Notes under the pieces: generated by a model | Databases searched by the model: none | What the model was told of the DNA's origin: nothing | What the model saw: only the letters and a program-made list of their open reading frames with translations | From: a phage | DNA length: 64,000 nt | Direction: 5' to 3' (one strand) | Sequence record: NC_135729.1 | Shown here: one piece after another, positions 1 to 64,000 of the stretch | Position numbering within the stretch: position 1 is the stretch's first letter | Layout: the number at the start of each line of letters is the position of its first letter | Position numbers and translations under genes: made by a program

Positions 1-1
1 A

Positions 2-157
2 GATATCTGGATTGATGATTCTCCGGCATGTATTCCGGCTAAGAATCAATTAGAGTTTGCAATGAAGGAGATTAAGTATAAGTCTGAAGCAAAGCGTAAT
101 GGATGGCCTTTTATTATTGAAGATTACCCAGATCCTGAACCGGAGAAAGAGCCATGA
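2..157 (+). CDS. C-terminal fragment of a protein whose start lies outside the window
   Basis: Open frame from the window edge to TGA at 155-157; the stop overlaps the next ATG (ATGA), suggesting translational coupling. Confidence 0.3.
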   Translation, partial: DIWIDDSPACIPAKNQLEFAMKEIKYKSEAKRNGWPFIIEDYPDPEPEKEP

Positions 158-324
158 GGCTAAGATATCATTACCTGATGTGGAAGTTATATCATGGTGC
201 TGCTAAAGCTTACCGCACCGTGTTTGGTAATGACAATAACTGCATTATGTTACACCTTACCGCCATTGAACATCACAATGAGTGGATTCGTGCAATCGTA
301 ATAGGTGACAAAGATTTTAAGTAA
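154..324 (+). CDS. small hypothetical protein (56 aa)
   Basis: ATG at 154 overlapping the upstream stop; uninterrupted frame to TAA at 322-324; not in the supplied ORF track (below its size cut-off). Confidence 0.3.
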   Translation: MRLRYHYLMWKLYHGAAKAYRTVFGNDNNCIMLHLTAIEHHNEWIRAIVIGDKDFK

Positions 325-354
325 AGTATTGCTTTCTAGATGGAGACTGATTAA

Positions 355-735
355 ATGTGCAAGTGTAAATCCTATAATTGGAAAGTGAAAGGTGCCAAGC
401 ATCAAAATGTTATCGTTGATGTGCCTAAAAAGCTCCGTGACGGCAAAAAACGTGTGTGCCTTGATAAGTGCATGGCTAAGCCTATCATGAGTCTATGGGC
501 GGCAGGATTGAAAACGCTAAACTGCTGCTGTGGTCATAACAAAGATGTTCCAAGCATCATTATCCCAGAAGATGCAGATCCTAAAGCTTATGCCAAAATA
601 CTGACCCGCTATCCCAGCACCTTCCTGATCGGAAAATGGTGTCACGATGAACTTCAATGGTGGATAGCCTATGGTAGTATAGGCACTACTTTTGGCTTCC
701 CAGCTTTGTCAGAGCGCTATGTCAAAGTGTCATAA
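355..735 (+). CDS. Cys-rich hypothetical protein (126 aa)
   Basis: ORF with a GGAGA Shine-Dalgarno-like motif upstream; multiple Cys clusters (CKCK, CLDKC, CCCGH) suggest a metal-binding fold; no recognisable family. Confidence 0.5.
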   Translation: MCKCKSYNWKVKGAKHQNVIVDVPKKLRDGKKRVCLDKCMAKPIMSLWAAGLKTLNCCCGHNKDVPSIIIPEDADPKAYAKILTRYPSTFLIGKWCHDELQWWIAYGSIGTTFGFPALSERYVKVS

Positions 736-899
736 TAGAATTTAAGGCCTCAAACGAGGCCTGTGCCTTCATAAATTGCCCTACCCTGTGTGATTACCCT
801 CCTGAACAAAATACCTCCCCAGAATCGCTTAAAATTAAACTTGACACCAACACCAGATCTATGTATGATTATCTCACCAACCGAACAGAGGAGATCGTC

Positions 900-1307
900 A
901 TGGATAATCTTGCGGATGTAAATGTCGAAATTGTTAAACTAAAGTTCTTAGGCTTTCGAGACCCTTATTCTTTAACAGCTATACTAATGGACACTCACTT
1001 CACACCAGGTAAAGAGTACACTGCCTTCCGTTATATTTGCGGAGATCACGAATCAGCTTATAGTGTGAATACAAACCTCGGTGAGGGATATTTCATCAGA
1101 GATATCACAGATCACTTGTGGGGTATGTGGGAGTTGGTGGAGGAAGAGAATAAATCCCTTCCTAAAGAGATTTGGGTGCACACCTTCCACACAGGTAAGT
1201 TTGGAGGTACGGAACATAAATCTATCCACTATGATGAAGAAAGTGCCATTAAACAACAAGCTGTGCTTGGTGGATCTGTAGAAAAATTTGTTAAATGCGA
1301 GGACTGA
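900..1307 (+). CDS. hypothetical protein
   Basis: ORF 861..1307 in the track; the internal ATG at 900 is preceded by GAGGAG with 6-nt spacing, so the start was moved there. Confidence 0.45.
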   Translation: MDNLADVNVEIVKLKFLGFRDPYSLTAILMDTHFTPGKEYTAFRYICGDHESAYSVNTNLGEGYFIRDITDHLWGMWELVEEENKSLPKEIWVHTFHTGKFGGTEHKSIHYDEESAIKQQAVLGGSVEKFVKCED

Positions 1308-1310
1308 GAA

Positions 1311-1511
1311 ATGGCTGATTTTTGCAAAGATTGTTCTGAAGAGTTGTTTGGTCGTGACTGCGGAGATCTGAAAGGACTGATCACAGAGGACCAGTGGAAG
1401 GAAGGTTATGCGGCCCCTGTTATCTGTGAAGGCTGTGGTTACACCTATGTCGATCATGAAGGTAAGCGTGTCCAGCCGTCTGAAGATGGGTCGTGTTGGG
1501 AATATTACTAA
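1311..1511 (+). CDS. small zinc-ribbon-like protein (66 aa)
   Basis: Two CxxC pairs (CKDC, CEGC) typical of a zinc ribbon; GAGG upstream of the ATG. Confidence 0.5.
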   Translation: MADFCKDCSEELFGRDCGDLKGLITEDQWKEGYAAPVICEGCGYTYVDHEGKRVQPSEDGSCWEYY

Positions 1512-1520
1512 TTATAAAAA

Positions 1521-1548
1521 GAAAGGGGCCGTCTGGCCCCTTTTTATT
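1521..1548. terminator. bidirectional intrinsic terminator between convergent genes
   Basis: Perfect hairpin GGGGCC-gtct-GGCCCC flanked by an A-run on one side and a T-run on the other; sits between the plus gene ending at 1511 and the minus gene ending at 1558. Confidence 0.65.
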
Positions 1549-1557
1549 TGCCTCCTG

Positions 1558-4500
1558 TTAACTAGGGAAGTTTGTATAAGCTTCGAGATGGTATTGCTGG
1601 TTACCAGGTAGCATAACACCTATGCTTGCAACACCTAATGTTCTACCACCAGGGTTCCACTGAAACTTAAATCCAATCCAACCCGAGCTTCTGGCTGCAT
1701 CAATGTTGTCACTGTACCCAAAAGTGGCTAGACCATCAACACCTGCTCCGAAAAGCAGTTGTATCTGGTTCCTTGGTAGGCCAATAATTTCAGGTATGTA
1801 AGCACCAAAAAATGTAGGGTTGGTGGTTGTGGTCGGATTGTTCATGACCGGACCGGTAAAGACCCTCATATTGGACGTTCCTGCAGGTCTAGGGTAAGCC
1901 CCGTCAAGAGGATTTCCTTCCCAAATAAACCACTGAGGTGCCATCTGTCTGACAGTAAACGATGTTGAAGACGTTTTGCGGCCTGCATCATCTCTAACTA
2001 CAAACTTTATGGTGACATTCCCAGTAGCTTTAAATGTTACCAGCCCCGTGGTGGCATCCACTGTTGCAATGTTGGTATTACTACTTTCCCAAGTCTTTCT
2101 AATCCCTGATACGTTGGAAGGGGTGATAGAAGGTTCCTGCATCTGCAGTTTACCGCCCACAATCCCTATGCCGTTGCCCGGATTATACAGCACACCGACC
2201 TCGTCTATAATGTTCCCTGCTTTGAGACTATACTTCCTTGAGAAGTTGTAAGTTCCGTTATAAGTGTGTGTCCCTGAGAATGTGACATCTGCCTTCCCGT
2301 AAGAGATGCAAACCAAAGCATACTTCCTGTCAGGCAACGTTTCTCCAGTCTCTGGGTGAGTTTTACCCACCTGGAACACGCTCGGGTCGGTAGAGTCGTG
2401 ACTATCGCTAATGGAGCTTGTACCGCCCATCAACTGTGACAAACAATTCCTTACCCATGTCCAGTTATTATCACTGGAGAAGTCCACAGTCAAATCAAAC
2501 ACAACCCACTCATTCGGCTTCCACACAGGTGTTGCAATGGACTTGCCTACACCGCCTCCTTGGAGTGTTGCCGACTGTTCGGTGATCAGTGCCGCATAGG
2601 CCAGAGTTCCTAAACTCAGAGTCTGGCTTGCTGTCCTCACTACCTTAGAATCAGCATCTGTGAAGTTGTTGATGATTTGGAATGTGCCATAAGTGTTTTT
2701 ACAGGTAATTCTGGCGTTCAGTGTGTCAATCTTCCTCACATCTGCCATAGCAGTGTTAGACACAGAGAAGTCAGAAGCTTTAGCTGAGTTTGCCGCAACA
2801 GCAGGATCAACGTTAAGAGTTGCGTTGAACTGACAGGCAGGGGTAACCAGCAGCTTGTTATCACCTATTTGCCTCCATGAAACACTTTGAACAGGAAGAT
2901 TCCATTTAATACCTGAGAAAACCTTAGCAACCCTTGGCCCCAAAGCTCCAGTCCTGTTGTCTTTACAGCACATAGACATGGTGATCGTTGACGGAGTGGC
3001 CTGACCAAATAATTGCTGTGCTTTTGCAGAGGACATAGTGTAGAAATTGTCCTTAACAAACTCATCAGCAGCTAAAGATCCATCAGGTCTCCACCACTGA
3101 ACCTGATACCCTGTTTTATCCCAACCACCGACCTGCTTCAAGTCCTCCCAAGAGATTTCCAGATCCCCCGTGGTCGGGTTGATTGCAGCAGTTCCTGGTG
3201 TACCGGATGACCACAATGGGATATCAAACCACGCAGGTTTAACAGATTGCACTGCATTAGGACCTATTGCAGCAGCAAGTTGTTGACCCATCAGCACGCG
3301 AGCATCTTTCACCAGACCCCATTCTATCATAGACCCAGAGTAACCTTCTTTCTTGTAGGCCGAAGATCCGTTCAAATGGATAAGTCTGCTGCAGTCGAAA
3401 CCATACGCCCCGCCACCGTTAGGATCTGCAAAGTTAGTTATGATTCTATCCCTTATATTTTTCCATGCCCTGCCTCCAATCTCATAGTCATGGTCATAAC
3501 ATCTCTGCAGCGTTGTCCAGCAAATGATTGCCATTCTTCTGCCACCAGTAAACCCGAAAGCGCCGTCATTCAACTCTTTCCACAGATAGCAGTTAGTTGC
3601 CCACATAGCTCTGTGGATATTGAACCAGTTTATAGACTTAGCAGAATTGTCCCACTGAGTTCCCGGTAATTCAGGCCACACCGCATTCACCAGCATATCC
3701 TCTGTGCCAGCATCGACCAGGAAGCCTCTTACCTTCCTACCCATCCCTTCTCTGTCTTTAGCAATCCAATTGCCAAACAGCCTCAGTTTTGGACCATAAA
3801 CAACATCTTCAGGGTGCTCAAAAGAAACATACTTCAAGTATACCGTAGGATCACCGTAGGTGCCATCACAAACACTTTTATGCATGTTCTCACCCAGGTC
3901 TAGACGAAGTCCTGTCACCACTTTAGATGTGTCGGTGAATTTGTCTGTTAAGTCAAATTCATACCACCACCACCCGCCACCTAGCATAAATTTCTTGCAT
4001 CGCACAGCGTCTGTGTCAGATATTCTCTTATCCCCTGCAAAAGGTGAATCAGCAAACTGATAGTGCAGAGCAGTCTCAAATAGGTGGGTGGAAGTTCCGT
4101 TCTCTGCAAGAACTTGCTTACCTATCAGATCGCACTTAATGATCATCACAACACGCTTGTATCCGTTTGTTACCGGAACTTGCATAGATATGGATGTTCC
4201 ATCCATGTTCGATCTTAGATCACTCATGATGATATAGGGGTCGACAGCGTTACCTAAAGTTTCAGGCCCTGGAATTATCTTGTATTTCTTGACCTGGCCC
4301 ATAAATCTGTCACTGGCGTAAGTTGCAGCCTCAAAACAAGAGCCACCACCAGGTAATTCTCCAGGTCCCCAGAAAAATGCCCCATAGCAGTTATAGAACC
4401 ACTTATTAGGGTCGTATTTGTTCTTGAAGGTCTGGACCTCGTTGGCCTGTTTTGTCAAGAAAACCTGCGTATCTGTAAAGATTGCAGGATTTACCCTTGC

Positions 4501-7185
4501 CTGACGCGGAGGGTAACCTGTAGTTTGGTTAAACCACAAATTACAAGAGTAATCCCTCATATAGTCATAATCAGAGTATTTGTTTACATCTTCGTTCCAA
4601 CACATGTTTAGGTTGGTACCGCCCATGCATACAATATATTCTGCGACATACTTATCACTTCTGGCAGGAATACCTATGAACCATCTGTTAACAGGCTCAT
4701 CCCAAGCTGTGCGCTCATCTTTAACGCAGATAGCAATCCAATCATGTGTTCCTGTTTTCTTGCACACATCTCGCTTCATACCATAGTAGAACTCTTTAGT
4801 ATTTGGCTCAGGTGCATTTATCAGGTAACTCCATGCCTGATTTGCATAAGTCCCATTGGTGCGCGGATCATGATCAAAGGCATACATGATGATCCTTTCC
4901 CCACCAAGATGTTCGCCAAGAGTAACTTTGACATTCACATCGCCGTAACCGTTGCGAACAACATCCATATTGTCAATAGAGATGCCTCTAGGAGTGTAGG
5001 CAATTTTCAGTGAGTTATCCTCACTAGTGCCACCAAGAGTGATCCCTATGTTGTTTGTTGTCCCGTCGGCATATCTTACTGTAGCTTCCCAGCGTATTCC
5101 GAAATATCCTACATCATGGCTGACAATTTTCAGTGTACGAGCGCCAGGGTGAGGTTTTCCAGGATCAGGCCAAGGATCTGGATGTTCGTGGACAGTCAAC
5201 GACGTTCCGTTTTGCTCGTTAACCTGCAACATTTTACCACCTCTGCCGTTAGGGTTGAACTCCCATACGGCCTGTGTCTGCACCAAGTTGTTGTAGGTAT
5301 TTCGTCTCTGATCATAAATCTCTTGGGTAACATCATAAGTGACTGATCCAGCATCCATTCTGTGGAGTCGGACCATATACGATGTATCCCCTTCTACTGC
5401 AGGCTGAGTCCCATTCAGTCCGAAGTATACAGTATCGTTAACATGGAACTGTTTGTTTCTACCGACAGTATGCCACTTGCCGTTGGACGGATACGCAGGA
5501 ACTATAGTGTTCCAGTTCAAAGTCCTTGTCGTATAGGTTCTTCCAGTGCCATGCTTGTCATGGTAGGTGATCTTGATAGAATACAAACCACGTCTGTTGA
5601 TGTTACGGTTATACTGGGTGACCACAACTTCGTTAGCACCACCATGGTTCCAGTTAGTGGAGAACTGATAGTTTGCATCTGTAACAACAGTGCCTGCAGC
5701 ATTTACCAACTCAATCTTGTCAATAATGAACGTAGCACCCTCCGGCTGAGGTTTCAATTTCATCTTGACAGTATCTCCGATGTAAATGTTGCTAACATTG
5801 CTCACACCATTGACATCAAAGATGTCTTCGATACCCCAGCTATCTACCGGGACATTTTTATACCAATTCTCCGGAATCTCTGTGAACCCTTGGCTGTTAA
5901 GTCTGCCGCCAAAGAGGTTATTAGATCCTGAAAAACTTCCCCTTGGGATGCCTGACCACCAAAGTTTACCATTAACAACAGTAAAGGTCCCTAAGAAACC
6001 TTCTCTATGGATGCCTTGGAAATAAACACTCTCTGTCCAGCTAACTGGCAGGCGTTGCTCAACATATTTAGCTGTAGCAAGAGCTTGATAGTGGATAAAA
6101 TCGGACCTAGGACTATTGTTTGCAGATTGTGCACCAATATCATTACACAAGTTGCGAGAGAATCCACGATACTGCTTGGTGCCATTATTGAAGAAAATGC
6201 CACTTGTGCCGTACCCACGAGCCATTATTACCTCATGGGTGTAGGTGATATTCAGTTCCCGCCATGTATCATCTCCCCAAATGTTTTGACCATAAAATAC
6301 GTTAACAAGCTGCTGGTCATCGGGTCTATGCATCCTCTGTGTGGCAATTATTGCCCCGTTAGGACCGCACATAAACCCTTTCCACTCCTCATCTGCAGGA
6401 ATGCCCCTCAAATCGTTACGAGTAATCTGCACAGGAGGCCAAACAAGGTCGTTTCTACTGTTATTTCTCAGAAAGTCGTATCCAGCAATCCAGAAACCTC
6501 TAGGACCACCGAAAATAACAGAGTTGTCATGCACCTCGCAGTTGATGCTTGGGTTTTTCCAAGGACCTGTTTCAGGATTTTCCGATGTCTCACCAATCTT
6601 TACAGGGGTTGCATGCTGATTTTTGTCAACATGAAGAGAGCCGTAAGTATTATTGCCAGAGCCGTACAGGTGAAGCATACCATCAGCCTCTGGTGCAGCA
6701 ATTACCCACACTGTATTGTTTACGCCACCCATTACTTCAACAAGTCTCTCAGGATGGGTGTCCAAATGCAACCCTGTTACGATCTGTTCCGGCAAAGGTG
6801 TCCACTCTCTGACACAAACATCGTTTCCACCTGCTGCCTCCGATCCGATAAGACCAGCTGTGCAACCAATATAGAAAAATTTATTATCGAATGTGCGGAT
6901 TACAAATGCACGGTCAGCTCTCCAAACATGGTCTACGTTCCAAGCTGCCTCATTAGGATAGTTTATTGTATCAAGATCTCCAGTCCGACACTCTCCGAAC
7001 CTATTATAGCCAGTAATATTAAGCTGACCATCATCAAAAAGTATAGCTAAGCTATTTACATAGGATACTGTGTTGCTTGTACCATCACTGTTGTCTATTG
7101 GGTATGACAGAACAGCAAGTTCCTTAATTCCACCCCTCTTATCGAGGAAATGACGACCAAGTTTTAGCAAAGGGATTGGAAGCAT
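1558..7185 (-). CDS. very large tail fiber / tailspike protein (1875 aa)
   Basis: Longest ORF in the window, last gene of the late operon; Gly/Asn/Thr/Ser-rich beta-type composition; Big_2-like Ig segment (ATGNVTIKFVVRDDAGRKTSSTSFTV). Confidence 0.75.
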   Translation of the reverse strand: MLPIPLLKLGRHFLDKRGGIKELAVLSYPIDNSDGTSNTVSYVNSLAILFDDGQLNITGYNRFGECRTGDLDTINYPNEAAWNVDHVWRADRAFVIRTFDNKFFYIGCTAGLIGSEAAGGNDVCVREWTPLPEQIVTGLHLDTHPERLVEVMGGVNNTVWVIAAPEADGMLHLYGSGNNTYGSLHVDKNQHATPVKIGETSENPETGPWKNPSINCEVHDNSVIFGGPRGFWIAGYDFLRNNSRNDLVWPPVQITRNDLRGIPADEEWKGFMCGPNGAIIATQRMHRPDDQQLVNVFYGQNIWGDDTWRELNITYTHEVIMARGYGTSGIFFNNGTKQYRGFSRNLCNDIGAQSANNSPRSDFIHYQALATAKYVEQRLPVSWTESVYFQGIHREGFLGTFTVVNGKLWWSGIPRGSFSGSNNLFGGRLNSQGFTEIPENWYKNVPVDSWGIEDIFDVNGVSNVSNIYIGDTVKMKLKPQPEGATFIIDKIELVNAAGTVVTDANYQFSTNWNHGGANEVVVTQYNRNINRRGLYSIKITYHDKHGTGRTYTTRTLNWNTIVPAYPSNGKWHTVGRNKQFHVNDTVYFGLNGTQPAVEGDTSYMVRLHRMDAGSVTYDVTQEIYDQRRNTYNNLVQTQAVWEFNPNGRGGKMLQVNEQNGTSLTVHEHPDPWPDPGKPHPGARTLKIVSHDVGYFGIRWEATVRYADGTTNNIGITLGGTSEDNSLKIAYTPRGISIDNMDVVRNGYGDVNVKVTLGEHLGGERIIMYAFDHDPRTNGTYANQAWSYLINAPEPNTKEFYYGMKRDVCKKTGTHDWIAICVKDERTAWDEPVNRWFIGIPARSDKYVAEYIVCMGGTNLNMCWNEDVNKYSDYDYMRDYSCNLWFNQTTGYPPRQARVNPAIFTDTQVFLTKQANEVQTFKNKYDPNKWFYNCYGAFFWGPGELPGGGSCFEAATYASDRFMGQVKKYKIIPGPETLGNAVDPYIIMSDLRSNMDGTSISMQVPVTNGYKRVVMIIKCDLIGKQVLAENGTSTHLFETALHYQFADSPFAGDKRISDTDAVRCKKFMLGGGWWWYEFDLTDKFTDTSKVVTGLRLDLGENMHKSVCDGTYGDPTVYLKYVSFEHPEDVVYGPKLRLFGNWIAKDREGMGRKVRGFLVDAGTEDMLVNAVWPELPGTQWDNSAKSINWFNIHRAMWATNCYLWKELNDGAFGFTGGRRMAIICWTTLQRCYDHDYEIGGRAWKNIRDRIITNFADPNGGGAYGFDCSRLIHLNGSSAYKKEGYSGSMIEWGLVKDARVLMGQQLAAAIGPNAVQSVKPAWFDIPLWSSGTPGTAAINPTTGDLEISWEDLKQVGGWDKTGYQVQWWRPDGSLAADEFVKDNFYTMSSAKAQQLFGQATPSTITMSMCCKDNRTGALGPRVAKVFSGIKWNLPVQSVSWRQIGDNKLLVTPACQFNATLNVDPAVAANSAKASDFSVSNTAMADVRKIDTLNARITCKNTYGTFQIINNFTDADSKVVRTASQTLSLGTLAYAALITEQSATLQGGGVGKSIATPVWKPNEWVVFDLTVDFSSDNNWTWVRNCLSQLMGGTSSISDSHDSTDPSVFQVGKTHPETGETLPDRKYALVCISYGKADVTFSGTHTYNGTYNFSRKYSLKAGNIIDEVGVLYNPGNGIGIVGGKLQMQEPSITPSNVSGIRKTWESSNTNIATVDATTGLVTFKATGNVTIKFVVRDDAGRKTSSTSFTVRQMAPQWFIWEGNPLDGAYPRPAGTSNMRVFTGPVMNNPTTTTNPTFFGAYIPEIIGLPRNQIQLLFGAGVDGLATFGYSDNIDAARSSGWIGFKFQWNPGGRTLGVASIGVMLPGNQQYHLEAYTNFPS

Positions 7186-7235
7186 TGTGTTCTCCAGATA
7201 AGAAAACCGCCCCGTCAGGAGCGGTTAGATATATA

Positions 7236-8981
7236 TTAACGTTGTGCAATTACTACGTCTACGATATCACCAACACCACAATATGTTAATTGCAGCAAGG
7301 TAACACTATTAGCCTTGTTATTAATAACAGGCGTTGCCGACAGGATAGCATACTTATCGTGCAAAGTCACGTTGTGACCTACAGCATCCTGAATGACATA
7401 GATAACCGCAGTGAATGGATAAGGTTTATCTTCCGCTGATGTACCAGGCCATTGTCCTATTGTAAAATCCCCTTTCGCGTGGACAACATACATACTGGCC
7501 TGCCCGTTAGGTGTCCATGTCCCACTGGACGCGTCAACCTCCTCTAAATCAAAATCTACCTTTCCTGCGTGGAAAGTAGGGGCAGTAATGGTTTTACCCG
7601 CCTCAATTTCTTGAGAGGTGGTTATCTTGCCACTGGAGTTAATGCCATTACAAACAAAGTTGACATTAGAGAAGTCTGGCAGCCACCCAGTCACTGTGCC
7701 GGATATTTCAAGGTTGTGAAGGTAGGTGGTGCCCGTCCCTGCTGCGTTTAAACTAACATCTCCATTTACCTGCAAGTTTCTGGTAACGTTGCAGTTTTCA
7801 GAGTTTGCAGTTGTTGCAGTTAAAGTAGTGGTTGTCAGCTCGGTAATTACACCTTTGTTGGCTGTAAGCCCTTCCCCTTCAAAAGTTGCACGCTCATTGA
7901 CTCTTAGGGTATTCAGAGCTATGTTTTGGATAGAGGCTGTACCTCGAATAACTACAGATCCGCCAACTTCTAAATCACCATTTATTAATGCGTCCCCCGT
8001 GCTTTCAATATAGCTAGGGTAAATCATGGTGCCATCGACAGAGTAGGTTATCCCTGTAACAGTGCCTGTCACCTCAAGGTTCTTAACCCTGGTGGTTCCA
8101 TCTACCTGCAATGTCGGTTCTGTTGCTGCCTTCATGGCATTACCACGAATGTACACGTAGTCAAAAAAGTTATTACCTAGACCATCAAAATGCACATCGT
8201 TATTATTAGCCACTGGTTTCCCAGAAGTTATAGTGTCAGCTATAACCCTGTGGGTGGACACTTCATGAGGTTGCAGCTCTGTGCTTCTCCAGTCTGCATG
8301 CTTAGGATCACTCCACGCAAAAGTAAGTGTAGAAGTATTTGCCGTGAGGATTAGGTTCCTGAAGCGTGCAGTAGAATCTGCTCCATTAACAGGCCCATGT
8401 AAGGTGAGTGTGCCACCAACTATAGTGTTAGCAAGTTCTGTAAGACCTTTTACCACCAAAGACCCTACAGTAACTTTCATTCCCTCCATGGCTTCAAATA
8501 TGCTATCCACATAGTCAACAACAAACTCTGTGTTTGCTATAGACTCGGATTTGTCGTCCATTGGAGGCGTAGGTACTCGCGGGTCACCTTCGAACCTCGG
8601 ACTGTTAAGTTTTGCGTAGTATTTTGCCATTACTGCAGAATCGGTATATAATCTCCAGTTTGGAGATTGTGAAGGATCTGCTGGCATTCTAACCGGGTTA
8701 GATTTTGATGCTGCGGGAGCGTACCACCACTGAGGGCCTGTGTCCCCTTTAAACTCGTACAGCTGGTTAAAAACTGTTGTGGATGCACCATACGCCCAAG
8801 GGATTGGTGGCGTTTTAAAATAAAGGGTGTCAAGCATGGCTTTTCGTACCGTAGGGATGGTGGTCCCATCCTCTACGACAACTTCATCCACAGCGTTACC
8901 GTTGACAATCAGGTGCAAACGTTCAGAATCAACAATTACTTGATCTACCGCCTGCTCAAAGCTTGTCATGTCTTGCGCCAT
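7236..8981 (-). CDS. tail fiber protein (581 aa)
   Basis: Thr/Gly/Asn/Val-rich repetitive beta-strand composition typical of fibers; inside the fiber gene block. Confidence 0.6.
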   Translation of the reverse strand: MAQDMTSFEQAVDQVIVDSERLHLIVNGNAVDEVVVEDGTTIPTVRKAMLDTLYFKTPPIPWAYGASTTVFNQLYEFKGDTGPQWWYAPAASKSNPVRMPADPSQSPNWRLYTDSAVMAKYYAKLNSPRFEGDPRVPTPPMDDKSESIANTEFVVDYVDSIFEAMEGMKVTVGSLVVKGLTELANTIVGGTLTLHGPVNGADSTARFRNLILTANTSTLTFAWSDPKHADWRSTELQPHEVSTHRVIADTITSGKPVANNNDVHFDGLGNNFFDYVYIRGNAMKAATEPTLQVDGTTRVKNLEVTGTVTGITYSVDGTMIYPSYIESTGDALINGDLEVGGSVVIRGTASIQNIALNTLRVNERATFEGEGLTANKGVITELTTTTLTATTANSENCNVTRNLQVNGDVSLNAAGTGTTYLHNLEISGTVTGWLPDFSNVNFVCNGINSSGKITTSQEIEAGKTITAPTFHAGKVDFDLEEVDASSGTWTPNGQASMYVVHAKGDFTIGQWPGTSAEDKPYPFTAVIYVIQDAVGHNVTLHDKYAILSATPVINNKANSVTLLQLTYCGVGDIVDVVIAQR

Positions 8982-8990
8982 GATTTCTCC

Positions 8991-9257
8991 TTAAGCTTTT
9001 TGCTCTTCGTTTTTAACGTGGTCAGGGTGCTGGCAACCCCACCGGAGCGAGATGAATTTGCTAATAAGCTGGGGGCAAGCTACTGAAGGCGCGTATATCC
9101 ACGCATACCATTCAGGAAGCGTATCATTATACCCCATATGAATAAACACCCCAGTCATCACCGCCATGCCTATGTTCGACCATAGCTTAGATTGGGACAC
9201 TTTCGTAGGGTCATCAGATGCCGCAACCAGTCCCCATAAAAACTGAGTTAGTTTCAT
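8991..9257 (-). CDS. small membrane protein with two hydrophobic segments (possible holin, speculative)
   Basis: 88 aa with two hydrophobic stretches (WSNIGMAVMTGVFIHMGY, WYAWIYAPSVA) and a charged C-terminus; sits between fiber genes. Confidence 0.3.
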   Translation of the reverse strand: MKLTQFLWGLVAASDDPTKVSQSKLWSNIGMAVMTGVFIHMGYNDTLPEWYAWIYAPSVACPQLISKFISLRWGCQHPDHVKNEEQKA

Positions 9258-9268
9258 TTACCCTCTTT

Positions 9269-10315
9269 TTAAGCATAAGATATAGTGATCCATTGACCAT
9301 TTACAAGTTTTTGGATAGCACCTGTCCAGTAATCACCTTGATAAGGGTGTTTATAAGCGTAGTTACCAGAGCACATCACATGTCCAGGGTAGACTCTTGA
9401 CTCTCTATAGGTGGTTTTGAAACGGTTTGCTATCCTTACATCATCAACCCCTCTGCTGGGCATAGGGATAGTAAGGTTACCACTAACGTCTGCGCTGTTA
9501 CCATTTACCCTGCGGACAACGTTTCTTCCACCAACTGTTGCATATTGTCCCCTGACGGTTTCATCGTTACAATCAACTCTTCCACCTATTTGGGCGCTTC
9601 CACAGGATTGTTGTCCATTAACAGTGGCTCTTGGTATCGTGACCGCATTGGCATTTGCAGAGGAACTTTTTGCATCGTTGCATTCAAGATTTCCTTGGAT
9701 AGCCAGTCTTGCACGGTTGGCAGTTATAGCATTGAGCTTCATAGCCGAAAACACAGGATGCCCACCAGAAGGTTGAAATCTCCAACGGAACCCGTCTATT
9801 TGGTGAGAAGGATCATCAAGGTCTGTGCCGTCAGCACCACCGATGTTGTCCATAATCCAGAAGTCCATCGTCGTCTTGTCTGGAGTTATGGTGGTATATA
9901 TTGCCGCATTGTCTGTTGACGCAGATGCAAACTCGATTCTTTGAAGGCCTAAAGTTTGAGTCTGAGTCATTATGTCTCCAGACTTGTCAACATACAGATC
10001 GTCCATTTCTTCAGGCGAGTATACATTGAGAACTTGACGTGCAGCAGCTTTGTCTGGAACGTCTGCTAGATTATTAGTGACCCTTAAGAATCTATTATCC
10101 CATCCTGGGACAACATCTTCTGTTAAATGCTTTAACCACGCAGAAAGCATGTGAAGTTCAAAGTTAACAACTTCACATGCCACTCTTTGTGTCATATCCC
10201 AACCTTTCAATCTCTCTTCTTTTTTTGGTTGAGACTTATTCAACTCTCCCGTATTTTCAAGCACAACATCCTGATTGGCCCAAATATCAAGAGGGATAAC
10301 TGGTTTAGTCATCAC
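9269..10315 (-). CDS. tail fiber protein, paralog A (348 aa)
   Basis: Shares an N-terminal region and a near-identical C-terminal peptide (LQKLVNGQWITISYA versus LQKLVNGQWITVNYA) with the ORF at 11327..12367. Confidence 0.65.
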   Translation of the reverse strand: MMTKPVIPLDIWANQDVVLENTGELNKSQPKKEERLKGWDMTQRVACEVVNFELHMLSAWLKHLTEDVVPGWDNRFLRVTNNLADVPDKAAARQVLNVYSPEEMDDLYVDKSGDIMTQTQTLGLQRIEFASASTDNAAIYTTITPDKTTMDFWIMDNIGGADGTDLDDPSHQIDGFRWRFQPSGGHPVFSAMKLNAITANRARLAIQGNLECNDAKSSSANANAVTIPRATVNGQQSCGSAQIGGRVDCNDETVRGQYATVGGRNVVRRVNGNSADVSGNLTIPMPSRGVDDVRIANRFKTTYRESRVYPGHVMCSGNYAYKHPYQGDYWTGAIQKLVNGQWITISYA

Positions 10316-10401
10316 GTTCTCCTGAGAAAATTCCTTAGGACTATTTTAACACTTTAGGGAACAAAATGCAAGAACGGAGTCCTTTCCGTTCTGACCTTTG
10401 T

Positions 10402-10716
10402 TTACCTTTTACTATGCTCTACGAGCATGTGCAAAATCTTTTGTACATCGGCTCTGATGCCGGAGACATCTGTCCTGACATCCTGCTTAAGGTCGTTAAT
10501 ATCGGCCTCTAGCTTGCTTAACCGGGTCTCTATAACGGAATCAAGTTTATCTTTTGTAACCATACTGTTTTTCACTAAGATGAGGTCTTTCTCCAGCTCA
10601 TCCAACCTCTTGGAAATGCCTTTCCATTTGGTGTGCCACTGGTTGAAAGCCCATACACAGATCGGGACAACGGTACCCATGCAGATACCGTACAATGCCG
10701 CCAAATCCAACTCCAC
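10402..10716 (-). CDS. membrane-anchored coiled-coil protein (104 aa)
   Basis: N-terminal hydrophobic helix (LAALYGICMGTVVPICVWAF) followed by a heptad-like charged coiled coil; function unknown. Confidence 0.4.
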   Translation of the reverse strand: MELDLAALYGICMGTVVPICVWAFNQWHTKWKGISKRLDELEKDLILVKNSMVTKDKLDSVIETRLSKLEADINDLKQDVRTDVSGIRADVQKILHMLVEHSKR

Positions 10717-10727
10717 AACACCTCCTC

Positions 10728-11312
10728 TTAGAGGGTAGGTCGCTCCGGGAAGAAAATGTCAGGGGCTTTAGATGTATCTATTTCAAGAAGTTTTACCCTG
10801 TACATTTTCAAATCTCTGATGTTACGTTTCTGGTCATCAGTAAGATCATATTCAAGGTCAATCATGTCTTGATAGGCACCAATTCTAGCAGTAGCCCAAG
10901 CAAGTTCTGTCTCTATGACACCCTCTGCCTGTTGAACAAAGAATTCATTGTCTGTGACAAATTCATCACCAACTAAACGCAAAGCGTCGTGGTGAAGCAT
11001 AATGTTTTCTGGTACCTCTTCTTTTTTGGCGATAACCACACGAAGACCTGGAGCAGGCCATAAGGCATCAGGTTCTTCTGTAGATGTCTTAAGAATTCCC
11101 TTCTCGTCAACAAGTAGGAAGATACACCCTGGATTTTCTTGTCGTAATGTTCGTGACTGCACATACCAATCACCATCATCATTACGTAAAAAATACCCAG
11201 TGTATGCGGTGTAATCCTCAACCTCTTGAGGGGTCAGCTCCTTGGTTTCCTTGTTGGAGTGGTATTCGCCAGATCCCGGTTGGTAAAGTTTAAACTCTTG
11301 AAGTATTTTCAT
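10728..11312 (-). CDS. tail fiber assembly chaperone (Tfa-like)
   Basis: Immediately downstream of fiber paralog B in the transcript; acidic about-190-aa protein ending ...APDIFFPERP, as in lambda-type Tfa chaperones. Confidence 0.5.
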   Translation of the reverse strand: MKILQEFKLYQPGSGEYHSNKETKELTPQEVEDYTAYTGYFLRNDDGDWYVQSRTLRQENPGCIFLLVDEKGILKTSTEEPDALWPAPGLRVVIAKKEEVPENIMLHHDALRLVGDEFVTDNEFFVQQAEGVIETELAWATARIGAYQDMIDLEYDLTDDQKRNIRDLKMYRVKLLEIDTSKAPDIFFPERPTL

Positions 11313-11326
11313 GCTAGTCCTCCGAT

Positions 11327-12367
11327 CTATGCATAATTAACAGTGATCCATTGACCGTTTACAAGTTTTTGTAAAGGTCCTGCCCAGTAGGTTGAACCAC
11401 GCATCTCTTTTTTGTCACCGAAATGCCAGCCTGTGACAACGTAGCCGTTGCGAATTGGAGATTCGGAAACGCCGTCAACAAGTCTTGCACCGATTCTGAT
11501 GTCTTGCACACCTGTCTGCGGGATAGTGATTGTTACATCACCGTTACCGTTAGCCGTCACTCCATTCACAGAGCGCACCACATTTCTGTTACCGACAACA
11601 CAGTGCTGACTTCTTACAACCATACTGTCACAACTTGCACCTCCATTAACATACACTGACCCAGTCGTCAACTGACTAGCCACATTACAGTTGGTGAATG
11701 TTGCTGTATTGCTGATAGTAAGGTTATTGCACCTCATGTTATCGACAACTTCAACATTGCCTACCACTTTCAACAGCGCACGATTAGCCGTGATCGCGTT
11801 AAGGTACATCAAAGTGAACTCTGGATTAATATCCGGCTGAGTTGGCTGGAATCTCCAACGAAACGCATCTACTGTAGATGTACCACCATCATCAAACGAC
11901 CCTGTATTATCACTTAACCCAAAGTCGAGAGTTGTCTTATCTGGGCCAATAGTTGTCTCTATCCAAGCCTTATCTGTCTCGGCAGCTTTAAAGTTGATAC
12001 GTTGCAACCCCAAGGGGCCTGTCATTGTATCACCTGTAACTTTTACATACCTGGCGTCTGCCTCTTCCTTAGTGATAATCCCAAGGTTTCTACGGGCAAC
12101 AGGGATGTTCAAAAGATCGCTCAAGTTATTATCACGTACCAGATAACGGCCTTCTTGAGCGGGGATCTGCTCGTCAGCAATGTATTTTGCCCAAGTTCCG
12201 AGCATATTGAAAATATAGTTAAGTTCTTCACATGAGGGCTTTTGACCAAGATCCCAACCTTTTCTCCACAAATCATCAATCGGGCGTAGCCTGTTCTGTC
12301 TGTGGGTGTTAGGCAGAACCTGATCCTCCTCTGCCCAAATCTCTAATGGAAAACTAGGTTTTGACAT
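11327..12367 (-). CDS. tail fiber protein, paralog B (346 aa)
   Basis: Paralog of 9269..10315 with conserved termini and a divergent central region; followed by the Tfa-like gene. Confidence 0.65.
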   Translation of the reverse strand: MSKPSFPLEIWAEEDQVLPNTHRQNRLRPIDDLWRKGWDLGQKPSCEELNYIFNMLGTWAKYIADEQIPAQEGRYLVRDNNLSDLLNIPVARRNLGIITKEEADARYVKVTGDTMTGPLGLQRINFKAAETDKAWIETTIGPDKTTLDFGLSDNTGSFDDGGTSTVDAFRWRFQPTQPDINPEFTLMYLNAITANRALLKVVGNVEVVDNMRCNNLTISNTATFTNCNVASQLTTGSVYVNGGASCDSMVVRSQHCVVGNRNVVRSVNGVTANGNGDVTITIPQTGVQDIRIGARLVDGVSESPIRNGYVVTGWHFGDKKEMRGSTYWAGPLQKLVNGQWITVNYA

Positions 12368-12379
12368 TTTATCTCCTGA

Positions 12380-14452
12380 TTATGAGAAGTCTGGCGGGAC
12401 AACATCCTCTACATACCCTTTCAGAGCAACCTGCCCCATATGAAGCACGGTAGAATCTCTAGCGGTAACAGTGATGCTGTCAGACATTACTTGCGGGTAT
12501 GCCCACACATACTGTTTTACCTCAGGGTATCTATACTCTATAGTTGCCATGTTTCCGCAAATACATCTCCATAAAAATTCTTGGTAATTCCTGGTTGGGT
12601 CGTAGCCATATACCGGAGCAAGCTCTTTACTAGGAACGAACCCTGCAAGGTATTGTATTTCAGACGGTTGCCAACCTAACTTAACGATAGGTATGTTTAC
12701 AGACTCTTTTGCCTTTTCAATACCTCCCTGCATCACCCAATCGTAGCACTCGGTGCAGAAGAAATCAAGAGCACCTGCTTCCTTTTTATATTGGTCAGCA
12801 AGGTTCAGCTTTTGCGTAAGCTCGGTTTCCATGATGGTTGGGAAAAACAGCAAAGCTGTCATCTGAGCTGATGCAGCGTGTGCCTTTATTGCCTTTGAAA
12901 TAGCCGCAATACGAGCGCCAAGCTTACCACGACAAAATGCTACATACTTGTCGTAAACACCGCCAGTTTTAGGATCGTCAATAGTCCCAATATCTAATGC
13001 ATACTCACCTGTCTCATCATAAAACGCCTGCTTTGTAGGGTAATCATAAATACAAGGTCTACGAGTATCGGTATTGTACCACCACCACGGTTCACCAACC
13101 TGCATAATCACTGGCAGGTTGTTTCTCATAGCGGCTGATGCAAAATTCTTAAATACTGCAGTAAGGAAATTCATACCCTCTTCAATGGTTGGAGACAGGA
13201 GGTAGCTACAGGGTGTATACCCTGTTTTAGCGTAGTTATCGTTCCAGTCTCTTTGGGTCCATTCCAACGGGCAGGCATCGCTGAAAAGCTCAAAACTTAC
13301 AGATTGCATAACGTCGAAGTTATGTCGTTTGGCATTGTACATAAAATCATCATGCCATTTATAAGCTGCAGCGTTTAGCGCCCCTGTTCTGTTTATAGAC
13401 CATTGGGTTCCTGACCATGTGTAGTCATAATAATGACTCATACCAACATAATGGTTTATGGTTCCGGTATAGCCCAGACGCTTGATATTGTTCAACACCC
13501 TTAAAGGAGATACGTTCCACATATCGTCATATGCGGTGCAGATCCCAACGTCGTGCTCTTTAACCTGAATATTGTTAAGTTGCATCATTTTCCAGCCTGT
13601 GTCTGGCTGAAGCAGATCTAGGCGCAACTCACACTCTACATTTTCCGTTCTCGGGTCTGTGCTATTACTTACCCAGTCTTTAGGCATGAGTGGTATTAAA
13701 ATCCTTCTCACCTGCCGAGGATCAACACCCATCATGTTGTTGTTCTGGTCCATCCCGACGCAGTCCTCAAAATCAATATGAATTTCTGCAACATTCTTAT
13801 CCTCTGAGATGCTGACAGCATATTGAGCTAAAGGAACATAGATGATTGTGCCATCAACAAGGTCTACAGTCATAATCATCTTTTCAGGAGTGGAGAAGTT
13901 GCTGGCGTTGGTTATTGACATTCTGAACCAGAGCTTGGTGTTTCTCATCTCATAGTGATCATCAAACCCAATGCCGAAATGGTCATACTTGTCAACTGTT
14001 TCCCAAATACACCCAGCCATACCTCCATATGTTCTTGACACTAAACGGTTAATACAACAGTTGTTATCTGCAACAATACAGGTACTTTCAGTCTGCTGAG
14101 TAGTTGTAACCCAATACCTTGGGTGAAACATTCTCTCCTCAACAGTATCCCAAGATATCCTGTCAAGATTCTCATCTGAAACTATTGTACATTTCGCCCT
14201 TTGTGTTCCAATCATTACCCCTTGGGATTTTGATGAAAACTCCATAAAGAAGCTTCTTGGCAACCTGTTGGGTAATTTGTCAACAATTTCCACGGGGATC
14301 TCAATACTTGTTGCCCCAACTGGGATAGTTATATCGCCCTCAACATGATTATAATCCCTACCAGGAACGGCAGTATCCTGAACTGTTCGGTAATGAAACT
14401 GTGCAGCCATTGTAGAGTAATCACGGTAAGGTTTAAAAACAGCTGTTGCCAT
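12380..14452 (-). CDS. tailspike-like protein with N-terminal Calx-beta-like segment (690 aa)
   Basis: N-terminal VPGRDYNHVEGDITIPVGATSIEIPVEIVD resembles a Calx-beta motif; large Trp/Tyr-rich C-terminal domain consistent with a glycan-binding or hydrolysing spike. Confidence 0.5.
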   Translation of the reverse strand: MATAVFKPYRDYSTMAAQFHYRTVQDTAVPGRDYNHVEGDITIPVGATSIEIPVEIVDKLPNRLPRSFFMEFSSKSQGVMIGTQRAKCTIVSDENLDRISWDTVEERMFHPRYWVTTTQQTESTCIVADNNCCINRLVSRTYGGMAGCIWETVDKYDHFGIGFDDHYEMRNTKLWFRMSITNASNFSTPEKMIMTVDLVDGTIIYVPLAQYAVSISEDKNVAEIHIDFEDCVGMDQNNNMMGVDPRQVRRILIPLMPKDWVSNSTDPRTENVECELRLDLLQPDTGWKMMQLNNIQVKEHDVGICTAYDDMWNVSPLRVLNNIKRLGYTGTINHYVGMSHYYDYTWSGTQWSINRTGALNAAAYKWHDDFMYNAKRHNFDVMQSVSFELFSDACPLEWTQRDWNDNYAKTGYTPCSYLLSPTIEEGMNFLTAVFKNFASAAMRNNLPVIMQVGEPWWWYNTDTRRPCIYDYPTKQAFYDETGEYALDIGTIDDPKTGGVYDKYVAFCRGKLGARIAAISKAIKAHAASAQMTALLFFPTIMETELTQKLNLADQYKKEAGALDFFCTECYDWVMQGGIEKAKESVNIPIVKLGWQPSEIQYLAGFVPSKELAPVYGYDPTRNYQEFLWRCICGNMATIEYRYPEVKQYVWAYPQVMSDSITVTARDSTVLHMGQVALKGYVEDVVPPDFS

Positions 14453-15138
14453 TAACCCTCCTGTCTAGTTGCGTTTACTGTAATACTTTCACAATAAATG
14501 GTTGTGGTGTCCCAATCAGGTCTTACGTCAGGAACATATAGCAAAGTAGCCAGCCCACCAACTCCGAATTGGATTTCTTCCCACACTGATCCGAAGCCAA
14601 GAGCTGTAGAGTCCCCTTCAAAACCAAAAGCTTGCCCTTGCGATTCTGTAAGACGCAAATGACAAGGTAATGGTAGCATATCTAAGATCTGATCGATAGA
14701 CTGCAATATGTCAAAGCAAGTTTTTCTAATATTTATGTCAAACCTGAAGTTGTCTCCTTTCCACGTATCGAAATTGTCTCTTCCGAACAATTGTCGCAAG
14801 GTGGAGATGACATCTTCTCGAGTCCCGCCCCTTGATGCTGCAGCCTGCTGAATAATTAGTGTGGCACGAAAATCAGCATCTGAAAGTCCATTCCTAAGAA
14901 TACCAAGCTGATTACCAACTTCGTCAAGGTATCTTCCGCTGGCATTGTTAAGCAATCTTCCTTCAGCCAAACCTACCAGCATCTTATCAACATCCTCCAA
15001 CCTTTTAAGGTACACGGTTAAGAATGTGACTAAATTAACCTTCTCAGCCAGAAAATCTCCAGGCAGGTAGTCAAGACCTCCCTGAACAAAATCTGGCAGA
15101 GTGTGGATGTGGTTAACATCCGACTTAATCTCTGCCAT
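14452..15138 (-). CDS. baseplate protein (228 aa)
   Basis: Start overlaps the stop of the preceding gene (translational coupling); assigned by position next to the J-like baseplate gene. Confidence 0.4.
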   Translation of the reverse strand: MAEIKSDVNHIHTLPDFVQGGLDYLPGDFLAEKVNLVTFLTVYLKRLEDVDKMLVGLAEGRLLNNASGRYLDEVGNQLGILRNGLSDADFRATLIIQQAAASRGGTREDVISTLRQLFGRDNFDTWKGDNFRFDINIRKTCFDILQSIDQILDMLPLPCHLRLTESQGQAFGFEGDSTALGFGSVWEEIQFGVGGLATLLYVPDVRPDWDTTTIYCESITVNATRQEG

Positions 15139-15149
15139 ATCTCGCCGCC

Positions 15150-16640
15150 TTAAATAGTTTGTTGGAAAGTTATATTACTTTCGTCGAGGTCAAACACCTC
15201 GGTCATGTTCGCAACAATATCGTTTGTAGTGTAAGCTTCATCAGAAGCTCCTACTGGTTTAACTTGAATTACCAGTCTATTAAATCTGCCTATTGACACA
15301 GCAGCAGATGCAGCACCGACCAATTGGATATTGTACAACGTATCTGCAACATCCAGTCCGTTAACAACCTGTAAAAGAGCCTCTACAATGGCATCTTTTT
15401 CGGTTGTGGAAAGCGCAGCACCGGAATAGGTAATTCTTACATCTAGGCGGTAGGTATTCGCCTTGGAGTAATAAATTCTTTCAGTTTGACCGTCAGATGT
15501 AGTGACATCGTAGAAAATATTACCATAAGTCCTGTTCGTACAGGCTATAGTTTGGTAAAGTGCTTGGCAAATGTCCTCCGTTGCACCACCAAACACAACC
15601 ACTTGGAACTTGTAAGGAGGTATACCTTTAGCATCAGTTTTATCAGTGTTGTTGGAGAACACTCTCACTTTCTCAACACCTTTCACCTCGCTTACAGCGC
15701 TAAGGATTGCAGGACGGGTAGCCTTCGATGTTAACTGTTTTGTGCTGGAAGCTCTTAAGCGATACTCGGAATCTTTCTCAACATCCCTGCCCTCGTTGAA
15801 TCTTTCTCGGTTGGTAAGCTTGATAAATCCGCTGGGAGTAGGTGACATTGTTGTCACGGTCTCTGCCTCTCTTGACAGCTCACCAGCCTCGTTAGCTATA
15901 ACATCTAGGGTGATAGTTCTTTCCCCTACAATCGGGGATACTCTGAAATCTACCCTACTATTAAGTCCAACTTGATCAAGATTCGAATTGTACCCTATCC
16001 ACAACGTTCCTGTCAACATATCGATCTGAATCAAATCGTCGTTCAACAGGGTTGTATTATCGACAATGAACTGCTTAATCTCTCCGTAAAAGCTTGGCAG
16101 ATCAGAAGAGTCCAGAGACTTATCTGTTAAAACCAGACTTTTTGTTTTGATACTTCCATCTGTCTGGTTGGTGATTTGAAAGTTGTATTTACCAATCCTT
16201 AGGTCTGGAGCATTTATTCTGTGGGCAATAAGATTCCCTGCCACCTGCACATCATTGCTAAGAACAAAGTTGCCACTATCCAGCGTATAAGTTTTGGAAT
16301 CATAAATCATATTGTACGGCACAGTTGTGTTGATTGTCAACTGGCAGGTACCTGATGATTTAGAACGGCCTCTTCGGTAAATACCCTGTCTTCCAAGAAG
16401 CTCATCCAGGTAAATACCTTCTGCCCCATACAGCGTCTGTGATGCGTATACAGATGCTGCCATAAGAATAAGTTGATACTCTCGCTCGTTGAAGATAGTG
16501 GTCAGCTTATCTGCAACGGAGTTACTCTGTACGTTGAAGTTTTCGCCAAAAGCACGGATCAGGCTTTGCTTAGTTTCAACGATTAGGTCATTTAGGGTTG
16601 GTATAACGAAACCAGCCTCTGTCAATCCATACTTAGCCAC
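15150..16640 (-). CDS. baseplate wedge protein (J-like, 496 aa)
   Basis: Size and position match baseplate J-family wedge proteins of contractile-tail phages; no diagnostic motif confirmed. Confidence 0.45.
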   Translation of the reverse strand: MAKYGLTEAGFVIPTLNDLIVETKQSLIRAFGENFNVQSNSVADKLTTIFNEREYQLILMAASVYASQTLYGAEGIYLDELLGRQGIYRRGRSKSSGTCQLTINTTVPYNMIYDSKTYTLDSGNFVLSNDVQVAGNLIAHRINAPDLRIGKYNFQITNQTDGSIKTKSLVLTDKSLDSSDLPSFYGEIKQFIVDNTTLLNDDLIQIDMLTGTLWIGYNSNLDQVGLNSRVDFRVSPIVGERTITLDVIANEAGELSREAETVTTMSPTPSGFIKLTNRERFNEGRDVEKDSEYRLRASSTKQLTSKATRPAILSAVSEVKGVEKVRVFSNNTDKTDAKGIPPYKFQVVVFGGATEDICQALYQTIACTNRTYGNIFYDVTTSDGQTERIYYSKANTYRLDVRITYSGAALSTTEKDAIVEALLQVVNGLDVADTLYNIQLVGAASAAVSIGRFNRLVIQVKPVGASDEAYTTNDIVANMTEVFDLDESNITFQQTI

Positions 16641-16707
16641 GTCACTCCTCCGGTATGAAAATCTCTACAAGGTATTTTACCAAATTTTGTAACAATAGTC
16701 AATCTGA

Positions 16708-16737
16708 GCATAAAAATAAACCCCGCCGAAGCGGGGC
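16708..16737 (-). terminator. intrinsic terminator after the 1279-aa fiber gene
   Basis: Minus-strand hairpin CCCCGC-ttcg-GCGGGG followed by TTTATTTTTAT. Confidence 0.6.
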
Positions 16738-16745
16738 TTTAAAGG

Positions 16746-19700
16746 TTAGTCGTGAGACTCGTTCCAAGGTCCCTGGAAGCTTGAGTTAGAACGACTAACG
16801 ATCACAGTGGGACAGGAGATTGTGACACCTGTCACGTTCGACGTTGACCACGGTGTGTAAATCTCGATAACAATGTCTATAGTTTGTTCACCCAGACCTG
16901 TTATCCCTACCGCACACATACCGTTGTTGTCGTTAAAATACTTCTTGCCAGCAAGGATCTGATGACCAGCTATCCATGCATTCAGTTGGGAGCCGGCAAG
17001 AGTACCATTCAGTTTAAAGAAGAATGTTACGTTCTTACCCTGACCTGAAACGTTATCTACGTATCTCCACCTCCAACGGCAAACCCTTTGCCGGGAGTTA
17101 TATACTGGAGCACAATCTCCGTAAGTCCTGTGTGCAACAATTGCACCTTCGAACTGGTTAGCGCGGATAACAGAAGCTTCTACACGACCACGGAAGGTAC
17201 CTCCGGTTGCATCTATGGTGCCTCTAAAGCTGCCATTATTGGCATAAACATCTCCACGGAAGGTACCACTAGTGGCGTTAACTGCCCCTGTGAAGTTACC
17301 AGAACTGGCGTTGATGTTGCCTTTCACCCACACATCCATAAATTGGGCGTGCCCGTTCTTATTAATATACCAACCGTATTTATGGTACCCGTTGCCATCG
17401 TAGTTGTTTGACGAAATTTCTTGTGCGATCTTGGCAGAGGAGATCGTGCCATTCTCTATAAAAGCGTCTTTCAAGAACGCTTGGTTGTTCTTGATTGCGA
17501 AAGCAAGGGTTGCTGTTCCATTTCCTGGGTTGTATACCGCAAAATTGTTTGCACTAACCATGAAGTAGGATTGAACTTGGCCCCCAGACCCTTCCATCCC
17601 CAGCTGGATACCTGCAACATATTTATTCCCTGCGGAGTCTACCTGTATTTTTGTGCCCCATTGAGCATTTACTTTACCCTCTAAGTCGGTTACAGCCTTA
17701 GATGTTGTAGCTACTGCAGCCCTGATCTCAGACACATCCCCAACATCATCAATGATCTCCTGCTTAGCAACAGCAAGTTCTTGACGAATAGCTGACGCTG
17801 TGCCGTTGATAAGGTCCACAGCGGCTTTGTTGGTATCGGAAATTGTAGCATCCAGCGCTGTTTTTGTGGAGGTCAGTTTTCCATCCAAAGCATCAATCGC
17901 TTGCTTGTTGGTAGAAATCTCCCCACGTGCAGAAGTTATCTGCTCTGACAGTGCAGATGTTTTCTGATTCAGCAGGTCAGTGGTGGCCTTGTTGGTATTG
18001 GCAATCAAGGTGTTGAGGTCAGTTTTTGCGGTAGTTATCTTTCCGTCAAGGGTGGTATAGTTTTTAGATACCGTCGCGTTTGTCTGACTAATCTTTTGAT
18101 CCAGAGTTTCAGATGTCCTGTTCAAAAGATCCACAGTGGCTTGGTTGGTGCTCAAGATGCTTGCGTCAAGTTCTGTTCTCTGAGTATTGATCTTACCATC
18201 TAGAGTTTTATCTCCGGCTAAATACCCGCTCTCAACTCCCTCTATCTGCTCTACCAGTTCACCTTTGGCGGCAACCAATTTCTCATCTAAAGCCTCTGTC
18301 TTTTTGTTCAGAAGATCAGTAGTTGCTTTATTGGTTGTCTCAATCAGAGATGCCAATCTTCCACTTTCAGTGTTCAGATCGTTGGTGAACTTGTTCTGTG
18401 CAGCAACAAGTTTCCTATCCAGCGCTGTGATATTGCCATTGACATCCTCAAACTTCTGAGTTGTCTCTGTAACTACCGCACCTATTCTGTCTCCAAGTTG
18501 CTGGAATGCCTCATCTACCCTACCATCCATGTATTTATTAAGCTCTGTGACACGATTTTCAACCTCTTCAATAGAGGAATCCAAAGTGCTCATCAACTCT
18601 TTATAAGTTTCTGTCTTTTTGAATTCAGCATCTATCTGAGGCATCAAATCCTCGATAGAGGTGTAGCAGCGTGCAGCGCATTCTACAAACTGAGAGCTAC
18701 CAAAAGCGTTTGTGGTTCGAATATACCAATAATAAACCTTATCGTTCTGCAGGCCTTCAGATGTCCAAGTTGAACCAACACCCATACGGGTGGCTTTTGA
18801 AGTAACGGTTGCATCACTGGTATCTGGCAATCTTGTCATCCCAGATGTCCAAAAGTCATATTGGGTGCTTACACTGGCCAAGTCTCTGCTGTGCGGGATC
18901 AGGGTAATAGCAAAGTATCCCTGTTTAACTTCTACAGAAACCGGAGCCTCAGGTGCCTGAATGTTAAACTCACAGTATGCTTCTGGAGATACACCACCTT
19001 TATAAGATGTTGCAACAACAGTGGCTGTGTAGGAACCTTTAGTCAGACCTTCAACACGGACAAACTGCTCAACTGTCTGCGCTGTCCAGACAATCTCTCC
19101 GTTTTTCCTGACCTGCACAATGTTTTGAGCATAAGTCCCAACGTTGTCCCAAGCCAAAACACCGTGAGTTACTTCTCCAGCTTGGAGAACGGAATATCTG
19201 AAGTTTTGCGGTTGAGCTACACCAGATGGAGATATCGGAATATCTACATCGCCAGAATCCGGAAGTTGCCCTGTGGCATCATTCCACTCTTTAGCATCTT
19301 GACGAAGTTTTACCTTGACACCACCCTTTTTGGTAAACTCCCATTCAAGAACTCTCATTTCTTGGCCCACTATACCAATACTTGGGAGGTCCATTGTAAC
19401 GTAACGACCAGGTTTAAATTTGAAACCTCGCATATTGCAGGTGACTTCAATAATCCTGCCAGCTCTGGCACGTCTTAGGAAGATTGCAGAAACACGTTGA
19501 GCTTGATAAGGACTGGTAACAAAGCGATAGTCTATATCGATTATCTTTCTTTCTCCATCCTTCTCTATCCACTCTGGGACAAACACTGATGGAAAATCTG
19601 TTTCAGAATACCCTTTGGTCGGACTAGTGAATCTGCCAGTTATTGTGTTGGATCTTTTGTCAAATGAGGCTTCCGGATAGATCTTGACCTCACCACAGAC

Positions 19701-20585
19701 ACAATCCTCACTCAGTGTCATTGTTGCCGGGCCATAGTATGCACCAACCAACAAACCATACTTACCAGCTACATAACTAAGATCTGCACCGCAAGCTTTC
19801 AGCATTTCTGCCATAATACTTGCTGGGGCCTCATCCATGTCAAACTCACCGTTAATGGTGTAACGGCGCTCACTGGTTCCGTCTGCGTTTTTTACCGCCT
19901 CGTCGCATATGTTGGCAGCCTCCTTGAAGGACTCCCAGTTGATGGTTTCGTCAGGACATTTAAGGTACGTTCTTAAATAGTCTAGGATCACCAAGGCAGC
20001 GTTATTGGTGTACACCTCTTTACTGATACGAGGATCATAGCATTTTTTACCAATCTTGACGAGTGTAACGTTTGGCAACCCAAAAGGAAACTTGTTAGGG
20101 TCAAACCTGAAGCTGGCACGTAGCCAACTGATCCCTCTACCTATCATGTCAGGTGACCATGATGGGCAGTGTGTACCCATGAAAGGATCAGATGTTTTTC
20201 TGTCGTTATGTAGCTCCCACGATACCAGATCTCCATACGAGGAAATAGGATTACCGTCGATAAGTATATCTTCTATACCTTCCAGAGGGTGATTGGCAAG
20301 AACAATAGCACAATGGAGGGTTCTGTCGCTATCCTGCTCCAAAAACGCAAGCAATCCAGATGTGCGTGTCTTCCCATACACTACAGAGCAAGGTGCAGCA
20401 GAAGATCTGAGAAGATTTTGTCTATCTTGCTGACTTCTGTAAGATTTGTTGCCCTCAAAAATCTTATCCAAAGTTCTGGTGGTCACAGTGTTCAGGCTGT
20501 CAGCCAGAGCTGCCTTGGATGCGTTCCAGTCATAACTTGAAGATCTTGCAGAAGCAACGATGTTATCAATCATTGCAATTGGCAT
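16746..20585 (-). CDS. central tail fiber / host-specificity-like protein with coiled-coil repeat array (1279 aa)
   Basis: Large N-terminal domain, a central array of about-42-aa repeats (TDLLNKKTEALDEKL, TVDLLNRTSETLDQKI, TTDLLNQKTSALSEQI...), and a C-terminal GxFRG-type fiber repeat region. Confidence 0.65.
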   Translation of the reverse strand: MPIAMIDNIVASARSSSYDWNASKAALADSLNTVTTRTLDKIFEGNKSYRSQQDRQNLLRSSAAPCSVVYGKTRTSGLLAFLEQDSDRTLHCAIVLANHPLEGIEDILIDGNPISSYGDLVSWELHNDRKTSDPFMGTHCPSWSPDMIGRGISWLRASFRFDPNKFPFGLPNVTLVKIGKKCYDPRISKEVYTNNAALVILDYLRTYLKCPDETINWESFKEAANICDEAVKNADGTSERRYTINGEFDMDEAPASIMAEMLKACGADLSYVAGKYGLLVGAYYGPATMTLSEDCVCGEVKIYPEASFDKRSNTITGRFTSPTKGYSETDFPSVFVPEWIEKDGERKIIDIDYRFVTSPYQAQRVSAIFLRRARAGRIIEVTCNMRGFKFKPGRYVTMDLPSIGIVGQEMRVLEWEFTKKGGVKVKLRQDAKEWNDATGQLPDSGDVDIPISPSGVAQPQNFRYSVLQAGEVTHGVLAWDNVGTYAQNIVQVRKNGEIVWTAQTVEQFVRVEGLTKGSYTATVVATSYKGGVSPEAYCEFNIQAPEAPVSVEVKQGYFAITLIPHSRDLASVSTQYDFWTSGMTRLPDTSDATVTSKATRMGVGSTWTSEGLQNDKVYYWYIRTTNAFGSSQFVECAARCYTSIEDLMPQIDAEFKKTETYKELMSTLDSSIEEVENRVTELNKYMDGRVDEAFQQLGDRIGAVVTETTQKFEDVNGNITALDRKLVAAQNKFTNDLNTESGRLASLIETTNKATTDLLNKKTEALDEKLVAAKGELVEQIEGVESGYLAGDKTLDGKINTQRTELDASILSTNQATVDLLNRTSETLDQKISQTNATVSKNYTTLDGKITTAKTDLNTLIANTNKATTDLLNQKTSALSEQITSARGEISTNKQAIDALDGKLTSTKTALDATISDTNKAAVDLINGTASAIRQELAVAKQEIIDDVGDVSEIRAAVATTSKAVTDLEGKVNAQWGTKIQVDSAGNKYVAGIQLGMEGSGGQVQSYFMVSANNFAVYNPGNGTATLAFAIKNNQAFLKDAFIENGTISSAKIAQEISSNNYDGNGYHKYGWYINKNGHAQFMDVWVKGNINASSGNFTGAVNATSGTFRGDVYANNGSFRGTIDATGGTFRGRVEASVIRANQFEGAIVAHRTYGDCAPVYNSRQRVCRWRWRYVDNVSGQGKNVTFFFKLNGTLAGSQLNAWIAGHQILAGKKYFNDNNGMCAVGITGLGEQTIDIVIEIYTPWSTSNVTGVTISCPTVIVSRSNSSFQGPWNESHD
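17690..18430. repeat. in-frame tandem repeats of about 126 bp inside the 1279-aa fiber gene
   Basis: Recurrent DNA motifs (gttcagcaggtcagtggtggccttgttggtattggc; ttcaaaagatccacagtggcttggttggtgctcaag; gttcagaagatcagtagttgctttattggttgtctc) encoding the coiled-coil repeats. Confidence 0.5.
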
Positions 20586-21022
20586 TAATACCTCCAGACA
20601 TCAACAACGATAGAATCTTTCATGTCGAACATAAAGACCCCTTTATCACCTTTCGCCCAAATCTGGTTGTTCCAGAACACACCAGCGGTGAGCCCGTTCA
20701 GACCTTCGAAAATAACAATATCGCCACGCTGAACCTGTTTAGGAGTATCCAGTCGAGTCATAAAGAGATCAAAAATAGTAGGCAGGTGTGTAGTTTTGAA
20801 ACGAAGCATGCACCATCTTTTGCTTTCCAACTCTGTTTTATACGTTCCTTCGAAGTTGGAAAGAAAATCTGTTCCGTATTGGGCATCAACACACTTAGCC
20901 GCAAAGGTGCAACAATCGTGGAATCCCCATTCAAAAGGTATGGTGGCCTCTTCGTCAAACACTTTCCACAATCTTTCTTGCCAATCCACTAAACGAGGGT
21001 GTGTGCTCATTAAACCTCCCAA
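20585..21022 (-). CDS. tail-associated protein, possibly NlpC/P60-like peptidase fold (145 aa)
   Basis: GFHDC and GDIVIF motifs loosely resemble the Cys-containing core of NlpC/P60 or CHAP hydrolases; weak. Confidence 0.3.
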   Translation of the reverse strand: MGGLMSTHPRLVDWQERLWKVFDEEATIPFEWGFHDCCTFAAKCVDAQYGTDFLSNFEGTYKTELESKRWCMLRFKTTHLPTIFDLFMTRLDTPKQVQRGDIVIFEGLNGLTAGVFWNNQIWAKGDKGVFMFDMKDSIVVDVWRY

Positions 21023-21576
21023 ATGATCGGGCGGCTCGCCACCTGATCCACATATTTAAAAAATCTGTCATTATCGTTTCTTGAGCTGTGGCTTTCCTCC
21101 GTGTACCGATAAGGAAAACCTCTTAACCAACTGTTGAAGATGGAAGAGATGGATATTGACAAAGCACTATTCTCACCTGTCTGAATAGCCATATCTGTTA
21201 TAAGGCCGTCAAACAAGCCATTAGTTGTGACAGGTAGACCATTCTCCATAGCGGTAATGTACAACGTGGCACGACAACCAGAATACTCCGTCTTCAGCAG
21301 ATCACCCACATACTTAGGATCAAACCCGTTCAATGTTGCTACCACAGATCCGAAGTTGGTGGCATCTTTCTCAGACACAGCAGTTAATGTTGCTGATCCC
21401 CCTATCCCTATAAAATGTTGCCCCTCAATTACTACAACACCAGTGCCTGAGCACACCCTGACAGTTCCTGTCGGTAGCTCCAGCTTTGCAGCAATTAAGA
21501 TCTCAACACCATCAAGCTCCAGCTTTTCAAGAAATAAATTATCTAATGGCGCTCTGATCATCTTAGAAATCCTCAA
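21010..21576 (-). CDS. tail tip / baseplate protein (188 aa)
   Basis: ORF with overlapping junctions to both neighbours; position-based. Confidence 0.4.
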   Translation of the reverse strand: MRISKMIRAPLDNLFLEKLELDGVEILIAAKLELPTGTVRVCSGTGVVVIEGQHFIGIGGSATLTAVSEKDATNFGSVVATLNGFDPKYVGDLLKTEYSGCRATLYITAMENGLPVTTNGLFDGLITDMAIQTGENSALSISISSIFNSWLRGFPYRYTEESHSSRNDNDRFFKYVDQVASRPIIWEV

Positions 21577-22153
21577 AGAAGTTGATAACTATATTATCAC
21601 CTTTTTGCATAGCATCGACTTTTTGCTTAATTTTATAAATATCTCTGATATGAAACCTACCCTTCGGGGATTGAGTTATTATCTTCATAGTGTCCCCTGC
21701 GGCAATAGGTTTTCTAAGTCTTGGAGATATGCTTATAACAGCAGACCCAACACCATCGCTACGCACTGGAGCTGTTACCACTTTCAATTCATCATTGACA
21801 GATATTTTATCCCCAGCTCTGGCTATGTCTCTGTTTGGCTCCCACCCAACCGTCTTCAAAAAATCGTCGTTACCAGTAGGCCCAAGGGCGATTGGCTCAT
21901 TAGCTGTAACTGAGTGACCGTAAGTTTTAATAAGAAAGATGTTTCCATCTTTATACACCTGATCAACAAAGCTCTTAAGCTCTAGCAACTGTGACTCGCT
22001 GATATTGGAAACCGTCAAAGTGCCTTTCCAGTTAGGTGTGGCATAGGTTACTTTTTGCGTTTTACCTGTAAACGGACTTTTAAACGTAACAATATCTGCC
22101 AGCAGCTCCAATCTAATATCTGGAAGGTATCTAGGCCTTTCCCATAAAAACAT
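21563..22153 (-). CDS. tail tip / baseplate protein (196 aa)
   Basis: First gene after the terminator that follows the 1271-aa tailspike; position-based. Confidence 0.4.
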   Translation of the reverse strand: MFLWERPRYLPDIRLELLADIVTFKSPFTGKTQKVTYATPNWKGTLTVSNISESQLLELKSFVDQVYKDGNIFLIKTYGHSVTANEPIALGPTGNDDFLKTVGWEPNRDIARAGDKISVNDELKVVTAPVRSDGVGSAVISISPRLRKPIAAGDTMKIITQSPKGRFHIRDIYKIKQKVDAMQKGDNIVINFFEDF

Positions 22154-22211
22154 TGTGCCTCCAGGTTAAACAATCATGATAGTTATTTTACCAGATTTTG
22201 AGTTAATACGC

Positions 22212-22246
22212 AATACAAACAAAAAGCCCCCGCCGAAGCGAGGGCA
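22212..22246 (-). terminator. intrinsic terminator after the 1271-aa tailspike gene
   Basis: Minus-strand GC-rich hairpin (GCCCTCGC-ttcg-GCGGGGGC) followed by TTTTTGTTTG. Confidence 0.55.
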
Positions 22247-22252
22247 AAACAG

Positions 22253-25200
22253 TTACTTCAGTTTCTCTTGCAACCCAGTAACAACCTCTGTCAATTTTTT
22301 AACCTGCTCCTCAAGGGCGGTTATTTTATCGTCCTGTTCCCTGCAAACCTGGACAAGCAAGCCTGTTACGGCTGCGTAATCCACGCTGTAGAATCTTTCC
22401 TCTGTTATCAAAGGAGTTCCATCTTGATCAGGGTTTGGGATTTCCTTTCTTTGCACGAAAGAGCTAACTGCTTCCGGCAGCGCTTCAAGCACTTCTTGTG
22501 CTATAACACCTGCATAAGGCATACCGTTCTCTTTAAGAGTGTAAGTATAACCCTTCATCTTCCGGATAGCTTCTAACGCATCAGGAATAACAGCTATGTT
22601 ATCTTTCAGATCTCTGTCAGAACTCTGATTGACAGATGTGCAATTCACAGCGCCGTTTACAGAAAGATATCTTGATTTATCTGGCAAGGTACCGCAATGC
22701 CATACCCAATTTGATTGAGACTCGTCAAGAACCTTAAACTCTAACACGTTTGGACGATCTCCTGTGCTGCCGTTACCCCAATAATACATATGGGCGGCAT
22801 TAGCAGGCATGTTGCCACCGTTATTAGTAACATGACTTCCAGAAATATATACCTTTAACTCTGGGGTTGGTATTTCCCCTTCCGGGGTTGTTCCTCCATA
22901 CCTGAAGCTAACACCATTACCACCTGTTTGGGTCCACGGGCCCCAAGTGAAGACCTGTTTCACCATATTCCCATAACGTGTAAATCTATCGCCATGGTAG
23001 GTAATATATTCTTGAACACACCCATTACCGTTATTGGCGTTATTTTGCAACACAATAAGTGTTCCGGCCTCATTTACGGGATAATGACGATCATATGTTG
23101 CATCATTATTTGCAGGCTGATGGTAAATACCTTCCCACAATCCGTGATAGGTGTTAAGGTCTGAAGAACCAAGACCTTGACCCCTGTGTTGCATAGCCTT
23201 ATTCCAGGGATGGTGATTACCACCTTCTATAGACCTGGTGTATAAGTTACTTTGTCTGCCAGCAATCTGGAAAGCGTAGTTTCCCGAGAATCCTACAGAT
23301 AACCCGCCTACAACCATGGTATCTTGTGGGCCGTTAACATTACCAGCTATTATTTTTGACGGGTTGTTAGGCCCGAACTGGTTGTTCCAGTCTGCACCTG
23401 TGTGGCATACAAAACCACCTGGTGCTGAGAAAGTACCATCTTTGTTGAAGTTGTAGAATCTATGAGCTGTGCCTACAACATCACGAACAATAACTTGACC
23501 AGCCTCTGGAGTAGATCTGAACTCTGCTTGACCTTTAAGGCCAGCACCATTACCGCATTTAGAGGTAAACGTGCCGTTAGTTAGATCCTCTGTTCCATCT
23601 GATGCACACTGGAATCCTGCGTTAGAGAATAGCGCCTTTCTAGGACCACTGTAGCACAAATAGTCAAAACCGTCAGCCCATAGCTCTACTTTAGGCATGT
23701 TCATTTTGCTCATTATCGCATAGCGTTCAGCAGTGCCTATATAGTGCCACTGTGTGCCGCCGCCAGTGTAGAACCCTGAAGTGCCTTTGAAGTCAACAAT
23801 AGGTCTGGTATTGGTATTGTTATCTCCAAGAACAGCTAGATTCAAGTCTGCTGATTGAAGAGGTGCAACGAACTTAACCCCATCCTGATTGTTTGTTACA
23901 GAGCCGACTTGATAATCTTGCTCTCTGGTAAACACTTCGACAACATTTCTACTTGCGTATATGCTGACAGGGAAAGCACGAGCCTCTGCATAGAAAGCAA
24001 CATACTCTTGTTTACCCCTTGTTGGAGCAACCATCCCAAGAAGTGCTTTTTCATTCTTCTGGTAGAAATTTACTACCCCGTAGAAAGAGTCTCCCCTGTC
24101 CGTCCAGCCGCCAGTTCTATAGTGACACTGCAGGGTGGCACAGTTCATAGGGTCATTTCCAGATGAAAACCTGGTGACTATAGTAATATCAGTGCCAGTT
24201 GCTGGAGCATAGTACGGATCTGTTCTAACGATGATTGGGTAGTATTTCCCATCTTCCATCCCTGCGGTTCTTGGCAGTGTTAAGAAGTCTTTTACACCTG
24301 CCGCTATAGGAACTTTGAACAGATTCTGAGCATCTGCTAAAGTTGTAGCTCCAGTGCCACCTGCGGCTTGAGGTAAAGGTTCCCACTTGGCCTTCCGGTT
24401 GTTATAAACACCCCACTCCAAAGTGCCGTTACCGGATTCGTCCATCCCACCATCCCAGATAACCATCTTGGCGGCTTTCTTGGACCCCCAGAAGCCTCTT
24501 TCTGCTCCTGAACTACGGATCCACTCTCCAAGTCCCCAGTTTGTCAGCTGACCAGTAAGATCCCCAACCTGCATATATTTAGGGCAGTCTAATACTCCGT
24601 CTTCGCGGAAACCTAAATATCTGTGAGTTTCAGATCCTTTTGCACCTTTGTGCAGGTGGATTGTCAACCAAGCTTTATTGTCGTTTCTTACCTCAGAGTA
24701 GATCCTATAACCATGCTCAAGGACACCGTCAGCGTTGTATTTGTCCCCGTTAACAATACCTGATGCTGACTTAACATCAGCAGAACTTTGAGACAGGTAA
24801 AGGTGCCCGAAGGTAGGGGAATTTCTAGACCCGAGACCGATGTGCGATCTAAAGGTATCATCGTTACGAGGTCTGACCATCGGCTGCCATGCAGTCCACT
24901 GGTTTGTGTTGGCTTGATAGGTTCTCAAATACCAAACATCTACGTTAGAGAATGGATAGTATTCCTGACGACAACCTGTACCGCCGTTAGCATTGTTCTG
25001 CCAAACAATCAAGTGACCAGCACCAGAACCTGCAGGGTAACCATTTTCCTCAGTTGCATAAGCAGTCATCGGCTGGTAGTATACACCATCCTGATTACCA
25101 GTCAAGTTATTGATATTGAAATTTGGCTCAAGGGCTGCACGTTGCTTATAGAAAGCCCCGATATTGATACGGACTCCAGCGGCATCTCTGGCCCCTGTAC

Positions 25201-26068
25201 CGCCTTGCTCTATAGCAAGAGGTTGCCACGAGGCTGTTTGTTGGTTCCACATACCCCAACGGCCTGTTGCATCAAGCTGCAAGTACCCTGCCGTGTTTAA
25301 ATCATCTCCAGCACGGATAACTGTTCTTGTTGGGTTGTTTGCCTCCAGGCGTTTAAATTCATCACGAAGTGCTATTCTTTTTGTTGTCGCTACACCGTTG
25401 GTTACTGAGATGGTATACATAGCTCCGGAGGTAGCTCCACGGAAAATACCATCAACAGTTGTAGTATCACGACGAGATACCACACCGTTCAGAAATTTTT
25501 CACCAGCTGCTACAGAGGGATAGTTGGTGGTTCTTCCCTCTTCAATAACTGCAGGGCCAACAAAGTTATCAAGGTGGATAACATCACTTACAGTGTGCAC
25601 TGTACCAAAATCTACACGCTGTGCAAGGGCTTTAGCATCGTTAGCTGTCTGAACAGTAACATCCATTACATCCTGGACAGACTGCCCTTCGGCTGTCATG
25701 ATCATAGATGCGCCAATGGTAGATTCCAACTCCTCCCTTAAGGACGGGTCAGTATATACCATCCATGCAGCGTCAGTAATCCCACCATCAGCGTACGGTG
25801 AAGATAGTGCAGGAACAGTGTGTGGAAATTCGCCTTTCCAACGCAGGTAGAGGTCTTCCTCTTCGAAGTAGGCAAAATCCATTGGGCCGTTTAACTTACC
25901 ACCTTCCTTAAAGGAGATTACATGAGAAACAGTCCCATCCACATGGACAACATCGCCAATTTTTACACGACGGGTCAGGTCTGGTTGTTGAACAACCAGG
26001 TAATCATCCTCTGTCACTGCGGTAGTGGCAGGAAGAGATTCAATTCTGACAACTTTAATATCAGCCAT
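22253..26068 (-). CDS. tailspike protein (1271 aa)
   Basis: N-terminal anchor segment (DDYLVVQQPDLTRRVKIGDVV) shared with the 222-aa protein at 28703..29371; long Gly/Asn/Thr/Trp-rich body typical of a beta-helical spike. Confidence 0.7.
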   Translation of the reverse strand: MADIKVVRIESLPATTAVTEDDYLVVQQPDLTRRVKIGDVVHVDGTVSHVISFKEGGKLNGPMDFAYFEEEDLYLRWKGEFPHTVPALSSPYADGGITDAAWMVYTDPSLREELESTIGASMIMTAEGQSVQDVMDVTVQTANDAKALAQRVDFGTVHTVSDVIHLDNFVGPAVIEEGRTTNYPSVAAGEKFLNGVVSRRDTTTVDGIFRGATSGAMYTISVTNGVATTKRIALRDEFKRLEANNPTRTVIRAGDDLNTAGYLQLDATGRWGMWNQQTASWQPLAIEQGGTGARDAAGVRINIGAFYKQRAALEPNFNINNLTGNQDGVYYQPMTAYATEENGYPAGSGAGHLIVWQNNANGGTGCRQEYYPFSNVDVWYLRTYQANTNQWTAWQPMVRPRNDDTFRSHIGLGSRNSPTFGHLYLSQSSADVKSASGIVNGDKYNADGVLEHGYRIYSEVRNDNKAWLTIHLHKGAKGSETHRYLGFREDGVLDCPKYMQVGDLTGQLTNWGLGEWIRSSGAERGFWGSKKAAKMVIWDGGMDESGNGTLEWGVYNNRKAKWEPLPQAAGGTGATTLADAQNLFKVPIAAGVKDFLTLPRTAGMEDGKYYPIIVRTDPYYAPATGTDITIVTRFSSGNDPMNCATLQCHYRTGGWTDRGDSFYGVVNFYQKNEKALLGMVAPTRGKQEYVAFYAEARAFPVSIYASRNVVEVFTREQDYQVGSVTNNQDGVKFVAPLQSADLNLAVLGDNNTNTRPIVDFKGTSGFYTGGGTQWHYIGTAERYAIMSKMNMPKVELWADGFDYLCYSGPRKALFSNAGFQCASDGTEDLTNGTFTSKCGNGAGLKGQAEFRSTPEAGQVIVRDVVGTAHRFYNFNKDGTFSAPGGFVCHTGADWNNQFGPNNPSKIIAGNVNGPQDTMVVGGLSVGFSGNYAFQIAGRQSNLYTRSIEGGNHHPWNKAMQHRGQGLGSSDLNTYHGLWEGIYHQPANNDATYDRHYPVNEAGTLIVLQNNANNGNGCVQEYITYHGDRFTRYGNMVKQVFTWGPWTQTGGNGVSFRYGGTTPEGEIPTPELKVYISGSHVTNNGGNMPANAAHMYYWGNGSTGDRPNVLEFKVLDESQSNWVWHCGTLPDKSRYLSVNGAVNCTSVNQSSDRDLKDNIAVIPDALEAIRKMKGYTYTLKENGMPYAGVIAQEVLEALPEAVSSFVQRKEIPNPDQDGTPLITEERFYSVDYAAVTGLLVQVCREQDDKITALEEQVKKLTEVVTGLQEKLK

Positions 26069-26103
26069 TCTTTCTCCTGAAAGGGGGCAAACAGCCCCCT
26101 ATG

Positions 26104-28701
26104 TTAAAGGTACAATCCACGGTATTGAGCATAAAGGCCCAGACCGCGAAGGATTTCGCCAGAGTGATAGCCCACCGGATCAGAAACTGCCCAGCAGCCG
26201 TTTAAAACATTATCCCCATTGATGAAGTGGTGCTTTTGCAGTAGCTTCACGCAGGCTTCTACAACAATATCTATTTGAGGTATTGTCTCTGAATACCCGC
26301 ACAGACCTAGCCAGCAGCAACCTGCAAGCCATTCACCTACCACCCACATCCTGTCTCCTCTGTCCTGATAAGAATATCCCCCAGAGGTGTTAAAGTCTGT
26401 AGGTAGATTTCCTGAATGAGATGACTGGAATCTGTTGAGGAACCATGCCCATTTCTGGCAGAACAGGAATAATCTTTCATCAACAGGTTCTTTATGTTTC
26501 TTGAGCTCATAGATTGTGCGGCACGCAGCAACAAAAGATCTTGACTGGAGCTTAGAGTTATCTACCATCTCCCACCAACCAGTCAGCCCTTCATTACCTC
26601 TCTGCCATACATAACGCGAGGCAACTGGACCCTCTGTCTTAAATGTATTATTATACCAGACTTGAGCGTCATACAGAAAGCCTATTGTATTTGACAATCT
26701 ATGGCGATCTATGTTTTCTGCACCCATGCAGTAGACTGCTGGGTATTGCATGCCTGGGTAGGGCCAATTTGGCCTTTCCTCTAAGAGATAGTTTTCCTTA
26801 TCTATCACCTTTCCGGCAGGGAACACACCTGGTGTGTGCCTGTATGCACCTTGCTTGTAGTTTCTGACATAGCAATCACCAACCTTAGCGGTTGATTCTG
26901 TCTTGCTTGCCATCCATACGCTAAACCAGATTAGATAAGCATCCCTATCTGCAATATAGAATTGCGGCAGTGTGTTGACGCAATATAGATCAAACAAGCC
27001 ATTACCTATCTGCCTGTCGCTTAGGCTGAAATCTACAGAGGTGAGTCCCTTAGGATTAGCAAAGAAAGGTTTAATCTCTTCTTCAGTGTGATGAGGTTGT
27101 GTCGGATCTAGTTTGAAATCTCCTAGAGTAAGAGTTTCTGTTACCCATTGTCCATTAGTGGCATATAGATCAGCATACCATAACCACCTGTCTTTGTCAA
27201 GAAATTTGACCCTTACCATCTCATCATCTGATCGATAAGTTACTGAGTTTAAAGAAATCTCTCTTCCAAAATTGAAAGTTACTTTGCCTCTTGCTATATT
27301 ACAACGGGTGAAGTTGTCAGAGTGGTTGTAAATGTCAGTATCGTACTGCATGCTAACACTGGCACCACCGCTCACGGCAATGTTTTCCTCTTTAGGTAAG
27401 AGGTACGGATTACCGTCTTTACCAACTACCTCTACGAAATCAGTAACCTTGGCAACTATTTCTGTTACCTCTGCCCCTCCAAAAGGAACCCCTATCCTGT
27501 ACTGTTTTTTGTTATTGTTGCCATCATTAAGGATGAAATGTGGCTGGAACAGAACCCCCTCTCCTCCGAAATTCATAACAATTTCAGCATCTCTGCCTAT
27601 TTTGTATGTAGTCCCTTTTTGGATTATTTCGCAAGGCTGGCGTGCGTTCATTCTAAAATTGATATACCCGTCACTGTCCCTGCTCATGACAGGAACTGTT
27701 CCTGCAACAAGACAAGTACCATCTGTAAACGGTGCCTTAATCAACGTGGTCTTTCTAAACAGTTTGTCGTATGCGTTTATATCACTGAAATTAAGCAACT
27801 TGTTGTAAGACTGTTCAAACGCGGTGTAATACTTTTCCTCACCTGTCAAGGTGTAGAGTTGATAACAAGCGTCACACCACATTTCTTCCCCGTCCAACTC
27901 TGGGGCCTGATTATCTGCAACCACGTTTATAGGATTTACAATTACAGGGGATCCAGCAGGTATCACCGATCCACCCTGCTCTTGAGGTAATCTTACACAA
28001 TAGGTCACCTTGTGGCTTCCTGTAACACCCTTATCTTGTAATTGGATTGTGCCGAACTCTATAGACGTATGCCCACTGTCGGCTATGCTTCCGTTAGCCC
28101 AATAGCGGTTACCATCCCATGCTATGTACCACTCAACCCACCAACTTAATCCGGATGTTGTCCAATCTGGGTTAGCATCTGTGCCACCGTAAACATCAGA
28201 GTCTACAGTGTTTCTTCCTAACACACCGTTATACGCTTGGAATGCCTTGTCCAGGTATTCCCCCCATGTCGGAGATCCAGCTGGGATTTTTCCTCTACCG
28301 TTGGTAAAAGACACCACCACATCTTTAAACCCACCGTGTGATGGAACCCCATCTGTGGATAGAGGGTAGTGGGACAATCTTTGCATTTTACTTTCTACGG
28401 CATATGCACCCAGAAGATGACTATTGTAAGATTCCCAAGCATCTTTTGCCCTATCCAGATAGAAATCGCTTTTCGATGCCCTGTATGCTTCAATGTATCC
28501 CAGAATCAACACAGCTTGGGACTCATGCATTGCCCAATCGTTATTTATCTTATTACCTGCCCACCCTGCAGCTATAAGACCATCAGGGTTTACTAGCTTA
28601 TTTTGTGTAGGTGTGTTGGTAATACCTGTGTTGTTATCGAGGCACTTCCTGTGCCCCTCAATCATCTGAAATACGTTATCAATGTTGTGTTGAATACGCA
28701 T
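26104..28701 (-). CDS. tailspike / putative polysaccharide depolymerase (865 aa)
   Basis: Large Trp/Tyr-rich protein with a glycoside-hydrolase-like composition, embedded among spike genes; enzymatic class not determinable by eye. Confidence 0.5.
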   Translation of the reverse strand: MRIQHNIDNVFQMIEGHRKCLDNNTGITNTPTQNKLVNPDGLIAAGWAGNKINNDWAMHESQAVLILGYIEAYRASKSDFYLDRAKDAWESYNSHLLGAYAVESKMQRLSHYPLSTDGVPSHGGFKDVVVSFTNGRGKIPAGSPTWGEYLDKAFQAYNGVLGRNTVDSDVYGGTDANPDWTTSGLSWWVEWYIAWDGNRYWANGSIADSGHTSIEFGTIQLQDKGVTGSHKVTYCVRLPQEQGGSVIPAGSPVIVNPINVVADNQAPELDGEEMWCDACYQLYTLTGEEKYYTAFEQSYNKLLNFSDINAYDKLFRKTTLIKAPFTDGTCLVAGTVPVMSRDSDGYINFRMNARQPCEIIQKGTTYKIGRDAEIVMNFGGEGVLFQPHFILNDGNNNKKQYRIGVPFGGAEVTEIVAKVTDFVEVVGKDGNPYLLPKEENIAVSGGASVSMQYDTDIYNHSDNFTRCNIARGKVTFNFGREISLNSVTYRSDDEMVRVKFLDKDRWLWYADLYATNGQWVTETLTLGDFKLDPTQPHHTEEEIKPFFANPKGLTSVDFSLSDRQIGNGLFDLYCVNTLPQFYIADRDAYLIWFSVWMASKTESTAKVGDCYVRNYKQGAYRHTPGVFPAGKVIDKENYLLEERPNWPYPGMQYPAVYCMGAENIDRHRLSNTIGFLYDAQVWYNNTFKTEGPVASRYVWQRGNEGLTGWWEMVDNSKLQSRSFVAACRTIYELKKHKEPVDERLFLFCQKWAWFLNRFQSSHSGNLPTDFNTSGGYSYQDRGDRMWVVGEWLAGCCWLGLCGYSETIPQIDIVVEACVKLLQKHHFINGDNVLNGCWAVSDPVGYHSGEILRGLGLYAQYRGLYL

Positions 28702-28702
28702 C

Positions 28703-29371
28703 TTAGATAGCTCCTGCGATAATCAGTGCCCCGTACCAAGTTAACCCGTTGTCGTAGGTTTCCAACTTGAAAATGTCTGTTGCACCAGCTGTAAATGTTA
28801 GGATAGGATCTCTTCCGTAGGACCATTTAACATTACCAGGCCAATAGACTTTGTTGCCGCCAGAGGTCTGAGTAATGCATACAGTTATAGTTCTCGCCAC
28901 CCCTTCAAGACCTTCTGTTTGATTTTCAAAAGAGATTGTGGTATTTGAAGTTAGTCGAACCTTAAAGGTATCCGCAACTTCAAGATCCATATCAAGCTGA
29001 CCACCGATAGATCCGTAATCAACTATTCTGCCAGAAGAAGTTGCAGCAAGCTCACCAAAAACAGACCAGGCATTTGCAGACACACCTCCAGCACCCTCTA
29101 CAGTGGAGTCTGGGAGGATTATTTTAGGATAATCCCCGTTCCACGTGTAGTAGCGCTTAGTTTCTGGGTCATAAGCAAAGTCCTTCTTGCTCTTAAGATA
29201 ACCACCCTCTGTGAAATAGACTATCTTGGTAATGCTAAGATCGTTGACAACATCGTCAATCTTAGCCTTTCTTGTCCCATCAGTCTGGTTGACAACCAAG
29301 AAGTCATCACTCAGGACTGTTTCTGCATCTTCAAGATCTGGAATTGGTATTGTAGGATAAGCTACAGCCAT
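28703..29371 (-). CDS. fiber adaptor protein with tailspike N-terminal anchor domain (222 aa)
   Basis: N-terminal DDFLVVNQTDGTRKAKIDDVV...FTEGGYLKSKKDFAY parallels the N-terminus of the 1271-aa spike. Confidence 0.45.
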   Translation of the reverse strand: MAVAYPTIPIPDLEDAETVLSDDFLVVNQTDGTRKAKIDDVVNDLSITKIVYFTEGGYLKSKKDFAYDPETKRYYTWNGDYPKIILPDSTVEGAGGVSANAWSVFGELAATSSGRIVDYGSIGGQLDMDLEVADTFKVRLTSNTTISFENQTEGLEGVARTITVCITQTSGGNKVYWPGNVKWSYGRDPILTFTAGATDIFKLETYDNGLTWYGALIIAGAI

Positions 29372-29380
29372 GATTTCTCC

Positions 29381-30097
29381 TTAGTTAACATCAATAGCAC
29401 GACCAGACTGGTTGGCAATAGCCTCATCATTGGAGGTAGCAATAACACCAGAGTATTCGCGCTCATCTGGAGCAAGCGTCCAGGTATTGCGGTTAATGGT
29501 TTGTTCTGCCTCAGTCATCAGCAGATCTTTATCCTGAGTCAACAGAGAGCCTACAGGGATCGGGTTTTCCATCTCAGGACCAGCATACTGGTTCCACCAT
29601 GTGGCATCTCCGGTTCTAGGTAATCTGAAGTTGATCAGATAGTACAGTTTATTAGCCCACTTAATCCAACCCTCATCATCACAGAGAGAGGTTGTCCCAG
29701 AATCAGGCTGTGGGTAGGTGAACTGATCAAGACCTACGAAAGCCAGCCTTACAATCTCGTTCTCTTTGGTAACAACCTCAAAGAACGCTTGGTATGTTCT
29801 CGATCTTCGATCCATGGTAGACTGGAAGTTTATGATGTTTAACACATCCGGCTCTTGTCTTGCCACTTCCATGATCTTGTTATCAAGAACAGTCTTCATG
29901 ACCTTCTTACTGAGAAAGTCCATATAAGGGAAGCCAAACAACTCGTCGAAGTACCAGCTCCCCTTCCACGTATTAAACCTCATCCACAAGCGCTGGCGCA
30001 GACTTACTTGGTTTGAATCTATCAACTCAAGACCTTTGTCTATCGCCAAATCGCCTGTCTGCGGGTCCATCAATATATCACTATAAAGCGTAGCCAT
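29381..30097 (-). CDS. baseplate protein (238 aa)
   Basis: ORF next to the spike gene; position-based. Confidence 0.4.
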   Translation of the reverse strand: MATLYSDILMDPQTGDLAIDKGLELIDSNQVSLRQRLWMRFNTWKGSWYFDELFGFPYMDFLSKKVMKTVLDNKIMEVARQEPDVLNIINFQSTMDRRSRTYQAFFEVVTKENEIVRLAFVGLDQFTYPQPDSGTTSLCDDEGWIKWANKLYYLINFRLPRTGDATWWNQYAGPEMENPIPVGSLLTQDKDLLMTEAEQTINRNTWTLAPDEREYSGVIATSNDEAIANQSGRAIDVN

Positions 30098-30109
30098 GAA
30101 AGCCCTCTA

Positions 30110-30787
30110 TTAGTGCGGTCCACTTGTCTCGCCATCAGGGCAAGAGTGGGTATGACCTTTATATTCTGCATAGAATGAATCCAAATCCACGCCAGCAGCA
30201 GTTATAATTCTACCAGATGGGTCTATTGTAGCACCATTCATTCTGATATTCCCATCCACAGCAGCTCGCAAATTGGCAGCCCCGTTAGTGAAAGAAAACT
30301 CCCCGCTGCTGTCGCACCGTAATGTCCCACCAGGTGTTTGAAGCTCAAAATCGCCAGAAGGTGTCAGTTTAAAATAAACCCTATCATTCCATAACTCTAC
30401 GTTATCAGGATCGATCTGTAAAGCGTTTGAGTCTGAATGGACAGAGGTGATTGCCCACCCTGGAAACAGGCCGTGAGTTTGTTGATCGTCGTTATTGTTT
30501 TCATTTCTCTCTGAAAACTGTAATCCTACAACATCTCCGGCCTTAATAGGAAGTGTTAACCTTGCCTTTCCGCTGTTTGCAGACATCACCTGAATTGGAA
30601 CGTCATAGATAAGAGGGTATCTCTCCACATCTCCGTCATCAAACGTAGTTTCAGCTATTGGCTGCACGGCTGCAGAAGGTATACTGTAGTCAACACTGAC
30701 AACTCTGGCCCTGATACTGGTGTGGTAGTCCCTCATTATTTTTTCTATAAAGGATCTTACAGCAGCATCTTTCCTATTTATTGCCAT
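30110..30787 (-). CDS. baseplate central spike protein (gpV-like, 225 aa)
   Basis: C-terminal GHTHSCPDGETSGPH contains the His-x-His apex motif seen in P2 gpV / T4 gp5-type spikes; N-terminal OB-fold-like region. Confidence 0.5.
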   Translation of the reverse strand: MAINRKDAAVRSFIEKIMRDYHTSIRARVVSVDYSIPSAAVQPIAETTFDDGDVERYPLIYDVPIQVMSANSGKARLTLPIKAGDVVGLQFSERNENNNDDQQTHGLFPGWAITSVHSDSNALQIDPDNVELWNDRVYFKLTPSGDFELQTPGGTLRCDSSGEFSFTNGAANLRAAVDGNIRMNGATIDPSGRIITAAGVDLDSFYAEYKGHTHSCPDGETSGPH

Positions 30788-31791
30788 TATACCTCCTCAG
30801 TTTTGTCAACAACTCCACCCACTGTTTCCCCAAGGCCAAGCTCTGTAGTGTAATCACCTCCTTCTATGGTGCCCTTATGATGCACCGTGATCACCTTATA
30901 GAATCCTGTATATTGCTTGCTTTTAAGATAAATAGTGGACTCTGGGAGGATAGCTCCGTTAAGGCATGTGGTTACAGTAAGGCCAACATCCTCTCTCGGG
31001 TTTTTCTTTTTCTTTTTAGATGTCGAACCACCTTTGGCAGCAGCTTTAGCTTTTCGTTTTTTAGCAGGTTCTGGGTTTTTAGGGGTAGGAGATCCGTGCA
31101 TCCCAGACTCTGCACTTATTTCAAACACAGAGTCTTTGAACCTTTTTCCAACCTTGGTCCAATACAAAGCCCCATCCTGAACGCTAAATGTTGAGTTGGT
31201 CAGCCTTGCAAACCTGCGGAGGTTCTCTGCAGTGTTTCCAGAGAAAGCCATAGAGTATTGCAAAGTCTGGTTTCCAAAACCAACAACCCTACCTTTTGGC
31301 AAGTTCATATCCTTCAGCAGGTCATTAAGCACAGAGTTCAGAGGTGTGCCTTTCTGATAAGATCTTGTGCTTTGGCACTTAATGATATTCTCAGTGCCAT
31401 CTCCAAAGATGAACTTAGTTTTTCTGGTCGGACCTTCCCATCTGTCTTCAACAAACTCCACAGTTCCGGAGAATATCAACTGGTTCTCATTATCATAGCC
31501 AGCTTCAAACATAACTGCAAGGGCATCAGCCTGATGCATATCCAGATAGTTAACTGTATCGTCAGACAGGTTGTAAACTGTCACATAACCTTTGTTTGGC
31601 TCTTTGGTATTGTCCTTTTGTATATCAAACTCTATATTGGCAGCACCAGTGTCCGAGCTAACTTCATAAACTCCGGAATCACTCTCCCCTTTCTTTTCAA
31701 CAGATTTTGGGATATTGGTTTTTGATTTACCGCCATGTTCTACAGGACGACCAAACAATAATCGCCATGTTCTACGTCTGTACTCTGCCAT
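30787..31791 (-). CDS. baseplate hub-like protein with Lys-rich linker (334 aa)
   Basis: Overlapping start/stop with neighbours; internal poly-Lys/Ala segment (KKRKAKAAAKGGSTSKKKKK); position-based. Confidence 0.4.
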   Translation of the reverse strand: MAEYRRRTWRLLFGRPVEHGGKSKTNIPKSVEKKGESDSGVYEVSSDTGAANIEFDIQKDNTKEPNKGYVTVYNLSDDTVNYLDMHQADALAVMFEAGYDNENQLIFSGTVEFVEDRWEGPTRKTKFIFGDGTENIIKCQSTRSYQKGTPLNSVLNDLLKDMNLPKGRVVGFGNQTLQYSMAFSGNTAENLRRFARLTNSTFSVQDGALYWTKVGKRFKDSVFEISAESGMHGSPTPKNPEPAKKRKAKAAAKGGSTSKKKKKNPREDVGLTVTTCLNGAILPESTIYLKSKQYTGFYKVITVHHKGTIEGGDYTTELGLGETVGGVVDKTEEV

Positions 31792-32171
31792 TATTCTAAC
31801 CCTTGCTGTTCCTTGTAAAGATCAACCGGGGTGCCGTATACAAGTTGTAGCTCAGATCTCGCCCCAAGGTTATATCTTCCAACCCTGCCCCAATATTGAT
31901 CGTCTTTAAACGACAGCGCCATCAGTCTACCTTTCGGTAAATCATCTCGGTAATGCAGTCCGTCTAAAATATCTTGACAAGCTGTTACTTTTCTGGTTAC
32001 TAAAGGGCTGTCACCTACTGGACCAAGAGATAACCACCAGGACTCATCCCTCTCATTCCATTGCATACGCATTTCATACGTTTCATTGTCTAAAACAACA
32101 CGCATGGTTTGGTCAGGAAAGCCGTCAATGTCCCACACAAAGGTGATTATGCACCAATCTTTAAGCTCCAT
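31791..32171 (-). CDS. tail protein (126 aa)
   Basis: ORF between the tape-measure-proximal gene and the baseplate hub; position-based. Confidence 0.4.
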   Translation of the reverse strand: MELKDWCIITFVWDIDGFPDQTMRVVLDNETYEMRMQWNERDESWWLSLGPVGDSPLVTRKVTACQDILDGLHYRDDLPKGRLMALSFKDDQYWGRVGRYNLGARSELQLVYGTPVDLYKEQQGLE

Positions 32172-32183
32172 TATACGCTCCCC

Positions 32184-33095
32184 TTATTTCCCGTTAACTT
32201 TGTTGTAGTTTCCCTGCTCAGATGGGACTATGGTAGAAGGTCTTCCATATTCCTGATAATACCAATCCGCAGCCGATTGGGTAACACCGTTTTCATCTGT
32301 CCACATCATAGATTTGTATGGCTGCCACTCCTCTGCAGCGTTTGTGGATGCAGTGTCCGCGAATGCTCCTGTGTCCCTCTTGTTACCTACGTTACTACCA
32401 TTCTTACAGTCGTTGACAGCGCCTTTTTGTTGGGTCTTGCCTACTTTCTTAGGATTGCTGTATACAGTTGCATTAACAACCTTATTCAAGTAGAATGTGC
32501 GGAACTCTGTAAGTTCTACATCAAACACCATTGCAGCGCCTTCACCAACAGACTTGTTGGCAGAAAGACTGGTTATGATGTAGTTCTCAAGAAGTCTCTC
32601 CTCGGTAACCAAAGAAACCAACTGTCGCTTATTGATAATCTCAGTCAAAGCCTCCAATGCAGCGCCTGGTCGCATAGATGCTGCAGGGTTTTTAGAGTCA
32701 GTATTCCTATCAATGTAGTTTTGCTCATAGATTATGTGTGGGGATGTATTTACCCTACCAGTAAAAGAAAATACACCATCTTTAATTACGGCGTGGTCTG
32801 ACAGGGTAGATTTATCTTCCACCGCAAACCCAGTCTTATCAACAGAATGTTTGAAAGAGTAATTCTCAACCTGATCGAAGATAATGGCAAGATCGTTAGT
32901 AAAGTTTTTACCCTTCATCTCCGTATTGCGACCGCCATAGTTAAGACCGCTGACAAACATAGTGTACTTTACATCGCTTTCAGTTTGCTGCTCTGCCTTT
33001 TCAGCCTTTGGAGATTTAACCTCTTGAGGCTTGTACAGGTCTTTTTCATCAACTATATTGCTTGGCATAACCTCTCCAGGACACTCCGATACCAT
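32184..33095 (-). CDS. tail protein (303 aa)
   Basis: First gene after the tape measure gene; position-based. Confidence 0.4.
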   Translation of the reverse strand: MVSECPGEVMPSNIVDEKDLYKPQEVKSPKAEKAEQQTESDVKYTMFVSGLNYGGRNTEMKGKNFTNDLAIIFDQVENYSFKHSVDKTGFAVEDKSTLSDHAVIKDGVFSFTGRVNTSPHIIYEQNYIDRNTDSKNPAASMRPGAALEALTEIINKRQLVSLVTEERLLENYIITSLSANKSVGEGAAMVFDVELTEFRTFYLNKVVNATVYSNPKKVGKTQQKGAVNDCKNGSNVGNKRDTGAFADTASTNAAEEWQPYKSMMWTDENGVTQSAADWYYQEYGRPSTIVPSEQGNYNKVNGK

Positions 33096-33133
33096 CTAGA
33101 TATTGTATCATAAAATAGCCGTTTTTACAACAC

Positions 33134-33163
33134 CGATAAAATAAAGGGGGCCGGAGCCCCCCC
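33134..33163 (-). terminator. intrinsic terminator after the tape measure gene
   Basis: Minus-strand hairpin GGGGGGGCTCCGGCCCCC followed by TTTTATTTTAT. Confidence 0.55.
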
Positions 33164-33174
33164 TGCACAGTTTA

Positions 33175-35511
33175 TTACCAAAGGTCGGTAGACATGAAGT
33201 TGATATCTTTATTGTTCTCCCACTCAAGTTTTGCATCAAATATTTTGTTAAACTCACCCTCATCTATTGAAATCGTGATTTTCCCATCACTGATCTCTAA
33301 AGGTAGCATTTCCATAGTTCTTAATTGAGAAGCAAAACCAGGGCCACCCGGCAACGGAAGAGTCCCGCCAGGTAAGGTGTCCAAAGGATTAACAAACCCG
33401 TTACCTCCCGATATGATATCTTTGCGAATCATATCGCTGATAGTATCTAGCTGCTGATTTCTTTCACTTAGTGGGTTGTAACGGTCATTAAATAATTCCC
33501 CGGCGCTTAGTATTGTACCGATAATGCCCAGCTTGCCGAGCCGACCAACTTTGCCACCAGGTGTCTTGAGGCCACCCCCACCTTTTCCTGCCGGAGCTCC
33601 ACCACCAGATCCTTCTGTAGTAGCGGCACCCGCTGCTCCAGCTGCACCCCTTAGAGAGTTAAGGAATTTAAAGGTTTTTACAAGCATGGATGCCATGACA
33701 AAACCTTTTGTTAGGGCGTTGACTACCAGCATGATGGCAGCAGCAAACCCTGCCCATTTAGCATAGCTAAAGGTGTCATGAAGCTCTTCAGAATATTCCT
33801 TCGTCTTAGCTGTTATGAATCCCCATTTAATCCCCCATTCAAGGAAAAACATGCGGATCTTGACTATAGTGTTGTTTAGTTCACCAACTACCCAGTTAAG
33901 GCCTCTCACAAACCCGCTAACAAAATCACCAGAGGCATCCCACACAAATTGCAGAGTCTCACCAGTGCGGATTAGTGTATAATAGAACTCTGTTAGTTCG
34001 TCAGACCAACGGGTGAACAGTTTCTGACGAGTCAGTTCGATGAAGGTTTTCAGTCTGTTTTCTGCCAGCACGTTAGACTTCTGCATTCTTTCATAACCAG
34101 CTGCAGATGCCTCGTTCATGTACTTAGCCACATACTTCATGATCTTGGCTGTTTTAACCTCACCTTTCTTCATCATGTCCATGAACTGATCCATGGAGAG
34201 TTCAGAAAGACCAAAAGCCTCTTTGGTGGCCTTGATAAAAGGTTCGTATGCACCAGGCAATGCTTCAGCAAGTTGTTGCTTCAGTTCTTCGGACATTACT
34301 TGTCCCTTGCCAAGCATCTGTTGGATAGCCATAATACCGCGCTGGTATTTTACCTCATCGGCACCATAAGCAGCAGCATACTGTGAGTATGCAGAAAACA
34401 GCTCATGCACTTCCTGATTTGTCATCTGGTTTTTGGCGTTTACCGACATCTGGGCGTAACCTTGAAGACCAGATTTGAGATCAAAACCAAGACGCATAGC
34501 CTCTTGCTGGACAAACGCAACCTCACTGTTGGCTTTGTTTGGATCTCCAGTAACAGCAGTAAGAGCAGCACTTGCCCCCTCCATCATATGACCGGATCTG
34601 TTAACCGCAGCAAATCCAGAAAAAGCCGTATACGCAGCTGTTGCATTAATAACAGATCTACGTAAGTCTCTCATGGCATCGCCTAGTGTAAGCGTTTGGC
34701 TGGTGGCGCTTTTAAACCCAGACTGCAGCGCTGACAGGTGGGCGTTAAAGGTTGACTTCTTCATCTCCCCGCGAGCAAACCTGGACTCTAACTCTGAGTA
34801 TCCTGGCAAGCTTCCACGGAATCCGGCCCCATACTTGGCAGAAAGTCTTATCGCGGAGTTGTAGAGGTGGGTTCTCCTTGCCTCACGATCCGACATAAGC
34901 CTATTATCCATACCAGCTTTACTGTCTCTTCTTAGCTGTCTATGATAACGATTCATAGCGGCTGTCTGAGCTTTTACAAGGTTAGGGTCGGAAGCCACAC
35001 CCCCCATATTAGGGTTACCGGGGATATATTTGAAAGATTTGGCATTAGCCAAAACTCTTGCCTTAGGTGCCTTATAACCACCGTAAGACACTGGTGCAGA
35101 TTTGGCAGCCTTTTTGGCCTCTTTAGCTTGCTGCTGGTAGAACTTACGCATCCTAGCCATTTCTGGATTTTTAGCGGTAAGATTACCTACAGCTTGTTTA
35201 CGTCTCGCATTCTCCCTACGTTCTATTGCAGCCCTTACTGCAGCCTCTTTCTTGGCCTGTGCTACGCTCTCTCTGTGCAGTTTAGCATTTGCCTGAGATT
35301 GCTGTCTGGCAACCCTCTGCATTGTCTGCTGGGTTTTAACAGCTACCGCCTGCCATCTACTCATGGGGTTGGCTGAGTTAAAATCCTCGCCCAGTTTCCT
35401 GAACTCCCTCCCAATACTGCGAATTTTCTCGACAGCTTTTTTGTAGGAGGAGTTCTCTATCTCAAAGCCAATCTTGTTGACTGTTGTGGCAACTATTTTG
35501 TTTGTAGCCAT
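33175..35511 (-). CDS. tail tape measure protein (778 aa)
   Basis: Directly downstream of the frameshifted chaperone pair; Ala/Gln/Lys-rich helical N-terminus, hydrophobic segment, Gly-rich tract (GAAGAAGAATTEGSGGGAPAGKGGGG). Confidence 0.7.
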   Translation of the reverse strand: MATNKIVATTVNKIGFEIENSSYKKAVEKIRSIGREFRKLGEDFNSANPMSRWQAVAVKTQQTMQRVARQQSQANAKLHRESVAQAKKEAAVRAAIERRENARRKQAVGNLTAKNPEMARMRKFYQQQAKEAKKAAKSAPVSYGGYKAPKARVLANAKSFKYIPGNPNMGGVASDPNLVKAQTAAMNRYHRQLRRDSKAGMDNRLMSDREARRTHLYNSAIRLSAKYGAGFRGSLPGYSELESRFARGEMKKSTFNAHLSALQSGFKSATSQTLTLGDAMRDLRRSVINATAAYTAFSGFAAVNRSGHMMEGASAALTAVTGDPNKANSEVAFVQQEAMRLGFDLKSGLQGYAQMSVNAKNQMTNQEVHELFSAYSQYAAAYGADEVKYQRGIMAIQQMLGKGQVMSEELKQQLAEALPGAYEPFIKATKEAFGLSELSMDQFMDMMKKGEVKTAKIMKYVAKYMNEASAAGYERMQKSNVLAENRLKTFIELTRQKLFTRWSDELTEFYYTLIRTGETLQFVWDASGDFVSGFVRGLNWVVGELNNTIVKIRMFFLEWGIKWGFITAKTKEYSEELHDTFSYAKWAGFAAAIMLVVNALTKGFVMASMLVKTFKFLNSLRGAAGAAGAATTEGSGGGAPAGKGGGGLKTPGGKVGRLGKLGIIGTILSAGELFNDRYNPLSERNQQLDTISDMIRKDIISGGNGFVNPLDTLPGGTLPLPGGPGFASQLRTMEMLPLEISDGKITISIDEGEFNKIFDAKLEWENNKDINFMSTDLW

Positions 35512-35565
35512 GGTTTCCTCATAATAAAAAGGGCCAGATCCCAGAAAAGGAATCCGGCCCTTAGA

Positions 35566-35931
35566 TTATCCTCTCCTGCGCTTAGCTTTCGCAGCAGCTG
35601 CGGCAGCCTTCTGCTCCCGCTCCATTTCCCTGTTTTGGACGGTATCTAGGAATTCTTCGATATCAAGATACTCACAGAGCTTCAGGAAATACGCCATATC
35701 TGCAAGATTTAGCGATTCAAAATTTTCCCCTTTGAAATTCTTGAGCACCCTACACCAAAGAAAGTCGAACCAGTTGAGTGAACTGTTCTTGGCTGCCCAC
35801 TCACTGGCCCTCACAACAACCTTGCTTATTCCTGCTCTTCCGGAGTCTGATCCAGGTTGTTCACCTGCTGAATCATACCCATCTGCTGTAACATCTCCAG
35901 AAGGCTTCCTAAACCGTCTTGTGTGAAAAAA
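35566..35931 (-). CDS. -1 frameshift extension of the tail assembly chaperone (GT-like fusion)
   Basis: The -1 frame is open from the slippery heptamer at 35925..35931 through ORF 35566..35814, with no stop across the junction. Confidence 0.5.
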   Translation of the reverse strand, partial: FFHTRRFRKPSGDVTADGYDSAGEQPGSDSGRAGISKVVVRASEWAAKNSSLNWFDFLWCRVLKNFKGENFESLNLADMAYFLKLCEYLDIEEFLDTVQNREMEREQKAAAAAAKAKRRRG

Positions 35932-36299
35932 CAGCCGTAGTTAACCTCCAGAACCTTACCTGCCAGCTTAATCATCTCCAGCAGATGCCCTGCAAACACA
36001 ACATCTGGGTTAAGCTTATCCACACCATCTACGGTAATATCTTCGAACAAGATTTTAAATAACTCTTCAATAGAGCTATCATCAAGTTCTTGGAACAGGT
36101 AAGCCAGAGCAGTAGGAAGGACCTCTGCCATATTCTGACCACCAGAGATAATAGATCCACCGATAGCACCTAGCGGGACAGCCACAATCTTACCGATTTT
36201 AGGCATGTTTTTCATTGCTTTCATCGGTCCCCAGTGGGTGATCACAAAGTTGTGCCCTGCTAAATCAATCTCTGTTGTAGGTCTAAAGTTTATAGCCAT
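35826..36299 (-). CDS. tail assembly chaperone (G-like, 157 aa)
   Basis: Between tail tube and tape measure genes; acidic C-terminus; contains the slippery site for the downstream -1 frame. Confidence 0.55.
   Translation of the reverse strand: MAINFRPTTEIDLAGHNFVITHWGPMKAMKNMPKIGKIVAVPLGAIGGSIISGGQNMAEVLPTALAYLFQELDDSSIEELFKILFEDITVDGVDKLNPDVVFAGHLLEMIKLAGKVLEVNYGCFFTQDGLGSLLEMLQQMGMIQQVNNLDQTPEEQE
35925..35931 (-). other. programmed -1 ribosomal frameshift slippery heptamer T_TTT_TTC
   Basis: Minus-strand sense ggc-tgt-ttt-ttc-aca (plus-strand gaaaaaa); fits X_XXY_YYZ in the zero frame near the 3' end of the chaperone gene. Confidence 0.5.
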
Positions 36300-36409
36300 T
36301 TTATAGCATCCTTATTAGTCATGTTGTGCACCATATTTGTGTATTTTACCATGATTATGGTGCATTGTCAATTTAACCTTTCAAGCAATTCAAGAACGTG
36401 TGTCAAAAC

Positions 36410-36443
36410 CATAAAAGCAAAAAGCCCCACCCGAAGGTGAGGC
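36410..36443 (-). terminator. intrinsic terminator after the tail tube gene
   Basis: Minus-strand hairpin GCCTCACC-ttcg-GGTGGGGC followed by TTTTTGCTTTT. Confidence 0.6.
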
Positions 36444-36461
36444 TTATGCTAAAGTGTGCCC

Positions 36462-36935
36462 TTAGATAATACCTGCAAGACCTGCGAGGCCAGTAAGAGC
36501 ACCAGTGATGTTATCACGGTTGAGCCATGCATCCAGAATACCGATATCCCAGTCCAGCTGACCTACTTCGGTTCCGTAAGTCAGGTCAGGCTGTTTCTGG
36601 ATCCAACCAATTGTGAAAATACCAGGACCCTGGCTACCTTCCAGCAGAACTGGGAAGAATACCAGACCAGTAATCGATGCCTGTTTCTGCCAGTCAGAAA
36701 GGTAAGCGTTCCATACAGAAGTGTTCTGCAAAGATACAGTCATAACACCAGATTGGTTACGAGACAGGGCCGCAGACATTTCGCCATCCACACCAACGTG
36801 AGGGTAGATGTTGTCTTCGTTTCTTGAAACAACGATCTTGGTGTCAGCAGCGAAGCCAGTGACACGCTGCTGCATCAGGTACAGTTTGACCTTTTTAGGG
36901 TCATACGCATAAGGAGTTAAAATTTGAGTTTCCAT
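36462..36935 (-). CDS. tail tube protein (157 aa)
   Basis: Small protein immediately after the sheath gene and before the chaperones; canonical contractile-tail order. Confidence 0.6.
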   Translation of the reverse strand: METQILTPYAYDPKKVKLYLMQQRVTGFAADTKIVVSRNEDNIYPHVGVDGEMSAALSRNQSGVMTVSLQNTSVWNAYLSDWQKQASITGLVFFPVLLEGSQGPGIFTIGWIQKQPDLTYGTEVGQLDWDIGILDAWLNRDNITGALTGLAGLAGII

Positions 36936-36945
36936 CTAGTCTTCC

Positions 36946-38322
36946 TTATTCAGTCATTGCAACAGCATTGGTGGATTTAGAACCAACTTTGTCCAGAAGA
37001 ACGTTGATCCGGATACGAACGAAGTGCAGGGCGTTGTTATACACCAGTTCTACTTTCACACCTTCCAGAACACGAGCAGCCAACTGATTGGTTGGGATTT
37101 CTGCACGTTTAGGAACTGTGATGATCGGGTCGTAGAATACATTATTGTCTTCGTCGAAACCTGTCAGGATCGCACCATTCTTAATGCCAGTGTTGATTGG
37201 GTTGTTCATCAGGACAGACTTGATAACCGGAAGATCATCATCAGACATCTTCATGCTTAAACCCATGTTGGAGCGACGATGCATGTACCCAAACATAGAT
37301 TCTTCAGATCTGAACTTGATCCAGTGTGCAAAACGAATAGCGTCTGCATACTGACCTGAAGCACACTTACCTTCCCAGAAAGCGCCAACACCGTTAATCA
37401 TTCTGTAGAAGTTAACGTGGTTTTCCCAAATAGCCATACGCTGAGTTAAAGTCAGAGACGGTGCAATCACACCTGGCATCTGTTTTAAGTGCAAGCTGTC
37501 GCCGTAAGACGGATCGTTGGATGCCATAGCACCTATGATACCACCCTCCGGGAAGTCCTTATCTGCACGAGGATCGTACATGCCGACACTGTCATATTGT
37601 GCAGCTTTCAGTTTGGTGGCGATGTTATTATCTTTACCAGTCACATCTTCTGCAGTAGAGTAGACATGCAGCTTGTAGTTAGCCTGAGCCCACTTAGCAC
37701 ATGCTTCAATGTCGGTGTGGTCTTCATGGCACAGGAAGTACCAATTGTCACGCTCAGCATTGATCTTATCAACTACTGTAGAAGGTTTTTCAGCATTGGC
37801 GATATTTTTGATTGTATAGTTACCAGTATGGTAACCAACAGTACAGTCACCAGTGATGGTGATAACACCATCAGCAGCCTCTACAGTGATATCGTCCAAG
37901 TTATCATCTGCTTCGATTTTAGTCTTCATTGACTCTGCAATCTGAGTTGCAGCTGTTCCACCAGAGATAGGGACTATCAAAGAGGTATTGTAGCTACCTT
38001 TTGCAATAGTCATTACGACATCGGTATCAGCTGCGGCAGCAATACCTTTAAAATCTACAGTGGTCTTTTCTTTGGCCTGTCTGCCGATCATAACGTATTG
38101 TGGAGGGAATACACCACCAAAAGCTTTTGCTGCAAACTCATACGCTGCAGAGCCTTGTGCGAAACCATCTTCCACCATCTGATCCAGCTCTGCATATACG
38201 CGAGCTCGCTCAGTAAAGTTGTTGTGGATAGCGATGAACAGGGGAGTTTCGAAACCTACAGTGTCAATAGGCTGGGTTCCGAGGTTAACTGTAACATCTA
38301 CCACTTTATCTAAATATGGCAT
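36946..38322 (-). CDS. tail sheath protein (458 aa)
   Basis: About-50-kDa protein directly upstream of the tube gene, in the standard sheath-tube-chaperone-tape measure order. Confidence 0.6.
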   Translation of the reverse strand: MPYLDKVVDVTVNLGTQPIDTVGFETPLFIAIHNNFTERARVYAELDQMVEDGFAQGSAAYEFAAKAFGGVFPPQYVMIGRQAKEKTTVDFKGIAAAADTDVVMTIAKGSYNTSLIVPISGGTAATQIAESMKTKIEADDNLDDITVEAADGVITITGDCTVGYHTGNYTIKNIANAEKPSTVVDKINAERDNWYFLCHEDHTDIEACAKWAQANYKLHVYSTAEDVTGKDNNIATKLKAAQYDSVGMYDPRADKDFPEGGIIGAMASNDPSYGDSLHLKQMPGVIAPSLTLTQRMAIWENHVNFYRMINGVGAFWEGKCASGQYADAIRFAHWIKFRSEESMFGYMHRRSNMGLSMKMSDDDLPVIKSVLMNNPINTGIKNGAILTGFDEDNNVFYDPIITVPKRAEIPTNQLAARVLEGVKVELVYNNALHFVRIRINVLLDKVGSKSTNAVAMTE

Positions 38323-38394
38323 TTGTTTCCTCTTAATATCTGTGCACGGATATCAAACACGCAGTGTAATCATTACACTACACAATTATAACGA

Positions 38395-38946
38395 TTACTG
38401 ACCACTGTCTGTAACCGCTTTACCAGAATTGGGTGAAGGGAAGTGTGTGGTTATTTCAGCCTTAATTCCCTGAAGATCCTCAAAAGCCCCAATGTCTGTT
38501 TCAACAAACCTTACGTTAAATGTCAGCATCACAGTGGCTCTATTTTCATACGTCTGTTTATTCAACGGCACTCTTTGAGGTGAGATTGTTGAATTGTTAG
38601 AGTAGGCAAAGCACGATCCCATAGGGAAATACTTGTCATAAAACATTGGAAGATTTATTGCTTGCAATACTCTGCTAAGTGCAGCATGTGCCCTGCCACG
38701 ATAAGCTGTTAACAGATAGGTAACAGTGTAACTGTGTGTTACGTAAGCATTACCCTCCGCATCTTGAAACTCATTATCTTCCCAAGTGGTGGGATTGATC
38801 GCCAAGGTTTGTAAAAGCACAAACTCACCTTCCGGCTTCGGTATGGTAGAGCTTTCTGCCAGAACTACAGTTCTTCCTGTGGCAACCTTGACAAGCTTAG
38901 CAATGGTTGTTTCAAGATCAGAAAAAACTTTTTCGAAAGCTTCCAT
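38395..38946 (-). CDS. tail completion / terminator-like protein (183 aa)
   Basis: Position between neck genes and sheath; no motif. Confidence 0.3.
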   Translation of the reverse strand: MEAFEKVFSDLETTIAKLVKVATGRTVVLAESSTIPKPEGEFVLLQTLAINPTTWEDNEFQDAEGNAYVTHSYTVTYLLTAYRGRAHAALSRVLQAINLPMFYDKYFPMGSCFAYSNNSTISPQRVPLNKQTYENRATVMLTFNVRFVETDIGAFEDLQGIKAEITTHFPSPNSGKAVTDSGQ

Positions 38947-39371
38947 CAGTCTTCTCCTTCAGGCTCTTCTACCACAAAAAATCTATATCTTCCACCACCA
39001 GACGTGACATATGCATCGCATTTTAAAACGGTAAACCATTTCAAGTCACCACGGATGTCAGGCAGCTGAATTTGATCAGCCATTGCATATGTTCCTTCAT
39101 CTGGACTATACAACTTGGTTGAGGAGTAAACTGTAAAAGCCTCGTACTGTCTGTCACCTTCTGGATTTATTTGAGAGGAGTAATCTTTAGCTGCCCTTCC
39201 TGTCAACGGCTGCACAACACACTCTAAGACATCAAACTCTTCATACTCAAGTTCTAACCCCTCGTTAGCAAAAGGACCACCAACTGTTTTGTTATACACT
39301 CTGTGGCGACCTTTGAATGTTTTACGGGGTATTAGCCTGTTCTTTCCTATCAGCTTATAACCTGCTGCCAC
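38946..39371 (-). CDS. neck / head-tail joining protein (141 aa)
   Basis: Position-based; start overlaps the neighbouring stop. Confidence 0.3.
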   Translation of the reverse strand: MAAGYKLIGKNRLIPRKTFKGRHRVYNKTVGGPFANEGLELEYEEFDVLECVVQPLTGRAAKDYSSQINPEGDRQYEAFTVYSSTKLYSPDEGTYAMADQIQLPDIRGDLKWFTVLKCDAYVTSGGGRYRFFVVEEPEGED

Positions 39372-39380
39372 TCAACCCCC

Positions 39381-39857
39381 TTATTTTTGCTGTCCAATTT
39401 TAAAGGTTGCAGATTCCAGCAGCACATCGTAATGCCGCATAGCCTCGTTGAAGCCCTTCTCTTGTGCCCACTGCTCACTAACAGTAGGGTTACTAAACTG
39501 ACCAGCCTCAATAACAAACTGGATAGCTTTGGCCCCTGTGTCCCCCATCTGCTTAAGAATAGCCTCTGCACTTGATCCTCTAGCCATAGCTCTCAACAAT
39601 TTTTCTGTCAAGGTCTGTAGTTGAGTGCTGTGAAATGCAAAAGCTGTCTCCATGAAATTGCGAACAGGCAGCCCGTTCCAACCGAAGTTGTGAATGGCTG
39701 CCAATGTTGCCATATTTAAGCCTGACGGGTGAGGTTCGTCATAAAAGCCGTAGGTTATTGTTTTACTTTCAAGTCTCACAAGTTCTTTGTAGAAGCGATC
39801 TAAACGCTTTAGGTTGAACTTTGTTTGACATTTAACCTTTAGCATTATATCCCTCAC
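39381..39857 (-). CDS. head-tail joining protein (158 aa)
   Basis: Position-based. Confidence 0.3.
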   Translation of the reverse strand: MRDIMLKVKCQTKFNLKRLDRFYKELVRLESKTITYGFYDEPHPSGLNMATLAAIHNFGWNGLPVRNFMETAFAFHSTQLQTLTEKLLRAMARGSSAEAILKQMGDTGAKAIQFVIEAGQFSNPTVSEQWAQEKGFNEAMRHYDVLLESATFKIGQQK

Positions 39858-39898
39858 TAATGTATTTTACCACAAAGATACATCAAAAGCAACAATTT

Positions 39899-40576
39899 TT
39901 AAAAACTGCGTTTGCGTCTTGGGTGGCGAGGAGGTTGGTTATTTAGACCACTGATAGGTGTAATCCCCTGGACATCGAACGGTCCGTTGCTGTTTTCATT
40001 AAATTTAACCCGAATTCCTTCATCTACACGAACACCACCAATGATAATCATTCTGCTGTAAGCATCTAGCTCAGAATCTACATAGTCTGGGTGTGCCAGC
40101 AGCCAATCAAGGAAATCTTTCCATTGGGCGTAGGAAGATCCACCACGAATCTCTATGGTCTCATCACCTATTTTTTCCAGACGGGAAGTTATACTTGCAT
40201 TACCGCTGGACACTTCCTGCATCATTAGCCACCGCACAAGCTGCACAAGCACATTGTACTTAAGCAGAGGTAGCTTATCAGGGTCTGCCGGATAATTTAG
40301 TTTCAACTTCTCCATGTCAAGGAATGTTTTAATTACCTCATCAGGGAGAGTTTCCTCATCAACATTGCCGAGCAACAACCTCATAATATTAATAAGAGGT
40401 TGGTCTGGATCAGGTTCCGGAAGTACAGGATCTTCTTTTGGTGGTTCTTCTGGGGTATCGACTACACCATCATGGTTAGGCGGTGACGGGATAATCTCTT
40501 CATCTTCATACCATGCCATTTGAAAATACCTCGTAAAAATAAAGCCCCATTCCTGATTTGGAAGGGGCCTTAACAA
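39899..40576 (-). CDS. virion protein with acidic Pro-rich N-terminal segment (225 aa)
   Basis: Low-complexity PEEPPKEDPVLPEPDPDQP segment; downstream of the capsid gene. Confidence 0.35.
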   Translation of the reverse strand: MLRPLPNQEWGFIFTRYFQMAWYEDEEIIPSPPNHDGVVDTPEEPPKEDPVLPEPDPDQPLINIMRLLLGNVDEETLPDEVIKTFLDMEKLKLNYPADPDKLPLLKYNVLVQLVRWLMMQEVSSGNASITSRLEKIGDETIEIRGGSSYAQWKDFLDWLLAHPDYVDSELDAYSRMIIIGGVRVDEGIRVKFNENSNGPFDVQGITPISGLNNQPPRHPRRKRSF

Positions 40577-40578
40577 AA

Positions 40579-41424
40579 TTATGCCAGTGCAGCCTCAAAA
40601 TCTTTCATCATATTTTGGAAAGTTTTTGCCTTACTTAAGGTAACACCGTGCTCTTTGGCGAAGGTTTGGAGTGCATCTTTTGAACCACTTTTGTCATCTT
40701 CGTTGTTAAGAGCTGCGGCCTGCTGCAGTATGGCATCAATATCACTGCGAGAAGATCTTGATTCTTGTGCCTGTTCAGGATCCTGCTCAGTGCCTCCCGG
40801 TGCAGCCGGATCTGGGGATTCTTCACCGTCACCACCAGGTTCAGTAGGACCTACAGGCGGCTCCGGTTCTGGTTCAGGCGGTGGAGCTATCGTAGAAACC
40901 AGTCCAAGATTTACAACCTGAGAACGTTTCTTAGGCCACTCAATGGTGAAAGTTTGGGTATCTTCTTCATAAACAATGTTGCATTGCTCATCGTTTATGG
41001 TCACTTTTTTAGGCATCCCTACAGGGTCCCATAGATGCCCCTCTGCCACGGAAACTTGGAAAGCAGCATCTACCTCTTTAAACACTGACGGGGTGAGGGT
41101 GATATTGACATCCCCGCTTTGCAGTGTTAAAGTGCTTTCATCAAGGTTCTCTGTGAAGAACAGAAGAATAACACCCATACGGATAGTTGAAATACCAGTA
41201 TCAATTGGCAGGCCTGTATGTTTTGCAATCTTCTCAAAGAAGTCTACAATCGTTCTACATGGATAGTGAACACTGCCAATAACGAATTCTGTTGGTGGCA
41301 GCAGGGCTGATAAACCAACATTGATTTCTGGGTTATATTGTGCTAAAAATTGATAAAAACTTAACTGATTGTTGAAAACTCTTAATAGCGGATCATACTC
41401 AACTGGATATACGGCTCTCTTCAC
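40579..41424 (-). CDS. virion protein with Pro/Glu-rich linker (281 aa)
   Basis: Linker PPPEPEPEPPVGPTEPGGDGEESPDPAAPGG; first gene after the capsid-gene terminator. Confidence 0.35.
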   Translation of the reverse strand: MKRAVYPVEYDPLLRVFNNQLSFYQFLAQYNPEINVGLSALLPPTEFVIGSVHYPCRTIVDFFEKIAKHTGLPIDTGISTIRMGVILLFFTENLDESTLTLQSGDVNITLTPSVFKEVDAAFQVSVAEGHLWDPVGMPKKVTINDEQCNIVYEEDTQTFTIEWPKKRSQVVNLGLVSTIAPPPEPEPEPPVGPTEPGGDGEESPDPAAPGGTEQDPEQAQESRSSRSDIDAILQQAAALNNEDDKSGSKDALQTFAKEHGVTLSKAKTFQNMMKDFEAALA

Positions 41425-41443
41425 GGGACACTCCTGTTAAACC

Positions 41444-41480
41444 CTAATAAATAAAAAGGGGAGGGGAGAACCCCCTCCCC
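41444..41480 (-). terminator. strong intrinsic terminator after the major capsid gene
   Basis: Minus-strand hairpin GGGGAGGGGG-ttct-CCCCTCCCC followed by TTTTTATTTATT. Confidence 0.7.
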
Positions 41481-41504
41481 ATATGGGATGAATCACCTTA
41501 GTGA

Positions 41505-42512
41505 TTATTCACCTTTCAGAGTTGCTTTAACAACCAGCTCTGGACGGGTGTTAACTGCCAGCATGGAAGTTTCAGATTCAATCTTCTCTTCACGCAGGTA
41601 TGCAGAGTGTTTATACCACATATACAGTTCCTGTGCTGGGGTATTTGCTTCGTTAACATCATCTGCCGGAGCAAAGTGCAGCTGGAACATCTGATCAATA
41701 CCCATCGGCAGAATGCGAGCTTCTTTCTTAGGAATATTGCCAGAGATATCTTCGATAAAGGTGATACCTTTATGTTCGAACACACGATAAACGCTGTCCT
41801 GACCGCCAGCACCCAGACGACGACGCAGAGGTTCCTGAGCAGAGCCGTAGTAGGTGTATGCCAGTTCTACCAGCGGGTGGTGAGTGATTGCACTGAAGAA
41901 CTCAGGAGAGCACAGAGCCACGATACGGTAGCCAGCAGCGTTGTCACCAGCTTGCAGGGCGATATGCAGACGAGCGTCTTCCAGAACTTCCATCGGGTCC
42001 TGATCTGCTTTCGCTGGATCAATTTCTACAGATTTCTGGGACACACCCCACAGAGTGTAGTAATCATACTGACAGGTGGTGTCACCTGGTGCATAGGATT
42101 TACCCAGAATAGCCTGGAACAGCGCTTTCTCACGCAGTGCTTCATGAGAAACACGGATACGGCGAACAACGCGGGTTACTACGTCCTGAACAGTTTTCGG
42201 AGCATCAGGGGTGAAGTAACGACGGAAGTTCTGAACATCTGCTGCGGTGATGCCTTTGTCCAGAGGGAAGAACGGGATGTTCAGGTTTTTAACCTGAGCA
42301 CGTTCACTACCAACGTAATTACGCTCACCACCACGACGGCGTGCCGGAATGTCGGTTACAACTTCATCAACACGCTCGATCTGAGCAATCGTTGAGGTGC
42401 CGAGACGGGTTTCGAACAGATCCATACCAGTAATCAGTCGGAATTGGCGCGGAACAAGGTCCAGAGTAGCACCTAAATCAACAATGCCAAATTCATCTTT
42501 ACGAGTAATCAT
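41505..42512 (-). CDS. major capsid protein (335 aa)
   Basis: Follows scaffold and a small head protein and is followed by the strongest terminator in the module; size typical for a capsid protein made with a separate scaffold. Confidence 0.6.
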   Translation of the reverse strand: MITRKDEFGIVDLGATLDLVPRQFRLITGMDLFETRLGTSTIAQIERVDEVVTDIPARRRGGERNYVGSERAQVKNLNIPFFPLDKGITAADVQNFRRYFTPDAPKTVQDVVTRVVRRIRVSHEALREKALFQAILGKSYAPGDTTCQYDYYTLWGVSQKSVEIDPAKADQDPMEVLEDARLHIALQAGDNAAGYRIVALCSPEFFSAITHHPLVELAYTYYGSAQEPLRRRLGAGGQDSVYRVFEHKGITFIEDISGNIPKKEARILPMGIDQMFQLHFAPADDVNEANTPAQELYMWYKHSAYLREEKIESETSMLAVNTRPELVVKATLKGE

Positions 42513-42560
42513 TTATTTCTCCAAAGTAAAACTTAAATATTTTCCCGAACAATTTAGGGC

Positions 42561-42950
42561 TTACTCTTCACCAAGAGTCTGGACCTGAACCTTGTTACCC
42601 AGAGCCTCAAGCTTGTCTAACACAGCCTGTTCTGCTTTAGCACCACCAGTTGCCAGCAATTTATCCTTGGCAAAAGTAACACCACGCACAGCAACAACCA
42701 GTTTATATTTCTTTGTGCCAAGAGGTTCAGCGATATGTACTTTACCAGCAGCGTCCGGAATTAAAGCACGATCCACCAGAACGCCATAGGCGTCTGAACC
42801 GTCCTGATTGGCAATGCTACCATCTTTGGTCACAACCGTGCCAGCATGATGGTGCTCTGTCAGTGTAATTTCCATCTCTTTAAAATTGTAGCCAGCATCG
42901 CTAGAATCAACTTTGCCGAGCACGATATCAGAATATTGAGCGGTAATCAT
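42561..42950 (-). CDS. head decoration / auxiliary capsid protein (129 aa)
   Basis: Small protein between scaffold and capsid genes; position-based. Confidence 0.35.
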   Translation of the reverse strand: MITAQYSDIVLGKVDSSDAGYNFKEMEITLTEHHHAGTVVTKDGSIANQDGSDAYGVLVDRALIPDAAGKVHIAEPLGTKKYKLVVAVRGVTFAKDKLLATGGAKAEQAVLDKLEALGNKVQVQTLGEE

Positions 42951-42970
42951 TTATTTCCCCCGTTAATGTC

Positions 42971-43948
42971 TTATTTGTTAGATTCTGCACGTGCACGAGC
43001 AAGTGCTTTTGCAACGTTTTCAGCAAGAATTTCTTCTGCGGATTTTGCAATATCATCCACAACAGGTTCGCCATCATTACCATGTTCAGTGGTGGCAAAC
43101 TCTTCTTTAGTTTTATGCACCTCTGCTTCCAGCTCTTCAATTTTTGCTTGAGCTTTCTCCAGCATAGCTACGATAGGTTCGTTAGCTTTTTCCAGCATGA
43201 AGTCAACCAGTGTTGCGTGATCTTCTTCACCAACAAAGCTTAAAGCTTGAGCCTTAGTCAGCATTTTAGCTTTTTCAACTTCAACCTGGGCCTTGATGAT
43301 TTCTTCAGCTTTACTCTGGGTTGCTTTCAGCTCTTCTACTTGCTTCAGCAGATCCAGATACTCTTTAGTTTTGGTTACGTCCACCGGATTCTCCTCGGTA
43401 TTTGCGGATTTTGCAACATCATCCACCTCGGTAGTTTTATCCACCTCAGCAGGTTCCTGTACCGCCTTGATCAGGTTCCCTTCTTTATCGAAGAGATCAG
43501 CGGTTACTTGTTCAAAAATCTGTTGTGTTTTTAACAGACTGTACTGATCTACCACACTAAGCTGCTTGCCTTCTTTTGCAGCCTTATGAATGGTCACGTT
43601 ATCACAACGCTCTTCCAGCCATGCAATACAAGACTCTGCGTCAGCTTGCGCCCATTCCCAATCAGGATGCTCTTTAGCCCAAGCCTCCTCTTCAATCTCA
43701 AAACCAAGCATGTGTGCAAGTGCTTTAGCATCATCATACCACATATCGAAGAAACGACGCAGGTATTCTTCAAAACTAAGCTCCACAGTAACTTGGCGAA
43801 GTGCCTTAACAATATCGTCTGTTAACTGCTCAGGCTTAAGATCACTCTTCATCAAAAGAGATACAGGTCTGTTGTTAGCGCTATAGCCTTGCGCCTTGTG
43901 GCACAGGGCAATCCCCTTCTCTTTAATAGTAATCGTTTTTTCAGACAT
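42971..43948 (-). CDS. capsid scaffolding protein (325 aa)
   Basis: Highly acidic, Ala/Glu/Lys-rich predicted coiled coil; located between protease and capsid genes. Confidence 0.55.
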   Translation of the reverse strand: MSEKTITIKEKGIALCHKAQGYSANNRPVSLLMKSDLKPEQLTDDIVKALRQVTVELSFEEYLRRFFDMWYDDAKALAHMLGFEIEEEAWAKEHPDWEWAQADAESCIAWLEERCDNVTIHKAAKEGKQLSVVDQYSLLKTQQIFEQVTADLFDKEGNLIKAVQEPAEVDKTTEVDDVAKSANTEENPVDVTKTKEYLDLLKQVEELKATQSKAEEIIKAQVEVEKAKMLTKAQALSFVGEEDHATLVDFMLEKANEPIVAMLEKAQAKIEELEAEVHKTKEEFATTEHGNDGEPVVDDIAKSAEEILAENVAKALARARAESNK

Positions 43949-44370
43949 TATTCATTGCCCTCTTCTACAACACTGATCCCGAAGTTTACGTTGGTAATTT
44001 CACCAGTTTCTTCATCAACATTACCTGTTGCCTGAATGCTTAGGCCACCAACAATGCCAGCCTTCTTAGCTTCCCATAGTTCAGGATTATTGTATTTAAC
44101 TTTAGCAACCCAAGAGCCAGCCTTGATGACCTGCTCAGTGCCAATTACTACAACATCAAACTCTTCTTGAATCCACGTCTTTTCAATGGTGAAAGCATCT
44201 GTAGAGGTCAAGTGGAAAAGGTTCTCAGAAACTAGGCCTGCGGCGTATGCTGCGTCCCAGTTATCTTTGGCCTTTTTGATGGTGTCTTTACTCATCCACT
44301 CACCGTGAGCATCTTTAGTGTCAGGTTCGTAGATGATTTCGTAGGAAATCATTTCTTCCTGTGGCATCTT
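43948..44370 (-). CDS. prohead protease (XkdF/U9-like)
   Basis: Track ORF is 43948..44523, but that start overlaps the portal gene by 88 nt; the internal ATG at 44370 is preceded by GGGGA and keeps the YEPDTKDAHGEWMSKDTIKKAKDNW region. Confidence 0.4.
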   Translation of the reverse strand, partial: KMPQEEMISYEIIYEPDTKDAHGEWMSKDTIKKAKDNWDAAYAAGLVSENLFHLTSTDAFTIEKTWIQEEFDVVVIGTEQVIKAGSWVAKVKYNNPELWEAKKAGIVGGLSIQATGNVDEETGEITNVNFGISVVEEGNE

Positions 44371-44434
44371 ATTCCCCATGTGGATTATTTTATCACGCCA
44401 AAGGAGGTTTTGCAACCCCCTGTGTTGATAATTT

Positions 44435-45991
44435 TTAATTTTCCATGTTGGATATGGAATTATCTCTGGTTGATGACATCTTAGAAGTGCCGTTGCCAGT
44501 GGATCCTGCAGCCATTCCATCACCAGCCCTACTGATGTCCTGGCCCAAGAGCTTCATCAGCTCTTCCTGATCCATGTCCTCGTCAAATCTTTCATCAAAC
44601 CCGCCTACTTCAAGAATCTTATTAATTACTGCAGGAGTTTTTGGCAAGTAACCTACAGCACCGATCCTCTGGACAAACTTGGAGAAGCTCTCCATGTCCA
44701 CCTCTTCAATCAGACCAGGTTTCAGTTTAGGCATATCATCATCTTCAAGGATGATACCATTCAATGCCAGAAGCTGTGGAATAAGATCTTTATTGAAGGC
44801 CTCAGTGATAATATCTATATCACGCTGAACAAAATGACCATGGATAGACTGTTTTGACTCAGACAGAGAGAAGGATCCAACGTTATCGTTACCGAGGTTA
44901 ATAAAGCCAGCACCGAAACGGTCAAGAATCGCCTTCTTACGGGCATCAATCAAATCTTTAGTGGAATACTGCTTACCCATACCGTCAACCCCCTTCAGGG
45001 TCATGGAGTAAAGCTCTTTACCAGACTTATCTCTGTCAGACGGAAGTATAAAGAAACTTTGCTCACCACTATGGGCGTTTGCTGCGTCAAGCATAAGGTC
45101 TGCAACCATTCTCCCTTCCATTGAATTCGGGTCAATGCTGGCCTTGTTCAAAATATTGGAAGGAATTTTCAGCTCAAGCACACCACCAAGGTCTTTGGAA
45201 CAGCCAACAACCTCAAGGTTTTCAATCAGAACTTTCTCACGGAAAGATCTGTAGCAACCTATCATCGGTGACACACCTGCAGGGTTAGATTCTGTTCCTG
45301 ACAGGGTCATGAGCATAAGCTTTTTAGCAGGGATGAAAATTTCAGGCTCATTAAAGCCTTTTGAAGGCATTGCAGCAAGAGGTCCAGCCCAGCGTGCATT
45401 CTGAGTGTTTAGAAATGCATTAGGTGACTGATAAATACCTGTCAGTGTTCTACTATTCTTGTCAAAAACAAACGGCTCTGATCTGGACAAACTAGCCTGA
45501 GGTCGGAATGCAATTTTATCAATAAGAAGCATCCCGGCATATTTACCTTCTCTCTCTCTGCGGTATACTTTCTCAAACAGTGAAAAACCATACTCGTTAA
45601 AGGTAGCTGCGCTTCTTGCAATATCTCGAAGAGTTTGTTGGTTTGCCAAATTACGCAAAGAATACTCTATAAGCTCGGCAGCTTTCTTAGAGTCTTCACT
45701 TTTAACATTATAAAGGATCTTAAAATCATTAAATGCTTTCGTGATGAAAACATATTTTGTATCTAAGGCAGTAGCAACTGTGGAATCACATTTCATAGTC
45801 TCCACTGTAGCAATCAGCTGAGGCCAACGCAATTCCTCAACCATCATAGATTGCGACTCTGCCATAATTTGGGAAAGTGCGCCAGAACCGATCTCACTCA
45901 TACGAACATTATGAGTTGGTGCGCCTGCGTTCCCAGATTTATTCACAGTTTTGGCTGTGGCGTTGTGTTTCCTGCGGTTCTTTTTGGACAC
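44435..45991 (-). CDS. portal protein (518 aa)
   Basis: About-58-kDa protein between the terminase large subunit and the protease/scaffold genes; position-based. Confidence 0.6.
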   Translation of the reverse strand: MSKKNRRKHNATAKTVNKSGNAGAPTHNVRMSEIGSGALSQIMAESQSMMVEELRWPQLIATVETMKCDSTVATALDTKYVFITKAFNDFKILYNVKSEDSKKAAELIEYSLRNLANQQTLRDIARSAATFNEYGFSLFEKVYRREREGKYAGMLLIDKIAFRPQASLSRSEPFVFDKNSRTLTGIYQSPNAFLNTQNARWAGPLAAMPSKGFNEPEIFIPAKKLMLMTLSGTESNPAGVSPMIGCYRSFREKVLIENLEVVGCSKDLGGVLELKIPSNILNKASIDPNSMEGRMVADLMLDAANAHSGEQSFFILPSDRDKSGKELYSMTLKGVDGMGKQYSTKDLIDARKKAILDRFGAGFINLGNDNVGSFSLSESKQSIHGHFVQRDIDIITEAFNKDLIPQLLALNGIILEDDDMPKLKPGLIEEVDMESFSKFVQRIGAVGYLPKTPAVINKILEVGGFDERFDEDMDQEELMKLLGQDISRAGDGMAAGSTGNGTSKMSSTRDNSISNMEN

Positions 45992-46093
45992 AAGCTTTAC
46001 CCCTCAAAACAGTATAACAAAATAGCCCTCGTGTTAGAGGGCTAGTATCTCCGATTACTCTATTCTACCACATCTAATTAAGATTGGCAACAC

Positions 46094-47641
46094 TTAGATA
46101 AAACGCTTGAACATAGAAGGTGATGAGATTGATGGAATCACACAAGGAAGTGCTACCTCCTCTTTCTCCAGGAAATTAATCGCAGAAGCTACACAGTCGG
46201 CCCAGTCGTCTTTCCTGTTAAATGTTGATCTTTCCCCGTTGAATTTTTCAAGTTCAGTCAGAAATGCTTCCAGAGTATCAGGATGGAAACTGGATTTTAC
46301 AATCCTAACCATTCCTTGTTGGGCAAGATTGGCAAAAGGTGAGAACCTTGTCAGTTTAGATTTGTTGGAAGGCATTGGGTCTTCTTCAACCCTAAACCCT
46401 TCGGCGAGCAAGGATCTGGAGGATGTTAAGAACTCACTCTTACCTGCCTGACCGGGGTCCACAGAGAATACGATTATACAATCATCACCATCAAACTGCG
46501 CCTGTTTCCTGATGATCACATCTCGTTCACCAGCCTTTTTACAGAACTTGCCTTCCAGACCTGTGGAATACCTCCCGTCATCCACGTTCTCAGGACAATA
46601 ATCACCGGACAGGTAATAAAAGCCGTCGCTATCTTTACTTACCTTAACACTGGCGGTAAAGTCAGGAAATTTATTACCGGAAGTTCTCTCGGTTCCTGCC
46701 TTATCCCATGCCCTGCAAGATACTGATCCAAGGGGTACTCTATCGGCATCACGAAGGAAAGATCTTTGAAAATAGTTTGCACCCTCAGGCTTTGCAAACC
46801 AGTTGCCATGAAGAAGCTGGGCTTTTTCAAGCTCGGGCAGACCTTCAAGAAAAGCAAGGTATTCTGGGTTGTCTCTCAAGCAGACAGGATTATCGAAGAT
46901 TGTTGCGCCTATAAACGAGAATGACAACGGTCTTGGCTTGATCTCCACACCCAGTCCGTTAACCGTGGTGTATTTCTCTATCAACTCTTCTTTAGAGTCT
47001 CCCCAGATAAATTCACCGTCGCGTCGGATAAAATATCTTTTCTTACCGCATTTCTCCGGATCTGGATACCCTTCATCGTCCAACCACCATCTAACCAGTT
47101 TGGCAAGCATGTGTTCTGAATCTGGGTTACAGCTGATAACCATTCTTGATGGATACTTTGACTGAGATCGCAGACGAGACATCAGATAGTCTATCTGCTC
47201 CCATTCGAACTGCGTTCCCTCATCGAAGCAAACCATGGTGTACTCAAGCCCTTGATGGTTAAGCTTATCTTGTACATACTCCATGTGGCAGTATTTTACA
47301 ACAGCTCCCTTTTTGCTCCTATCCCACTTGCCAGTGTTCGGATCAAACCGTGGAAAAATGAACTTATGATCCTTCTCTCTGAACTTTGGCTTAATGTTTT
47401 CAGGCAGATCACTATAAATAGCTACTGCTTTAGGCCATAGTCCACCCTCACCTTCCAACTGTGGGGTTGTTCTTCGGAACATAACCACAGAGCTGTGGGG
47501 GTCATCAATAATTTTAAGTGGCATCAACTGCAAGAGGAACGACTTGCCAGACCCTGCGGCACCGCCGATTACCAAAATATCTGCATCGTTTTCTAGGATC
47601 ATCTTCTGCTTTTCAGAACACGGTCCGTAAATCTTAGACAT
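46094..47641 (-). CDS. terminase large subunit (515 aa)
   Basis: N-terminal Walker A (VIGGAAGSGKS) and Walker B-like (MVCFDEGTQ) ATPase motifs, followed by an Asp-rich nuclease-like C-terminal half. Confidence 0.8.
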   Translation of the reverse strand: MSKIYGPCSEKQKMILENDADILVIGGAAGSGKSFLLQLMPLKIIDDPHSSVVMFRRTTPQLEGEGGLWPKAVAIYSDLPENIKPKFREKDHKFIFPRFDPNTGKWDRSKKGAVVKYCHMEYVQDKLNHQGLEYTMVCFDEGTQFEWEQIDYLMSRLRSQSKYPSRMVISCNPDSEHMLAKLVRWWLDDEGYPDPEKCGKKRYFIRRDGEFIWGDSKEELIEKYTTVNGLGVEIKPRPLSFSFIGATIFDNPVCLRDNPEYLAFLEGLPELEKAQLLHGNWFAKPEGANYFQRSFLRDADRVPLGSVSCRAWDKAGTERTSGNKFPDFTASVKVSKDSDGFYYLSGDYCPENVDDGRYSTGLEGKFCKKAGERDVIIRKQAQFDGDDCIIVFSVDPGQAGKSEFLTSSRSLLAEGFRVEEDPMPSNKSKLTRFSPFANLAQQGMVRIVKSSFHPDTLEAFLTELEKFNGERSTFNRKDDWADCVASAINFLEKEEVALPCVIPSISSPSMFKRFI

Positions 47642-47928
47642 TAACCTCTCTCCTTTGGAAACAGTGTTCTAATATAGTCTTGCAAAATGATCAATTTAGC
47701 TCTATCATTGCTACAAGACAGATTATTATCCCTCATAATGCCAGAGTTCACTGCATCTGGCGCACCTTTCTTCAAAGGCATAGCTTTAGCAGGTGGTTTC
47801 ATGGCACCTTCTGGGGGTTTAACAATCAACCTTCCTACATCTGGAGGGTCAATCTTGTATTCTTTCTCAACACTGGTTGCACACCCACATAATAACAAGC
47901 ACGCAATAAACAGTGTGGCAACTCTCAT
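47641..47928 (-). CDS. o-spanin (outer-membrane lipoprotein, Rz1-like)
   Basis: Signal peptide with lipobox-like LLLCGC, then a Pro-rich segment (KPPEGAMKPPAKAMP); 4-nt overlap with the upstream i-spanin gene. Confidence 0.55.
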   Translation of the reverse strand: MRVATLFIACLLLCGCATSVEKEYKIDPPDVGRLIVKPPEGAMKPPAKAMPLKKGAPDAVNSGIMRDNNLSCSNDRAKLIILQDYIRTLFPKERG

Positions 47929-48323
47929 CGATCCTCCTGATTGATACTCTCATTATAAATATCTATAAGCTGATCAGGAAGTGTTGACTTCTTACCTTCA
48001 GGTGATTGGAGGTAGATAATCTGCTTTTCTCTACCTGCCCTCTCAGCTATATTTAATTTATCCTGCAAATCAGAAAGAGATTTTTCAAGGTTTTTAACCT
48101 CCTCTGCGTGGCCCATTTTAATTTTGTCGGCCTGCTTTTGTTGCTGATCAAGGATCCGTTCCCACTTTAACTCTGTTGCTGACACACCCTCTTGGTAGGC
48201 ATCATTAAGCTTAGAGTTAAACCAATACACGGCCCCAAGATAAGCTGCACCTATAGCCGCTGCAAAAACTAAACCTTTTATGATCCCTCTATACCTACTC
48301 AGCCATGTTAAACCTGAAATCAT
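47925..48323 (-). CDS. i-spanin (inner-membrane, Rz-like)
   Basis: N-terminal transmembrane helix (GLVFAAAIGAAYLGAVYWF) followed by a charged coiled coil; paired with the o-spanin. Confidence 0.55.
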   Translation of the reverse strand: MISGLTWLSRYRGIIKGLVFAAAIGAAYLGAVYWFNSKLNDAYQEGVSATELKWERILDQQQKQADKIKMGHAEEVKNLEKSLSDLQDKLNIAERAGREKQIIYLQSPEGKKSTLPDQLIDIYNESINQEDR

Positions 48324-48338
48324 TTTAAGGCTCCAGAA

Positions 48339-48376
48339 ACGAAAAAACCCCGCAGCTATACAGCTAACGGGGCGGG
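48339..48376 (-). terminator. intrinsic terminator upstream of the spanin genes
   Basis: Minus-strand GC hairpin (CCCGCCCCG...CGGGG) followed by TTTTTTCG. Confidence 0.5.
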
Positions 48377-48428
48377 TTAAAATTGAGTAACCTAAATAGA
48401 TCGAAACTAACTAAAAGGAGACTAATAC

Positions 48429-48698
48429 TTATCGAGGCACTCGGTGGATGATTCTAACAGTAACTGCATTTTCATTCATCAAGTATGCATCTACATCTCT
48501 GTAAATATAAAACTTCTGCTCACTATCAACAACACAAGCTACCGCCCCTTCAGAGTTGTCTTCAAAAAAGACCACCACTGCATCGCAGCTGAGTTCATGA
48601 TATGACTCTCGAAGATTTACAGCCAGAGGATTGAAATCGTCACGAAAATCTACGGTATGGGTTGGATTTACACGCTCTACAATTTTAAGTGTATACAT
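48429..48698 (-). CDS. hypothetical protein (89 aa)
   Basis: Track ORF start (48788) would overlap tRNA-Pro; the internal ATG at 48698 (MYTLKIVERV...) with AAAGGAACC upstream is the likely start. Confidence 0.4.
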   Translation of the reverse strand: MYTLKIVERVNPTHTVDFRDDFNPLAVNLRESYHELSCDAVVVFFEDNSEGAVACVVDSEQKFYIYRDVDAYLMNENAVTVRIIHRVPR

Positions 48699-48744
48699 TT
48701 TAAAGGTTCCTTTTGTTTGTATATGTTTAAAGTATAACTGAAAG

Positions 48745-48821
48745 TGGTCTCCACGGAGTGATTCGAACACTCGACCTCCTGATCCCAAATCAGGCGCTCT
48801 ACCAAGCTGAGCTACGCGGAG
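48745..48821 (-). tRNA. tRNA-Pro (anticodon UGG)
   Basis: Manual fold: acceptor CTCCGCG/CGTGGAG, U8, D-loop AGCTTGGTA, anticodon stem CCTGA/TCAGG with loop TTTGGGA, T-arm GAGTG-TTCGAAT-CACTC, CCA encoded. Confidence 0.8.
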
Positions 48822-48832
48822 TATCTACTATT

Positions 48833-48907
48833 TGGTGGCCCTGGGTGGAATTGAACCACCGTCTGGCGATTATGAGTCGCTTGCTTGAACCTTCCAGCTA
48901 CAGGGCC
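48833..48907 (-). tRNA. tRNA-Met (anticodon CAU; elongator or lysidine-Ile2 not distinguishable)
   Basis: Manual fold: acceptor GGCCCTG/CAGGGCC, anticodon loop CTCATAA, T-arm GGTGG-TTCAATT-CCACC, CCA encoded. Confidence 0.7.
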
Positions 48908-48908
48908 A

Positions 48909-48984
48909 TGGTGCTGATGGCAGGACTTGAACCCGCAACCTATTGATTACAAATCAATTGCACTACCAATTGTGCTACATCAGC
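48909..48984 (-). tRNA. tRNA-Thr (anticodon UGU)
   Basis: Manual fold: acceptor GCTGATG/CATCAGC, D-arm GCAC-AATTGGTA-GTGC, anticodon stem ATTGA/TCAAT with loop TTTGTAA, T-arm GCGGG-TTCAAGT-CCTGC, CCA encoded; 1 nt from tRNA-Met. Confidence 0.8.
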
Positions 48985-48989
48985 AAAAA

Positions 48990-49088
48990 GGTGCTAGGCG
49001 GTGGAATCGAACCACCTATGTATTCAACGACTACCTCGTCTATTTTCAGGATTAAAAATCCTCGCCCTTGCCAAAGGGCTTACCTAGC
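48990..49088 (-). ncRNA. atypical 99-nt tRNA-like element (anticodon uncertain)
   Basis: Good acceptor stem (GCTAGGT/GCCTAGC), D-arm (GCCC-TTTGGCAA-GGGC) and canonical T-arm (GGTGG-TTCGATT-CCACC), but a 4-bp anticodon-type hairpin (AGGA-TTTTTAA-TCCT) and about 31 nt before the T-arm; 3' end ACC. Confidence 0.4.
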
Positions 49089-49186
49089 TCAATATGTTGA
49101 CCATGTTGCTAGTCGGCGATGACGACTGTAACATTTGATAATCCGGTTCTGCTTCCGGCTTTCGCTTAATTGCAAGGTCAACAATG

Positions 49187-49277
49187 TGGCGGAGAGTAAT
49201 GGAATCGAACCATCATCGAGTCATCCTCAACGGGACGGTTTTCAAGACCGCTTGAGCACCATTGCTCCCTACCCTCC
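49187..49277 (-). tRNA. tRNA-Ser (anticodon UGA), type II
   Basis: Manual fold: acceptor GGAGGGT/ACTCTCC, anticodon stem GCGGT/ACCGT with loop CTTGAAA, long variable arm, T-loop TTCGATT, CCA encoded. Confidence 0.75.
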
Positions 49278-49391
49278 TTTATAAATTATACTGATAATGA
49301 CACTGATTTTCGAGCAGTTAGTGACTAGTATAAACGACGATAAATATCAATGCCATTATCTGTATTATTTATGCATCTAAAAAATATAAAT

Positions 49392-49478
49392 TTGGTGGGG
49401 AGTGGTGGAGTCGAACCACCCGAGTCGCAATGACAATAGATTTACAGTCTACACCGCTACCTCTACGGGATAACTCCC
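49392..49478 (-). tRNA. tRNA-Tyr (anticodon GUA), type II
   Basis: Manual fold: acceptor GGGGAGT/ACTCCCC, anticodon stem with loop CTGTAAA, long variable arm, T-arm GGTGG-TTCGACT-CCACC, CCA encoded. Confidence 0.75.
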
Positions 49479-49482
49479 CAAT

Positions 49483-49557
49483 TTGGCACCCCGTACTGGA
49501 CTCGAACCAGTGTCAACGGCTTAGAAGGCCGCTGCTTTATCCACTAAGCTAACAGGG
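49483..49557 (-). tRNA. tRNA-Arg (anticodon UCU)
   Basis: Manual fold: acceptor GCCCTGT/ACGGGGT (two G-U pairs), D-arm GCTT-AGTGGATA-AAGC, anticodon stem GCGGC/GCCGT with loop CTTCTAA, T-loop TTCGAGT, CCA encoded. Confidence 0.75.
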
Positions 49558-49654
49558 CACTGGGTGGCTTTCTTTTACACCTTAGCCGCCAGAAAAGGTG
49601 GGAGACCATGTTTACAATATTACACTGTTAAGCAAAGTTTGTCAAGAAAATATT

Positions 49655-49993
49655 TTAGCTATTGCTAACAGGCTGTATTTCTGTAGTAAATGGCATAAAA
49701 GGTGCTGGTTTTTCAGCCTCTTCCACTACCACCTCTTCCTCTTCACCAAACATCTCATCATATTCTTCCTGCATTCGGTCTGCCTTATCAAGAACATACT
49801 CTGCAATGCTTTGACGAATATTTTGTTTGGTTTTCGGGTCCAACATCAGCTCTCTTAAAACTTTGTGAGCTTCTGGAACCATCGCTATAAAAGATTCCTT
49901 CATATCAAGGATGTTCTTCTCTAGCTGAATGGCGTTGGACTCCTCTTTCAGAGGTCTGCCTCTACGGCGACGCTTTTTAGTTGTATCCGCCAT
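49655..49993 (-). CDS. small basic/acidic protein, possibly DNA-binding (112 aa)
   Basis: Start moved to the ATG at 49993 (GGAGGAAAC upstream); N-terminal basic patch KKRRRRGRP, acidic C-terminus. Confidence 0.45.
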   Translation of the reverse strand: MADTTKKRRRRGRPLKEESNAIQLEKNILDMKESFIAMVPEAHKVLRELMLDPKTKQNIRQSIAEYVLDKADRMQEEYDEMFGEEEEVVVEEAEKPAPFMPFTTEIQPVSNS

Positions 49994-50005
49994 GTTTCCT
50001 CCATT

Positions 50006-50050
50006 ATCACGTGATAGGTGGATTTTATCACAGCAAATACTGATTGTCAA
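50006..50050 (-). promoter_or_regulatory. near-consensus sigma70-type promoter with a palindromic operator at the start site
   Basis: Minus-strand -35 TTGACA (plus 50045..50050), 17-bp spacer, extended -10 TGaTAAAAT (plus 50022..50027), then 10-bp palindrome ATCACGTGAT (50006..50015) and a GGAGG ribosome-binding site. Confidence 0.55.
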
Positions 50051-50327
50051 GTTCGCCGCAGGGTGGTGTTCCCTGCGACTTGTCCAGCGTCCTGGACCAG
50101 CAAGTTTTCCAGCTATACCCATTACCGCGCTCAGGCTCGACCTTATTACAGGTTGGCTGGGGTCACATCGTCATGTGCTGGCTGCCCCTACCATTTTAAG
50201 TGTGGTGCACTATCAAGCCCTCTAAGGGGAACTCAGTCTTCTCCGAACCCTGTTTCAAAGCATCCGGAGATAAAGCCATCAAATTCATCTTTAAATTGGA
50301 TATTCATCATGATACACGAAAACAACC

Positions 50328-50570
50328 TCATTGTAAAGCGCAAATAAATAAAACATACTTAATTTGTTTGTTATCAGGCTCAGGGTAGAAGTAGAAGATC
50401 TTGCTATCACCGATCTGAACACCACCATCCCAACAGCATAGCCCATAACCTGTATTCATACAAGCTAGGTCGTTGGCAAAATCTATTGCATCATCCAGTG
50501 CACGAAATTCACCTTCATCTTCTAAATAATCCTCATTCATGGAACGAAAAACGAGCTTAACCTTAAACAT
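50328..50570 (-). CDS. hypothetical protein (80 aa)
   Basis: ORF with acidic N-terminal half; no motif. Confidence 0.35.
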   Translation of the reverse strand: MFKVKLVFRSMNEDYLEDEGEFRALDDAIDFANDLACMNTGYGLCCWDGGVQIGDSKIFYFYPEPDNKQIKYVLFICALQ

Positions 50571-50646
50571 AGCATTACCTGTAGACCTCGTAAGTTAAAA
50601 TTGCATCACATCATATTGCAGATCTTATCAGGTAACACTATTTTTG

Positions 50647-50856
50647 TCAACAGATTCCGGCCTTATCCTTCCTGTCTGCGTATTCTTTAATCGCAACCTC
50701 ATCTGCATTAGTGACCAGGTATTCAAAGTAACTCTCAAGCTCCTCGTCAATGTCAGGAGACCAGCTCTTTTTCCTGTCAGTGTGAATTGCAGACTTGTTG
50801 AACTTATTACAGTTCTTTGCTACCGGGTTGTTCATTAAGCGCTCCTCAGCGTTCAT
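50647..50856 (-). CDS. hypothetical protein (69 aa)
   Basis: ORF overlapping the upstream gene by 11 nt; no motif. Confidence 0.35.
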   Translation of the reverse strand: MNAEERLMNNPVAKNCNKFNKSAIHTDRKKSWSPDIDEELESYFEYLVTNADEVAIKEYADRKDKAGIC

Positions 50857-51424
50857 AGTAAATTTTATTTAACATTACCTCATCCTTTGCAGAAAGGATA
50901 TCTAGATATGCATCACCGAATCTACCTGCAACAACCTCTGCATGATACATCACTTCGTTAATATCGTCAAGAGTGATAACTGGATGACCGTATCTCTCTG
51001 AGTATTGTCTCAGAGTGCGATGTAGGGAGTCATCATCATAGGCAGACTTTTTAATATCGCAAACACGACGAATAGCCTTGATGTCGAAAAACCCTGTACG
51101 ATACCAACCAAGAAAAAGGTTTCGTGCAGTGTCAACATCTACATCAATACCATTAAGAACCTTATCTACAAGATAGCTGTCATCCTTTGGACCAGCTTCC
51201 TTAGTGCGAATGTAGTTGCCATCTTTTCCAGGTGACATCTCCTTCTCATCACCAACCTGCATGCCATCATTTGGCGGTGTTAGCCACTTATCCGGATGCT
51301 TACGATCACGAGCGTTAGAATGATTACGCTGGAAACCAGGCTTCCACTTGAAAGTTTTCTCCATCTGTTCTTCATTCTGATAACGTTTTGCAATCTTTTC
51401 ACGGTCATCTTTGCGTGAACCCAT
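50846..51424 (-). CDS. hypothetical protein (192 aa)
   Basis: Charged protein; first gene downstream (leftward) of the non-coding hub; no motif. Confidence 0.4.
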   Translation of the reverse strand: MGSRKDDREKIAKRYQNEEQMEKTFKWKPGFQRNHSNARDRKHPDKWLTPPNDGMQVGDEKEMSPGKDGNYIRTKEAGPKDDSYLVDKVLNGIDVDVDTARNLFLGWYRTGFFDIKAIRRVCDIKKSAYDDDSLHRTLRQYSERYGHPVITLDDINEVMYHAEVVAGRFGDAYLDILSAKDEVMLNKIYYER

Positions 51425-51818
51425 AGCTGCCTCCTCTTCAAGTTATAGAAAAACTCACTGTATCACTTTGTAACGAGCTTTTCTATCAAACTGGTGCGAT
51501 TGCATTACCTGGTATAGTTCATATAGCTGTGGAGCGATTTAGGGGCCTTCTTGTCAGTTTCCACACATAAACTTCATCCAAGCTCGCGCGGGAGACTCTC
51601 AACCGACTCCTTACGGCGCTGGCAAGCTTTCGTCGGTGGTCCACATCAGTGCTCGGCCTTTGGCCTGCGCTATCGCTTCGCTCCCACACATGTTAACAGA
51701 CCTGCATGTATGCACTTCTGTTATTGTGTGCACCAAGGAGGCCCGGCATCTCGCCCCTCGTAGGCGAGTGCCAATGAAGGGCCGACACTACCTATAGTAA
51801 GTAATAATTTTAAAACAT

Positions 51819-51885
51819 GGTACTTAGGATCTAGTATATTCTACATAAGTTAAGTATATGTACTTAGTACCATAAGTACTAGATC
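51819..51885. repeat. nested inverted and direct repeats in an AT-rich segment
   Basis: GGTACTTAG-GATCTAGTA ... GTACTTAGTACC ... TACTAGATC, followed by AT-rich direct repeats (TATTTAGT / TATTTTAGT). Confidence 0.45.
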
Positions 51886-51928
51886 TTTTATTTTTTATTA
51901 TTTAGTTATTTTAGTTATATTCTTTATG

Positions 51929-52009
51929 TGTCCGTATCACGGACAGTTAGTGTCCGTATTACGGGCAGATGTGTCCGCGTGACGGACAGTAGTGTCCGTA
52001 TCACGGGCA
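51929..52009. repeat. array of four 17-bp palindromes, TGTCCGTAT(C/T)ACGGACA-type, at 21-22-bp spacing (operator- or iteron-like)
   Basis: Copies at 51929, 51951, 51972 and 51993: TGTCCGTATCACGGACA, TGTCCGTATTACGGGCA, TGTCCGCGTGACGGACA, TGTCCGTATCACGGGCA. Confidence 0.6.
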
Positions 52010-52084
52010 GTTACTGACCTCTGTTCCAGAGCGAACATAAAACATACGAATCCTTATAGTACAGATATTTAAGTTTTTACTGGT

Positions 52085-52435
52085 CTAACCAGTTGTTGAC
52101 ATTCGAATAACCTCTTCTGGTGGCAAAACTTTGGAAAATGTACATCTTTTACCTCTCCCTTGTGTGGATATTTCAACCACTCCTGCACATTCTAAAGTTT
52201 TAACGCACGCTGCTGCTTTTGTTTTCTTTATCCCAACATCTGCTGCAATTTTCCTTGTGCTTGGTGTGAAGCGTGAATTTCCTCCAAGCTTATACCAGTT
52301 GTGCAGGTAGCAGTATACGATCTTGTCATATAAGTCAAGAACAACAGCCTCCCCAGTTGTGTCATTCAAAACTTTTGACATAGACAGTATTTCAAGGGGG
52401 ACTTTAAGATATAGCAGCTTATCCCCATCTTTCAT
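52085..52435 (-). CDS. helix-turn-helix DNA-binding regulator (116 aa)
   Basis: Probable HTH segment STRKIAADVGIKKTKAAACVKTLECAGVV; gene ends about 75 bp from the palindrome array. Confidence 0.45.
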   Translation of the reverse strand: MKDGDKLLYLKVPLEILSMSKVLNDTTGEAVVLDLYDKIVYCYLHNWYKLGGNSRFTPSTRKIAADVGIKKTKAAACVKTLECAGVVEISTQGRGKRCTFSKVLPPEEVIRMSTTG

Positions 52436-52482
52436 ATCTCCTGATTCTCCTTGTGTGGCAATTTTCTTTAAAATAGCAGGGA

Positions 52483-53037
52483 TTACTCCCCGCTGTCAAT
52501 AGCAAGACTCATTGCAATACGGTATGCCTCTTCTAATGGTAAGAGTCTCCCCCACACATCCCAACCGACATCAAACTGCCTGCCAAACAACTGCTGTGTG
52601 GTTCCGTGAGCATGACCGAACAGTTGGACTGATCCGTGAGGCTTTCTGTTCCACTTTGCAAACTGGTAATGGCTCATACAGATCAAATTCTTGTTGTGGC
52701 GAAGCTCGTAATAATCTACAACCTCATGACCGAACTCTTTCATAATTCTGACAGTCGTCCTTGTGTCATGGTTACCACGAACAAGAATAATATGTCCGTT
52801 CAACATATTTAGAACATCTGGGAGCAATTTGTTGATATTCTTATCATTAGTGCACGCAATATCTCCCAAGTGAAACACAGTGTCTGCAGGTGACACAACA
52901 GAGTTCCACTCGGCGATGATTCCCGCATTCATACTGTCAAGATTGTGATCATACTGAGATCTGTGTTTTTGACATGAATCAAACTCCATGACCCGCTGGT
53001 GGAGAAAGTGTGTGTCGCTTGTTACAAAGTATTTCAT
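52483..53037 (-). CDS. calcineurin-like metallophosphoesterase (candidate polynucleotide 2',3'/3'-phosphatase)
   Basis: Start moved to the ATG at 53037 (MKYFVTSDTHF...; GAGGA upstream); motifs SDTHF, GDIACTND, GNHD, GHAHG match the metallophosphoesterase signature. Confidence 0.6.
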   Translation of the reverse strand: MKYFVTSDTHFLHQRVMEFDSCQKHRSQYDHNLDSMNAGIIAEWNSVVSPADTVFHLGDIACTNDKNINKLLPDVLNMLNGHIILVRGNHDTRTTVRIMKEFGHEVVDYYELRHNKNLICMSHYQFAKWNRKPHGSVQLFGHAHGTTQQLFGRQFDVGWDVWGRLLPLEEAYRIAMSLAIDSGE

Positions 53038-53044
53038 ACATTCC

Positions 53045-53455
53045 TCATTTAAGTTTAATGCAGTTTTTAAGCTGGCGTTCCATACGATCCACAACCTTGT
53101 CTGGAACATCATGAATGCTTTTATTACCGTGGCGGTTTTCAACCACGATCACGGTATAACTATACCCGTGACTGATTGCCATGTCAACATATTCCTGCAC
53201 ATGTTTTTCTTTTGTAAACGTATTACTTACCACGATACGGTCGTATCCCGTACGCATCATATCTTCTACGTTATCTTTGCACCATTTTGCTGCGAGTGTT
53301 ACTTTACTTGCATCCCAGTTGTAATTGCCGTCATCGTCATACCAGAACATGTCGTTCTCAAAATGTGGATACAGACCTTCTAAAGATAGCGCATTTGCCA
53401 GTGTTGATTTGCCAGACCCTGGCAGACCACGCACGATATATAGCATTTTAGACAT
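53045..53455 (-). CDS. P-loop polynucleotide-kinase-like protein (T4 Pnk kinase-domain-like)
   Basis: Start moved to the ATG at 53455 (GGAGG 7 nt upstream); Walker A GLPGSGKST and downstream VVSNT resemble the T4 Pnk kinase domain. Confidence 0.55.
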   Translation of the reverse strand: MSKMLYIVRGLPGSGKSTLANALSLEGLYPHFENDMFWYDDDGNYNWDASKVTLAAKWCKDNVEDMMRTGYDRIVVSNTFTKEKHVQEYVDMAISHGYSYTVIVVENRHGNKSIHDVPDKVVDRMERQLKNCIKLK

Positions 53456-53483
53456 AGCAACCCTCCGTTTTAATTTTAATGAT

Positions 53484-53512
53484 AGTATACCTAACTGTTT
53501 TGTTAATTTCAA
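53484..53512 (-). promoter_or_regulatory. sigma70-type promoter for the leftward kinase / phosphatase / regulator operon
   Basis: Minus-strand -35 TTGAAA (plus 53507..53512), 17-bp spacer, -10 TATACT (plus 53484..53489), then GGAGG and the ATG at 53455. Confidence 0.45.
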
Positions 53513-53515
53513 GTG

Positions 53516-53545
53516 TTGACACTAGGTTATTTGTGTGGCATGATA
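53516..53545 (+). promoter_or_regulatory. sigma70-type promoter for the rightward RNA ligase / Sir2 operon (divergent from the previous one)
   Basis: Consensus -35 TTGACA at 53516..53521 with a weaker -10 (CATGAT/ATGATA) 17-18 bp downstream; -35 elements of the two promoters lie back to back. Confidence 0.4.
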
Positions 53546-53573
53546 GACTGACAAAATGACAAATGAGGAACGT

Positions 53574-54491
53574 ATGATGAAGTATTTTAATGCAGATGAC
53601 CTAGTAGACAAAGGTCTTGTAACCAGTCGGTATTATCCAGATCTTGGATTAAAGATCTATAAATATGCCAGAAAAGTATTCTACAACAATCTGTGGCATT
53701 TGTCTCCGCGTTTACTGGAGTGCCGAGGTATTGTTGTTGGCAATGAGGGGAATGTTGTGGCATGGCCTTTCACAAAAGTATTCAACTTAGGAGAAAACTC
53801 CACCAACCTACCGGACAGTAAACTTGTTACTGCGGTAGAGAAAAAGAACGGATTCCTCGGTGTGGTATCATCTCATAAAGGTGAACTATTGTTCTCAACA
53901 ACCGGGTCTCTTGATTCTCCATATTGTAACCTTGCAAAGGAAACCATCCAAGAGCAATGTGGTAATTTAGATCTTATCAAGAAGGTTATGGGCAATGAAA
54001 ACATGACATTCATGTTTGAAATTTGTCACCCTTCAGATCCGCATATTGTTCAGGAAGATCATGGCGCATATTTGATAGGTTGCAGATATAATGATTCTGG
54101 AATAATGCTACCAGAAGCAGCTTTAGATGGGATTGCCAAATACCTTGGTGCAAAACGTCCTCACACTGTGCGTGAAATTCCGTTCAGCTATGCAAAAGAA
54201 TTAGCTGCAGAAACAAGAGGTGAAGGGTATATGATTCGTAAGCCTTACTACCCTTATGATCTGCAGCTGAAGATCAAGTCTCCATACTATCTGGCACGGA
54301 AGGCCGTAATGAGGGGTAAAGCTTGGAAGATTTGGGATGATGATATCTTTAAACGTGTTGACGAAGAGTTTTACGGCATGGTAAACTTCATTCGTAGCAA
54401 TTACACAGAGGATGTGTGGAACTGCCTCCTGGAGCAGGAACGCCGTGAGATACTTGATTACTATTTCCACAACGAGAACTATATGCAATGA
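53574..54491 (+). CDS. RNA ligase, Rnl2-like nucleotidyltransferase
   Basis: Motif I-like EKKNGF (T4 Rnl2 EKIHGTN), motif IV EGYMIRKP (T4 Rnl2 EGYVLKP), motif V LKIK; start placed at the ATG preceded by GAGGAA (track ORF starts at 53556). Confidence 0.6.
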   Translation: MMKYFNADDLVDKGLVTSRYYPDLGLKIYKYARKVFYNNLWHLSPRLLECRGIVVGNEGNVVAWPFTKVFNLGENSTNLPDSKLVTAVEKKNGFLGVVSSHKGELLFSTTGSLDSPYCNLAKETIQEQCGNLDLIKKVMGNENMTFMFEICHPSDPHIVQEDHGAYLIGCRYNDSGIMLPEAALDGIAKYLGAKRPHTVREIPFSYAKELAAETRGEGYMIRKPYYPYDLQLKIKSPYYLARKAVMRGKAWKIWDDDIFKRVDEEFYGMVNFIRSNYTEDVWNCLLEQERREILDYYFHNENYMQ

Positions 54492-54838
54492 AGAAGTTGA
54501 TTGTGTGGCTAGATGACTTAAGAGATCCGTCAAATTACGGGCTCCCAGACGCTGTTTGGCTGAAGAATTCCTCCGAGTTTATGGATTTTATTAACGATAA
54601 GGGAAAGCTCTACAGACGCGTTTCTGAGTGGCATATGGACAACGACCTAGGAGAAGTATTCGAAGGATACGATTGCCTATCCATGTTGGAGGAAAAATTT
54701 GTATTCGGTAAGCCTCCCGTGGTTGACAACGTGAAGATTTTCGTACATACTTCTAATCCATCAGCGGCTCGTAAATTCATGCTTGCAGCTGACTCGTTTA
54801 AAAAGTTTGGAATAGAGATTAAACAAAACATCTACTGA
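54488..54838 (+). CDS. hypothetical protein (116 aa), coupled to the ligase gene
   Basis: ATGA start/stop overlap with the upstream gene; conserved-looking acidic motifs (WLDDLRDP, SEWHMDNDLG) but no recognisable family. Confidence 0.45.
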   Translation: MKKLIVWLDDLRDPSNYGLPDAVWLKNSSEFMDFINDKGKLYRRVSEWHMDNDLGEVFEGYDCLSMLEEKFVFGKPPVVDNVKIFVHTSNPSAARKFMLAADSFKKFGIEIKQNIY

Positions 54839-54846
54839 GGGCACTT

Positions 54847-55608
54847 ATGCGACGACTGATTATTATCTCCGGTGCTGGTTTGAGCGCTGAATCTGGTATT
54901 CCCACTTTCCGATCTGGTAGTACTGCAATGTGGGAGAATTTCAGCATAGATGAGGTGTGCAACATCCACACCTTCGCCAAGAACTACTATAAGGTGCATG
55001 ACTTTTACAATGCACGTCGTGTAGCTCTGGGCAGTGTTGATCCTAACCTTGCACATCTCCGGATCGCTGAGTGGTATTCCCGCTGGTCTGGTCGTGTGAT
55101 CAACCTGACCACCAATGTAGATGATTTGCTGGAGCGTGCTGGTGTAAAACATGAAGATATTTTACATGTCCACGGGTATTTGCCTGAAATCACCTATGAA
55201 GATACTGAAGGTAATGATGTAATTAAAAATATAGGGTACACGGAGGTAGATACAGGCAAGTATACCTGGGTTAAGCCCAATGTAGTGTTCTTCGGTGAGG
55301 TTGCTCCTAAGTATACAGACATGTATGACCTGTTGACATCTCTTACCAGCAATGATATGGTGATCCTGGTAGGTTGTTCTAACACAGTTATTAATTTTAA
55401 CTGGGAATTGTTTCCTGCTACTTGTAAAGGCACAAAACTGCTGATTGTAAACAAGTATGATTCGCAGAGTGCAGATGGAAGTGGCATTTCACGTAGCGAC
55501 CTTTATCAATATGAGGATCGCGGGATCCCTGTATGGTTTAACGGTGCTGTTGACGCTTTCTCTGATAAAGCATTTATTGAAACTGTAGAAAACTTTATGG
55601 AACTGTAA
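54847..55608 (+). CDS. Sir2-family (sirtuin-like) NAD-dependent protein lacking the zinc-ribbon module
   Basis: Sirtuin signature SGAGLSAESGIPTFR, NAD-pocket TTNVDDLLERAG, catalytic HG in LHVHG, VVFFGE and LVGCSNTV motifs; no CxxC...CxxC after the HG. Confidence 0.8.
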   Translation: MRRLIIISGAGLSAESGIPTFRSGSTAMWENFSIDEVCNIHTFAKNYYKVHDFYNARRVALGSVDPNLAHLRIAEWYSRWSGRVINLTTNVDDLLERAGVKHEDILHVHGYLPEITYEDTEGNDVIKNIGYTEVDTGKYTWVKPNVVFFGEVAPKYTDMYDLLTSLTSNDMVILVGCSNTVINFNWELFPATCKGTKLLIVNKYDSQSADGSGISRSDLYQYEDRGIPVWFNGAVDAFSDKAFIETVENFMEL

Positions 55609-55622
55609 GAGGTGACCTTTTA

Positions 55623-56336
55623 ATGCTAAATACTAAACTGATCGACAACCTGGAAAAACTGTCTCAGCCAGAAAACTACCTTTGGTCTGCCAGTTGGGTG
55701 GAAAATTGGAACCGTGTAGCAGCTAAAGTGAAAAAATCATACACACCATTCGAACTCCAGCTCAGTTTTATTGAAGAAGAGTTTAATGAGGTTCTTGAAG
55801 AGTTGGAGAAAGGTGATGGTGGAGATCACCTGCTAAAAGAGGCCTGTGATCTGCACGTTGTTACAAGTTATGCCGCTTATCTTGTCAACGATAACTACGA
55901 AAAGTGGACAAGTCTGTTTGATAATTCGCGAGATATTAAGTTTAAGATTGGGGAGTTCTATGATACACTGATCGCTGCTAAAAACACACCAAAGCAAAAA
56001 GCGTCTGCTTACCGACTAGCGGAGTTATCAACAGCTTTGCTGTTCCAGCTTAGCGGGGATGTGTGTGGGATGATGCGGAAGGTTCTCAAATCTAATGACA
56101 GTAAGTTTGCGCGGATCAACCATCTACGGCATTCACACGGTGCTAGTGCAGATATGCCTGCTGAACAACTCATAGAGTTGGAGATTAAAGATCTTGAGCG
56201 ACGCTTTGATGGTCGCTACGAAGGTTTTGTTGCTAAGGAAGAGTTCTACAACGGTAATAAAGTTATCATATTCCTTGACAGTAAAGGTAAGATCATGAAG
56301 CCTTCGAGCTTCAAGGATGTAACAGAGTATATTTGA
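55623..56336 (+). CDS. MazG-like nucleoside triphosphate pyrophosphohydrolase domain protein (237 aa)
   Basis: N-terminal EEEFNEVLEELEKGDGGDHLLKEACDLHVV resembles the MazG/HisE EExxE...D core; C-terminal half unassigned. Confidence 0.5.
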   Translation: MLNTKLIDNLEKLSQPENYLWSASWVENWNRVAAKVKKSYTPFELQLSFIEEEFNEVLEELEKGDGGDHLLKEACDLHVVTSYAAYLVNDNYEKWTSLFDNSRDIKFKIGEFYDTLIAAKNTPKQKASAYRLAELSTALLFQLSGDVCGMMRKVLKSNDSKFARINHLRHSHGASADMPAEQLIELEIKDLERRFDGRYEGFVAKEEFYNGNKVIIFLDSKGKIMKPSSFKDVTEYI

Positions 56337-56342
56337 CAACAT

Positions 56343-56368
56343 AGCCGGGTAATCCCGGCTTTACTTAT
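56343..56368 (+). terminator. possible intrinsic terminator after the MazG-like gene
   Basis: Hairpin AGCCGGG-taat-CCCGGCT followed by a T-rich stretch. Confidence 0.4.
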
Positions 56369-56398
56369 TATGGAAAGTATGCAGCGAGGTAGTTAGTT

Positions 56399-56707
56399 AT
56401 GTACAAGCATTCCAGAGATCTTGAAAAAGATGCTGTGTTTGGCGACCAGATGAAGGAGCTGATCAAACTTATAGGTAGAATGGAAGATAAGTTTGACACT
56501 AAAATCTACATCGATAGCAAGATCTTCAACCACAAAATATGGACAAATGTGTGTGTTGGGCTACATGGTGATAAAGATATTGTAAATTTGGTTGTAATAA
56601 AGTTCATAGTGTGGCAGAATAAGACTATACGTTATTCCGATCCACACTTACTTGTTTATCCTATAAAAGACCTACTACAGAAGGAGGACTGCAATGCCGT
56701 TATTTAA
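56399..56707 (+). CDS. hypothetical protein (102 aa)
   Basis: ORF with no motif. Confidence 0.35.
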   Translation: MYKHSRDLEKDAVFGDQMKELIKLIGRMEDKFDTKIYIDSKIFNHKIWTNVCVGLHGDKDIVNLVVIKFIVWQNKTIRYSDPHLLVYPIKDLLQKEDCNAVI

Positions 56708-56963
56708 TCTTGCTAAACCTGTAGAAGCCCACCAGTTTGACGGAAGCTCTTCATCAGTATCTGATCTGCAACGGTGGATTGATACAGGTGTGTTTACATC
56801 GTCACCTGTTCGGACCAGAGATCTTCGTCGCATGTGTGAGCTTGTCGAGCCTTTTGGTAACCTTGTCTTGTACCAGGGAGATTGGCTAGTTGACTTTATG
56901 GGAGACTGGTTGGTAATGAGTAAAGAAGAGATGTTTAAAATTTTTAAGGAAGAGGCCGAGTAA
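56694..56963 (+). CDS. hypothetical protein (89 aa)
   Basis: ORF overlapping both neighbours at its ends; no motif. Confidence 0.35.
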   Translation: MPLFNLAKPVEAHQFDGSSSSVSDLQRWIDTGVFTSSPVRTRDLRRMCELVEPFGNLVLYQGDWLVDFMGDWLVMSKEEMFKIFKEEAE

Positions 56964-58246
56964 TGCATCAAATCAAAACAACACTGTACGCACTGAACAA
57001 AGATGGCAGCTACCAACAGTGGAAAGTATTCACTGATGGCGAAAAGGTTATCGTAGAGTTTGGCAAGCTTGACGGTAAATTGCAGTACAAAGAGACGGTA
57101 TGCACACCTAAGAACGTAGGTCGTGCCAATGAGACTACAGCTGAGCAACAGGCCGAGCTTGAGGCTATCAGCAAGTGGGAAAAACAAGTCCGTCTGGGGT
57201 ATGTTGAAAACATGGAAGATTGCGAGCAGGGTGTTGATCTTTTACCCATGCTGGTGCATGACTACCTGAAGCGTGGCAAGGCACTTAAACTACCTTGCTG
57301 GATCTTGCGTAAGTTAGATGGCCTTCGTCTGCTTGTTGTTTTCCAAAATGGTGAGCCTAAATTTATTTCCCGTGGTAATAAGTCCTACCCTATTCAAGGA
57401 AAGCTTTTAGAGCAACTTCGTTCTTTCCATTCTACCACTGGGATTAAACAACTTGATGGGGAACTATACATTCATGGTCTTCCTTTGCAGAAAATAGTGT
57501 CTCTTGCTAAACGGTGGCGCACACAGGAAGAGATTCAGGCCGAGATCGATAAAGACTATGAGGCAGATAAAAAACGCCGTCATGCCGCAATTAAGTCCGG
57601 CTTATCAACATATAAAAACTTCAACAAGGTAGATATTCCTGTCGATGTTGAGCCTGTTCGTGATGATTTGCGTTACGGTGGGTACTGTAGCTACGATCTG
57701 GAGTATCACATTTTTGATATTCCTAGCGACAAGGTGTGGTGGGATCCCGAAACAGAGTCTGGACGCTGCAAGGATCTTATGGATGCAGAGGATACCGTTA
57801 CCACTCTGATGCTTGACCATATCAAGGTTGTTGACGCAGAGCTTGCGTACACAGTTGATCATTGCGAAGAATCTGTTGGTATATTCATGTCCGAAGGATA
57901 TGAAGGTACCATTATGCGTAACTTCTGTGGTAAATATGAGTACGGTCAGAGAACATCTGAAGCATTGAAATGGAAAAAGTTCAACGACGCAGAGGTGAAA
58001 GTTATTGACGTTGAGAAAGATAAGAATGATGAAGGTGTTCTTATCTGTGTTGACAAGGAAGGTATTGTTGTTAAAATGAAGATGAAAGGTACGCACGAGG
58101 AGCGTAGCTATGACAGAATGCAGGAAATGATCGGCAAGTTTGTCACCTTCAAATATCAAGCAAGGACAGAAGACAACAACTACCAATTCCCTGTCGGTAT
58201 CTGCGTCCGAAATGTTAACCCAGACACTTGGGAGGTGCTGGAATAA
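56963..58246 (+). CDS. ATP-dependent DNA ligase
   Basis: Motif I KLDG (active-site Lys), motif IV EGTIMR, motif V LKWKKF. Confidence 0.8.
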   Translation: MHQIKTTLYALNKDGSYQQWKVFTDGEKVIVEFGKLDGKLQYKETVCTPKNVGRANETTAEQQAELEAISKWEKQVRLGYVENMEDCEQGVDLLPMLVHDYLKRGKALKLPCWILRKLDGLRLLVVFQNGEPKFISRGNKSYPIQGKLLEQLRSFHSTTGIKQLDGELYIHGLPLQKIVSLAKRWRTQEEIQAEIDKDYEADKKRRHAAIKSGLSTYKNFNKVDIPVDVEPVRDDLRYGGYCSYDLEYHIFDIPSDKVWWDPETESGRCKDLMDAEDTVTTLMLDHIKVVDAELAYTVDHCEESVGIFMSEGYEGTIMRNFCGKYEYGQRTSEALKWKKFNDAEVKVIDVEKDKNDEGVLICVDKEGIVVKMKMKGTHEERSYDRMQEMIGKFVTFKYQARTEDNNYQFPVGICVRNVNPDTWEVLE

Positions 58247-58388
58247 TTTAGGTATGTTTAGTAGCCAATTGAATAAGTGTTTTCAATTTGCACCTACATA
58301 TGCCCTGATGTATGAACTGTGCAACCTAGCCACACCACACAGTGGTGCTGATCGGGGCTCGTTATGAGTGAACTGGAGAGTATGAAAA

Positions 58389-58859
58389 ATGAAACTTGAT
58401 AAAAATGTTCAACGAAAGGCTTTCTTGGATATGATCGCATATTCGGAAGGCACAGATAATGGTAGACAACCTACCAAGGATCGGGGATACGATGTCATAG
58501 TCGGAGGCAAGCTGTTCAGCGATTACAGCAAGCATCCCGGTGTTTACGTTAAGCTAAATGCTAAACTTACCTCCTCCGCTGCTGGGCGTTACCAGGTTTT
58601 GGAGAAGTTTGCTAAACACTACATGGAACAGTTAGGATTGCCAGATTTTGGCCCTGCCAGTCAGGACAAGATTGCGTTGCAACTGATCCGTGAGTGCAAG
58701 GCTCTCGCCGACATTGACGAAGGGCGTATCCACGAGGCTATCCATAAATGCCGTTCCCGCTGGGCTTCGTTGCCTGGTGCTGGATATGGTCAGCATGAAC
58801 AGAAGATTGAGAAGTTGATCGAGGTGTTTAAAAAGGCAGGCGGTGTTGTCCTTGATTGA
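58389..58859 (+). CDS. endolysin, lambda R-type lytic transglycosylase
   Basis: Near-colinear with the lambda R sequence as recalled: QRKAFLDMIAYSEGTDNGRQPTKDRGYDVIVGG ... AGRYQ ... ASLPGAGYGQHEQK. Confidence 0.85.
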   Translation: MKLDKNVQRKAFLDMIAYSEGTDNGRQPTKDRGYDVIVGGKLFSDYSKHPGVYVKLNAKLTSSAAGRYQVLEKFAKHYMEQLGLPDFGPASQDKIALQLIRECKALADIDEGRIHEAIHKCRSRWASLPGAGYGQHEQKIEKLIEVFKKAGGVVLD

Positions 58860-58862
58860 TCA

Positions 58863-58891
58863 TTGACATAACCACACGGACGTGGTATTGT
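58863..58891 (+). promoter_or_regulatory. sigma70-type promoter upstream of the small-protein / HNH genes
   Basis: -35 TTGACA (58863..58868), 17-bp spacer, extended -10 TGgTATTGT (58886..58891). Confidence 0.45.
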
Positions 58892-58922
58892 TACCTCATA
58901 AAATGTTTAGGAGGGTTTAACC

Positions 58923-59129
58923 ATGAAAGACTTTCTGTTGGCAATTTTGTTCATGGCAGCATGTCTGGCCTGTGGTGTCGTGTTTGCAGGTGAAACAGCG
59001 TATCTTGTCGATGTATATCGGGACAATGGTAAACGTATTTGCCTTTATGAGACAAGTCAAGGTGAGCTCTACGAGCTTGTGAAACAAGGCGAGGCTGGAT
59101 CTTGTCCTCGCACCCATTTCTTTGAGTGA
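58923..59129 (+). CDS. small secreted or membrane-anchored Cys-containing protein (68 aa)
   Basis: N-terminal hydrophobic signal-like segment FLLAILFMAACLACGVVFAG, then a charged domain with extra Cys; AGGAGGG ribosome-binding site. Confidence 0.4.
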   Translation: MKDFLLAILFMAACLACGVVFAGETAYLVDVYRDNGKRICLYETSQGELYELVKQGEAGSCPRTHFFE

Positions 59130-59138
59130 GGAGAATAC

Positions 59139-59603
59139 GTGGAAGACGGACGTTTAATGAAGTCTGAACGCAGGCTTATTGTGCAACTGATCCCAGAAAC
59201 AGCTTGGTATAATAACCTCCGAAACGCTGTGAAGAAGAGTGAGTGGGATAAGATCCGCAAGAAGTGCTATAGAGAAGCCAACTACACCTGTGAGGTGTGC
59301 GGCGGTAAAGGCAGCAAACACCCAGTGGAGTGTCATGAACTTTACACTTTCGAAGAGGGAGTGATCCGGCTTGTCGGACTGATAGCGTTGTGCCCAGATT
59401 GTCACACATCAGTGCACCCTGGGTTAGCAAATATCCGTGGAAAGTATGCTCAGGCAGTTAGTCAGTTAGCTAAGGTGAATAAGATCACCAAGGGTATGGC
59501 AGAGGCCTATTACCGAGACTGCTTTGCAGAGTGGCGTGAGCTTAGTAAAGTTCCAGAATGGAAGACTGACTTTTCGTGGATAGAGGGTTACCTTGATGGC
59601 TAA
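59139..59603 (+). CDS. HNH-like / zinc-finger nuclease-like protein (154 aa)
   Basis: CEVCGG ... HPVECHE ... CPDCH arrangement resembles an HNH His-Me finger with zinc-binding Cys pairs; not confirmed. Confidence 0.4.
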   Translation: MEDGRLMKSERRLIVQLIPETAWYNNLRNAVKKSEWDKIRKKCYREANYTCEVCGGKGSKHPVECHELYTFEEGVIRLVGLIALCPDCHTSVHPGLANIRGKYAQAVSQLAKVNKITKGMAEAYYRDCFAEWRELSKVPEWKTDFSWIEGYLDG

Positions 59604-59886
59604 GAAACCTGTAAAAGAGAAATTCGATAAGACAGCTTTTGTATTCGATACACCTCTGGACGATATCATCAGAGGTATGCAAGCCTTGTATCGGAAGGCT
59701 GAATCTGAGCAGTTGTCTGAATCAGAACTTTACTGGCTTGGTTGGTGGGAGTTAAACCTGCCTAAAGCTGAAAGTTCTTGTCTGAGAACTGTTAAAACGT
59801 GCGCCCAAGAAAACGCTGCACTTGGAATCTACCACAAAAGGAAAAGATCAACAAAAAGCTCTCCAAGAAAGACTAAAAAGTCTTGA
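59593..59886 (+). CDS. hypothetical protein (97 aa) with basic C-terminus
   Basis: ORF overlapping the upstream stop; C-terminal KRKRSTKSSPRKTKKS. Confidence 0.35.
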   Translation: MMAKKPVKEKFDKTAFVFDTPLDDIIRGMQALYRKAESEQLSESELYWLGWWELNLPKAESSCLRTVKTCAQENAALGIYHKRKRSTKSSPRKTKKS

Positions 59887-59912
59887 CAAAAGTGTTATTA
59901 ATCTGATATTAT
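59883..59912 (+). promoter_or_regulatory. sigma70-type promoter
   Basis: -35 TTGACA (59883..59888), 18-bp spacer, extended -10 TGaTATTAT (59907..59912); AGGAGAA ribosome-binding site before the ATG at 59946. Confidence 0.5.
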
Positions 59913-59945
59913 CGGTCAGATATCTATAAACTAGGAGAACTAGAT

Positions 59946-60254
59946 ATGCTTAAAATTTTTATTATTGAAGATAAAGATATTGTCCAGTTGTATGCAAACG
60001 AGAATCATAAAGGTATGATTCTGAAGAAGGCAAGCAACCTTCATGAAAACACAATTCAACCTGGCGATGTAATTAAGATCTGTGGTTATATGATACCAGA
60101 CTCCTTGATGAAAATAACCCACCACTGGGGGTCTAATCCGTTCCTTTTTGAAAAGTATTGGGATGTTGAGTCACTTATTGCAGAGAGTGATGATGCATTC
60201 CATTACAGCATCCAACCATCTTGCAGAATAACTAACAGGAGGGTCTTTGAGTAG
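59946..60254 (+). CDS. hypothetical protein (102 aa)
   Basis: ORF directly downstream of the promoter; no motif. Confidence 0.4.
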   Translation: MLKIFIIEDKDIVQLYANENHKGMILKKASNLHENTIQPGDVIKICGYMIPDSLMKITHHWGSNPFLFEKYWDVESLIAESDDAFHYSIQPSCRITNRRVFE

Positions 60255-61386
60255 AGAATATCCACTTATTGAGTCCATAGATTGTCTGGCTGATCTTCTT
60301 GAACCTGACGCTATAGTTTATTATGACTTCGATCAGGTTGCATATCAAGCTGCAGCAAGTTGTGAAAAAAGGACAATTGAGGTAACACACAAAGCCTCCG
60401 GACGTAAGAAGATGTTTAAAACACGAACAGAGTTCTGGGGGCGGCAGAAGAACACCGTTGGTGGTTGGTTAAAAGCTGAGAATACCAACCGTGAAGCTGC
60501 ATGTAAAAAGGCTGGCAAGGAGTTTATTCCGTGGACACGAGAAGATTTCGATGTCTTGGATATCCAAACCCCAGATCCTGTAGAGAACTGCTTGCACACA
60601 ATTAAGTGTAAAGCTAATGCAGTCCTTAATTATCTCGGTATTCCGGAAGATCGGTGCGTTGGGGTGCTGGGAGGCACAGGTAACTTCAGACTAGATCTCC
60701 CAATGCCGGAAAGATATAAAGCCAACCGTAACAATACTCTTCGACCACTGCTGCTTGGAGATGCAAGACAGTATCTCCAAAAGCAGTATAATGCTCAAGT
60801 GATCAACGGTATCGAGGCTGACGACTGGTTAGCTATCCAGCAATTTGAAGGTTGGAACCACTACCAAAAAACAGGTAAGTTCAACAAGTTTATTATCTCT
60901 ATTGATAAGGACCAAAGAACACTACCGGGGCTTGTGTTCGATCCCATGCGAAACGATAAGGGAGATTTTGTAAGGGAAACCCCTATGCTGATCGATAACG
61001 GTATGGGGAACATCTTCATGAAGCCTAATGGAGAGGTTGGTGGTTACGGAATGCTGTTCTTCGGATACCAAATGCTGTGTGGTGACTCTGCCGACAATAT
61101 TAAGCCGTATCAAGGACTTATCGGTAAGGGTAAGTTCGGGGATGCCTCAGCATTCTACCTACTGTCTCAGTGCAGCACTCCAAAGGAGATGTGGGTGGCT
61201 ATTATTGATCAGTACAAGAAGTGGTTCCCGAAAGGTGTTGTTAAGTATACTGACTTCAACGGTATTGATCGTAGAATTTCCGTAGGTCAGTGGATGAGTA
61301 TAATTTTTGACTGTTTGTATATGAAGCGAACATTCAATGATCAAACAAAACTTGTTAACGTTCTTAGAAATGTTGGAGCAATTTGA
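60247..61386 (+). CDS. 5'-3' exonuclease / flap endonuclease (FEN family)
   Basis: GIEADDWLA matches the conserved (G)xEADD metal-binding motif of FEN / T5 D15 / pol I 5'-nuclease domains. Confidence 0.6.
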   Translation: MSREYPLIESIDCLADLLEPDAIVYYDFDQVAYQAAASCEKRTIEVTHKASGRKKMFKTRTEFWGRQKNTVGGWLKAENTNREAACKKAGKEFIPWTREDFDVLDIQTPDPVENCLHTIKCKANAVLNYLGIPEDRCVGVLGGTGNFRLDLPMPERYKANRNNTLRPLLLGDARQYLQKQYNAQVINGIEADDWLAIQQFEGWNHYQKTGKFNKFIISIDKDQRTLPGLVFDPMRNDKGDFVRETPMLIDNGMGNIFMKPNGEVGGYGMLFFGYQMLCGDSADNIKPYQGLIGKGKFGDASAFYLLSQCSTPKEMWVAIIDQYKKWFPKGVVKYTDFNGIDRRISVGQWMSIIFDCLYMKRTFNDQTKLVNVLRNVGAI

Positions 61387-61718
61387 TGACTAAAAATTCT
61401 GTAGATAATGCAATTATGGAAGCTGTTTTTGAGGATGATCATACAACAGGGACCATTAAAACAAAAAATACATTTATTGTTGCCACAGGTATGTGGCGGT
61501 TGTATGAAGATGACACTATTTCATACATCCTGTACACAGATGATTACGCAGATGACCGTGTATGGTCTGCTGTTTTAAAAGAGGATTGTGAGTTGATTGA
61601 GGGCGAGCGGTTATGCATGTTCACCAGTGTGGAAACAGATGTTAAGCTTTGCTCTCTCGTCTTGTTCAAAGATAAGGCTTATGCTCCTGATGAAGGAGAG
61701 GAGGATGAGGAAGCATGA
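61383..61718 (+). CDS. hypothetical acidic protein (111 aa)
   Basis: Overlapping start/stop with both neighbours; acidic tail EGEEDEEA. Confidence 0.35.
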   Translation: MMTKNSVDNAIMEAVFEDDHTTGTIKTKNTFIVATGMWRLYEDDTISYILYTDDYADDRVWSAVLKEDCELIEGERLCMFTSVETDVKLCSLVLFKDKAYAPDEGEEDEEA

Positions 61719-62344
61719 GAGAGCGTCTATTATCCATAGACCAGTCGTTGACACACACAGCTTGCGTTGTATGGGACGATGGAAAGCCTGTTCATAAGGT
61801 TGTGTTACGAACTCAAAGCTCATCTGCAAAAGAGAAGAAACCAGGGACGGTTTCTTTTGCAACAGCTGCTGAGCGTATTGACTGGATCTGCAAACAGGTC
61901 AGATATTATATCCACACGCATCACGTTGACACCGTGGTTATGGAAGGGCTTTCCTTTGGATCACGCGGGGATGCCACACGTGAACTGGCTGGGTTGTTTT
62001 ACGGTCTTGAAATTATGCTTTGGGATGCCTTAGCTGATTGTGAAAATGACGGCCTGTTTAAGGTCCACACAGTGACACCAACAACTGCCAAAAAGTTTGC
62101 TCGTAGTCATCTTCCTGAAGAACTTGCTTTTGAGGAGAAGAAAAAGCTTGACAAAAAGACAGGTAAAGAGCATACTGTGAAGAAACCTGTTACAATGGAT
62201 AAAAAGTTGATGGTTAAGGCCTGCGAAGTATCTGAACCTGGGTTCCTAGACGGGATCAATTTGGTACAAGGTAAGGCCGATCTCGCAGATGCTTATTGGA
62301 TAGGCAGGGCTCATCTGGAGGGATTATCGCAAAGCGTAAAATAA
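61715..62344 (+). CDS. RuvC-like Holliday junction resolvase
   Basis: Catalytic-residue spacing fits the RuvC fold: D in LSIDQS, E in VMEGLSFG, D in ADAYWIG. Confidence 0.5.
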   Translation: MRERLLSIDQSLTHTACVVWDDGKPVHKVVLRTQSSSAKEKKPGTVSFATAAERIDWICKQVRYYIHTHHVDTVVMEGLSFGSRGDATRELAGLFYGLEIMLWDALADCENDGLFKVHTVTPTTAKKFARSHLPEELAFEEKKKLDKKTGKEHTVKKPVTMDKKLMVKACEVSEPGFLDGINLVQGKADLADAYWIGRAHLEGLSQSVK

Positions 62345-62901
62345 GAAAGAAAGCTGTCAAAGCCCCAGTTCATAACGGGTGGTTAAAAGATTCTAAGGAC
62401 ATAGCCAACTTTCGAAAAGAATTGTCAGAGGAGCAGGATGGTCTTGATCCGATCTTGTGCGAGCCACTTCGTAAGCCTTGTTTAGATCATGATCATCTGA
62501 CTGGTCGTTGCAGGGGTGTTTTGTCTCAATGCACTAATACCTTTGAGGGGTATGTGCTTAAATACTGGATGAAATACTGTAACGAGTATACAGATTGCAG
62601 TTTATCAGAGGCGTTGCGCCGGATGGCTGACTATTTGGAGAAAGACTACAGCGACTTCCCGCTCCACAAAAACTACAGAGATGATATGACAAAGTTCTTG
62701 AGGAGATGCTCTAAAGCTACGATTATTGCACGAGCAGAATCAGATCTCAATCTTGTCATTGATCCGGAGTGCACCAAGCATGAGGCTATTGAGTTCTACA
62801 TGCAAGAGTTTATAAAGAAAACTGAGGAGAGAGATTTCTATGGGGATGAAAAAGGTATTCAATCCTTGCGACTCAGTCCTGATCAGGATGAAATACCGTA
62901 A
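62296..62901 (+). CDS. endonuclease VII-like (T4 gp49-type) junction-resolving nuclease
   Basis: CEPLRKPCLDHDHLTGRCRGVLSQCTNTFEG matches the endo VII zinc/His-Me signature; start uncertain (49-nt overlap with upstream gene). Confidence 0.6.
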   Translation: MDRQGSSGGIIAKRKIRKKAVKAPVHNGWLKDSKDIANFRKELSEEQDGLDPILCEPLRKPCLDHDHLTGRCRGVLSQCTNTFEGYVLKYWMKYCNEYTDCSLSEALRRMADYLEKDYSDFPLHKNYRDDMTKFLRRCSKATIIARAESDLNLVIDPECTKHEAIEFYMQEFIKKTEERDFYGDEKGIQSLRLSPDQDEIP

Positions 62902-63061
62902 CTGGAAAGGTGTTGTTGCAGATCGCTGCGTTACTGAGCCTAATTTATGGTTTGGCTCTACAGAGTATCATAAAGAAGAGCAGTGGTTGATGCGTGCCTT
63001 CGATGTAGACAAGGGCGAATATCGTGACTTCGCTTTAAAAGACATTCTTCAGTTTTACTAA
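62840..63061 (+). CDS. small hypothetical protein (start uncertain; ATG at 62888 also possible)
   Basis: ORF overlapping the end of the endo VII-like gene; no motif. Confidence 0.3.
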   Translation: MGMKKVFNPCDSVLIRMKYRNWKGVVADRCVTEPNLWFGSTEYHKEEQWLMRAFDVDKGEYRDFALKDILQFY

Positions 63062-63073
63062 GGAATCTTAACG

Positions 63074-64000
63074 ATGATGACAAAGTTAACTCTTGAGCAA
63101 ATTTTAACACTAAAGCAACAAGGATACACTAATAGACAAATTGCTCGTGAATTTTTAGGCCGTGAGTCACGTGAGAGCTGGATCCGACTACAGCTTAAAC
63201 GTGCACAAGAGAATATGTCAGAGATTGTAGGAGAAGCAACGGAGCGCTTCCTTGAAGAGCACAAAGGTGCTAAAGTTTGGGTGTATGATACAGAGACATC
63301 CCCAACAAACGGCTGGTTCTTTGGGCACTATAAGACCAACATTCAAACCTGCGGTATTGAAATTATGCCCTACATGCTAACTTTCGCAGGTAAGTGGTTA
63401 GACAGTCCTAGTGTGGTTGACTGCGCTCTTCCTGATTACAAAATGTGGGATGAGGATATTCACAATGATCTCGAATTGATTCAGGATTTGTGGTATTATC
63501 TGGATAAATGTGATGTCGCAGTAGCCCACAATTCAGGTTTTGACTGTGGGTGGGCCAACCAACGATTTGCATTTCACGGATTGCCTCCAACAAGCCCCTA
63601 CAAAGAGGTTGACACCCTTAAAATGATCAAGAAGGCATTCCGTTTGAATGCAAACACTTTGGAGTATGCATGCAAATACTTCCAACTTGCCCGACAGAAA
63701 CTGATTGACCACACATTTGAAATGTGGATCAAGTGTGTTCACGGTGATCTTGAGGCGTTTAAACAGATGCGGGAGTACAATGTTGGCGATATCCTATCTC
63801 TGGAAGGCCTGTATTTGCTGGCTCGCCCGTTTGCTAAGCAGCACCCCAACATGTCATTGTACTACCAGGATGAGGAGCCAAAAGTTCGTTGCCCACGCTG
63901 TGGTGGAGAACACCTTCACGAGGAAGAAGCTTTGGCGTATACTCAACTGAGTGCATTTAAAACATACCGCTGCGAAGGTTGTGGATCTGTTGTTCGTGAC
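63074..64000 (+). CDS. HTH-containing DEDD-type 3'-5' exonuclease domain protein (partial, runs off the window)
   Basis: Not in the track because no stop within the window; N-terminal HTH-like LTLEQILTLKQQGYTNRQIAREF, Exo I VWVYDTET, Exo II VAHNSGFDCGW, then CPRCGG ... CEGCGS. Confidence 0.5.
   Translation, partial: MMTKLTLEQILTLKQQGYTNRQIAREFLGRESRESWIRLQLKRAQENMSEIVGEATERFLEEHKGAKVWVYDTETSPTNGWFFGHYKTNIQTCGIEIMPYMLTFAGKWLDSPSVVDCALPDYKMWDEDIHNDLELIQDLWYYLDKCDVAVAHNSGFDCGWANQRFAFHGLPPTSPYKEVDTLKMIKKAFRLNANTLEYACKYFQLARQKLIDHTFEMWIKCVHGDLEAFKQMREYNVGDILSLEGLYLLARPFAKQHPNMSLYYQDEEPKVRCPRCGGEHLHEEEALAYTQLSAFKTYRCEGCGSVVRD

What the first reader, a model, noticed from the sequence alone, without database searches (positions are those of the whole stretch)
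51551..51790. GC-rich structured island in an otherwise AT-rich intergenic hub: candidate non-coding RNA
About 240 bp of sharply higher GC content with multiple nested hairpins (CTCGCC-cctcgta-GGCGAG inside GGCCC...GGGCC; GGCC-ttt-GGCC; GCGGGAG...CTCCC). The only ORF over it (51551..51763, plus strand) has an implausible composition and no ribosome-binding site. It lies upstream of a leftward operon, so it could be a leader, small RNA, ribozyme or acquired fragment.
Basis: seen in the sequence. Interest (0 to 1): 0.5.

Follow-up and report, generated by a model that had tools for sequence, protein, structure and literature searches.

The report
Conserved hairpin array beside phage origin
The GC-rich island is a real, conserved, non-coding array of stem-loops next to the probable replication origin of an rV5-like E. 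coli phage; parts of it also occur in small, apparently undescribed, satellite-like plasmids that probably depend on this phage.

Summary
Window 51586-51790 has 56% GC, against 22-24% in the adjacent AT-rich stretch and 44% in the window. It folds better than shuffled sequence, matches no Rfam or Pfam family, and has no E. coli chromosomal match. The window is a Vequintavirus (rV5-like). In the most divergent relative found, the island is 85% identical, like the neighbouring gene, while flanking intergenic DNA is 34-62% identical. The island is a chain of different stem-loops, and most are followed by a C/A-only motif, (C)CCACACA. Two modules recur in 13-14 kb circular E. coli plasmids that encode a capsid protein, phage-like tail proteins and their own Rep and iterons. 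Five stem positions differ from the phage by compensatory double changes. In both phage and plasmids the order is array, then AT-rich DNA, then initiator repeats. CCACACA is the most over-represented 7-mer in the four plasmids tested, and in all seven complete plasmids its polarity flips at the array. Best reading (about 0.4): a strand-specific folded element of the replication origin that is shared with or hijacked by the satellites. Whether the active form is single-stranded DNA or an RNA is unresolved. Rivals: plus-strand sRNA, pac site, mRNA element, selfish palindromes.

The parts
51533..51546 (+). Left boundary box GCGATTTAGGGGCC. The core ATTTAG(G/A)GG is shared with all satellite plasmids.
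   Evidence: Sequence comparison. The rest of 51525-51585 is only 62% identical in L124.
51586..51645 (+). Module A. It has a 5' box GCGCGGGAGACTC, a helix CAACCGAC(51600-07)/GTCGGTGG(51632-39), a conserved 24-nt loop, and a 3' TCCACA motif (51640-45).
   Evidence: The same 60-nt module occurs in the satellites. Three helix positions changed on both sides, and the loop differs at one base.
51646..51690 (+). Module 2. It contains GGCC-TTT-GGCC (51655-65) and ends in CTCCCACACA. CTCCC (51681-85) can pair with GGGAG (51590-94), which would close modules A and 2 into one domain.
   Evidence: Nearly invariant in L124. There GGGAG becomes GGAAG and CTCCC becomes CTTCC. The CCACACA motif is at 51684-90.
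51691..51735 (+). Module 4. A hairpin AACAGA(51695-700)/TCTGTT(51717-22) encloses TGCA-tgta-TGCA.
   Evidence: L124 has ACAGC/GCTGT, a compensatory A-T to C-G change. An 18-nt deletion occurs in two phages.
51737..51788 (+). Module F. Three nested helices (GGCCC/GGGCC, GGCA/TGCC, CTCGCC/GGCGAG) are followed by GACAC.
   Evidence: Shared with satellite NZ_CP020521.1. All 15 pairs are kept in every sequence, and two pairs changed on both sides. In L124 the module is followed by CCCACAC.
51796..51925 (.). AT-rich stretch (GC 0.22-0.24) with long inverted repeats. Candidate DNA-unwinding element.
   Evidence: Not alignable with L124 (34% identity).
51928..52011 (.). Four direct repeats of 21-22 bp, each an internal palindrome TGTCCGT-N3-ACGGACA. 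Candidate initiator-binding iterons.
   Evidence: L124 has different repeats here, together with a diverged initiator-like protein.
52085..52435 (-). 116-aa helix-turn-helix protein, a candidate replication initiator.
   Evidence: Hits PHROG families annotated as replication initiation protein (12838, 8102, 428, 270). Pfam HTH_36 scores 24.5 bits, just under its 25-bit cut-off. Annotated as 'replication initiation protein' in FV3 and FFH2.
50846..51424 (-). First gene to the left of the island (192 aa, function unknown).
   Evidence: Found only in this genus. A 50%-identical homologue sits in a DNA ligase/exonuclease-type gene cluster with no island upstream.

Best explanation
The island is a cis-acting, strand-specific folded element of the phage replication origin.

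Shown:
- It is a conserved chain of different stem-loops. Most are followed on the plus strand by a C/A-only linker, (C)CCACACA.
- It lies on the far side of an AT-rich stretch from four phased 21-bp repeats and an initiator-like HTH gene.
- Seven complete 13-14 kb plasmids, which carry their own Rep-like gene and iterons, hold the same kind of array in the same order (array, AT-rich DNA, iterons). They share modules A and F with the phage.

Inferred:
- When the initiator melts the AT-rich DNA, the adjoining GC-rich inverted repeats fold into hairpins on the exposed strand. This would keep the region open and leave the linkers (CCCACACA, complement TGTGTGGG) single-stranded.
- The linkers would then serve as entry or priming sites for a replisome factor common to phage and satellites, for example the phage DnaB/gp4-like helicase. 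That would let satellites with unrelated Rep/iteron pairs use the helper's replication machinery.
- A plus-strand transcript running into the origin, as primer or activator, is a variant that is not excluded.
For: Conservation and structure:
- In the divergent phage L124 the core is 84.7% identical. The neighbouring gene is 84.2%, the spacer 62%, and the AT-rich DNA and repeats 34-35%.
- Compensatory changes: three pairs in the module A helix, two in module F with every pair kept in all four sequences, one in module 4, and one in the long-range GGGAG/CTCCC helix.
- Satellite-only modules (C, D, and the 5' box of A', A'' and A''') also keep pairing while their sequence changes.

Origin anatomy:
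- Four repeats of 21-22 bp and AT-rich DNA.
- An initiator-like HTH protein.
- In L124 the HTH protein (26% identical, still initiator-like) and the repeats are both replaced, while the island is kept.
- The satellites have a Rep-like 303-aa protein and iterons 120-500 bp to the right of the array.

Evidence for a DNA-level signal:
- CCACACA/TGTGTGG is the top-ranked 7-mer in the four satellites tested, at 10-13 times expectation.
- The motif lies in genes as well as spacers, regardless of gene direction, and its polarity flips at the array in all seven complete satellites.
- In the phage two plus-strand copies lie left of the AT-rich/repeat region, and seven of the next eight copies to the right are on the minus strand.
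- Stems are almost purely Watson-Crick, and about 10 of 14 perfect hairpins have 3-nt loops, mostly GNA. From established knowledge, GNA triloops such as d(GCGAAGC) are a hallmark of very stable DNA mini-hairpins.
- No conserved plus-strand promoter exists in the phages.
- The phage has a DnaB_C-type helicase; PMC3606486 describes rV5 gp230 as gp4/DnaB-like.
Against: - No experiment locates the origin. The rV5 paper found that GC skew tracks only transcription direction.
- There are no DnaA boxes nearby.
- The satellites already have their own Rep and iterons, so a helper-type origin element is not obviously needed.
- In most satellites the array ends in a good intrinsic-terminator-like hairpin on the plus strand. 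In L124 module F is followed by a hairpin and a T-run. Both fit an RNA gene better.
- A second non-coding region of the phage, outside the window, also carries one such module and many motif copies, so the modules are not exclusive to this locus.
- The N-terminal part of the helicase protein has no detectable primase similarity. The motif's resemblance to T7-type primer sequences is a lead recalled from memory only.
Confidence: 0.4

Rival explanations
1. The plus strand encodes a small structured RNA of roughly 200-350 nt. Its stable hairpins present repeated single-stranded CCCACACA linkers. It would work in trans as a sponge or decoy for an RNA-binding protein or nuclease, or for Rho, and would benefit both the phage and its satellites.
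For: - The architecture of hairpins with repeated unpaired motifs resembles protein-sequestering sRNAs.
- A terminator-like T module ends the array on the plus strand in most satellites, and L124 has a hairpin plus T-run.
- G.T wobbles are nearly all on the plus strand.
- RNA-repair genes (PNK, RNA ligase) and tRNA genes are neighbours.
- The related phage phiTE carries an RNA antitoxin mimic (established knowledge, Blower et al. 2012).
Against: - No sigma-70-type promoter was found in the phage, and the rV5 paper predicted none here.
- The one extended -10-like site (51508-17) is lost in four relatives.
- Candidate promoters in the satellites are weak and inconsistent.
- The motif is also enriched and polar inside satellite genes, regardless of transcription direction.
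- One module sits inverted beyond the terminator in L010 and L040.
- There are almost no internal G.U pairs.
- No convincing antisense target for the module A loop was found.
Confidence: 0.2
2. The island is the packaging (pac) recognition site of the phage terminase. Satellites that lack a terminase copy it so that they get packaged.
For: - No terminase was recognised among the satellite proteins annotated or scanned (five of the fifteen were not scanned).
- The island modules are the longest non-coding sequences shared between satellite and phage.
- The element is single-copy and sits about 4 kb upstream of the large terminase gene in the same leftward block.
Against: - Double-stranded pac sites conserve sequence, not intrastrand pairing. 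Here stems change with compensation, and the module set differs between satellites.
- The 13-nt 5' box is replaced in the satellites L127 and L128.
- Another shared non-coding 24-mer exists (FFH2 105410-105433) and could be the pac site instead.
- The neighbouring 192-aa protein looks like part of a DNA-metabolism gene cluster rather than a small terminase.
Confidence: 0.1
3. The island works on the minus strand, as an intercistronic part of the long leftward mRNA. It would be a processing or stability element, or a leader for the 192-aa gene.
For: - The rV5 paper places the region inside one leftward transcription unit (genes 27-81) driven from P081, with no terminator predicted in between. 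The minus strand is therefore probably transcribed.
- Because the stems are Watson-Crick, the minus strand folds as well.
Against: - All G.T wobbles but one become A.C mismatches on the minus strand.
- In the satellites the strong promoter of the leftward operon lies between the array and the operon, so the array is outside that mRNA.
- A 50%-identical homologue of the downstream gene has no such leader.
Confidence: 0.1
4. The modules are selfish, REP-like palindromic cassettes that insert or recombine at the CCCACACA junction. They would persist in non-coding regions without a specific function for the phage.
For: - Modules are shuffled, gained and lost between satellites and are bounded by the same short motif on both sides.
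- A C-type module also occurs in the second non-coding region of the phage.
Against: - The phage island is conserved as strongly as coding DNA across the genus, and it keeps the same module order.
- The two small proteins annotated as transposase-like have no Pfam hit, so nothing supports a HUH/Y1-type transposase.
- No arrays of adjacent mini-hairpins occur elsewhere in the phage genome.
Confidence: 0.1

Closest known systems
Iteron-type replication origins with an adjacent GC-rich or palindromic segment (lambda ori, RK2 oriV, RSF1010 oriV with ssiA/ssiB)
   Same: The order is the same: initiator gene, phased direct repeats, AT-rich unwinding region, then a GC-rich structured segment. In RSF1010, hairpins on specific strands beside the iterons act as priming sites (established knowledge).
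   Different: This element is a 200-nt chain of several unrelated hairpins separated by a C/A-only 8-mer, and there are no DnaA boxes. The same array serves replicons with unrelated initiator/iteron pairs. Origin activity has not been shown.
Single-strand initiation signals and single-strand origins (G4-type ssi, sso of rolling-circle plasmids, M13 minus-strand origin)
   Same: Both are non-coding, orientation-specific and have extensive intrastrand pairing. Both form very stable mini-hairpins (GNA triloops occur at the G4/phiX174 origins). Both behave as exchangeable cassettes between replicons.
   Different: There is no sequence similarity and no Rfam-type model. The carrier is a 137-kb double-stranded virulent phage. 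The short motif is also spread, with polarity, over whole satellite genomes. Priming has not been tested.
Protein-sequestering sRNAs (CsrB/RsmZ, CrcZ)
   Same: Both have a series of stable hairpins that display a repeated short unpaired motif. In the satellites the array ends in a terminator-like hairpin.
   Different: The motif is CCCACACA, not GGA or A-rich. No conserved promoter was found, no binding protein is known, and the motif also behaves as a DNA-level signal.
Cis sites shared by helper phages and their satellites (the P2 cos site carried by satellite P4)
   Same: A non-coding helper sequence is carried by a small element that also encodes morphogenetic proteins.
   Different: What is kept here is structure plus a short motif, not a contiguous recognition sequence. 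The helper is a virulent myovirus, and the satellites are extrachromosomal plasmids with their own Rep.
Type III antitoxin RNA arrays and the pseudo-ToxI of phage phiTE (Vequintavirinae)
   Same: Both are non-coding repeat-like RNA loci in a related phage subfamily, with units ending in a fixed short motif.
   Different: The units here are all different, not tandem copies, and no ToxN-type partner or cleavage motif is evident.

Membership tests
Any Rfam 15 RNA family (including ribozymes, riboswitches, known phage RNAs) | Score at or above the family's gathering threshold | tested here: not met
   Only tRNAs pass in the window. In the permissive scan of 51400-52100 the best match (rli43) scores 22.9 bits against a threshold of 100. 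Nothing passes in four satellite loci (L003, L004, L006, L010) or L124.
Iteron-type replication origin | Three or more phased direct repeats of about 17-22 bp | tested here: met
   Four copies with 21-22 bp spacing at 51928-52011.
Iteron-type replication origin | Adjacent AT-rich unwinding region | tested here: met
   GC 0.22-0.24 at 51800-51949.
Iteron-type replication origin | Cognate initiator gene next to the repeats, changing together with them | tested here: inconclusive
   The 116-aa HTH protein hits 'replication initiation protein' PHROGs. Apart from its own family, the hits are weak (E = 1e-5 to 5e-3), and HTH_36 scores just under the Pfam cut-off. In L124 both the protein (26% identity) and the repeats are replaced. 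Binding was not tested.
Iteron-type replication origin | Initiation of DNA synthesis at the site | not testable with these tools
   This needs marker-frequency analysis or 2D gels. The rV5 paper could not place the origin by skew.
Single-strand initiation / single-strand origin signals | Extensive conserved intrastrand pairing in a non-coding segment beside an origin | tested here: met
   Covariation. Adjacent to repeats in the phage and to iterons in the satellites.
Single-strand initiation / single-strand origin signals | Function confined to one strand | tested here: inconclusive
   G.T wobbles are nearly all on the plus strand, and motif polarity is fixed. However, both strands fold about equally well.
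Single-strand initiation / single-strand origin signals | Primer synthesis by primase or RNA polymerase on the folded single strand | not testable with these tools
   Requires biochemistry.
Trans-acting sRNA gene | Own promoter and intrinsic terminator on the same strand | tested here: inconclusive
   A terminator-like T module is present in the satellites. No conserved promoter exists in the phages.
Type III antitoxin-like RNA array | Tandem near-identical repeat units | tested here: not met
   Tandem Repeats Finder reports only the AT-rich DNA and the 21-bp repeats, nothing in 51540-51795.
pac site shared by helper and satellite | Same non-coding sequence in the helper and in satellites lacking a terminase | tested here: inconclusive
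   Modules A and F are shared. However, the sequence boxes vary between satellites, and a second shared 24-mer exists.
pac site shared by helper and satellite | Packaging series starts at the site | not testable with these tools
   No read or virion-end data are available.
Protein-coding gene | ORF conserved in relatives, with family or RBS support | tested here: not met
   No Pfam hit for the two ORFs tested. The ORF pattern differs in L124. Substitutions fall in paired stem positions rather than in codon periodicity.

The most novel reading that the evidence does not exclude
The hairpin-plus-CCCACACA modules could be an undescribed shared 'access code'. Under this reading, a structure-plus-motif signal is read by one factor of the virulent Vequintavirus (replisome, terminase or an RNA-binding protein). 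A previously unrecognised family of plasmid-borne, capsid-encoding satellites has copied, shuffled and multiplied this signal across their genomes to parasitise the phage. The island would then be both the phage's own essential cis element and its point of vulnerability.
Probability: 0.3. Interest if true: 0.85.

Novelty: new variant of a known kind. Interest (0 to 1): 0.65.

Why it matters
- rV5-like phages are widely used for E. coli O157 typing, biocontrol and therapy, yet their origin of replication and packaging signal are unknown. This element and its neighbours give a concrete, testable candidate.
- The comparison also brought to light 13-14 kb circular plasmids, present in 7 of 5,426 complete E. 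coli genomes. They look like satellites of a virulent myovirus and share cis elements with it.
- Nothing in the held literature library describes them as satellites. The only paper that cites one of the accessions is a comparative genome study.
- If the modular hairpin-motif array is what the satellites exploit, it offers a handle on helper-satellite specificity. It could also be a new type of structured nucleic-acid signal.

Tried and rejected
- **Known RNA family:** Rfam at gathering and permissive thresholds found nothing.
- **Host-derived fragment:** no E. coli chromosomal match.
- **Coding small ORFs:** no Pfam family for the two ORFs tested, and the ORF pattern is not conserved.
- **More distant phage homologues:** the neighbouring gene and the island are confined to the genus. 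The phage collection and IMG/VR gave one useful divergent contig. A 50%-identical homologue of the neighbouring gene lacks the island.
- **Metagenome pattern scan:** mostly chance hits in GC-rich soil DNA. Only 5 of 103 were real.
- **CCACACA as a 5'-UTR element:** 9 of 55 copies lie near a gene start, against a 14% background.
- **CCACACA as a DnaA box, or E. coli Chi as the polar signal:** no DnaA boxes near the island; no Chi site in the satellites.
- **ATTTAGRGG as a general phage promoter:** only 3 copies in the window.
- **Antisense target for the conserved module A loop:** only one near-match that is plausibly chance.
- **Choosing the strand by free energy:** uninformative, because the G/U-rich minus strand always folds lower.
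- **Scans for hairpin+motif units and for arrays of adjacent mini-hairpins elsewhere in the phage:** the first was too noisy to use and the second gave 7 clusters against 4 expected.
- **T7-like primase domain in the helicase protein:** not detectable by sequence.
- **'Transposase-like' neighbours as HUH enzymes:** no Pfam support.
- **The predicted helix GGAGCGA(51531)/TCGCTCC:** not conserved in L124.
- **Literature searches for a Vequintavirus satellite or non-coding RNA:** nothing relevant.

Full report
**What the window is.** The region 51430-51900 matches 118 phage records at 90-99.6% identity, all of them rV5-like myoviruses of the genus Vequintavirus. In the reference relative FFH2 (NC_024134) the island lies at about 64.7-65.0 kb. 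That places it inside the long leftward block that runs through tRNA genes, the large terminase gene and the structural genes. It is also 1.7 kb from the switch to the rightward nucleotide-metabolism block. The window shows the same layout: seven tRNA genes at 48.7-49.6 kb and a 192-aa gene at 50846..51424(-). To the right follow the island, an AT-rich stretch, four repeats, and a 116-aa HTH gene at 52085..52435(-).

**Checking the observation.**
- GC content is 0.55-0.59 over 51550-51799. It drops to 0.22-0.24 immediately to the right, and the window average is 0.44.
- Folding is better than dinucleotide shuffles on both strands. As RNA z = -2.66 and -2.46, and as DNA z = -2.45 and -2.91.
- No Rfam family matches at the curated thresholds, and the permissive scan gives only noise.
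- The named ORF is not the only one. Five ORFs of 31-70 aa overlap the island. The two tested have no Pfam hit, and the ORF pattern is different in a divergent relative.
- No E. coli chromosome carries anything similar, so the island is not a host gene remnant.

**Conservation.** Within GenBank phages the island varies little. One IMG/VR contig (L124) is more distant; its copy of the neighbouring gene is 83% identical in protein. Against it, nucleotide identity by segment is as follows:

| Segment | Identity to L124 |
|---|---|
| 192-aa gene | 84.2% |
| Island core 51586-51790 | 84.7% |
| Spacer 51525-51585 | 62% |
| AT-rich stretch | 34% |
| Repeats | 35% |

By eye, modules A, 2 and F are more conserved than module 4 within the core. 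The island is therefore conserved like coding DNA, while the surrounding intergenic DNA is not.

L124 also supplies compensatory changes:
- The module 4 stem AACAGA/TCTGTT becomes ACAGC/GCTGT.
- In contrast, the helix GGAGCGA/TCGCTCC predicted by minimum free energy is not conserved.

**The key lead: satellite-like plasmids.** A sensitive search of 5,426 complete E. coli genomes hit only small plasmids. Following these up gave seven complete circular plasmids of 13.2-13.9 kb in that set, all extrachromosomal. One of them is a 39.6-kb record with three copies of the matched sequences. Two further plasmids came from PLSDB and three contigs from metagenomes. These elements have the following features:
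- They encode their own major capsid protein.
- They encode baseplate and neck proteins that are 48-54% identical to those of the phage in the window, and a tape-measure protein with short, weaker matches to the phage's.
- They encode HTH regulators and a 303-aa protein with weak similarity to replication initiators.
- They carry classic iterons: six 19-nt copies at 23-bp phasing in one plasmid, and a different iteron sequence in another.
- No terminase was recognised among the proteins annotated or scanned.

They look like plasmid-borne satellites of Vequintavirus. Nothing in the literature library describes them as such. The only paper citing one of the accessions is a comparative genome study.

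**Anatomy of the element.** Aligning the plasmid arrays with the island shows a modular design. Each module is one or a few stem-loops. Most modules end on the plus strand in (C)CCACACA or TCCACA; module 4 and the window's own copy of module F do not. The window has four modules:
- **A** (51586-51645)
- **2** (51646-51690)
- **4** (51691-51735)
- **F** (51737-51788)

The satellites carry shuffled sets:
- **A**, or the variants A', A'' and A''' with a different 5' hairpin and main helix.
- **B**.
- **C**: three adjacent mini-hairpins, in at least six versions that co-vary.
- **D** and **E**.
- **F**, in one plasmid only.
- **T**: usually a terminal 10-bp hairpin followed by TTTCATTT.

Between the phage and satellite copies of module A, three helix pairs differ on both sides, while the 24-nt loop differs at one base. 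For module F the counts were made after one loop C was removed from the satellite copy, so that the stems stay in register. Every one of the 15 pairs is kept in all four sequences, and two pairs changed on both sides. Pairing collapses when the partner columns are slid by one to three positions. These numbers rest on few sequences, but the same pattern recurs in every module family.

**Which strand, and which molecule.**
- Stems are almost purely Watson-Crick. The few G.T wobbles lie on the plus strand: the first hairpin of module C, the base of the satellite module A helix, module D in L126, the 5' hairpin of A''', and the AGTGC/GCGCT stem of module 2. There is one polymorphic exception, in phage Gotham. 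The plus strand is therefore the likelier folded strand.
- About 10 of 14 perfect hairpins have 3-nt loops, mostly GAA, GTA or GGA. From established knowledge, GNA triloops closed by C-G are a signature of very stable DNA mini-hairpins and occur at the phiX174/G4 origins. Triloops are uncommon in structured RNAs.
- Free-energy comparison of the two strands is uninformative.
- No sigma-70 promoter or terminator was found in 51300-52200. The rV5 paper predicted none there and places the region inside the leftward unit of genes 27-81. An extended -10-like TGGTATAGT at 51509-17 is lost in four relatives.
- In favour of an RNA, the T module is a credible plus-strand terminator, and L124 has a small hairpin plus T-run after module F.

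**The motif behaves as a DNA-level, polar signal.**
- CCACACA occurs 17 times in the 13.7-kb plasmid against 1.2 expected.
- In an unbiased count it is the most over-represented 7-mer in the four complete satellites tested, at 10-13 times expectation.
- It lies in genes as well as in spacers, irrespective of gene direction.
- In all seven complete satellites it is on the plus strand in the array. Over the next roughly 8 kb it is then predominantly on the minus strand.
- In the phage it is about 2.2-fold enriched in the window (25 copies against 11 expected) and about 3.9-fold genome-wide on a composition-only expectation.
- In the phage genome, two plus-strand copies sit in the island, and seven of the next eight copies to the right are on the minus strand.
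- It is not enriched near gene starts, it is not a DnaA box, and it is unrelated to Chi.

**Origin-like context.**
- The four 21-22-bp repeats are internally palindromic and phased at two helical turns.
- The adjacent 116-aa HTH protein hits several PHROG families annotated as replication initiators.
- In L124 this protein is replaced by a 26%-identical homologue that still looks initiator-like, and the repeats are replaced as well, while the island stays. Joint replacement of protein and repeats is what a cognate initiator-iteron pair would show.
- The left-to-right order (array, AT-rich DNA, initiator repeats) is the same in phage and satellites, although at least four different iteron types are involved.
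- The common partner of the array must therefore be something other than the initiators. The phage replisome is a candidate; it includes a 692-aa protein with a DnaB_C helicase domain (PMC3606486). A host factor is the alternative.

**Most likely mechanism, and its weaknesses.** I favour, at about 0.4, a cis-acting origin element. In this model the melted AT-rich DNA lets the GC-rich inverted repeats fold on the exposed strand. That would hold the origin open and present the unpaired C/A linkers, or their G/T complements, as entry or priming sites. Satellites would plug into the same machinery.

- Shown: the structure, the conservation, the sharing with satellites, the positional logic and the motif polarity.
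- Against: the terminator-like ends, the satellites' own Rep and iterons, and the lack of any origin mapping. In addition, a second non-coding region of the phage (FFH2 104.35-106.9 kb, outside the window) contains one C-type module and nine motif copies.

The rivals are a trans-acting plus-strand sRNA (0.2), a pac site (0.1), a minus-strand mRNA element (0.1) and selfish palindromic cassettes (0.1). The motif resembles T7 primer sequences (ACCC, ACCA, ACAC), and GACAC or GACCC follows module F. This is a lead from memory. No primase domain could be confirmed.

**Verdict.** The finding is real and more interesting than a generic 'GC-rich hairpin'. It is an unannotated, conserved, modular structured element with no known family, sitting at a probable origin and shared with apparently undescribed satellites of a virulent phage. 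Its chemistry (DNA or RNA) and its reader remain open. I classify it as a new variant of a known kind (an origin-associated structured signal), with a substantial chance that it is something more unusual.

Noticed in passing
L003 (NZ_CP020521.1) whole record; also L010, L126, L127, L128, L031, L040: These 13.2-13.9 kb circular E. coli plasmids occur in 7 of 5,426 complete genomes and never in a chromosome. They encode a capsid protein, phage-like baseplate, neck and tape-measure proteins, HTH regulators, and a Rep-like protein with iterons. They look like a family of plasmid-borne satellites of Vequintavirus; nothing in the held literature describes them as such.
   Followed up: partly
L003 2560-2628 versus window 40729-40763: The satellite has a consensus TTGACA-N17-TATAAT promoter. 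Its transcript start is 91% identical over 35 nt to the window plus strand, which makes it antisense to the phage gene 40579..41424(-). This is a candidate satellite antisense RNA against a helper mRNA.
   Followed up: partly
FFH2 (L123) 104350-106900, outside the window: This second non-coding region is probably the one the rV5 paper labels 'non-coding'. It starts with a C-type module whose last hairpin (GTGCT-GGA-AGCAC) is identical to one in the satellites L010 and L040. It holds nine CCACACA motifs within 4.3 kb and several GACATAAT repeats.
   Followed up: partly
FFH2 105410-105433 versus L003 519-542, L010 3750-3773, L031 6021-6044, L040 10324-10347: The 24-nt sequence GATATTTGAGAATTGTTA(G/T)AAGAA matches at 23 of 24 positions between the phage's second non-coding region and the non-coding DNA of the four complete satellites compared. 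It is another candidate shared cis site, possibly the pac site.
   Followed up: no
window 51443-51492: A 13-bp inverted repeat TATAGAAAAACTC...GAGCTTTTCTATCA lies in the well-conserved region just upstream of the 192-aa gene. It could be an operator or a leader hairpin.
   Followed up: no
window 51497-51515 versus L001 2909-2928: A 19-nt segment with a palindromic core (CAGGTAATGCAAT(C/T)GCAC) lies left of the array in both phage and satellites, but in opposite orientation. It is probably a protein-binding site.
   Followed up: no
window 48990-49088: ARAGORN reports a 99-nt tRNA-like gene with an odd 4-base anticodon call. Other records annotate the equivalent gene as a 97-nt tRNA-Lys(TTT).
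   Followed up: no
NZ_CP043822.1 (39,610 bp): This plasmid carries three copies of the matched satellite sequences and is about three satellite unit lengths long, suggesting a multimer or an assembled concatemer.
   Followed up: no
MG0656xx records: Eighteen records labelled 'Campylobacter phage' (at least one flagged UNVERIFIED) are 98-99.6% identical to E. coli rV5-like phages across this region. The host labels are probably wrong.
   Followed up: no
FFH2 whole genome: GGTGGTG/CACCACC-type 7-mers are 4-5-fold over-represented with strong strand skew (13 plus, 39 minus). The three Chi sites are all on one strand.
   Followed up: no

What the first reader, a model, noticed from the sequence alone, without database searches (positions are those of the whole stretch)
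51819..51925. AT-rich segment with nested inverted and direct repeats next to the palindrome array (origin-like architecture)
GATCTAGTA and TACTAGATC form an inverted pair around a direct repeat of GTACTTAG/GGTACTTAG, followed by AT-rich direct repeats (TATTTAGT, TATTTTAGT). Dyads plus an easily melted AT-rich tract beside protein-binding iterons is the classic layout of a replication origin or packaging site.
Basis: seen in the sequence. Interest (0 to 1): 0.45.

Follow-up and report, generated by a model that had tools for sequence, protein, structure and literature searches.

The report
Candidate replication origin, rV5-like phage
The AT-rich stretch is the most easily melted and one of the best conserved pieces of a 660-bp non-coding module in an rV5-like coliphage that is laid out like a lambda-type replication origin, but this rests on sequence comparison only and no origin has been mapped in these phages.

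Summary
The window is an rV5-like coliphage (Vequintavirus). What is exceptional is the segment itself. It is the most AT-rich 100 bp of the window and of the rV5 genome, and it is nearly invariant across 18 relatives. It holds two GATC sites and rV5's only exact match to the oriC 13-mer consensus. It directly abuts four 17-bp palindromes spaced 21-22 bp apart that occur nowhere else in rV5. The gene next to that array encodes a 116-aa winged-helix protein that weakly resembles replication initiators. In a divergent relative, that protein and the repeats are swapped together. E. coli plasmids of 13-15 kb that look like satellites of these phages show the same layout. They also share the adjacent folded GC-rich block. 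My best reading is a lambda-like origin (confidence about 0.45). The rivals are a transcription-control or leader region, a packaging (pac) site, and chance. Nothing is shown experimentally. Other genera of the subfamily lack the module at the syntenic site.

The parts
52085..52435 (-). Gene for a 116-aa winged-helix DNA-binding protein (rV5 ORF79). It is the presumed binder of the adjacent palindromes and is labelled either 'putative transcriptional regulator' or 'replication initiation protein' in public records.
   Evidence: ORF. Pfam HTH_36 scores 24.5 bits against a cut-off of 25, and DUF6945 is also sub-threshold. PHROG 12838 'replication initiation protein' matches at 1e-79, with weaker hits to the initiator PHROGs 8102, 428 and 270. 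A sigma-70-like promoter, TTGACA-18-TATTTT, lies at 52499-52470 and corresponds to rV5 P76. The syntenic 143-aa homologue in L029 is 26% identical, E 2e-6.
52013..52084 (.). Spacer between the palindrome array and the stop codon of the winged-helix gene. Positions 52000-52050 are hypervariable.
   Evidence: Nucleotide diversity 0.108, with 33% of columns variable across 18 sequences.
51928..52009 (.). Array of four 17-bp dyad-symmetric sites (TGTCCGTATCACGGACA and variants) at 51929-45, 51951-67, 51972-88 and 51993-52009. Start-to-start spacing is 22, 21 and 21 bp, about two helical turns. These are the putative iterons.
   Evidence: 10 strand-matches against 1.2 expected, and all convincing ones lie here. 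The sites are unique in the rV5 genome. Copy number is 4 in the window and 13 fetched relatives, 3 in three and 2 in two, always by whole-unit deletions. In L029 they are replaced by different dyad repeats next to a different allele of the protein.
51882..51925 (+). T-rich tract abutting the array. It holds GATCTTTTATTTT (51882-51894, an exact fit to the oriC 13-mer consensus GATCTnTTnTTTT) and the tandem TATTT(T)AGT repeats (51899-51915). This is the putative DNA-unwinding element.
   Evidence: The 13-mer is the only exact match in the window and in the rV5 genome. About 0.09 exact matches are expected per 64 kb, and 0 of 5000 local shuffles produced one. A T-rich tract of different sequence adjoins the GC block in the same orientation in L029. 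In the satellites a GATCTATT-containing T-rich tract directly precedes the iterons.
51797..51881 (.). Left half of the AT-rich block. Its function is unknown, and it may carry binding sites for a further factor.
   Evidence: for the repeats. The stretch is nearly invariant in 18 sequences. The repeats are not beyond chance. It is absent from L029.
51520..51795 (-). GC-rich (55-59%) structured block, a series of stem-loops punctuated by (C)CCACAC(A) motifs. It is probably a structured RNA, or a single-stranded DNA element, that belongs to the same module. The strand is not settled, though the minus strand is slightly favoured.
   Evidence: It is the most GC-rich 250 nt of the window and of rV5. 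Folding z is -2.2 on both strands. No Rfam family matches. It is 82% identical in L029. It shows 84-85% partial matches in satellite-like plasmids, with four compensatory pair changes in two helices. In rV5 an 18-nt deletion removes the tip of one hairpin. The alignment fold is -78.0 on the minus strand against -69.2 kcal/mol on the plus strand (the plus-strand alignment also includes L029).
50846..51424 (-). ORF192 (rV5 ORF77), the first gene downstream of the module on the minus strand. Its function is unknown.
   Evidence: ORF. No Pfam hit, and PHROG 12226 has no assigned function. In another phage a 50%-identical homologue lies between a DNA ligase gene and a 379-aa gene. The AlphaFold model is too poor to use.

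Best explanation
The finding is the AT-rich core of a lambda-type replication-origin module that is specific to the genus Vequintavirus.

Proposed mechanism. Every step is inferred unless marked otherwise. The 116-aa winged-helix protein is made early from a sigma-70 promoter. It binds as dimers to the four private 17-bp palindromes. These lie on one face of the helix, two turns apart. Together they form a nucleoprotein complex.

The strain this complex creates is relieved in the adjacent T-rich tract (51882-51925). That tract is the most easily melted DNA in the genome. The phage's own T7-gp4-like primase-helicase and family-A DNA polymerase then enter there. These two enzymes are annotated in rV5.

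They could be a further factor-binding segment and an origin-associated transcript or single-strand element.

What is shown here: the anatomy, uniqueness and conservation of the parts; the joint replacement of protein and repeats in a relative; and the parallel layout in plasmid replicons.

What is inferred: binding of the protein to the sites, DNA unwinding, and initiation of replication.
For: (1) The four dyad sites have 21-22 bp spacing and are unique in the window and in the whole rV5 genome.
(2) They directly abut the most AT-rich 100 bp of the genome, 18-19% GC against 44% overall.
(3) The AT block holds rV5's only exact match to GATCTnTTnTTTT. The T-rich strand reads toward the binding sites, as I recall for oriC. 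It also holds two GATC sites, reached by 0 of 3000 shuffles.
(4) The AT block and the palindromes are the best conserved parts of the intergenic gap, with diversity 0.010 and 0.019 against 0.05-0.11 in the flanks.
(5) The neighbouring protein is a winged helix whose only named relatives are replication-initiator families, and it has an early-type promoter.
(6) In the divergent relative L029, a 26%-identical homologue at the same position is accompanied by a different set of dyad repeats, a T-rich tract of different sequence and the conserved GC block. This is a specificity swap like the initiator-plus-origin swaps I recall for lambdoid phages.
(7) Circular 13-15 kb E. coli plasmids must carry an origin, and they show the same order: GC block, T-rich GATC-containing tract, private iteron array. 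Each has a lambda-O-like 303-aa protein, and the Rep allele and iterons change together between elements.
(8) No other origin is known. The rV5 genome paper looked for one and found only transcription-linked skew shifts (PMC3606486).
Against: There is no functional evidence of any kind.

The protein scores below Pfam thresholds, shows no match to Phage_rep_O, and at 116 aa has no room for a helicase-recruiting domain.

No DnaA boxes or IHF sites occur in the region.

The cumulative GC-skew minimum 1.5 kb away coincides with the divergent transcription switch. By my reading of the cumulative values, the slope is similar in all four transcription units. Skew therefore adds nothing.

Viable relatives carry only two or three palindromes.

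The module is absent from the syntenic position in Mydovirus and Phapecoctavirus, so it is not a subfamily-wide essential element at this site.

rV5 has a second repeat-rich, AT-rich non-coding stretch of 2.6 kb at 104.0-106.6 kb. That stretch could equally be the origin.

A DNA-unwinding element needs only its base composition, so the near-invariance of the left half of the AT block calls for some further explanation.
Confidence: 0.45

Rival explanations
1. This is a transcription-control and leader region. The winged-helix protein is a transcription factor, as most records annotate it. The palindromes are its operators. The AT block carries a promoter or an upstream (UP-like) element firing leftward. 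The GC block is the structured 5' leader or a non-coding RNA of the ORF192-to-tRNA transcription unit, for instance an antitermination or processing element.
For: All genes here are on the minus strand, so the module lies inside a leftward transcription unit. The GC block has conserved, covarying helices, and the alignment fold slightly favours the minus strand. PhagePromoter placed a promoter at about 51899-51906 (-) in phage Gotham. Many records call the protein a transcriptional regulator. Satellites commonly share regulatory elements with their helpers (own knowledge of P2/P4).
Against: No sigma-70-like promoter is found on either strand in 51500-52080, and no intrinsic terminator. The rV5 authors annotated none there either. 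The late-promoter-like motif TGGTAAAATA occurs 16 times on the minus strand, but only between 3.4 and 47.3 kb, and never at this locus. The palindromes lie downstream of the protein's own gene, not at its promoter, and occur nowhere else in the genome. A regulator with a single target cluster is possible but unusual. This reading does not explain the parallel with plasmid iteron arrays.
Confidence: 0.22
2. This is a packaging initiation (pac) region. The module, or chiefly its GC block, is the site where the phage terminase starts headful packaging. The satellite-like plasmids carry a copy so that they are packaged by the helper.
For: The plasmids have no annotated terminase gene. They share with the phage only two non-coding stretches, one of which is the GC block. 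A satellite without a terminase has to present a site the helper's terminase recognises (own knowledge). Vequintaviruses are reported as headful, circularly permuted packagers, so a pac site should exist somewhere (PMC8407724, PMC13211470). The locus lies about 3.5-4 kb upstream of the terminase genes in the same transcription direction. GATC sites also occur in the methylation-regulated pac site of phage P1 (own knowledge).
Against: The part shared with the satellites is the GC block, not the finding's AT block or the palindromes, which are private to each element. No small-terminase gene adjoins the module. The ORF192 homologue sits among DNA-metabolism genes in another phage. No published terminus maps here. 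The single public record that breaks at about 52013 is unannotated and marked UNVERIFIED, and repeats often break assemblies.
Confidence: 0.15
3. The array and AT tract have no specific cis-function. The palindromes act as REP-like RNA hairpins that stabilise the 3' end of the early PNK-phosphoesterase-winged-helix transcript, and the AT-rich stretch is spacer DNA whose small repeats arose by chance.
For: The small repeats are within chance expectation. The palindromes lie 75 nt past a stop codon. Their copy number varies from 2 to 4 in viable phages.
Against: The AT block is the best conserved non-coding stretch here, with diversity 0.010 against 0.108 in the true spacer. Its composition is the extreme of the whole genome. 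Repeats and protein change together in L029, which points to protein-DNA recognition rather than generic hairpins. No U-tract follows the hairpins on the transcribed strand.
Confidence: 0.06

Closest known systems
Phage lambda ori with the O initiator (own knowledge of the system)
   Same: Both have four regularly spaced initiator sites, each with internal dyad symmetry, immediately followed by an AT-rich unwinding tract. Both have a cognate winged-helix DNA-binding protein encoded next to the sites. In both, the initiator and its sites are swapped together between relatives.
   Different: Lambda ori lies inside the O gene, and O has a C-terminal domain that recruits P-DnaB. Here the sites lie 75 nt beyond the stop codon, and the protein is only 116 aa with no detectable Phage_rep_O match. 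The phage encodes its own gp4-like primase-helicase. A conserved GC-rich structured block is attached.
E. coli oriC DNA-unwinding element (13-mers GATCTnTTnTTTT; own knowledge)
   Same: There is one exact 13-mer (51882-51894) and one 9/11 match (51828-51840). GATC sites are present. The T-rich strand reads toward the initiator sites.
   Different: The 13-mers are not in tandem. There are no DnaA boxes and no IHF sites. The binding sites are phage-specific palindromes.
Iteron replicons of satellites and plasmids, for example the PLE RepA_N origin in Vibrio cholerae (PMC7145576) and the 13-15 kb E. coli plasmids found here
   Same: All have a non-coding region with semi-palindromic repeats specific to the cognate initiator, next to AT-rich DNA. 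The plasmids found here also share the GC block and the order of the parts.
   Different: [quoted passage not shown] Here nothing has been tested. The plasmid initiator-like protein is 303 aa and O-like by weak PHROG hits only.
Transcription-dependent phage origins: the T7 primary origin, T4 oriF/oriG R-loop origins and the lactococcal phage c2 ori (own knowledge)
   Same: An AT-rich unwinding tract lies in a transcribed non-coding region of a phage that uses a gp4-like primase-helicase and a family-A polymerase. A structured transcript lies next to it.
   Different: Those origins need a promoter just upstream of the AT tract and no iteron-binding initiator. No promoter is predicted here. A T7-promoter look-alike at 51812-51790 (-) is not conserved in L029, and rV5 has no annotated phage-type RNA polymerase.
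Phage P1 pac site (own knowledge)
   Same: It is a short AT-rich region whose GATC-containing repeats matter for function, and P1 also uses headful packaging.
   Different: P1 pac has seven TGATCA/G hexamers and lies in the pacA gene next to the terminase genes. Here there are only two GATC sites, and the terminase genes are about 4 kb away.

Membership tests
Lambda-type (O/iteron) phage origin | An array of three or more regularly spaced initiator sites with dyad symmetry | tested here: met
   Four 17-bp palindromes at 21-22 bp spacing, unique in the genome.
Lambda-type (O/iteron) phage origin | An AT-rich unwinding tract immediately flanking the array | tested here: met
   51830-51929 is 19% GC and is the genome-wide minimum.
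Lambda-type (O/iteron) phage origin | An initiator protein of the lambda O family (Pfam Phage_rep_O), with a helicase-loader interaction domain | tested here: not met
   No Phage_rep_O hit. HTH_36 scores 24.5 bits, below the cut-off of 25. The protein is 116 aa and consists of the DNA-binding domain only. Only weak PHROG initiator hits are found.
Lambda-type (O/iteron) phage origin | The initiator binds the sites and replication starts there | not testable with these tools
   This needs binding assays, marker-frequency sequencing or a plasmid replication assay. The joint replacement of protein and repeats in L029 is indirect support only.
oriC-type (DnaA-dependent) origin | A cluster of DnaA boxes (TTWTNCACA) | tested here: not met
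   Six matches in 64 kb against 8.2 expected, and none between 46 and 60 kb.
oriC-type (DnaA-dependent) origin | Tandem AT-rich 13-mers GATCTnTTnTTTT | tested here: inconclusive
   One exact copy, the only one in the genome, plus one 9/11 copy 54 nt away. They are not in tandem.
Phage pac or cos site | Virion DNA ends, or the start of the packaging series, map to the site | not testable with these tools
   The literature reports circular permutation and headful packaging without a mapped pac position (PMC8407724, PMC13211470). That argues against cos or fixed ends, but not against pac.
Phage pac or cos site | The site lies within or next to the small-terminase gene | tested here: not met
   The terminase genes lie about 3.5-4 kb downstream, beyond the tRNA cluster. 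The adjacent ORF192 shows no terminase signature, and its homologue sits among DNA-metabolism genes.
Operator array of a transcriptional repressor or activator | The binding sites overlap or flank a promoter | tested here: not met
   No sigma-70-like promoter is predicted in 51500-52080 on either strand. The only one nearby is upstream of the winged-helix gene, and it has no palindrome. The scan covers only sigma-70 consensus promoters.
Known RNA families (Rfam), for the adjacent GC block and the AT block | A match at the family's gathering score | tested here: not met
   Only tRNAs reach threshold in the window. The best sub-threshold hit over the locus is rli43 at 22.9 bits against a gathering score of 100.

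The most novel reading that the evidence does not exclude
The whole 660-bp module (winged-helix gene, private iterons, unwinding tract and covarying GC-rich structured block) is a mobile replication cassette. rV5-like phages would share it with a previously undescribed family of 13-15 kb plasmid-borne satellites in E. coli. These elements carry their own capsid gene, their own neck and tape-measure homologues, and an O-like Rep protein. The shared structured block would be the cis-element through which satellite and helper use the same phage machinery for priming, replication or packaging.
Probability: 0.25. Interest if true: 0.75.

Novelty: new member of a known kind. Interest (0 to 1): 0.45.

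Why it matters
rV5-like phages are among the most frequently isolated coliphages and are used in typing, biocontrol and therapy sets. Their replication origin is nevertheless unknown: the rV5 genome paper searched for it by skew analysis and failed.

This work gives a precise candidate of about 215 bp (51797-52012) plus a named candidate initiator. That makes the question directly testable by marker-frequency sequencing, binding assays and cloning. It would also help phage engineering, for example in designing minimal replicons or reporter constructs.

The link to small plasmid-like elements carrying rV5-type structural genes suggests a helper-satellite system that could be studied in E. coli K-12.

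Tried and rejected
The DNA fold has z = -0.75, and the two inverted pairs interleave rather than nest. Rejected as a structural element.
- **T7-type promoter.** The minus strand at 51812-51790 (AATTATTACTTACTATAGGTAGT) looks like one. It is not conserved in L029, and rV5 has no annotated phage-type RNA polymerase. Rejected as chance.
- **Extended -10 promoter.** TGGTATAGT at 51510-51518 (+) could drive a plus-strand RNA through the GC block. It is broken in L003, L011 and L012. Not supported.
- **Late promoter.** The motif TGGTAAAATA is confined to 3.4-47.3 kb. Rejected.
- **DnaA boxes and IHF sites.** None found.
- **GC skew as origin evidence.** The minimum at rV5 66,689 coincides with the transcription switch, and the slopes are alike in all four units. 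Uninformative.
- **ORF192 as small terminase.** No family hit, the genomic context in another phage is DNA metabolism, and the AlphaFold model has pLDDT 49. Not supported.
- **Structure-based classification of the winged-helix protein.** The single-sequence model has pLDDT 50, so no fold search was run. The family is too narrow for a deeper alignment.
- **Protein-based scan of IMG/VR for the winged-helix protein.** It found nothing.
- **17-mer scan of genome contigs.** It returned only chance matches in unrelated bacteria. This was a wasted scan.
- **Rfam.** No family matches the GC block or the AT block.
- **Cross-recognition.** Phage palindromes are absent from the satellites, and satellite iterons are absent from rV5.
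- **Synteny in other genera.** Mydovirus and Phapecoctavirus have no equivalent module next to the phosphoesterase gene.

Full report
**Identity of the window.** The 751 bases around the finding match 118 phage records at 90-99.6% identity. All are rV5-like coliphages of the genus Vequintavirus. Eighteen of them are mislabelled 'Campylobacter phage'.

The finding lies in a 660-bp gap between two minus-strand genes. One is a 116-aa winged-helix gene at 52085-52435, which is rV5 ORF79. The other is a 192-aa ORF at 50846-51424, rV5 ORF77. All genes up to 53512 are on the minus strand, and transcription diverges at about 53520-53556.

On the plus strand the gap reads, from left to right:
- a GC-rich block (51520-51795, 55-59% GC);
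- the AT-rich block (51797-51925, about 20% GC), which contains the finding;
- four 17-bp palindromes (51929-52009);
- a 72-bp spacer that runs up to the stop codon of the winged-helix gene.

**Checking the observation.** One detail needs correcting. Only the second GTACTTAG lies inside the GATCTAGTA/TACTAGATC pair. A second inverted pair (51817-27 / 51863-73) interleaves with the first, so no single long hairpin forms.

In 2000 dinucleotide-preserving shuffles of the 107 nt, a 9-nt inverted repeat appears in 7% and a 9-nt direct repeat in 29%. Counts of 7-mer repeats are only marginally high, at p 0.03-0.05. The DNA fold is no better than shuffled sequence, with z = -0.75. The short repeats are therefore real but unremarkable.

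**What is remarkable about the segment.** Three properties stand out.
- **Composition.** It is the most AT-rich 100 bp of the window (19% GC). Its counterpart is the most AT-rich 100 bp of the complete rV5 genome (18% against 43.6% overall).
- **Conservation.** I aligned the window with 17 relatives spanning 90-99% identity. Nucleotide diversity is 0.010 in the finding and 0.019 in the palindromes. It is 0.049 in the GC block and 0.108 in the spacer.
- **Motifs.** It holds two GATC sites, which 0 of 3000 shuffles reached. It also holds rV5's only exact match to GATCTnTTnTTTT, the consensus I recall for the oriC 13-mer. About 0.09 such matches are expected per 64 kb.

**The neighbours.** The palindromes (TGTCCGTATCACGGACA and variants) are spaced 22, 21 and 21 bp apart, about two helical turns. 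They occur nowhere else in the window or in the 137,947-bp rV5 genome. Their number varies: four copies in the window and 13 fetched relatives, three in three, two in two. The differences are always whole-unit deletions.

The adjacent protein is a winged helix. Pfam HTH_36 and DUF6945 match just below threshold, and one unnamed PDB structure (4RO3) matches. Its own PHROG family is labelled 'replication initiation protein', and it hits three other initiator PHROGs weakly. RefSeq uses the same label, while most submitters call it a 'putative transcriptional regulator'.

The protein family is very narrow, with only ten hits among 1.8 billion representative proteins. The gene has a good sigma-70 promoter, which suggests early expression.

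**Comparative evidence: a divergent phage.** A scan for a conserved stretch of the GC block found a 137-kb IMG/VR contig (L029, the same contig as L153). There the GC block is 82% identical and ORF192 and the phosphoesterase gene are conserved, but the rest of the module is replaced.
- The winged-helix protein is a 143-aa homologue that is only 26% identical (E 2e-6).
- The palindromes are replaced by a different family of dyad repeats (ATCTGATGCA / TGTATCAGAT).
- The AT block is replaced by a T-rich tract of unrelated sequence.

So the protein and the repeats change together, which argues that the protein binds them. AT-richness next to the GC block is kept.

**Comparative evidence: satellite-like plasmids.** The GC block also has 84-85% partial matches in circular E. 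coli plasmids of 13.2-13.7 kb. One plasmid is assembled as a trimer. Two metagenome contigs of 13.9 and 15.5 kb belong to the same group.

These elements encode a major capsid protein and homologues of rV5 ORF48 (50% identity), the ORF56 neck protein (45%) and the tape-measure protein (25%). They also encode a 303-aa protein with weak lambda-O-like hits. No terminase gene is annotated. They look like plasmid-borne satellites of rV5-like phages, and I found no description of them in the searchable literature.

Their large non-coding region has the same order of parts: GC block, then a T-rich tract containing GATCTATT, then an array of iterons. The iterons differ between elements, and so does the Rep-like allele. 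Neither the phage palindromes nor the plasmid iterons occur in the other partner.

A plasmid must have an origin, and this region is its only plausible location. The shared layout therefore supports an origin reading for the phage module.

**The GC block.** It is the most GC-rich 250 bp of the genome. It folds moderately better than shuffled sequence on both strands, with z = -2.2, and matches no Rfam family.

Two of its helices show two compensatory pair changes each between phage and plasmid: CCGAC/GTCGG becomes CTGCC/GGCAG, and GGCA..CTCGCC/GGCGAG..TGCC becomes GTCA..CTCTCC/GGAGAG..TGAC. It is therefore a conserved structured element, either RNA or single-stranded DNA.

Within the close relatives there is too little variation to test covariation properly. 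The minus strand is only slightly favoured.

**Weighing the explanations.** The origin reading accounts for the following:
- a unique iteron-like array on one face of the helix;
- its immediate contact with the most meltable DNA of the genome;
- the 13-mer and the GATC sites;
- the early gene for a Rep-like binding protein;
- the joint swap of protein and repeats;
- the parallel with plasmid replicons.

Against the origin reading:
- there are no functional data;
- the protein is a bare DNA-binding domain below family thresholds;
- no host-factor sites are present;
- relatives with only two palindromes are viable;
- the module is absent at the syntenic site in Mydovirus and Phapecoctavirus;
- rV5 has a second repeat-rich non-coding stretch at 104.0-106.6 kb that could be the real origin.

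The cumulative GC-skew minimum at rV5 66,689 is only 1.5 kb away. It coincides with the switch in transcription direction, and the slopes are similar in all four transcription units. As the rV5 authors concluded, skew is uninformative (PMC3606486).

A transcription-control or leader role fits the polarity of the region and the structured GC block. However, no promoter or terminator is predicted there. The late-promoter-like motif is confined to 3.4-47.3 kb.

A pac role is suggested by the element shared with terminase-less satellites. It also fits the reported headful packaging (PMC8407724, PMC13211470). But the shared part is the GC block rather than the finding, and no terminase gene adjoins it.

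**Verdict.** The best explanation is a lambda-like origin module with the finding as its unwinding core, at a confidence of about 0.45. If so, it is a new member of a known kind, in a phage group whose origin is unknown. The possible link to an undescribed satellite family is the most novel thread, and it was only partly followed.

Noticed in passing
window 51520-51795: This is the most GC-rich 250 nt of the phage genome (57-58% GC), directly beside the most AT-rich 100 nt. It is a chain of stem-loops punctuated by (C)CCACAC(A) motifs. It matches no Rfam family. Two helices covary between the phage and satellite-like plasmids. In rV5, L007 and L009 an 18-nt deletion removes a hairpin tip.
   Followed up: partly
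L021/L022 (NZ_CP020521.1), L023 (NZ_CP043822.1, a trimer), L150, L152: Circular E. coli plasmids and contigs of 13-15 kb carry a capsid gene, homologues of rV5 ORF48, ORF56 (neck) and the tape-measure protein (25-50% identity), an O-like Rep protein, private iterons and no annotated terminase gene. They look like an undescribed plasmid-borne satellite family of rV5-like phages. I found no paper describing them in the searchable library.
   Followed up: partly
window 51926-52012 (alignment of L001-L017): The number of palindromes varies among viable phages: four, three (L007, L010, L011) or two (L006 YN3, L008 navn). The differences are exact 21-, 42- or 43-nt deletions that keep the register.
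   Followed up: yes
window 52000-52050: A hypervariable patch (diversity about 0.145) lies between the last palindrome and the winged-helix stop codon. It contrasts sharply with the near-invariant array and AT block, and may mark a recombination boundary of the module.
   Followed up: no
L020 4013-6618 (rV5 104,013-106,618; outside the window): This is the 2.6-kb 'non-coding' region noted in the rV5 paper. It is full of repeats (AGTTTACAC-type and GCAACTAT/ATAGTTGC dyads) and holds the second most AT-rich 100 nt of the genome. A 49-nt stretch is 88% identical to part of the satellite Rep-like gene. It is a rival candidate for the origin or the pac site.
   Followed up: partly
window 3456-47292, minus strand: The motif TGGTAAAATA, allowing one mismatch, occurs 16 times on the minus (coding) strand of the structural-gene region and only twice on the plus strand. 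This agrees with the T4-late-like promoter motif proposed in the rV5 paper and places the start of the late region at or below 47.3 kb.
   Followed up: partly
window 51790-51812, minus strand: AATTATTACTTACTATAGGTAGT resembles a T7-type promoter at the junction of the AT block and the GC block. It is not conserved in L029, and no phage RNA polymerase is annotated in rV5, so it is probably chance.
   Followed up: yes
L154 (Logan contig DRR174583_581) 4001-4564: A 50%-identical homologue of ORF192 lies between a DNA ligase gene and a 379-aa gene in another phage. This hints that ORF192 belongs with DNA-metabolism functions.
   Followed up: partly
public records MG0656xx: Eighteen records named 'Campylobacter phage' (some marked UNVERIFIED) are 91-99.6% identical to this coliphage locus. 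They are evidently Vequintavirus genomes that are mislabelled or came from contaminated preparations. One of them (MG065672.1) starts and ends at the edge of the palindrome array, at window position about 52013.
   Followed up: no
window 48748-49558, minus strand: Rfam detects a cluster of five tRNA genes about 2 kb downstream of the module on the minus strand. Public annotations of relatives list six or seven.
   Followed up: no

What the first reader, a model, noticed from the sequence alone, without database searches (positions are those of the whole stretch)
51929..52009. Four 17-bp palindromes at two-helical-turn spacing beside an HTH gene
TGTCCGTAT(C/T)ACGGACA-type dyad sites recur four times with 21-22-bp phasing, so a dimeric DNA-binding protein would bind on one face of the helix. 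The adjacent 116-aa HTH protein (52085..52435) is the obvious candidate binder. The array lies in a 660-bp non-coding hub, so it could be a late/early switch operator, a partition site or replication-origin iterons.
Basis: seen in the sequence. Interest (0 to 1): 0.6.

Follow-up and report, generated by a model that had tools for sequence, protein, structure and literature searches.

The report
Candidate replication origin of rV5-like phages
Four evenly spaced palindromic DNA sites beside a small DNA-binding gene in an rV5-like E. coli phage most likely form the phage's still-unmapped replication origin, because the gene's protein resembles the origin-binding part of a proven replication initiator; a purely gene-regulatory role is not excluded.

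Summary
Four 17-bp dyads (TGTCCG-N5-CGGACA) start at 51929, 51951, 51972 and 51993, spaced 22/21/21 bp. They have no other copy in the window or in the complete 137,947-bp rV5 genome.

The array abuts the most AT-rich stretch of the whole genome, which holds the genome's only exact oriC-type 13-mer. Across 11 relatives the half-sites are nearly invariant, while the site centres and the neighbouring spacer vary. Sister genera keep the module (GATCT motif, AT-rich tract, phased dyads) next to a distant homologue, with different dyad sequences.

Best reading (about 0.5): the iteron block and unwinding element of the phage origin, bound by a DNA-binding-domain-only initiator. Main rival (about 0.3): an operator or roadblock only. 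Binding and origin function are inferred, not shown. This is a new member of a known kind, of moderate interest.

The parts
51929..51945 (.). Iteron/dyad site 1, TGTCCGTATCACGGACA (7+3+7 perfect palindrome)
51951..51967 (.). Iteron/dyad site 2, TGTCCGTATTACGGGCA
51972..51988 (.). Iteron/dyad site 3, TGTCCGCGTGACGGACA
51993..52009 (.). Iteron/dyad site 4, TGTCCGTATCACGGGCA
   Evidence: Across 11 relatives the half-site arms vary at 2 of 48 columns, the centres at 7 of 20 and the linkers at 0 of 13.
51790..51928 (.). AT-rich tract flanking the array; candidate DNA-unwinding element
   Evidence: It is the most AT-rich 60-, 100- and 140-bp stretch of the window and of the whole rV5 genome, at 85%, 81-82% and 79% A+T. 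16 of 139 columns vary across relatives.
51882..51894 (+). GATCTTTTATTTT, an exact match to the E. coli oriC 13-mer consensus GATCTnTTnTTTT (consensus recalled from memory)
   Evidence: It is the only exact match on either strand of the rV5 genome and of the window. One-mismatch versions lie in the same place and orientation relative to the dyads in GAP31, KpS8 and an Erwinia phage.
52085..52435 (-). 116-aa stand-alone winged-helix protein (rV5 gp075): a RepA-NTD/DUF6945-like candidate origin-binding protein
52470..52499 (-). Sigma-70-like promoter (TTGACA-18-TATTTT with TG) upstream of the wHTH gene; transcription from it would run through the array and the AT-rich tract
   Evidence: annotated as P76 in rV5. 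It is a consensus match only.
51519..51789 (-). GC-rich (50-63% G+C) conserved non-coding element next to the AT tract; role unknown and possibly not part of the origin

Best explanation
The four phased dyads are the iteron block of the phage's replication origin. The adjacent AT-rich tract is its DNA-unwinding element. The 116-aa protein encoded just upstream is the origin-recognition protein.

Proposed mechanism:
- The early-expressed winged-helix protein dimerises, as the RepA_N and PLE RepA N-terminal domains do.
- Each dimer reads one TGTCCG-N5-CGGACA site, with its two recognition helices in successive major grooves.
- Because the sites are 21-22 bp apart, four dimers line up on one face of the helix and bend or wrap the DNA.
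- This strain, probably helped by transcription reading through from the gene's own promoter, melts the neighbouring 140-bp tract of 79% A+T.
- The phage's own T7-type replisome then enters the bubble: the gp4-like primase-helicase, the family-A polymerase and perhaps the SF1B helicase.
- T7-type ring helicases load themselves, so an initiator that is only a DNA-binding domain could be enough.

What is shown: the array and its uniqueness; its selective conservation; the homology and fold of the protein; the extreme AT tract; and the conserved module with co-varying sites in sister genera.

What is inferred: that this protein binds these sites, that the tract melts, and that replication starts here.
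For: (1) Protein homology.
- The best solved-structure match by single sequence is 4RO3 at E 5.5e-6. With a family profile it is E 1.8e-11 over nearly the whole domain, seven orders of magnitude ahead of the next hit.
- 4RO3 is the N-terminal domain of PLE RepA. That protein is a RepA_N-type initiator shown by EMSA and deletions to bind the semi-palindromic iterons of the PLE origin (PMC7145576; three ~30-bp iterons per PMC8263062).
- 4RO3 defines Pfam DUF6945.

(2) Fold.
- The AlphaFold model has pLDDT 80.

(3) Precedent. The pSK41 Rep N-terminal domain (120 aa) binds four Rep boxes at its origin. An HTH_36 domain can replace RepA_N in the working initiator of pPR9 (PMC5703833).

(4) DNA anatomy.
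- The array is four direct repeats with internal dyads at two-turn spacing.
- It is unique in the genome.
- It directly abuts the most AT-rich stretch of the genome.
- That stretch holds the genome's single exact oriC-type 13-mer.

(5) Selection.
- Arms vary at 2 of 48 columns, centres at 7 of 20 and the adjacent spacer at 26 of 75 (Fisher p 0.002 and 5e-5).
- Against the most divergent genome the array is 96% identical, versus 77% for the spacer and 86% for the gene.

(6) Sister genera.
- Seunavirus, Mydovirus and Henunavirus have a distant homologue next to the same module order: GATCT motif, AT-rich tract, then phased dyads 23 bp apart.
- Their dyads have a different sequence (TGCTCAAWTTGAGCA), and a further relative has GGTCCAAAATGAACC.

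(7) Genome position. The global minimum of cumulative GC skew in rV5 is at about 67 kb, 1.8 kb from the array.

(8) Replisome. rV5 encodes a T7-like polymerase, a gp4-like primase-helicase and an SF1B helicase. ICP1, the phage that supports PLE RepA-driven replication, has a polymerase and helicase-primase of the same families as T7-like phages, and PLE replication needs an ICP1 SF1B helicase.

(9) The rV5 genome paper tried GC-skew analysis and could not define an origin, so no competing origin is known (PMC3606486).
Against: - No experiment links the protein to the sites or the locus to replication.
- The protein lacks the C-terminal domain that RepA_N initiators need. In pSK41 that domain is essential and binds DnaG.
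- All 17 relatives found are 81-128 aa stand-alone proteins, a size that suits simple regulators just as well.
- Pfam matches are below threshold: HTH_36 scores 24.5 against a cut-off of 25, DUF6945 scores 24.0 against 28, and there is no RepA_N hit.
- In the sister genera the two dyads lie in the 5' leader of an operon made of the wHTH gene, a PRPP-synthetase-like gene and a NAMPT-like gene, downstream of a strong sigma-70 promoter. That layout looks like autoregulation. The protein there also weakly matches Pfam 'wHTH-PRTase associated'.
- The GC-skew minimum coincides with a switch in transcription direction, so it is confounded.
- The site centres are not the A-tracts typical of RepA_N iterons.
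- There are no DnaA boxes nearby.
- Large virulent phages such as T4 can initiate replication without any origin-binding protein.
Confidence: 0.5

Rival explanations
1. Operator or roadblock only. The 116-aa protein is a plain transcriptional regulator, and the four sites control transcription. They would either block read-through from the early promoters into the downstream genes (the 192-aa gene, the tRNAs and eventually late genes) or control a promoter inside the AT-rich tract. They would have no role in replication.
For: - Many records annotate the gene as 'putative transcriptional regulator'.
- The family is entirely small stand-alone wHTH proteins.
- In the sister genera the two dyads sit between a strong sigma-70 promoter and the ribosome-binding site of the homologue's own operon.
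- There is a weak match to Pfam 'wHTH-PRTase associated'.
- Four tandem dimers on one face of the helix would make a good roadblock.
Against: - In this phage the sites are not at the regulator's own promoter. The upstream region 52436-52520 has no TGTCCG or CGGACA half-site.
- No sigma-70-like promoter is found in or next to the array, either by the scan or by the rV5 authors.
- The best -10-like element on the minus strand (TAGAAT, 51843-51838) would place the site centres at about -106 to -170, too far upstream for usual activation.
- This reading does not explain the genome's most extreme AT tract and the unique 13-mer beside the array.
- The specific homology is to an initiator domain, not to a repressor family.
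- This rival is not exclusive of the origin reading, because Rep proteins often also regulate transcription.
Confidence: 0.3
2. Packaging site. The small wHTH protein is the missing small terminase subunit, and the phased sites are its pac recognition site.
For: - No small terminase is annotated in rV5.
- Small terminases are small oligomeric HTH proteins that bind repeated, phased sites.
- The genome is circularly permuted, implying headful packaging from a pac site.
Against: - The gene lies in the early region among RNA-repair and nucleotide-metabolism genes. It is about 4.3 kb from the large terminase gene, with a tRNA cluster and lysis genes in between.
- Its homology is to the RepA N-terminal domain, not to any terminase family.
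- pac sites usually lie in or next to the small terminase gene, adjacent to the large terminase gene.
Confidence: 0.05
3. Target or decoy in a phage-satellite conflict. The DNA-binding-domain-only protein mimics the origin specificity of a satellite or of a rival element, as ICP1 Odn mimics PLE RepA. The array would be a decoy, or a site used by an associated nuclease.
For: - The same domain is fused to, or encoded next to, GIY-YIG/T5orf172 nucleases. P0013 is a GIY-YIG plus DUF6945-like fusion. Aeromonas phage 4L372D has the wHTH gene followed directly by a T5orf172 gene.
- Odn is an experimentally shown case of this kind (PMC8263062).
Against: - No nuclease gene is adjacent in Vequintavirus.
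- There is no copy of the array in 5,426 complete E. coli genomes, and none in plasmids other than a mis-filed phage genome. No satellite partner is therefore visible.
- The array is in the phage itself and is under purifying selection.
Confidence: 0.04
4. RNA hairpins. The palindromes act as four tandem stem-loops in a transcript, for example in the 3' UTR of the wHTH mRNA, rather than as protein-binding DNA.
For: - Each site can form a 6-7-bp stem with a 3-5-nt loop.
- The loops vary while the stems are kept.
- The one variable arm position (T/C) would still give a G-U pair in a plus-strand RNA.
Against: - On the transcribed minus strand the same variant gives a C-A mismatch.
- The linkers between sites are invariant at 0 of 13 columns, and the exact two-turn phasing is kept. 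Both are expected for protein arrays on duplex DNA, not for independent hairpins.
- No U-tract follows the sites (one search finds no terminator).
- No Rfam family matches above noise.
Confidence: 0.04
5. Partition (centromere-like) site bound by a ParB- or ParR-like adaptor.
For: - Phased repeats bound by small dimeric DNA-binding proteins are typical of type II and type III centromeres.
- One rV5-like genome was deposited as a circular 137.5-kb 'plasmid' of an E. coli isolate.
Against: - The phage is virulent and circularly permuted.
- No ParA, ParM or TubZ-type NTPase is next to the array.
- The protein family evidence points to initiator domains.
Confidence: 0.02

Closest known systems
Vibrio cholerae PLE RepA and the PLE origin iterons (PDB 4RO3; Barth et al. 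2020, PMC7145576; Pfam DUF6945)
   Same: - The PLE protein binds semi-palindromic, directly repeated iterons in a non-coding region near its gene.
- PLE RepA works with a phage replisome of the T7 type plus an SF1B helicase, the same kit that rV5 encodes.
   Different: - PLE RepA has a C-terminal domain, and the rV5 protein has none.
- PLE has three ~30-bp iterons with 13-bp arms around an A-tract. Here there are four 21-22-bp units with 6-7-bp arms and a mixed centre.
- PLE is a satellite that steals a replisome, whereas this is the phage's own genome.
- The Pfam score is below the family threshold (24.0 against 28).
RepA_N plasmid initiators of Firmicutes (pSK41, pTZ2162; PDB 4PQL, 4PT7, 4PTA, 5KBJ)
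   Same: - Both have a winged-helix N-terminal domain of about 120 aa with a DnaD-NTD-like extension.
- The domain binds as a dimer or tetramer to four directly repeated 'Rep boxes' that contain inverted sub-repeats.
- These are among the top fold hits.
   Different: - There is no detectable sequence match to Pfam RepA_N.
- There is no C-terminal primase-binding domain.
- The plasmid origin lies inside the rep gene, whereas here the sites are 76 bp past the stop codon.
Phage lambda ori and O protein (from general knowledge, not tested here)
   Same: - Both have four iterons with internal dyad symmetry, bound by dimers of a winged-helix initiator.
- Both have a directly adjacent AT-rich unwinding region.
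- Lambda origin firing is helped by transcription through or near the origin.
   Different: - The lambda origin lies inside the O gene.
- O has a C-terminal domain that recruits P-DnaB.
- The window protein shows no Phage_rep_O match; only the GAP31 homologue gives a weak E 0.017.
ICP1 Odn, the origin-directed nuclease (PMC8263062)
   Same: It shows that this same DNA-binding domain can exist outside a full initiator and still read origin iterons.
   Different: Odn carries a T5orf172 nuclease domain and attacks a foreign origin. The rV5 protein has no catalytic domain, and its presumed sites are in its own genome.
T7 primary origin and T4 oriF/oriG (from general knowledge)
   Same: - In both cases a promoter fires into an AT-rich unwinding element in a virulent phage that has its own replisome.
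- rV5 has T7-type polymerase and primase-helicase genes.
   Different: Those origins have no iterons and no dedicated origin-binding protein.

Membership tests
DUF6945 / PLE RepA N-terminal domain (PF22182) | Sequence match to the family model above Pfam's gathering score | tested here: inconclusive
   The window protein scores 24.0 bits against a cut-off of 28 (E 4.4e-5). A profile of the phage family hits 4RO3 at E 1.8e-11, and 4RO3 itself scores 80.7 bits on DUF6945. The bridging Aeromonas phage relative passes at 29.4 bits.
DUF6945 / PLE RepA N-terminal domain (PF22182) | Fold: winged helix with an N-terminal helix plus beta-hairpin extension and a C-terminal helix | tested here: met
   [not shown]
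RepA_N replication initiators (PF06970) | Sequence match to the RepA_N model | tested here: not met
   [not shown]
RepA_N replication initiators (PF06970) | Two-part architecture: an N-terminal DNA-binding domain plus an essential C-terminal, host- or replisome-specific domain | tested here: not met
   The protein is 116 aa and ends one helix after the wing. All 17 relatives are 81-128 aa.
RepA_N replication initiators (PF06970) | Cognate iterons: directly repeated units containing inverted sub-repeats | tested here: met
   There are four 21-22-bp units, each with 6-7-bp inverted arms.
RepA_N replication initiators (PF06970) | Inverted sub-repeats converge on an A-tract | tested here: not met
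   The centres here are TATCA, TATTA, CGTGA and TATCA. The sister-genus sites do have AAA or ATT centres.
Iteron-type replication origin (general) | Iterons adjacent to an AT-rich DNA-unwinding element | tested here: met
   The array abuts the most AT-rich 60-140-bp stretch of the genome, which holds the only exact GATCTnTTnTTTT match.
Iteron-type replication origin (general) | The initiator binds the iterons, and replication starts at the locus | not testable with these tools
   This needs EMSA or footprinting, marker-frequency analysis, or an origin-cloning assay.
Iteron-type replication origin (general) | Host DnaA boxes near the iterons, as in many iteron plasmids | tested here: not met
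   There are only two TTATNCACA matches in the window, at 36016 and 45939, and none near the array.
Lambda-type origin (O protein, PF04492) | An initiator of the Phage_rep_O family, with the origin inside its gene | tested here: not met
   There is no Phage_rep_O hit for the window protein, and the array lies outside the gene.
Classical operator of a phage repressor | Sites overlap or directly flank a promoter | tested here: not met
   No sigma-70-like promoter lies within 51790-52084 on either strand, and none is annotated there in rV5. Phage-specific promoter types are not covered by the scan.
Small terminase / pac site | The gene is adjacent to the large terminase gene and matches a terminase family | tested here: not met
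   The large terminase gene is at 58.0-60.9 kb in rV5 and the array is at 65.15 kb, with tRNA and lysis genes between them. There is no terminase family hit.

The most novel reading that the evidence does not exclude
A large virulent myophage starts replication with a minimal initiator that is nothing but a RepA-type DNA-binding domain. Four dimers on phased iterons, placed in the 3' untranslated region of the initiator's own gene, open the adjacent AT-rich element. Read-through transcription, possibly using the conserved GC-rich RNA just beyond the tract as primer or R-loop, hands the bubble to a self-loading T7-type primase-helicase. In sister genera the same protein-site pair also gates the NAD+-reconstitution (NARP1-like) anti-defence operon. 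Origin firing and counter-defence expression would then be coupled through one protein.
Probability: 0.12. Interest if true: 0.7.

Novelty: new member of a known kind. Interest (0 to 1): 0.42.

Why it matters
rV5-like phages (Vequintavirus) are among the most frequently isolated E. coli myophages. They are used for O157:H7 typing, biocontrol and therapy. Their origin of replication has not been mapped: the rV5 genome paper tried GC-skew analysis and could not define one.

A concrete pair of origin candidate and binding protein gives a direct, cheap experiment (EMSA, marker-frequency sequencing, origin cloning). If confirmed, it would help phage engineering and would help in recognising satellites that might hijack this origin.

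It would also extend the RepA_N/DUF6945 initiator domain, so far characterised in Gram-positive plasmids and a Vibrio satellite, to the genomes of large lytic coliphages, in a stripped-down form that has only the DNA-binding domain. If the array turns out to be only an operator, it is an ordinary regulatory site.

Tried and rejected
- **Rfam.** At gathering thresholds over the window it found only tRNAs. A permissive scan of 51400-52100 gave only noise.
- **DnaA boxes.** None lie near the array.
- **GATC and AGATCT.** They are not specially enriched at the locus. GATC is over-represented genome-wide, at 713 against 520 expected, so Dam-site arguments were dropped, except for the single 13-mer.
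- **GC skew.** The global minimum is 1.8 kb away, but it coincides with the divergent transcription switch. I treat it as weak evidence.
- **Promoter and terminator scans.** They found nothing in the array or the AT tract. My own hexamer reading found only weak -35 elements.
- **tblastn in phages.** The protein finds only the 118 Vequintavirus records. Exhaustive phmmer over 1.84 billion representatives gave only 10 hits.
- **IMG/VR scan.** The family alignment returned only two Aeromonas-phage loci.
- **phi92-like phage neighbour.** The 297-aa gene beside the AT-rich intergenic region of a phi92-like phage was tested as a possible full-length Rep. It is a PRPP-synthetase-like protein.
- **Downstream 192-aa protein.** It has no Pfam, PDB or PADLOC match, so it could not be assigned as a partner.
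- **Covariation in the GC-rich element.** There are no compensatory pairs.
- **Literature.** Searches for Vequintavirus iterons, origin or transcriptome data found nothing relevant.
- **First AlphaFold model.** Built from a 5-sequence alignment, it was poor (pLDDT 59) and was replaced.

Full report
**What the window is.** The 1.1 kb around the finding is 98-99.5% identical to 118 records of rV5-like phages. These belong to genus Vequintavirus: virulent E. coli myophages of about 137 kb. The finding lies between the gene for a 116-aa protein (rV5 gp075, 52435..52085, minus strand) and a 192-aa gene of unknown function (51424..50846, minus strand). A tRNA cluster lies further downstream. All genes from about 53.5 kb leftwards are on the minus strand. 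The divergent switch to plus-strand genes is at 53520-53556.

**The observation.** It is correct to the base. Four sites start at 51929, 51951, 51972 and 51993, spaced 22, 21 and 21 bp. A search with up to three mismatches finds only these four places in 64 kb, against 0.13 hits expected.

I joined the complete rV5 genome from three fetched pieces. The orthologous four sites at 65152-65232 are the only matches with two or fewer mismatches in 137,947 bp. The array has no copy in 5,426 complete E. coli genomes.

Each unit is G-TGTCCG-N5-CGGRCA-G plus a short linker. These are direct repeats of 21-22 bp with internal dyad symmetry, spaced two helical turns apart.

**Selection on the array.** I aligned 11 Vequintavirus versions, including metagenomic contigs whose protein is only 85-90% identical. 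Variable columns were as follows:

| Segment | Variable columns |
|---|---|
| Half-site arms | 2 of 48 (the same T/C position both times) |
| 5-bp site centres | 7 of 20 |
| Linkers between sites | 0 of 13 |
| Spacer between stop codon and array | 26 of 75 |

Fisher tests give p 0.002 for arms against centres and p 5e-5 for arms against the spacer.

Against the most divergent genome, the array is 96% identical. The spacer is 77% identical, the gene 86%, and neighbouring genes 89-93%.

Fixed arms, free centres and fixed phasing are what a row of dimeric proteins on duplex DNA would produce.

**The protein.** Pfam gives only near-threshold hits: HTH_36 at 24.5 bits (cut-off 25) and DUF6945 at 24.0 bits (cut-off 28). 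PHROGs places it in a family labelled 'replication initiation protein'.

The decisive result is the comparison with solved structures:
- By sequence, the best match is 4RO3 at E 5.5e-6.
- With a profile of the phage family, this rises to E 1.8e-11 over residues 8-98. The next hit, the CodY winged helix, is at 5e-4.
- 4RO3 is the N-terminal domain of RepA of the Vibrio cholerae satellite PLE. Barth et al. showed that this protein is the PLE replication initiator and that it binds semi-palindromic iterons needed for PLE replication (PMC7145576). A later paper describes three ~30-bp iterons (PMC8263062).
- 4RO3 is the archetype of DUF6945, scoring 80.7 bits.

The Kwong et al. review records that the 120-residue N-terminal domain of pSK41 Rep binds four Rep boxes at its origin. 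It also records that the C-terminal domain is essential and binds DnaG, and that an HTH_36 domain replaces RepA_N in the working initiator of pPR9 (PMC5703833).

So the 116-aa protein is a homologue of an iteron-binding initiator domain. But it is only that domain. All 17 relatives found in 5.8 billion proteins are 81-128 aa.

**The surroundings.**
- Directly beside the array (51790-51928) lies the most AT-rich stretch of the entire rV5 genome at every scale tested: 85% A+T over 60 bp, 82% over 100 bp and 79% over 140 bp.
- Within it, at 51882-51894, is GATCTTTTATTTT. This is the only exact match in the genome, on either strand, to the E. coli oriC 13-mer consensus GATCTnTTnTTTT.
- No DnaA box is nearby.
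- Beyond the AT tract is a 270-bp GC-rich element, conserved and found only in Vequintavirus, with no Rfam match.
- A sigma-70-like promoter precedes the wHTH gene (annotated as P76 in rV5). Transcription therefore runs through the gene, the array and the AT tract.
- No promoter-like site lies in the array or the tract.
- The global minimum of cumulative GC skew in rV5 is at about 67 kb, 1.8 kb from the array. It coincides with the divergent transcription switch, which the rV5 authors had already found made skew uninformative.

**Sister genera.** Seunavirus (GAP31), Mydovirus (KpS8), Henunavirus (an Erwinia phage) and several metagenomic relatives carry a 105-114-aa distant homologue. It is about 35% identical to the window protein over the helix-turn-helix region.

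In every case the gene is preceded by the same module in the same order and orientation: a GATCT-T-rich 13-mer-like motif, about 50-65 bp of AT-rich DNA, then two dyads 23 bp apart. The dyad sequence differs from the one here (TGCTCAAWTTGAGCA). One diverged relative has GGTCCAAAATGAACC.

This co-variation of protein and site supports the assignment of the protein to the sites.

It also strengthens the rival reading. In those genera the module lies in the leader of an operon made of the wHTH gene, a PRPP-synthetase-like gene and a NAMPT-like gene. It sits downstream of a strong sigma-70 promoter, and the protein weakly matches Pfam 'wHTH-PRTase associated'. That arrangement looks autoregulatory.

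**Mechanism proposed.** The origin reading best explains all the features together. These are an initiator-type DNA-binding domain, four phased semi-palindromic repeats, uniqueness in the genome, and immediate adjacency to the genome's most meltable DNA.

I propose the following steps:
- Four dimers bind on one face of the helix and bend the DNA.
- Together with read-through transcription, they open the AT tract.
- The phage's own replisome then enters: a T7-like polymerase, a gp4-like primase-helicase and an SF1B helicase.
- The polymerase and helicase-primase of ICP1, the phage that supports PLE RepA-driven replication, belong to the same families, and PLE replication needs an ICP1 SF1B helicase.
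- T7-type ring helicases load themselves (general knowledge). This could explain why no recruiting C-terminal domain is needed.

None of these steps is shown. I put the origin reading at about 0.5 and a purely transcriptional role at about 0.3. Small shares go to a pac site, an Odn-like conflict function, RNA hairpins and partition. The origin and operator roles are not mutually exclusive.

**Novelty.**
- A few GenBank records mark the array as an unlabelled 'repeat_region'.
- RefSeq labels the gene 'replication initiation protein', apparently a label carried over from the PHROG family of that name.
- I found no paper that describes the array, links it to the protein, or maps a Vequintavirus origin.
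- The rV5 genome paper says its skew analysis did not define an origin.

The system is a new member of a known kind: an iteron-type origin with a RepA-like winged-helix binder. Its unusual trait is that the binder is a bare DNA-binding domain. Interest is moderate.

Noticed in passing
window 51519-51789 (minus strand): This is a 270-bp GC-rich (50-63% G+C) element between the AT tract and the 192-aa gene. It is conserved in all 118 Vequintavirus records and absent elsewhere, and it has no Rfam match. It folds somewhat better than shuffles (z -2.5). RNAalifold found no compensatory pairs. One helix (about 51563-51572 paired with 51515-51524) keeps pairing through five one-sided A/G or C/U changes that work only in a minus-strand RNA. 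rV5 has an 18-nt deletion that shortens one hairpin but keeps it. Some annotators call small ORFs here.
   Followed up: partly
window 48990-49088 (minus strand): ARAGORN calls a 99-nt tRNA-like gene with a four-base anticodon (atcc) inside the tRNA cluster. It is annotated 'tRNA-OTHER' in phage naam and is missing from other annotations. Rfam's tRNA model did not report it.
   Followed up: no
L007:2196-2513, L012:1501-1818, L013:1501-1824 and L027-L030: In Seunavirus, Mydovirus and Henunavirus the distant homologue of the wHTH protein heads an operon with a PRPP-synthetase-like gene and a NAMPT-like gene. This pair looks like the phage NAD+ reconstitution pathway NARP1 (Adps/Namat; bioRxiv 10.1101/2024.02.11.579819). 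I did not test that identity. Two dyads lie in the leader of the operon.
   Followed up: partly
L014:1396-2265 (Aeromonas phage 4L372D): A 128-aa DUF6945 protein, above the Pfam threshold, is followed directly by a T5orf172/MUG113 nuclease gene. This is a split version of the ICP1 Odn architecture. It is preceded by about 250 bp of extremely AT-rich DNA. A fused GIY-YIG plus DUF6945-like protein (P0013, 228 aa) also exists in metagenomes.
   Followed up: partly
L031 (CP057073.1, 137,565 bp): A complete rV5-like genome is deposited as a circular, non-mobilizable 'plasmid' (pRHB39-C03_2) of a cattle-farm E. coli isolate. This is probably phage DNA carried in the culture rather than a plasmid.
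   Followed up: no
hits H1-H5 and others (MG0656xx records): Eighteen records named 'Campylobacter phage' are 98-99.5% identical to E. coli rV5-like phages across this locus. The host labels look doubtful.
   Followed up: no
L015, L016, L020 (Logan contigs): Three metagenomic contigs end inside or just after the array. The four near-identical repeats evidently break short-read assemblies at this point.
   Followed up: no
window 52483-54491: An RNA-repair-like cluster lies just upstream of the wHTH gene: a metallophosphoesterase, an AAA_33 (polynucleotide-kinase-like) ATPase and, divergently, a T4 Rnl1-type RNA ligase. A Sir2-like gene follows at 54847-55608.
   Followed up: no
rV5 104013-106618 (L011:4013-6618): This is a 2.6-kb stretch with no annotated gene, where two transcription units converge. 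It is presumably the 'non-coding' box of the rV5 paper. It contains one of the other AT-rich peaks of the genome (about 105,965) but no copy of the dyad.
   Followed up: no
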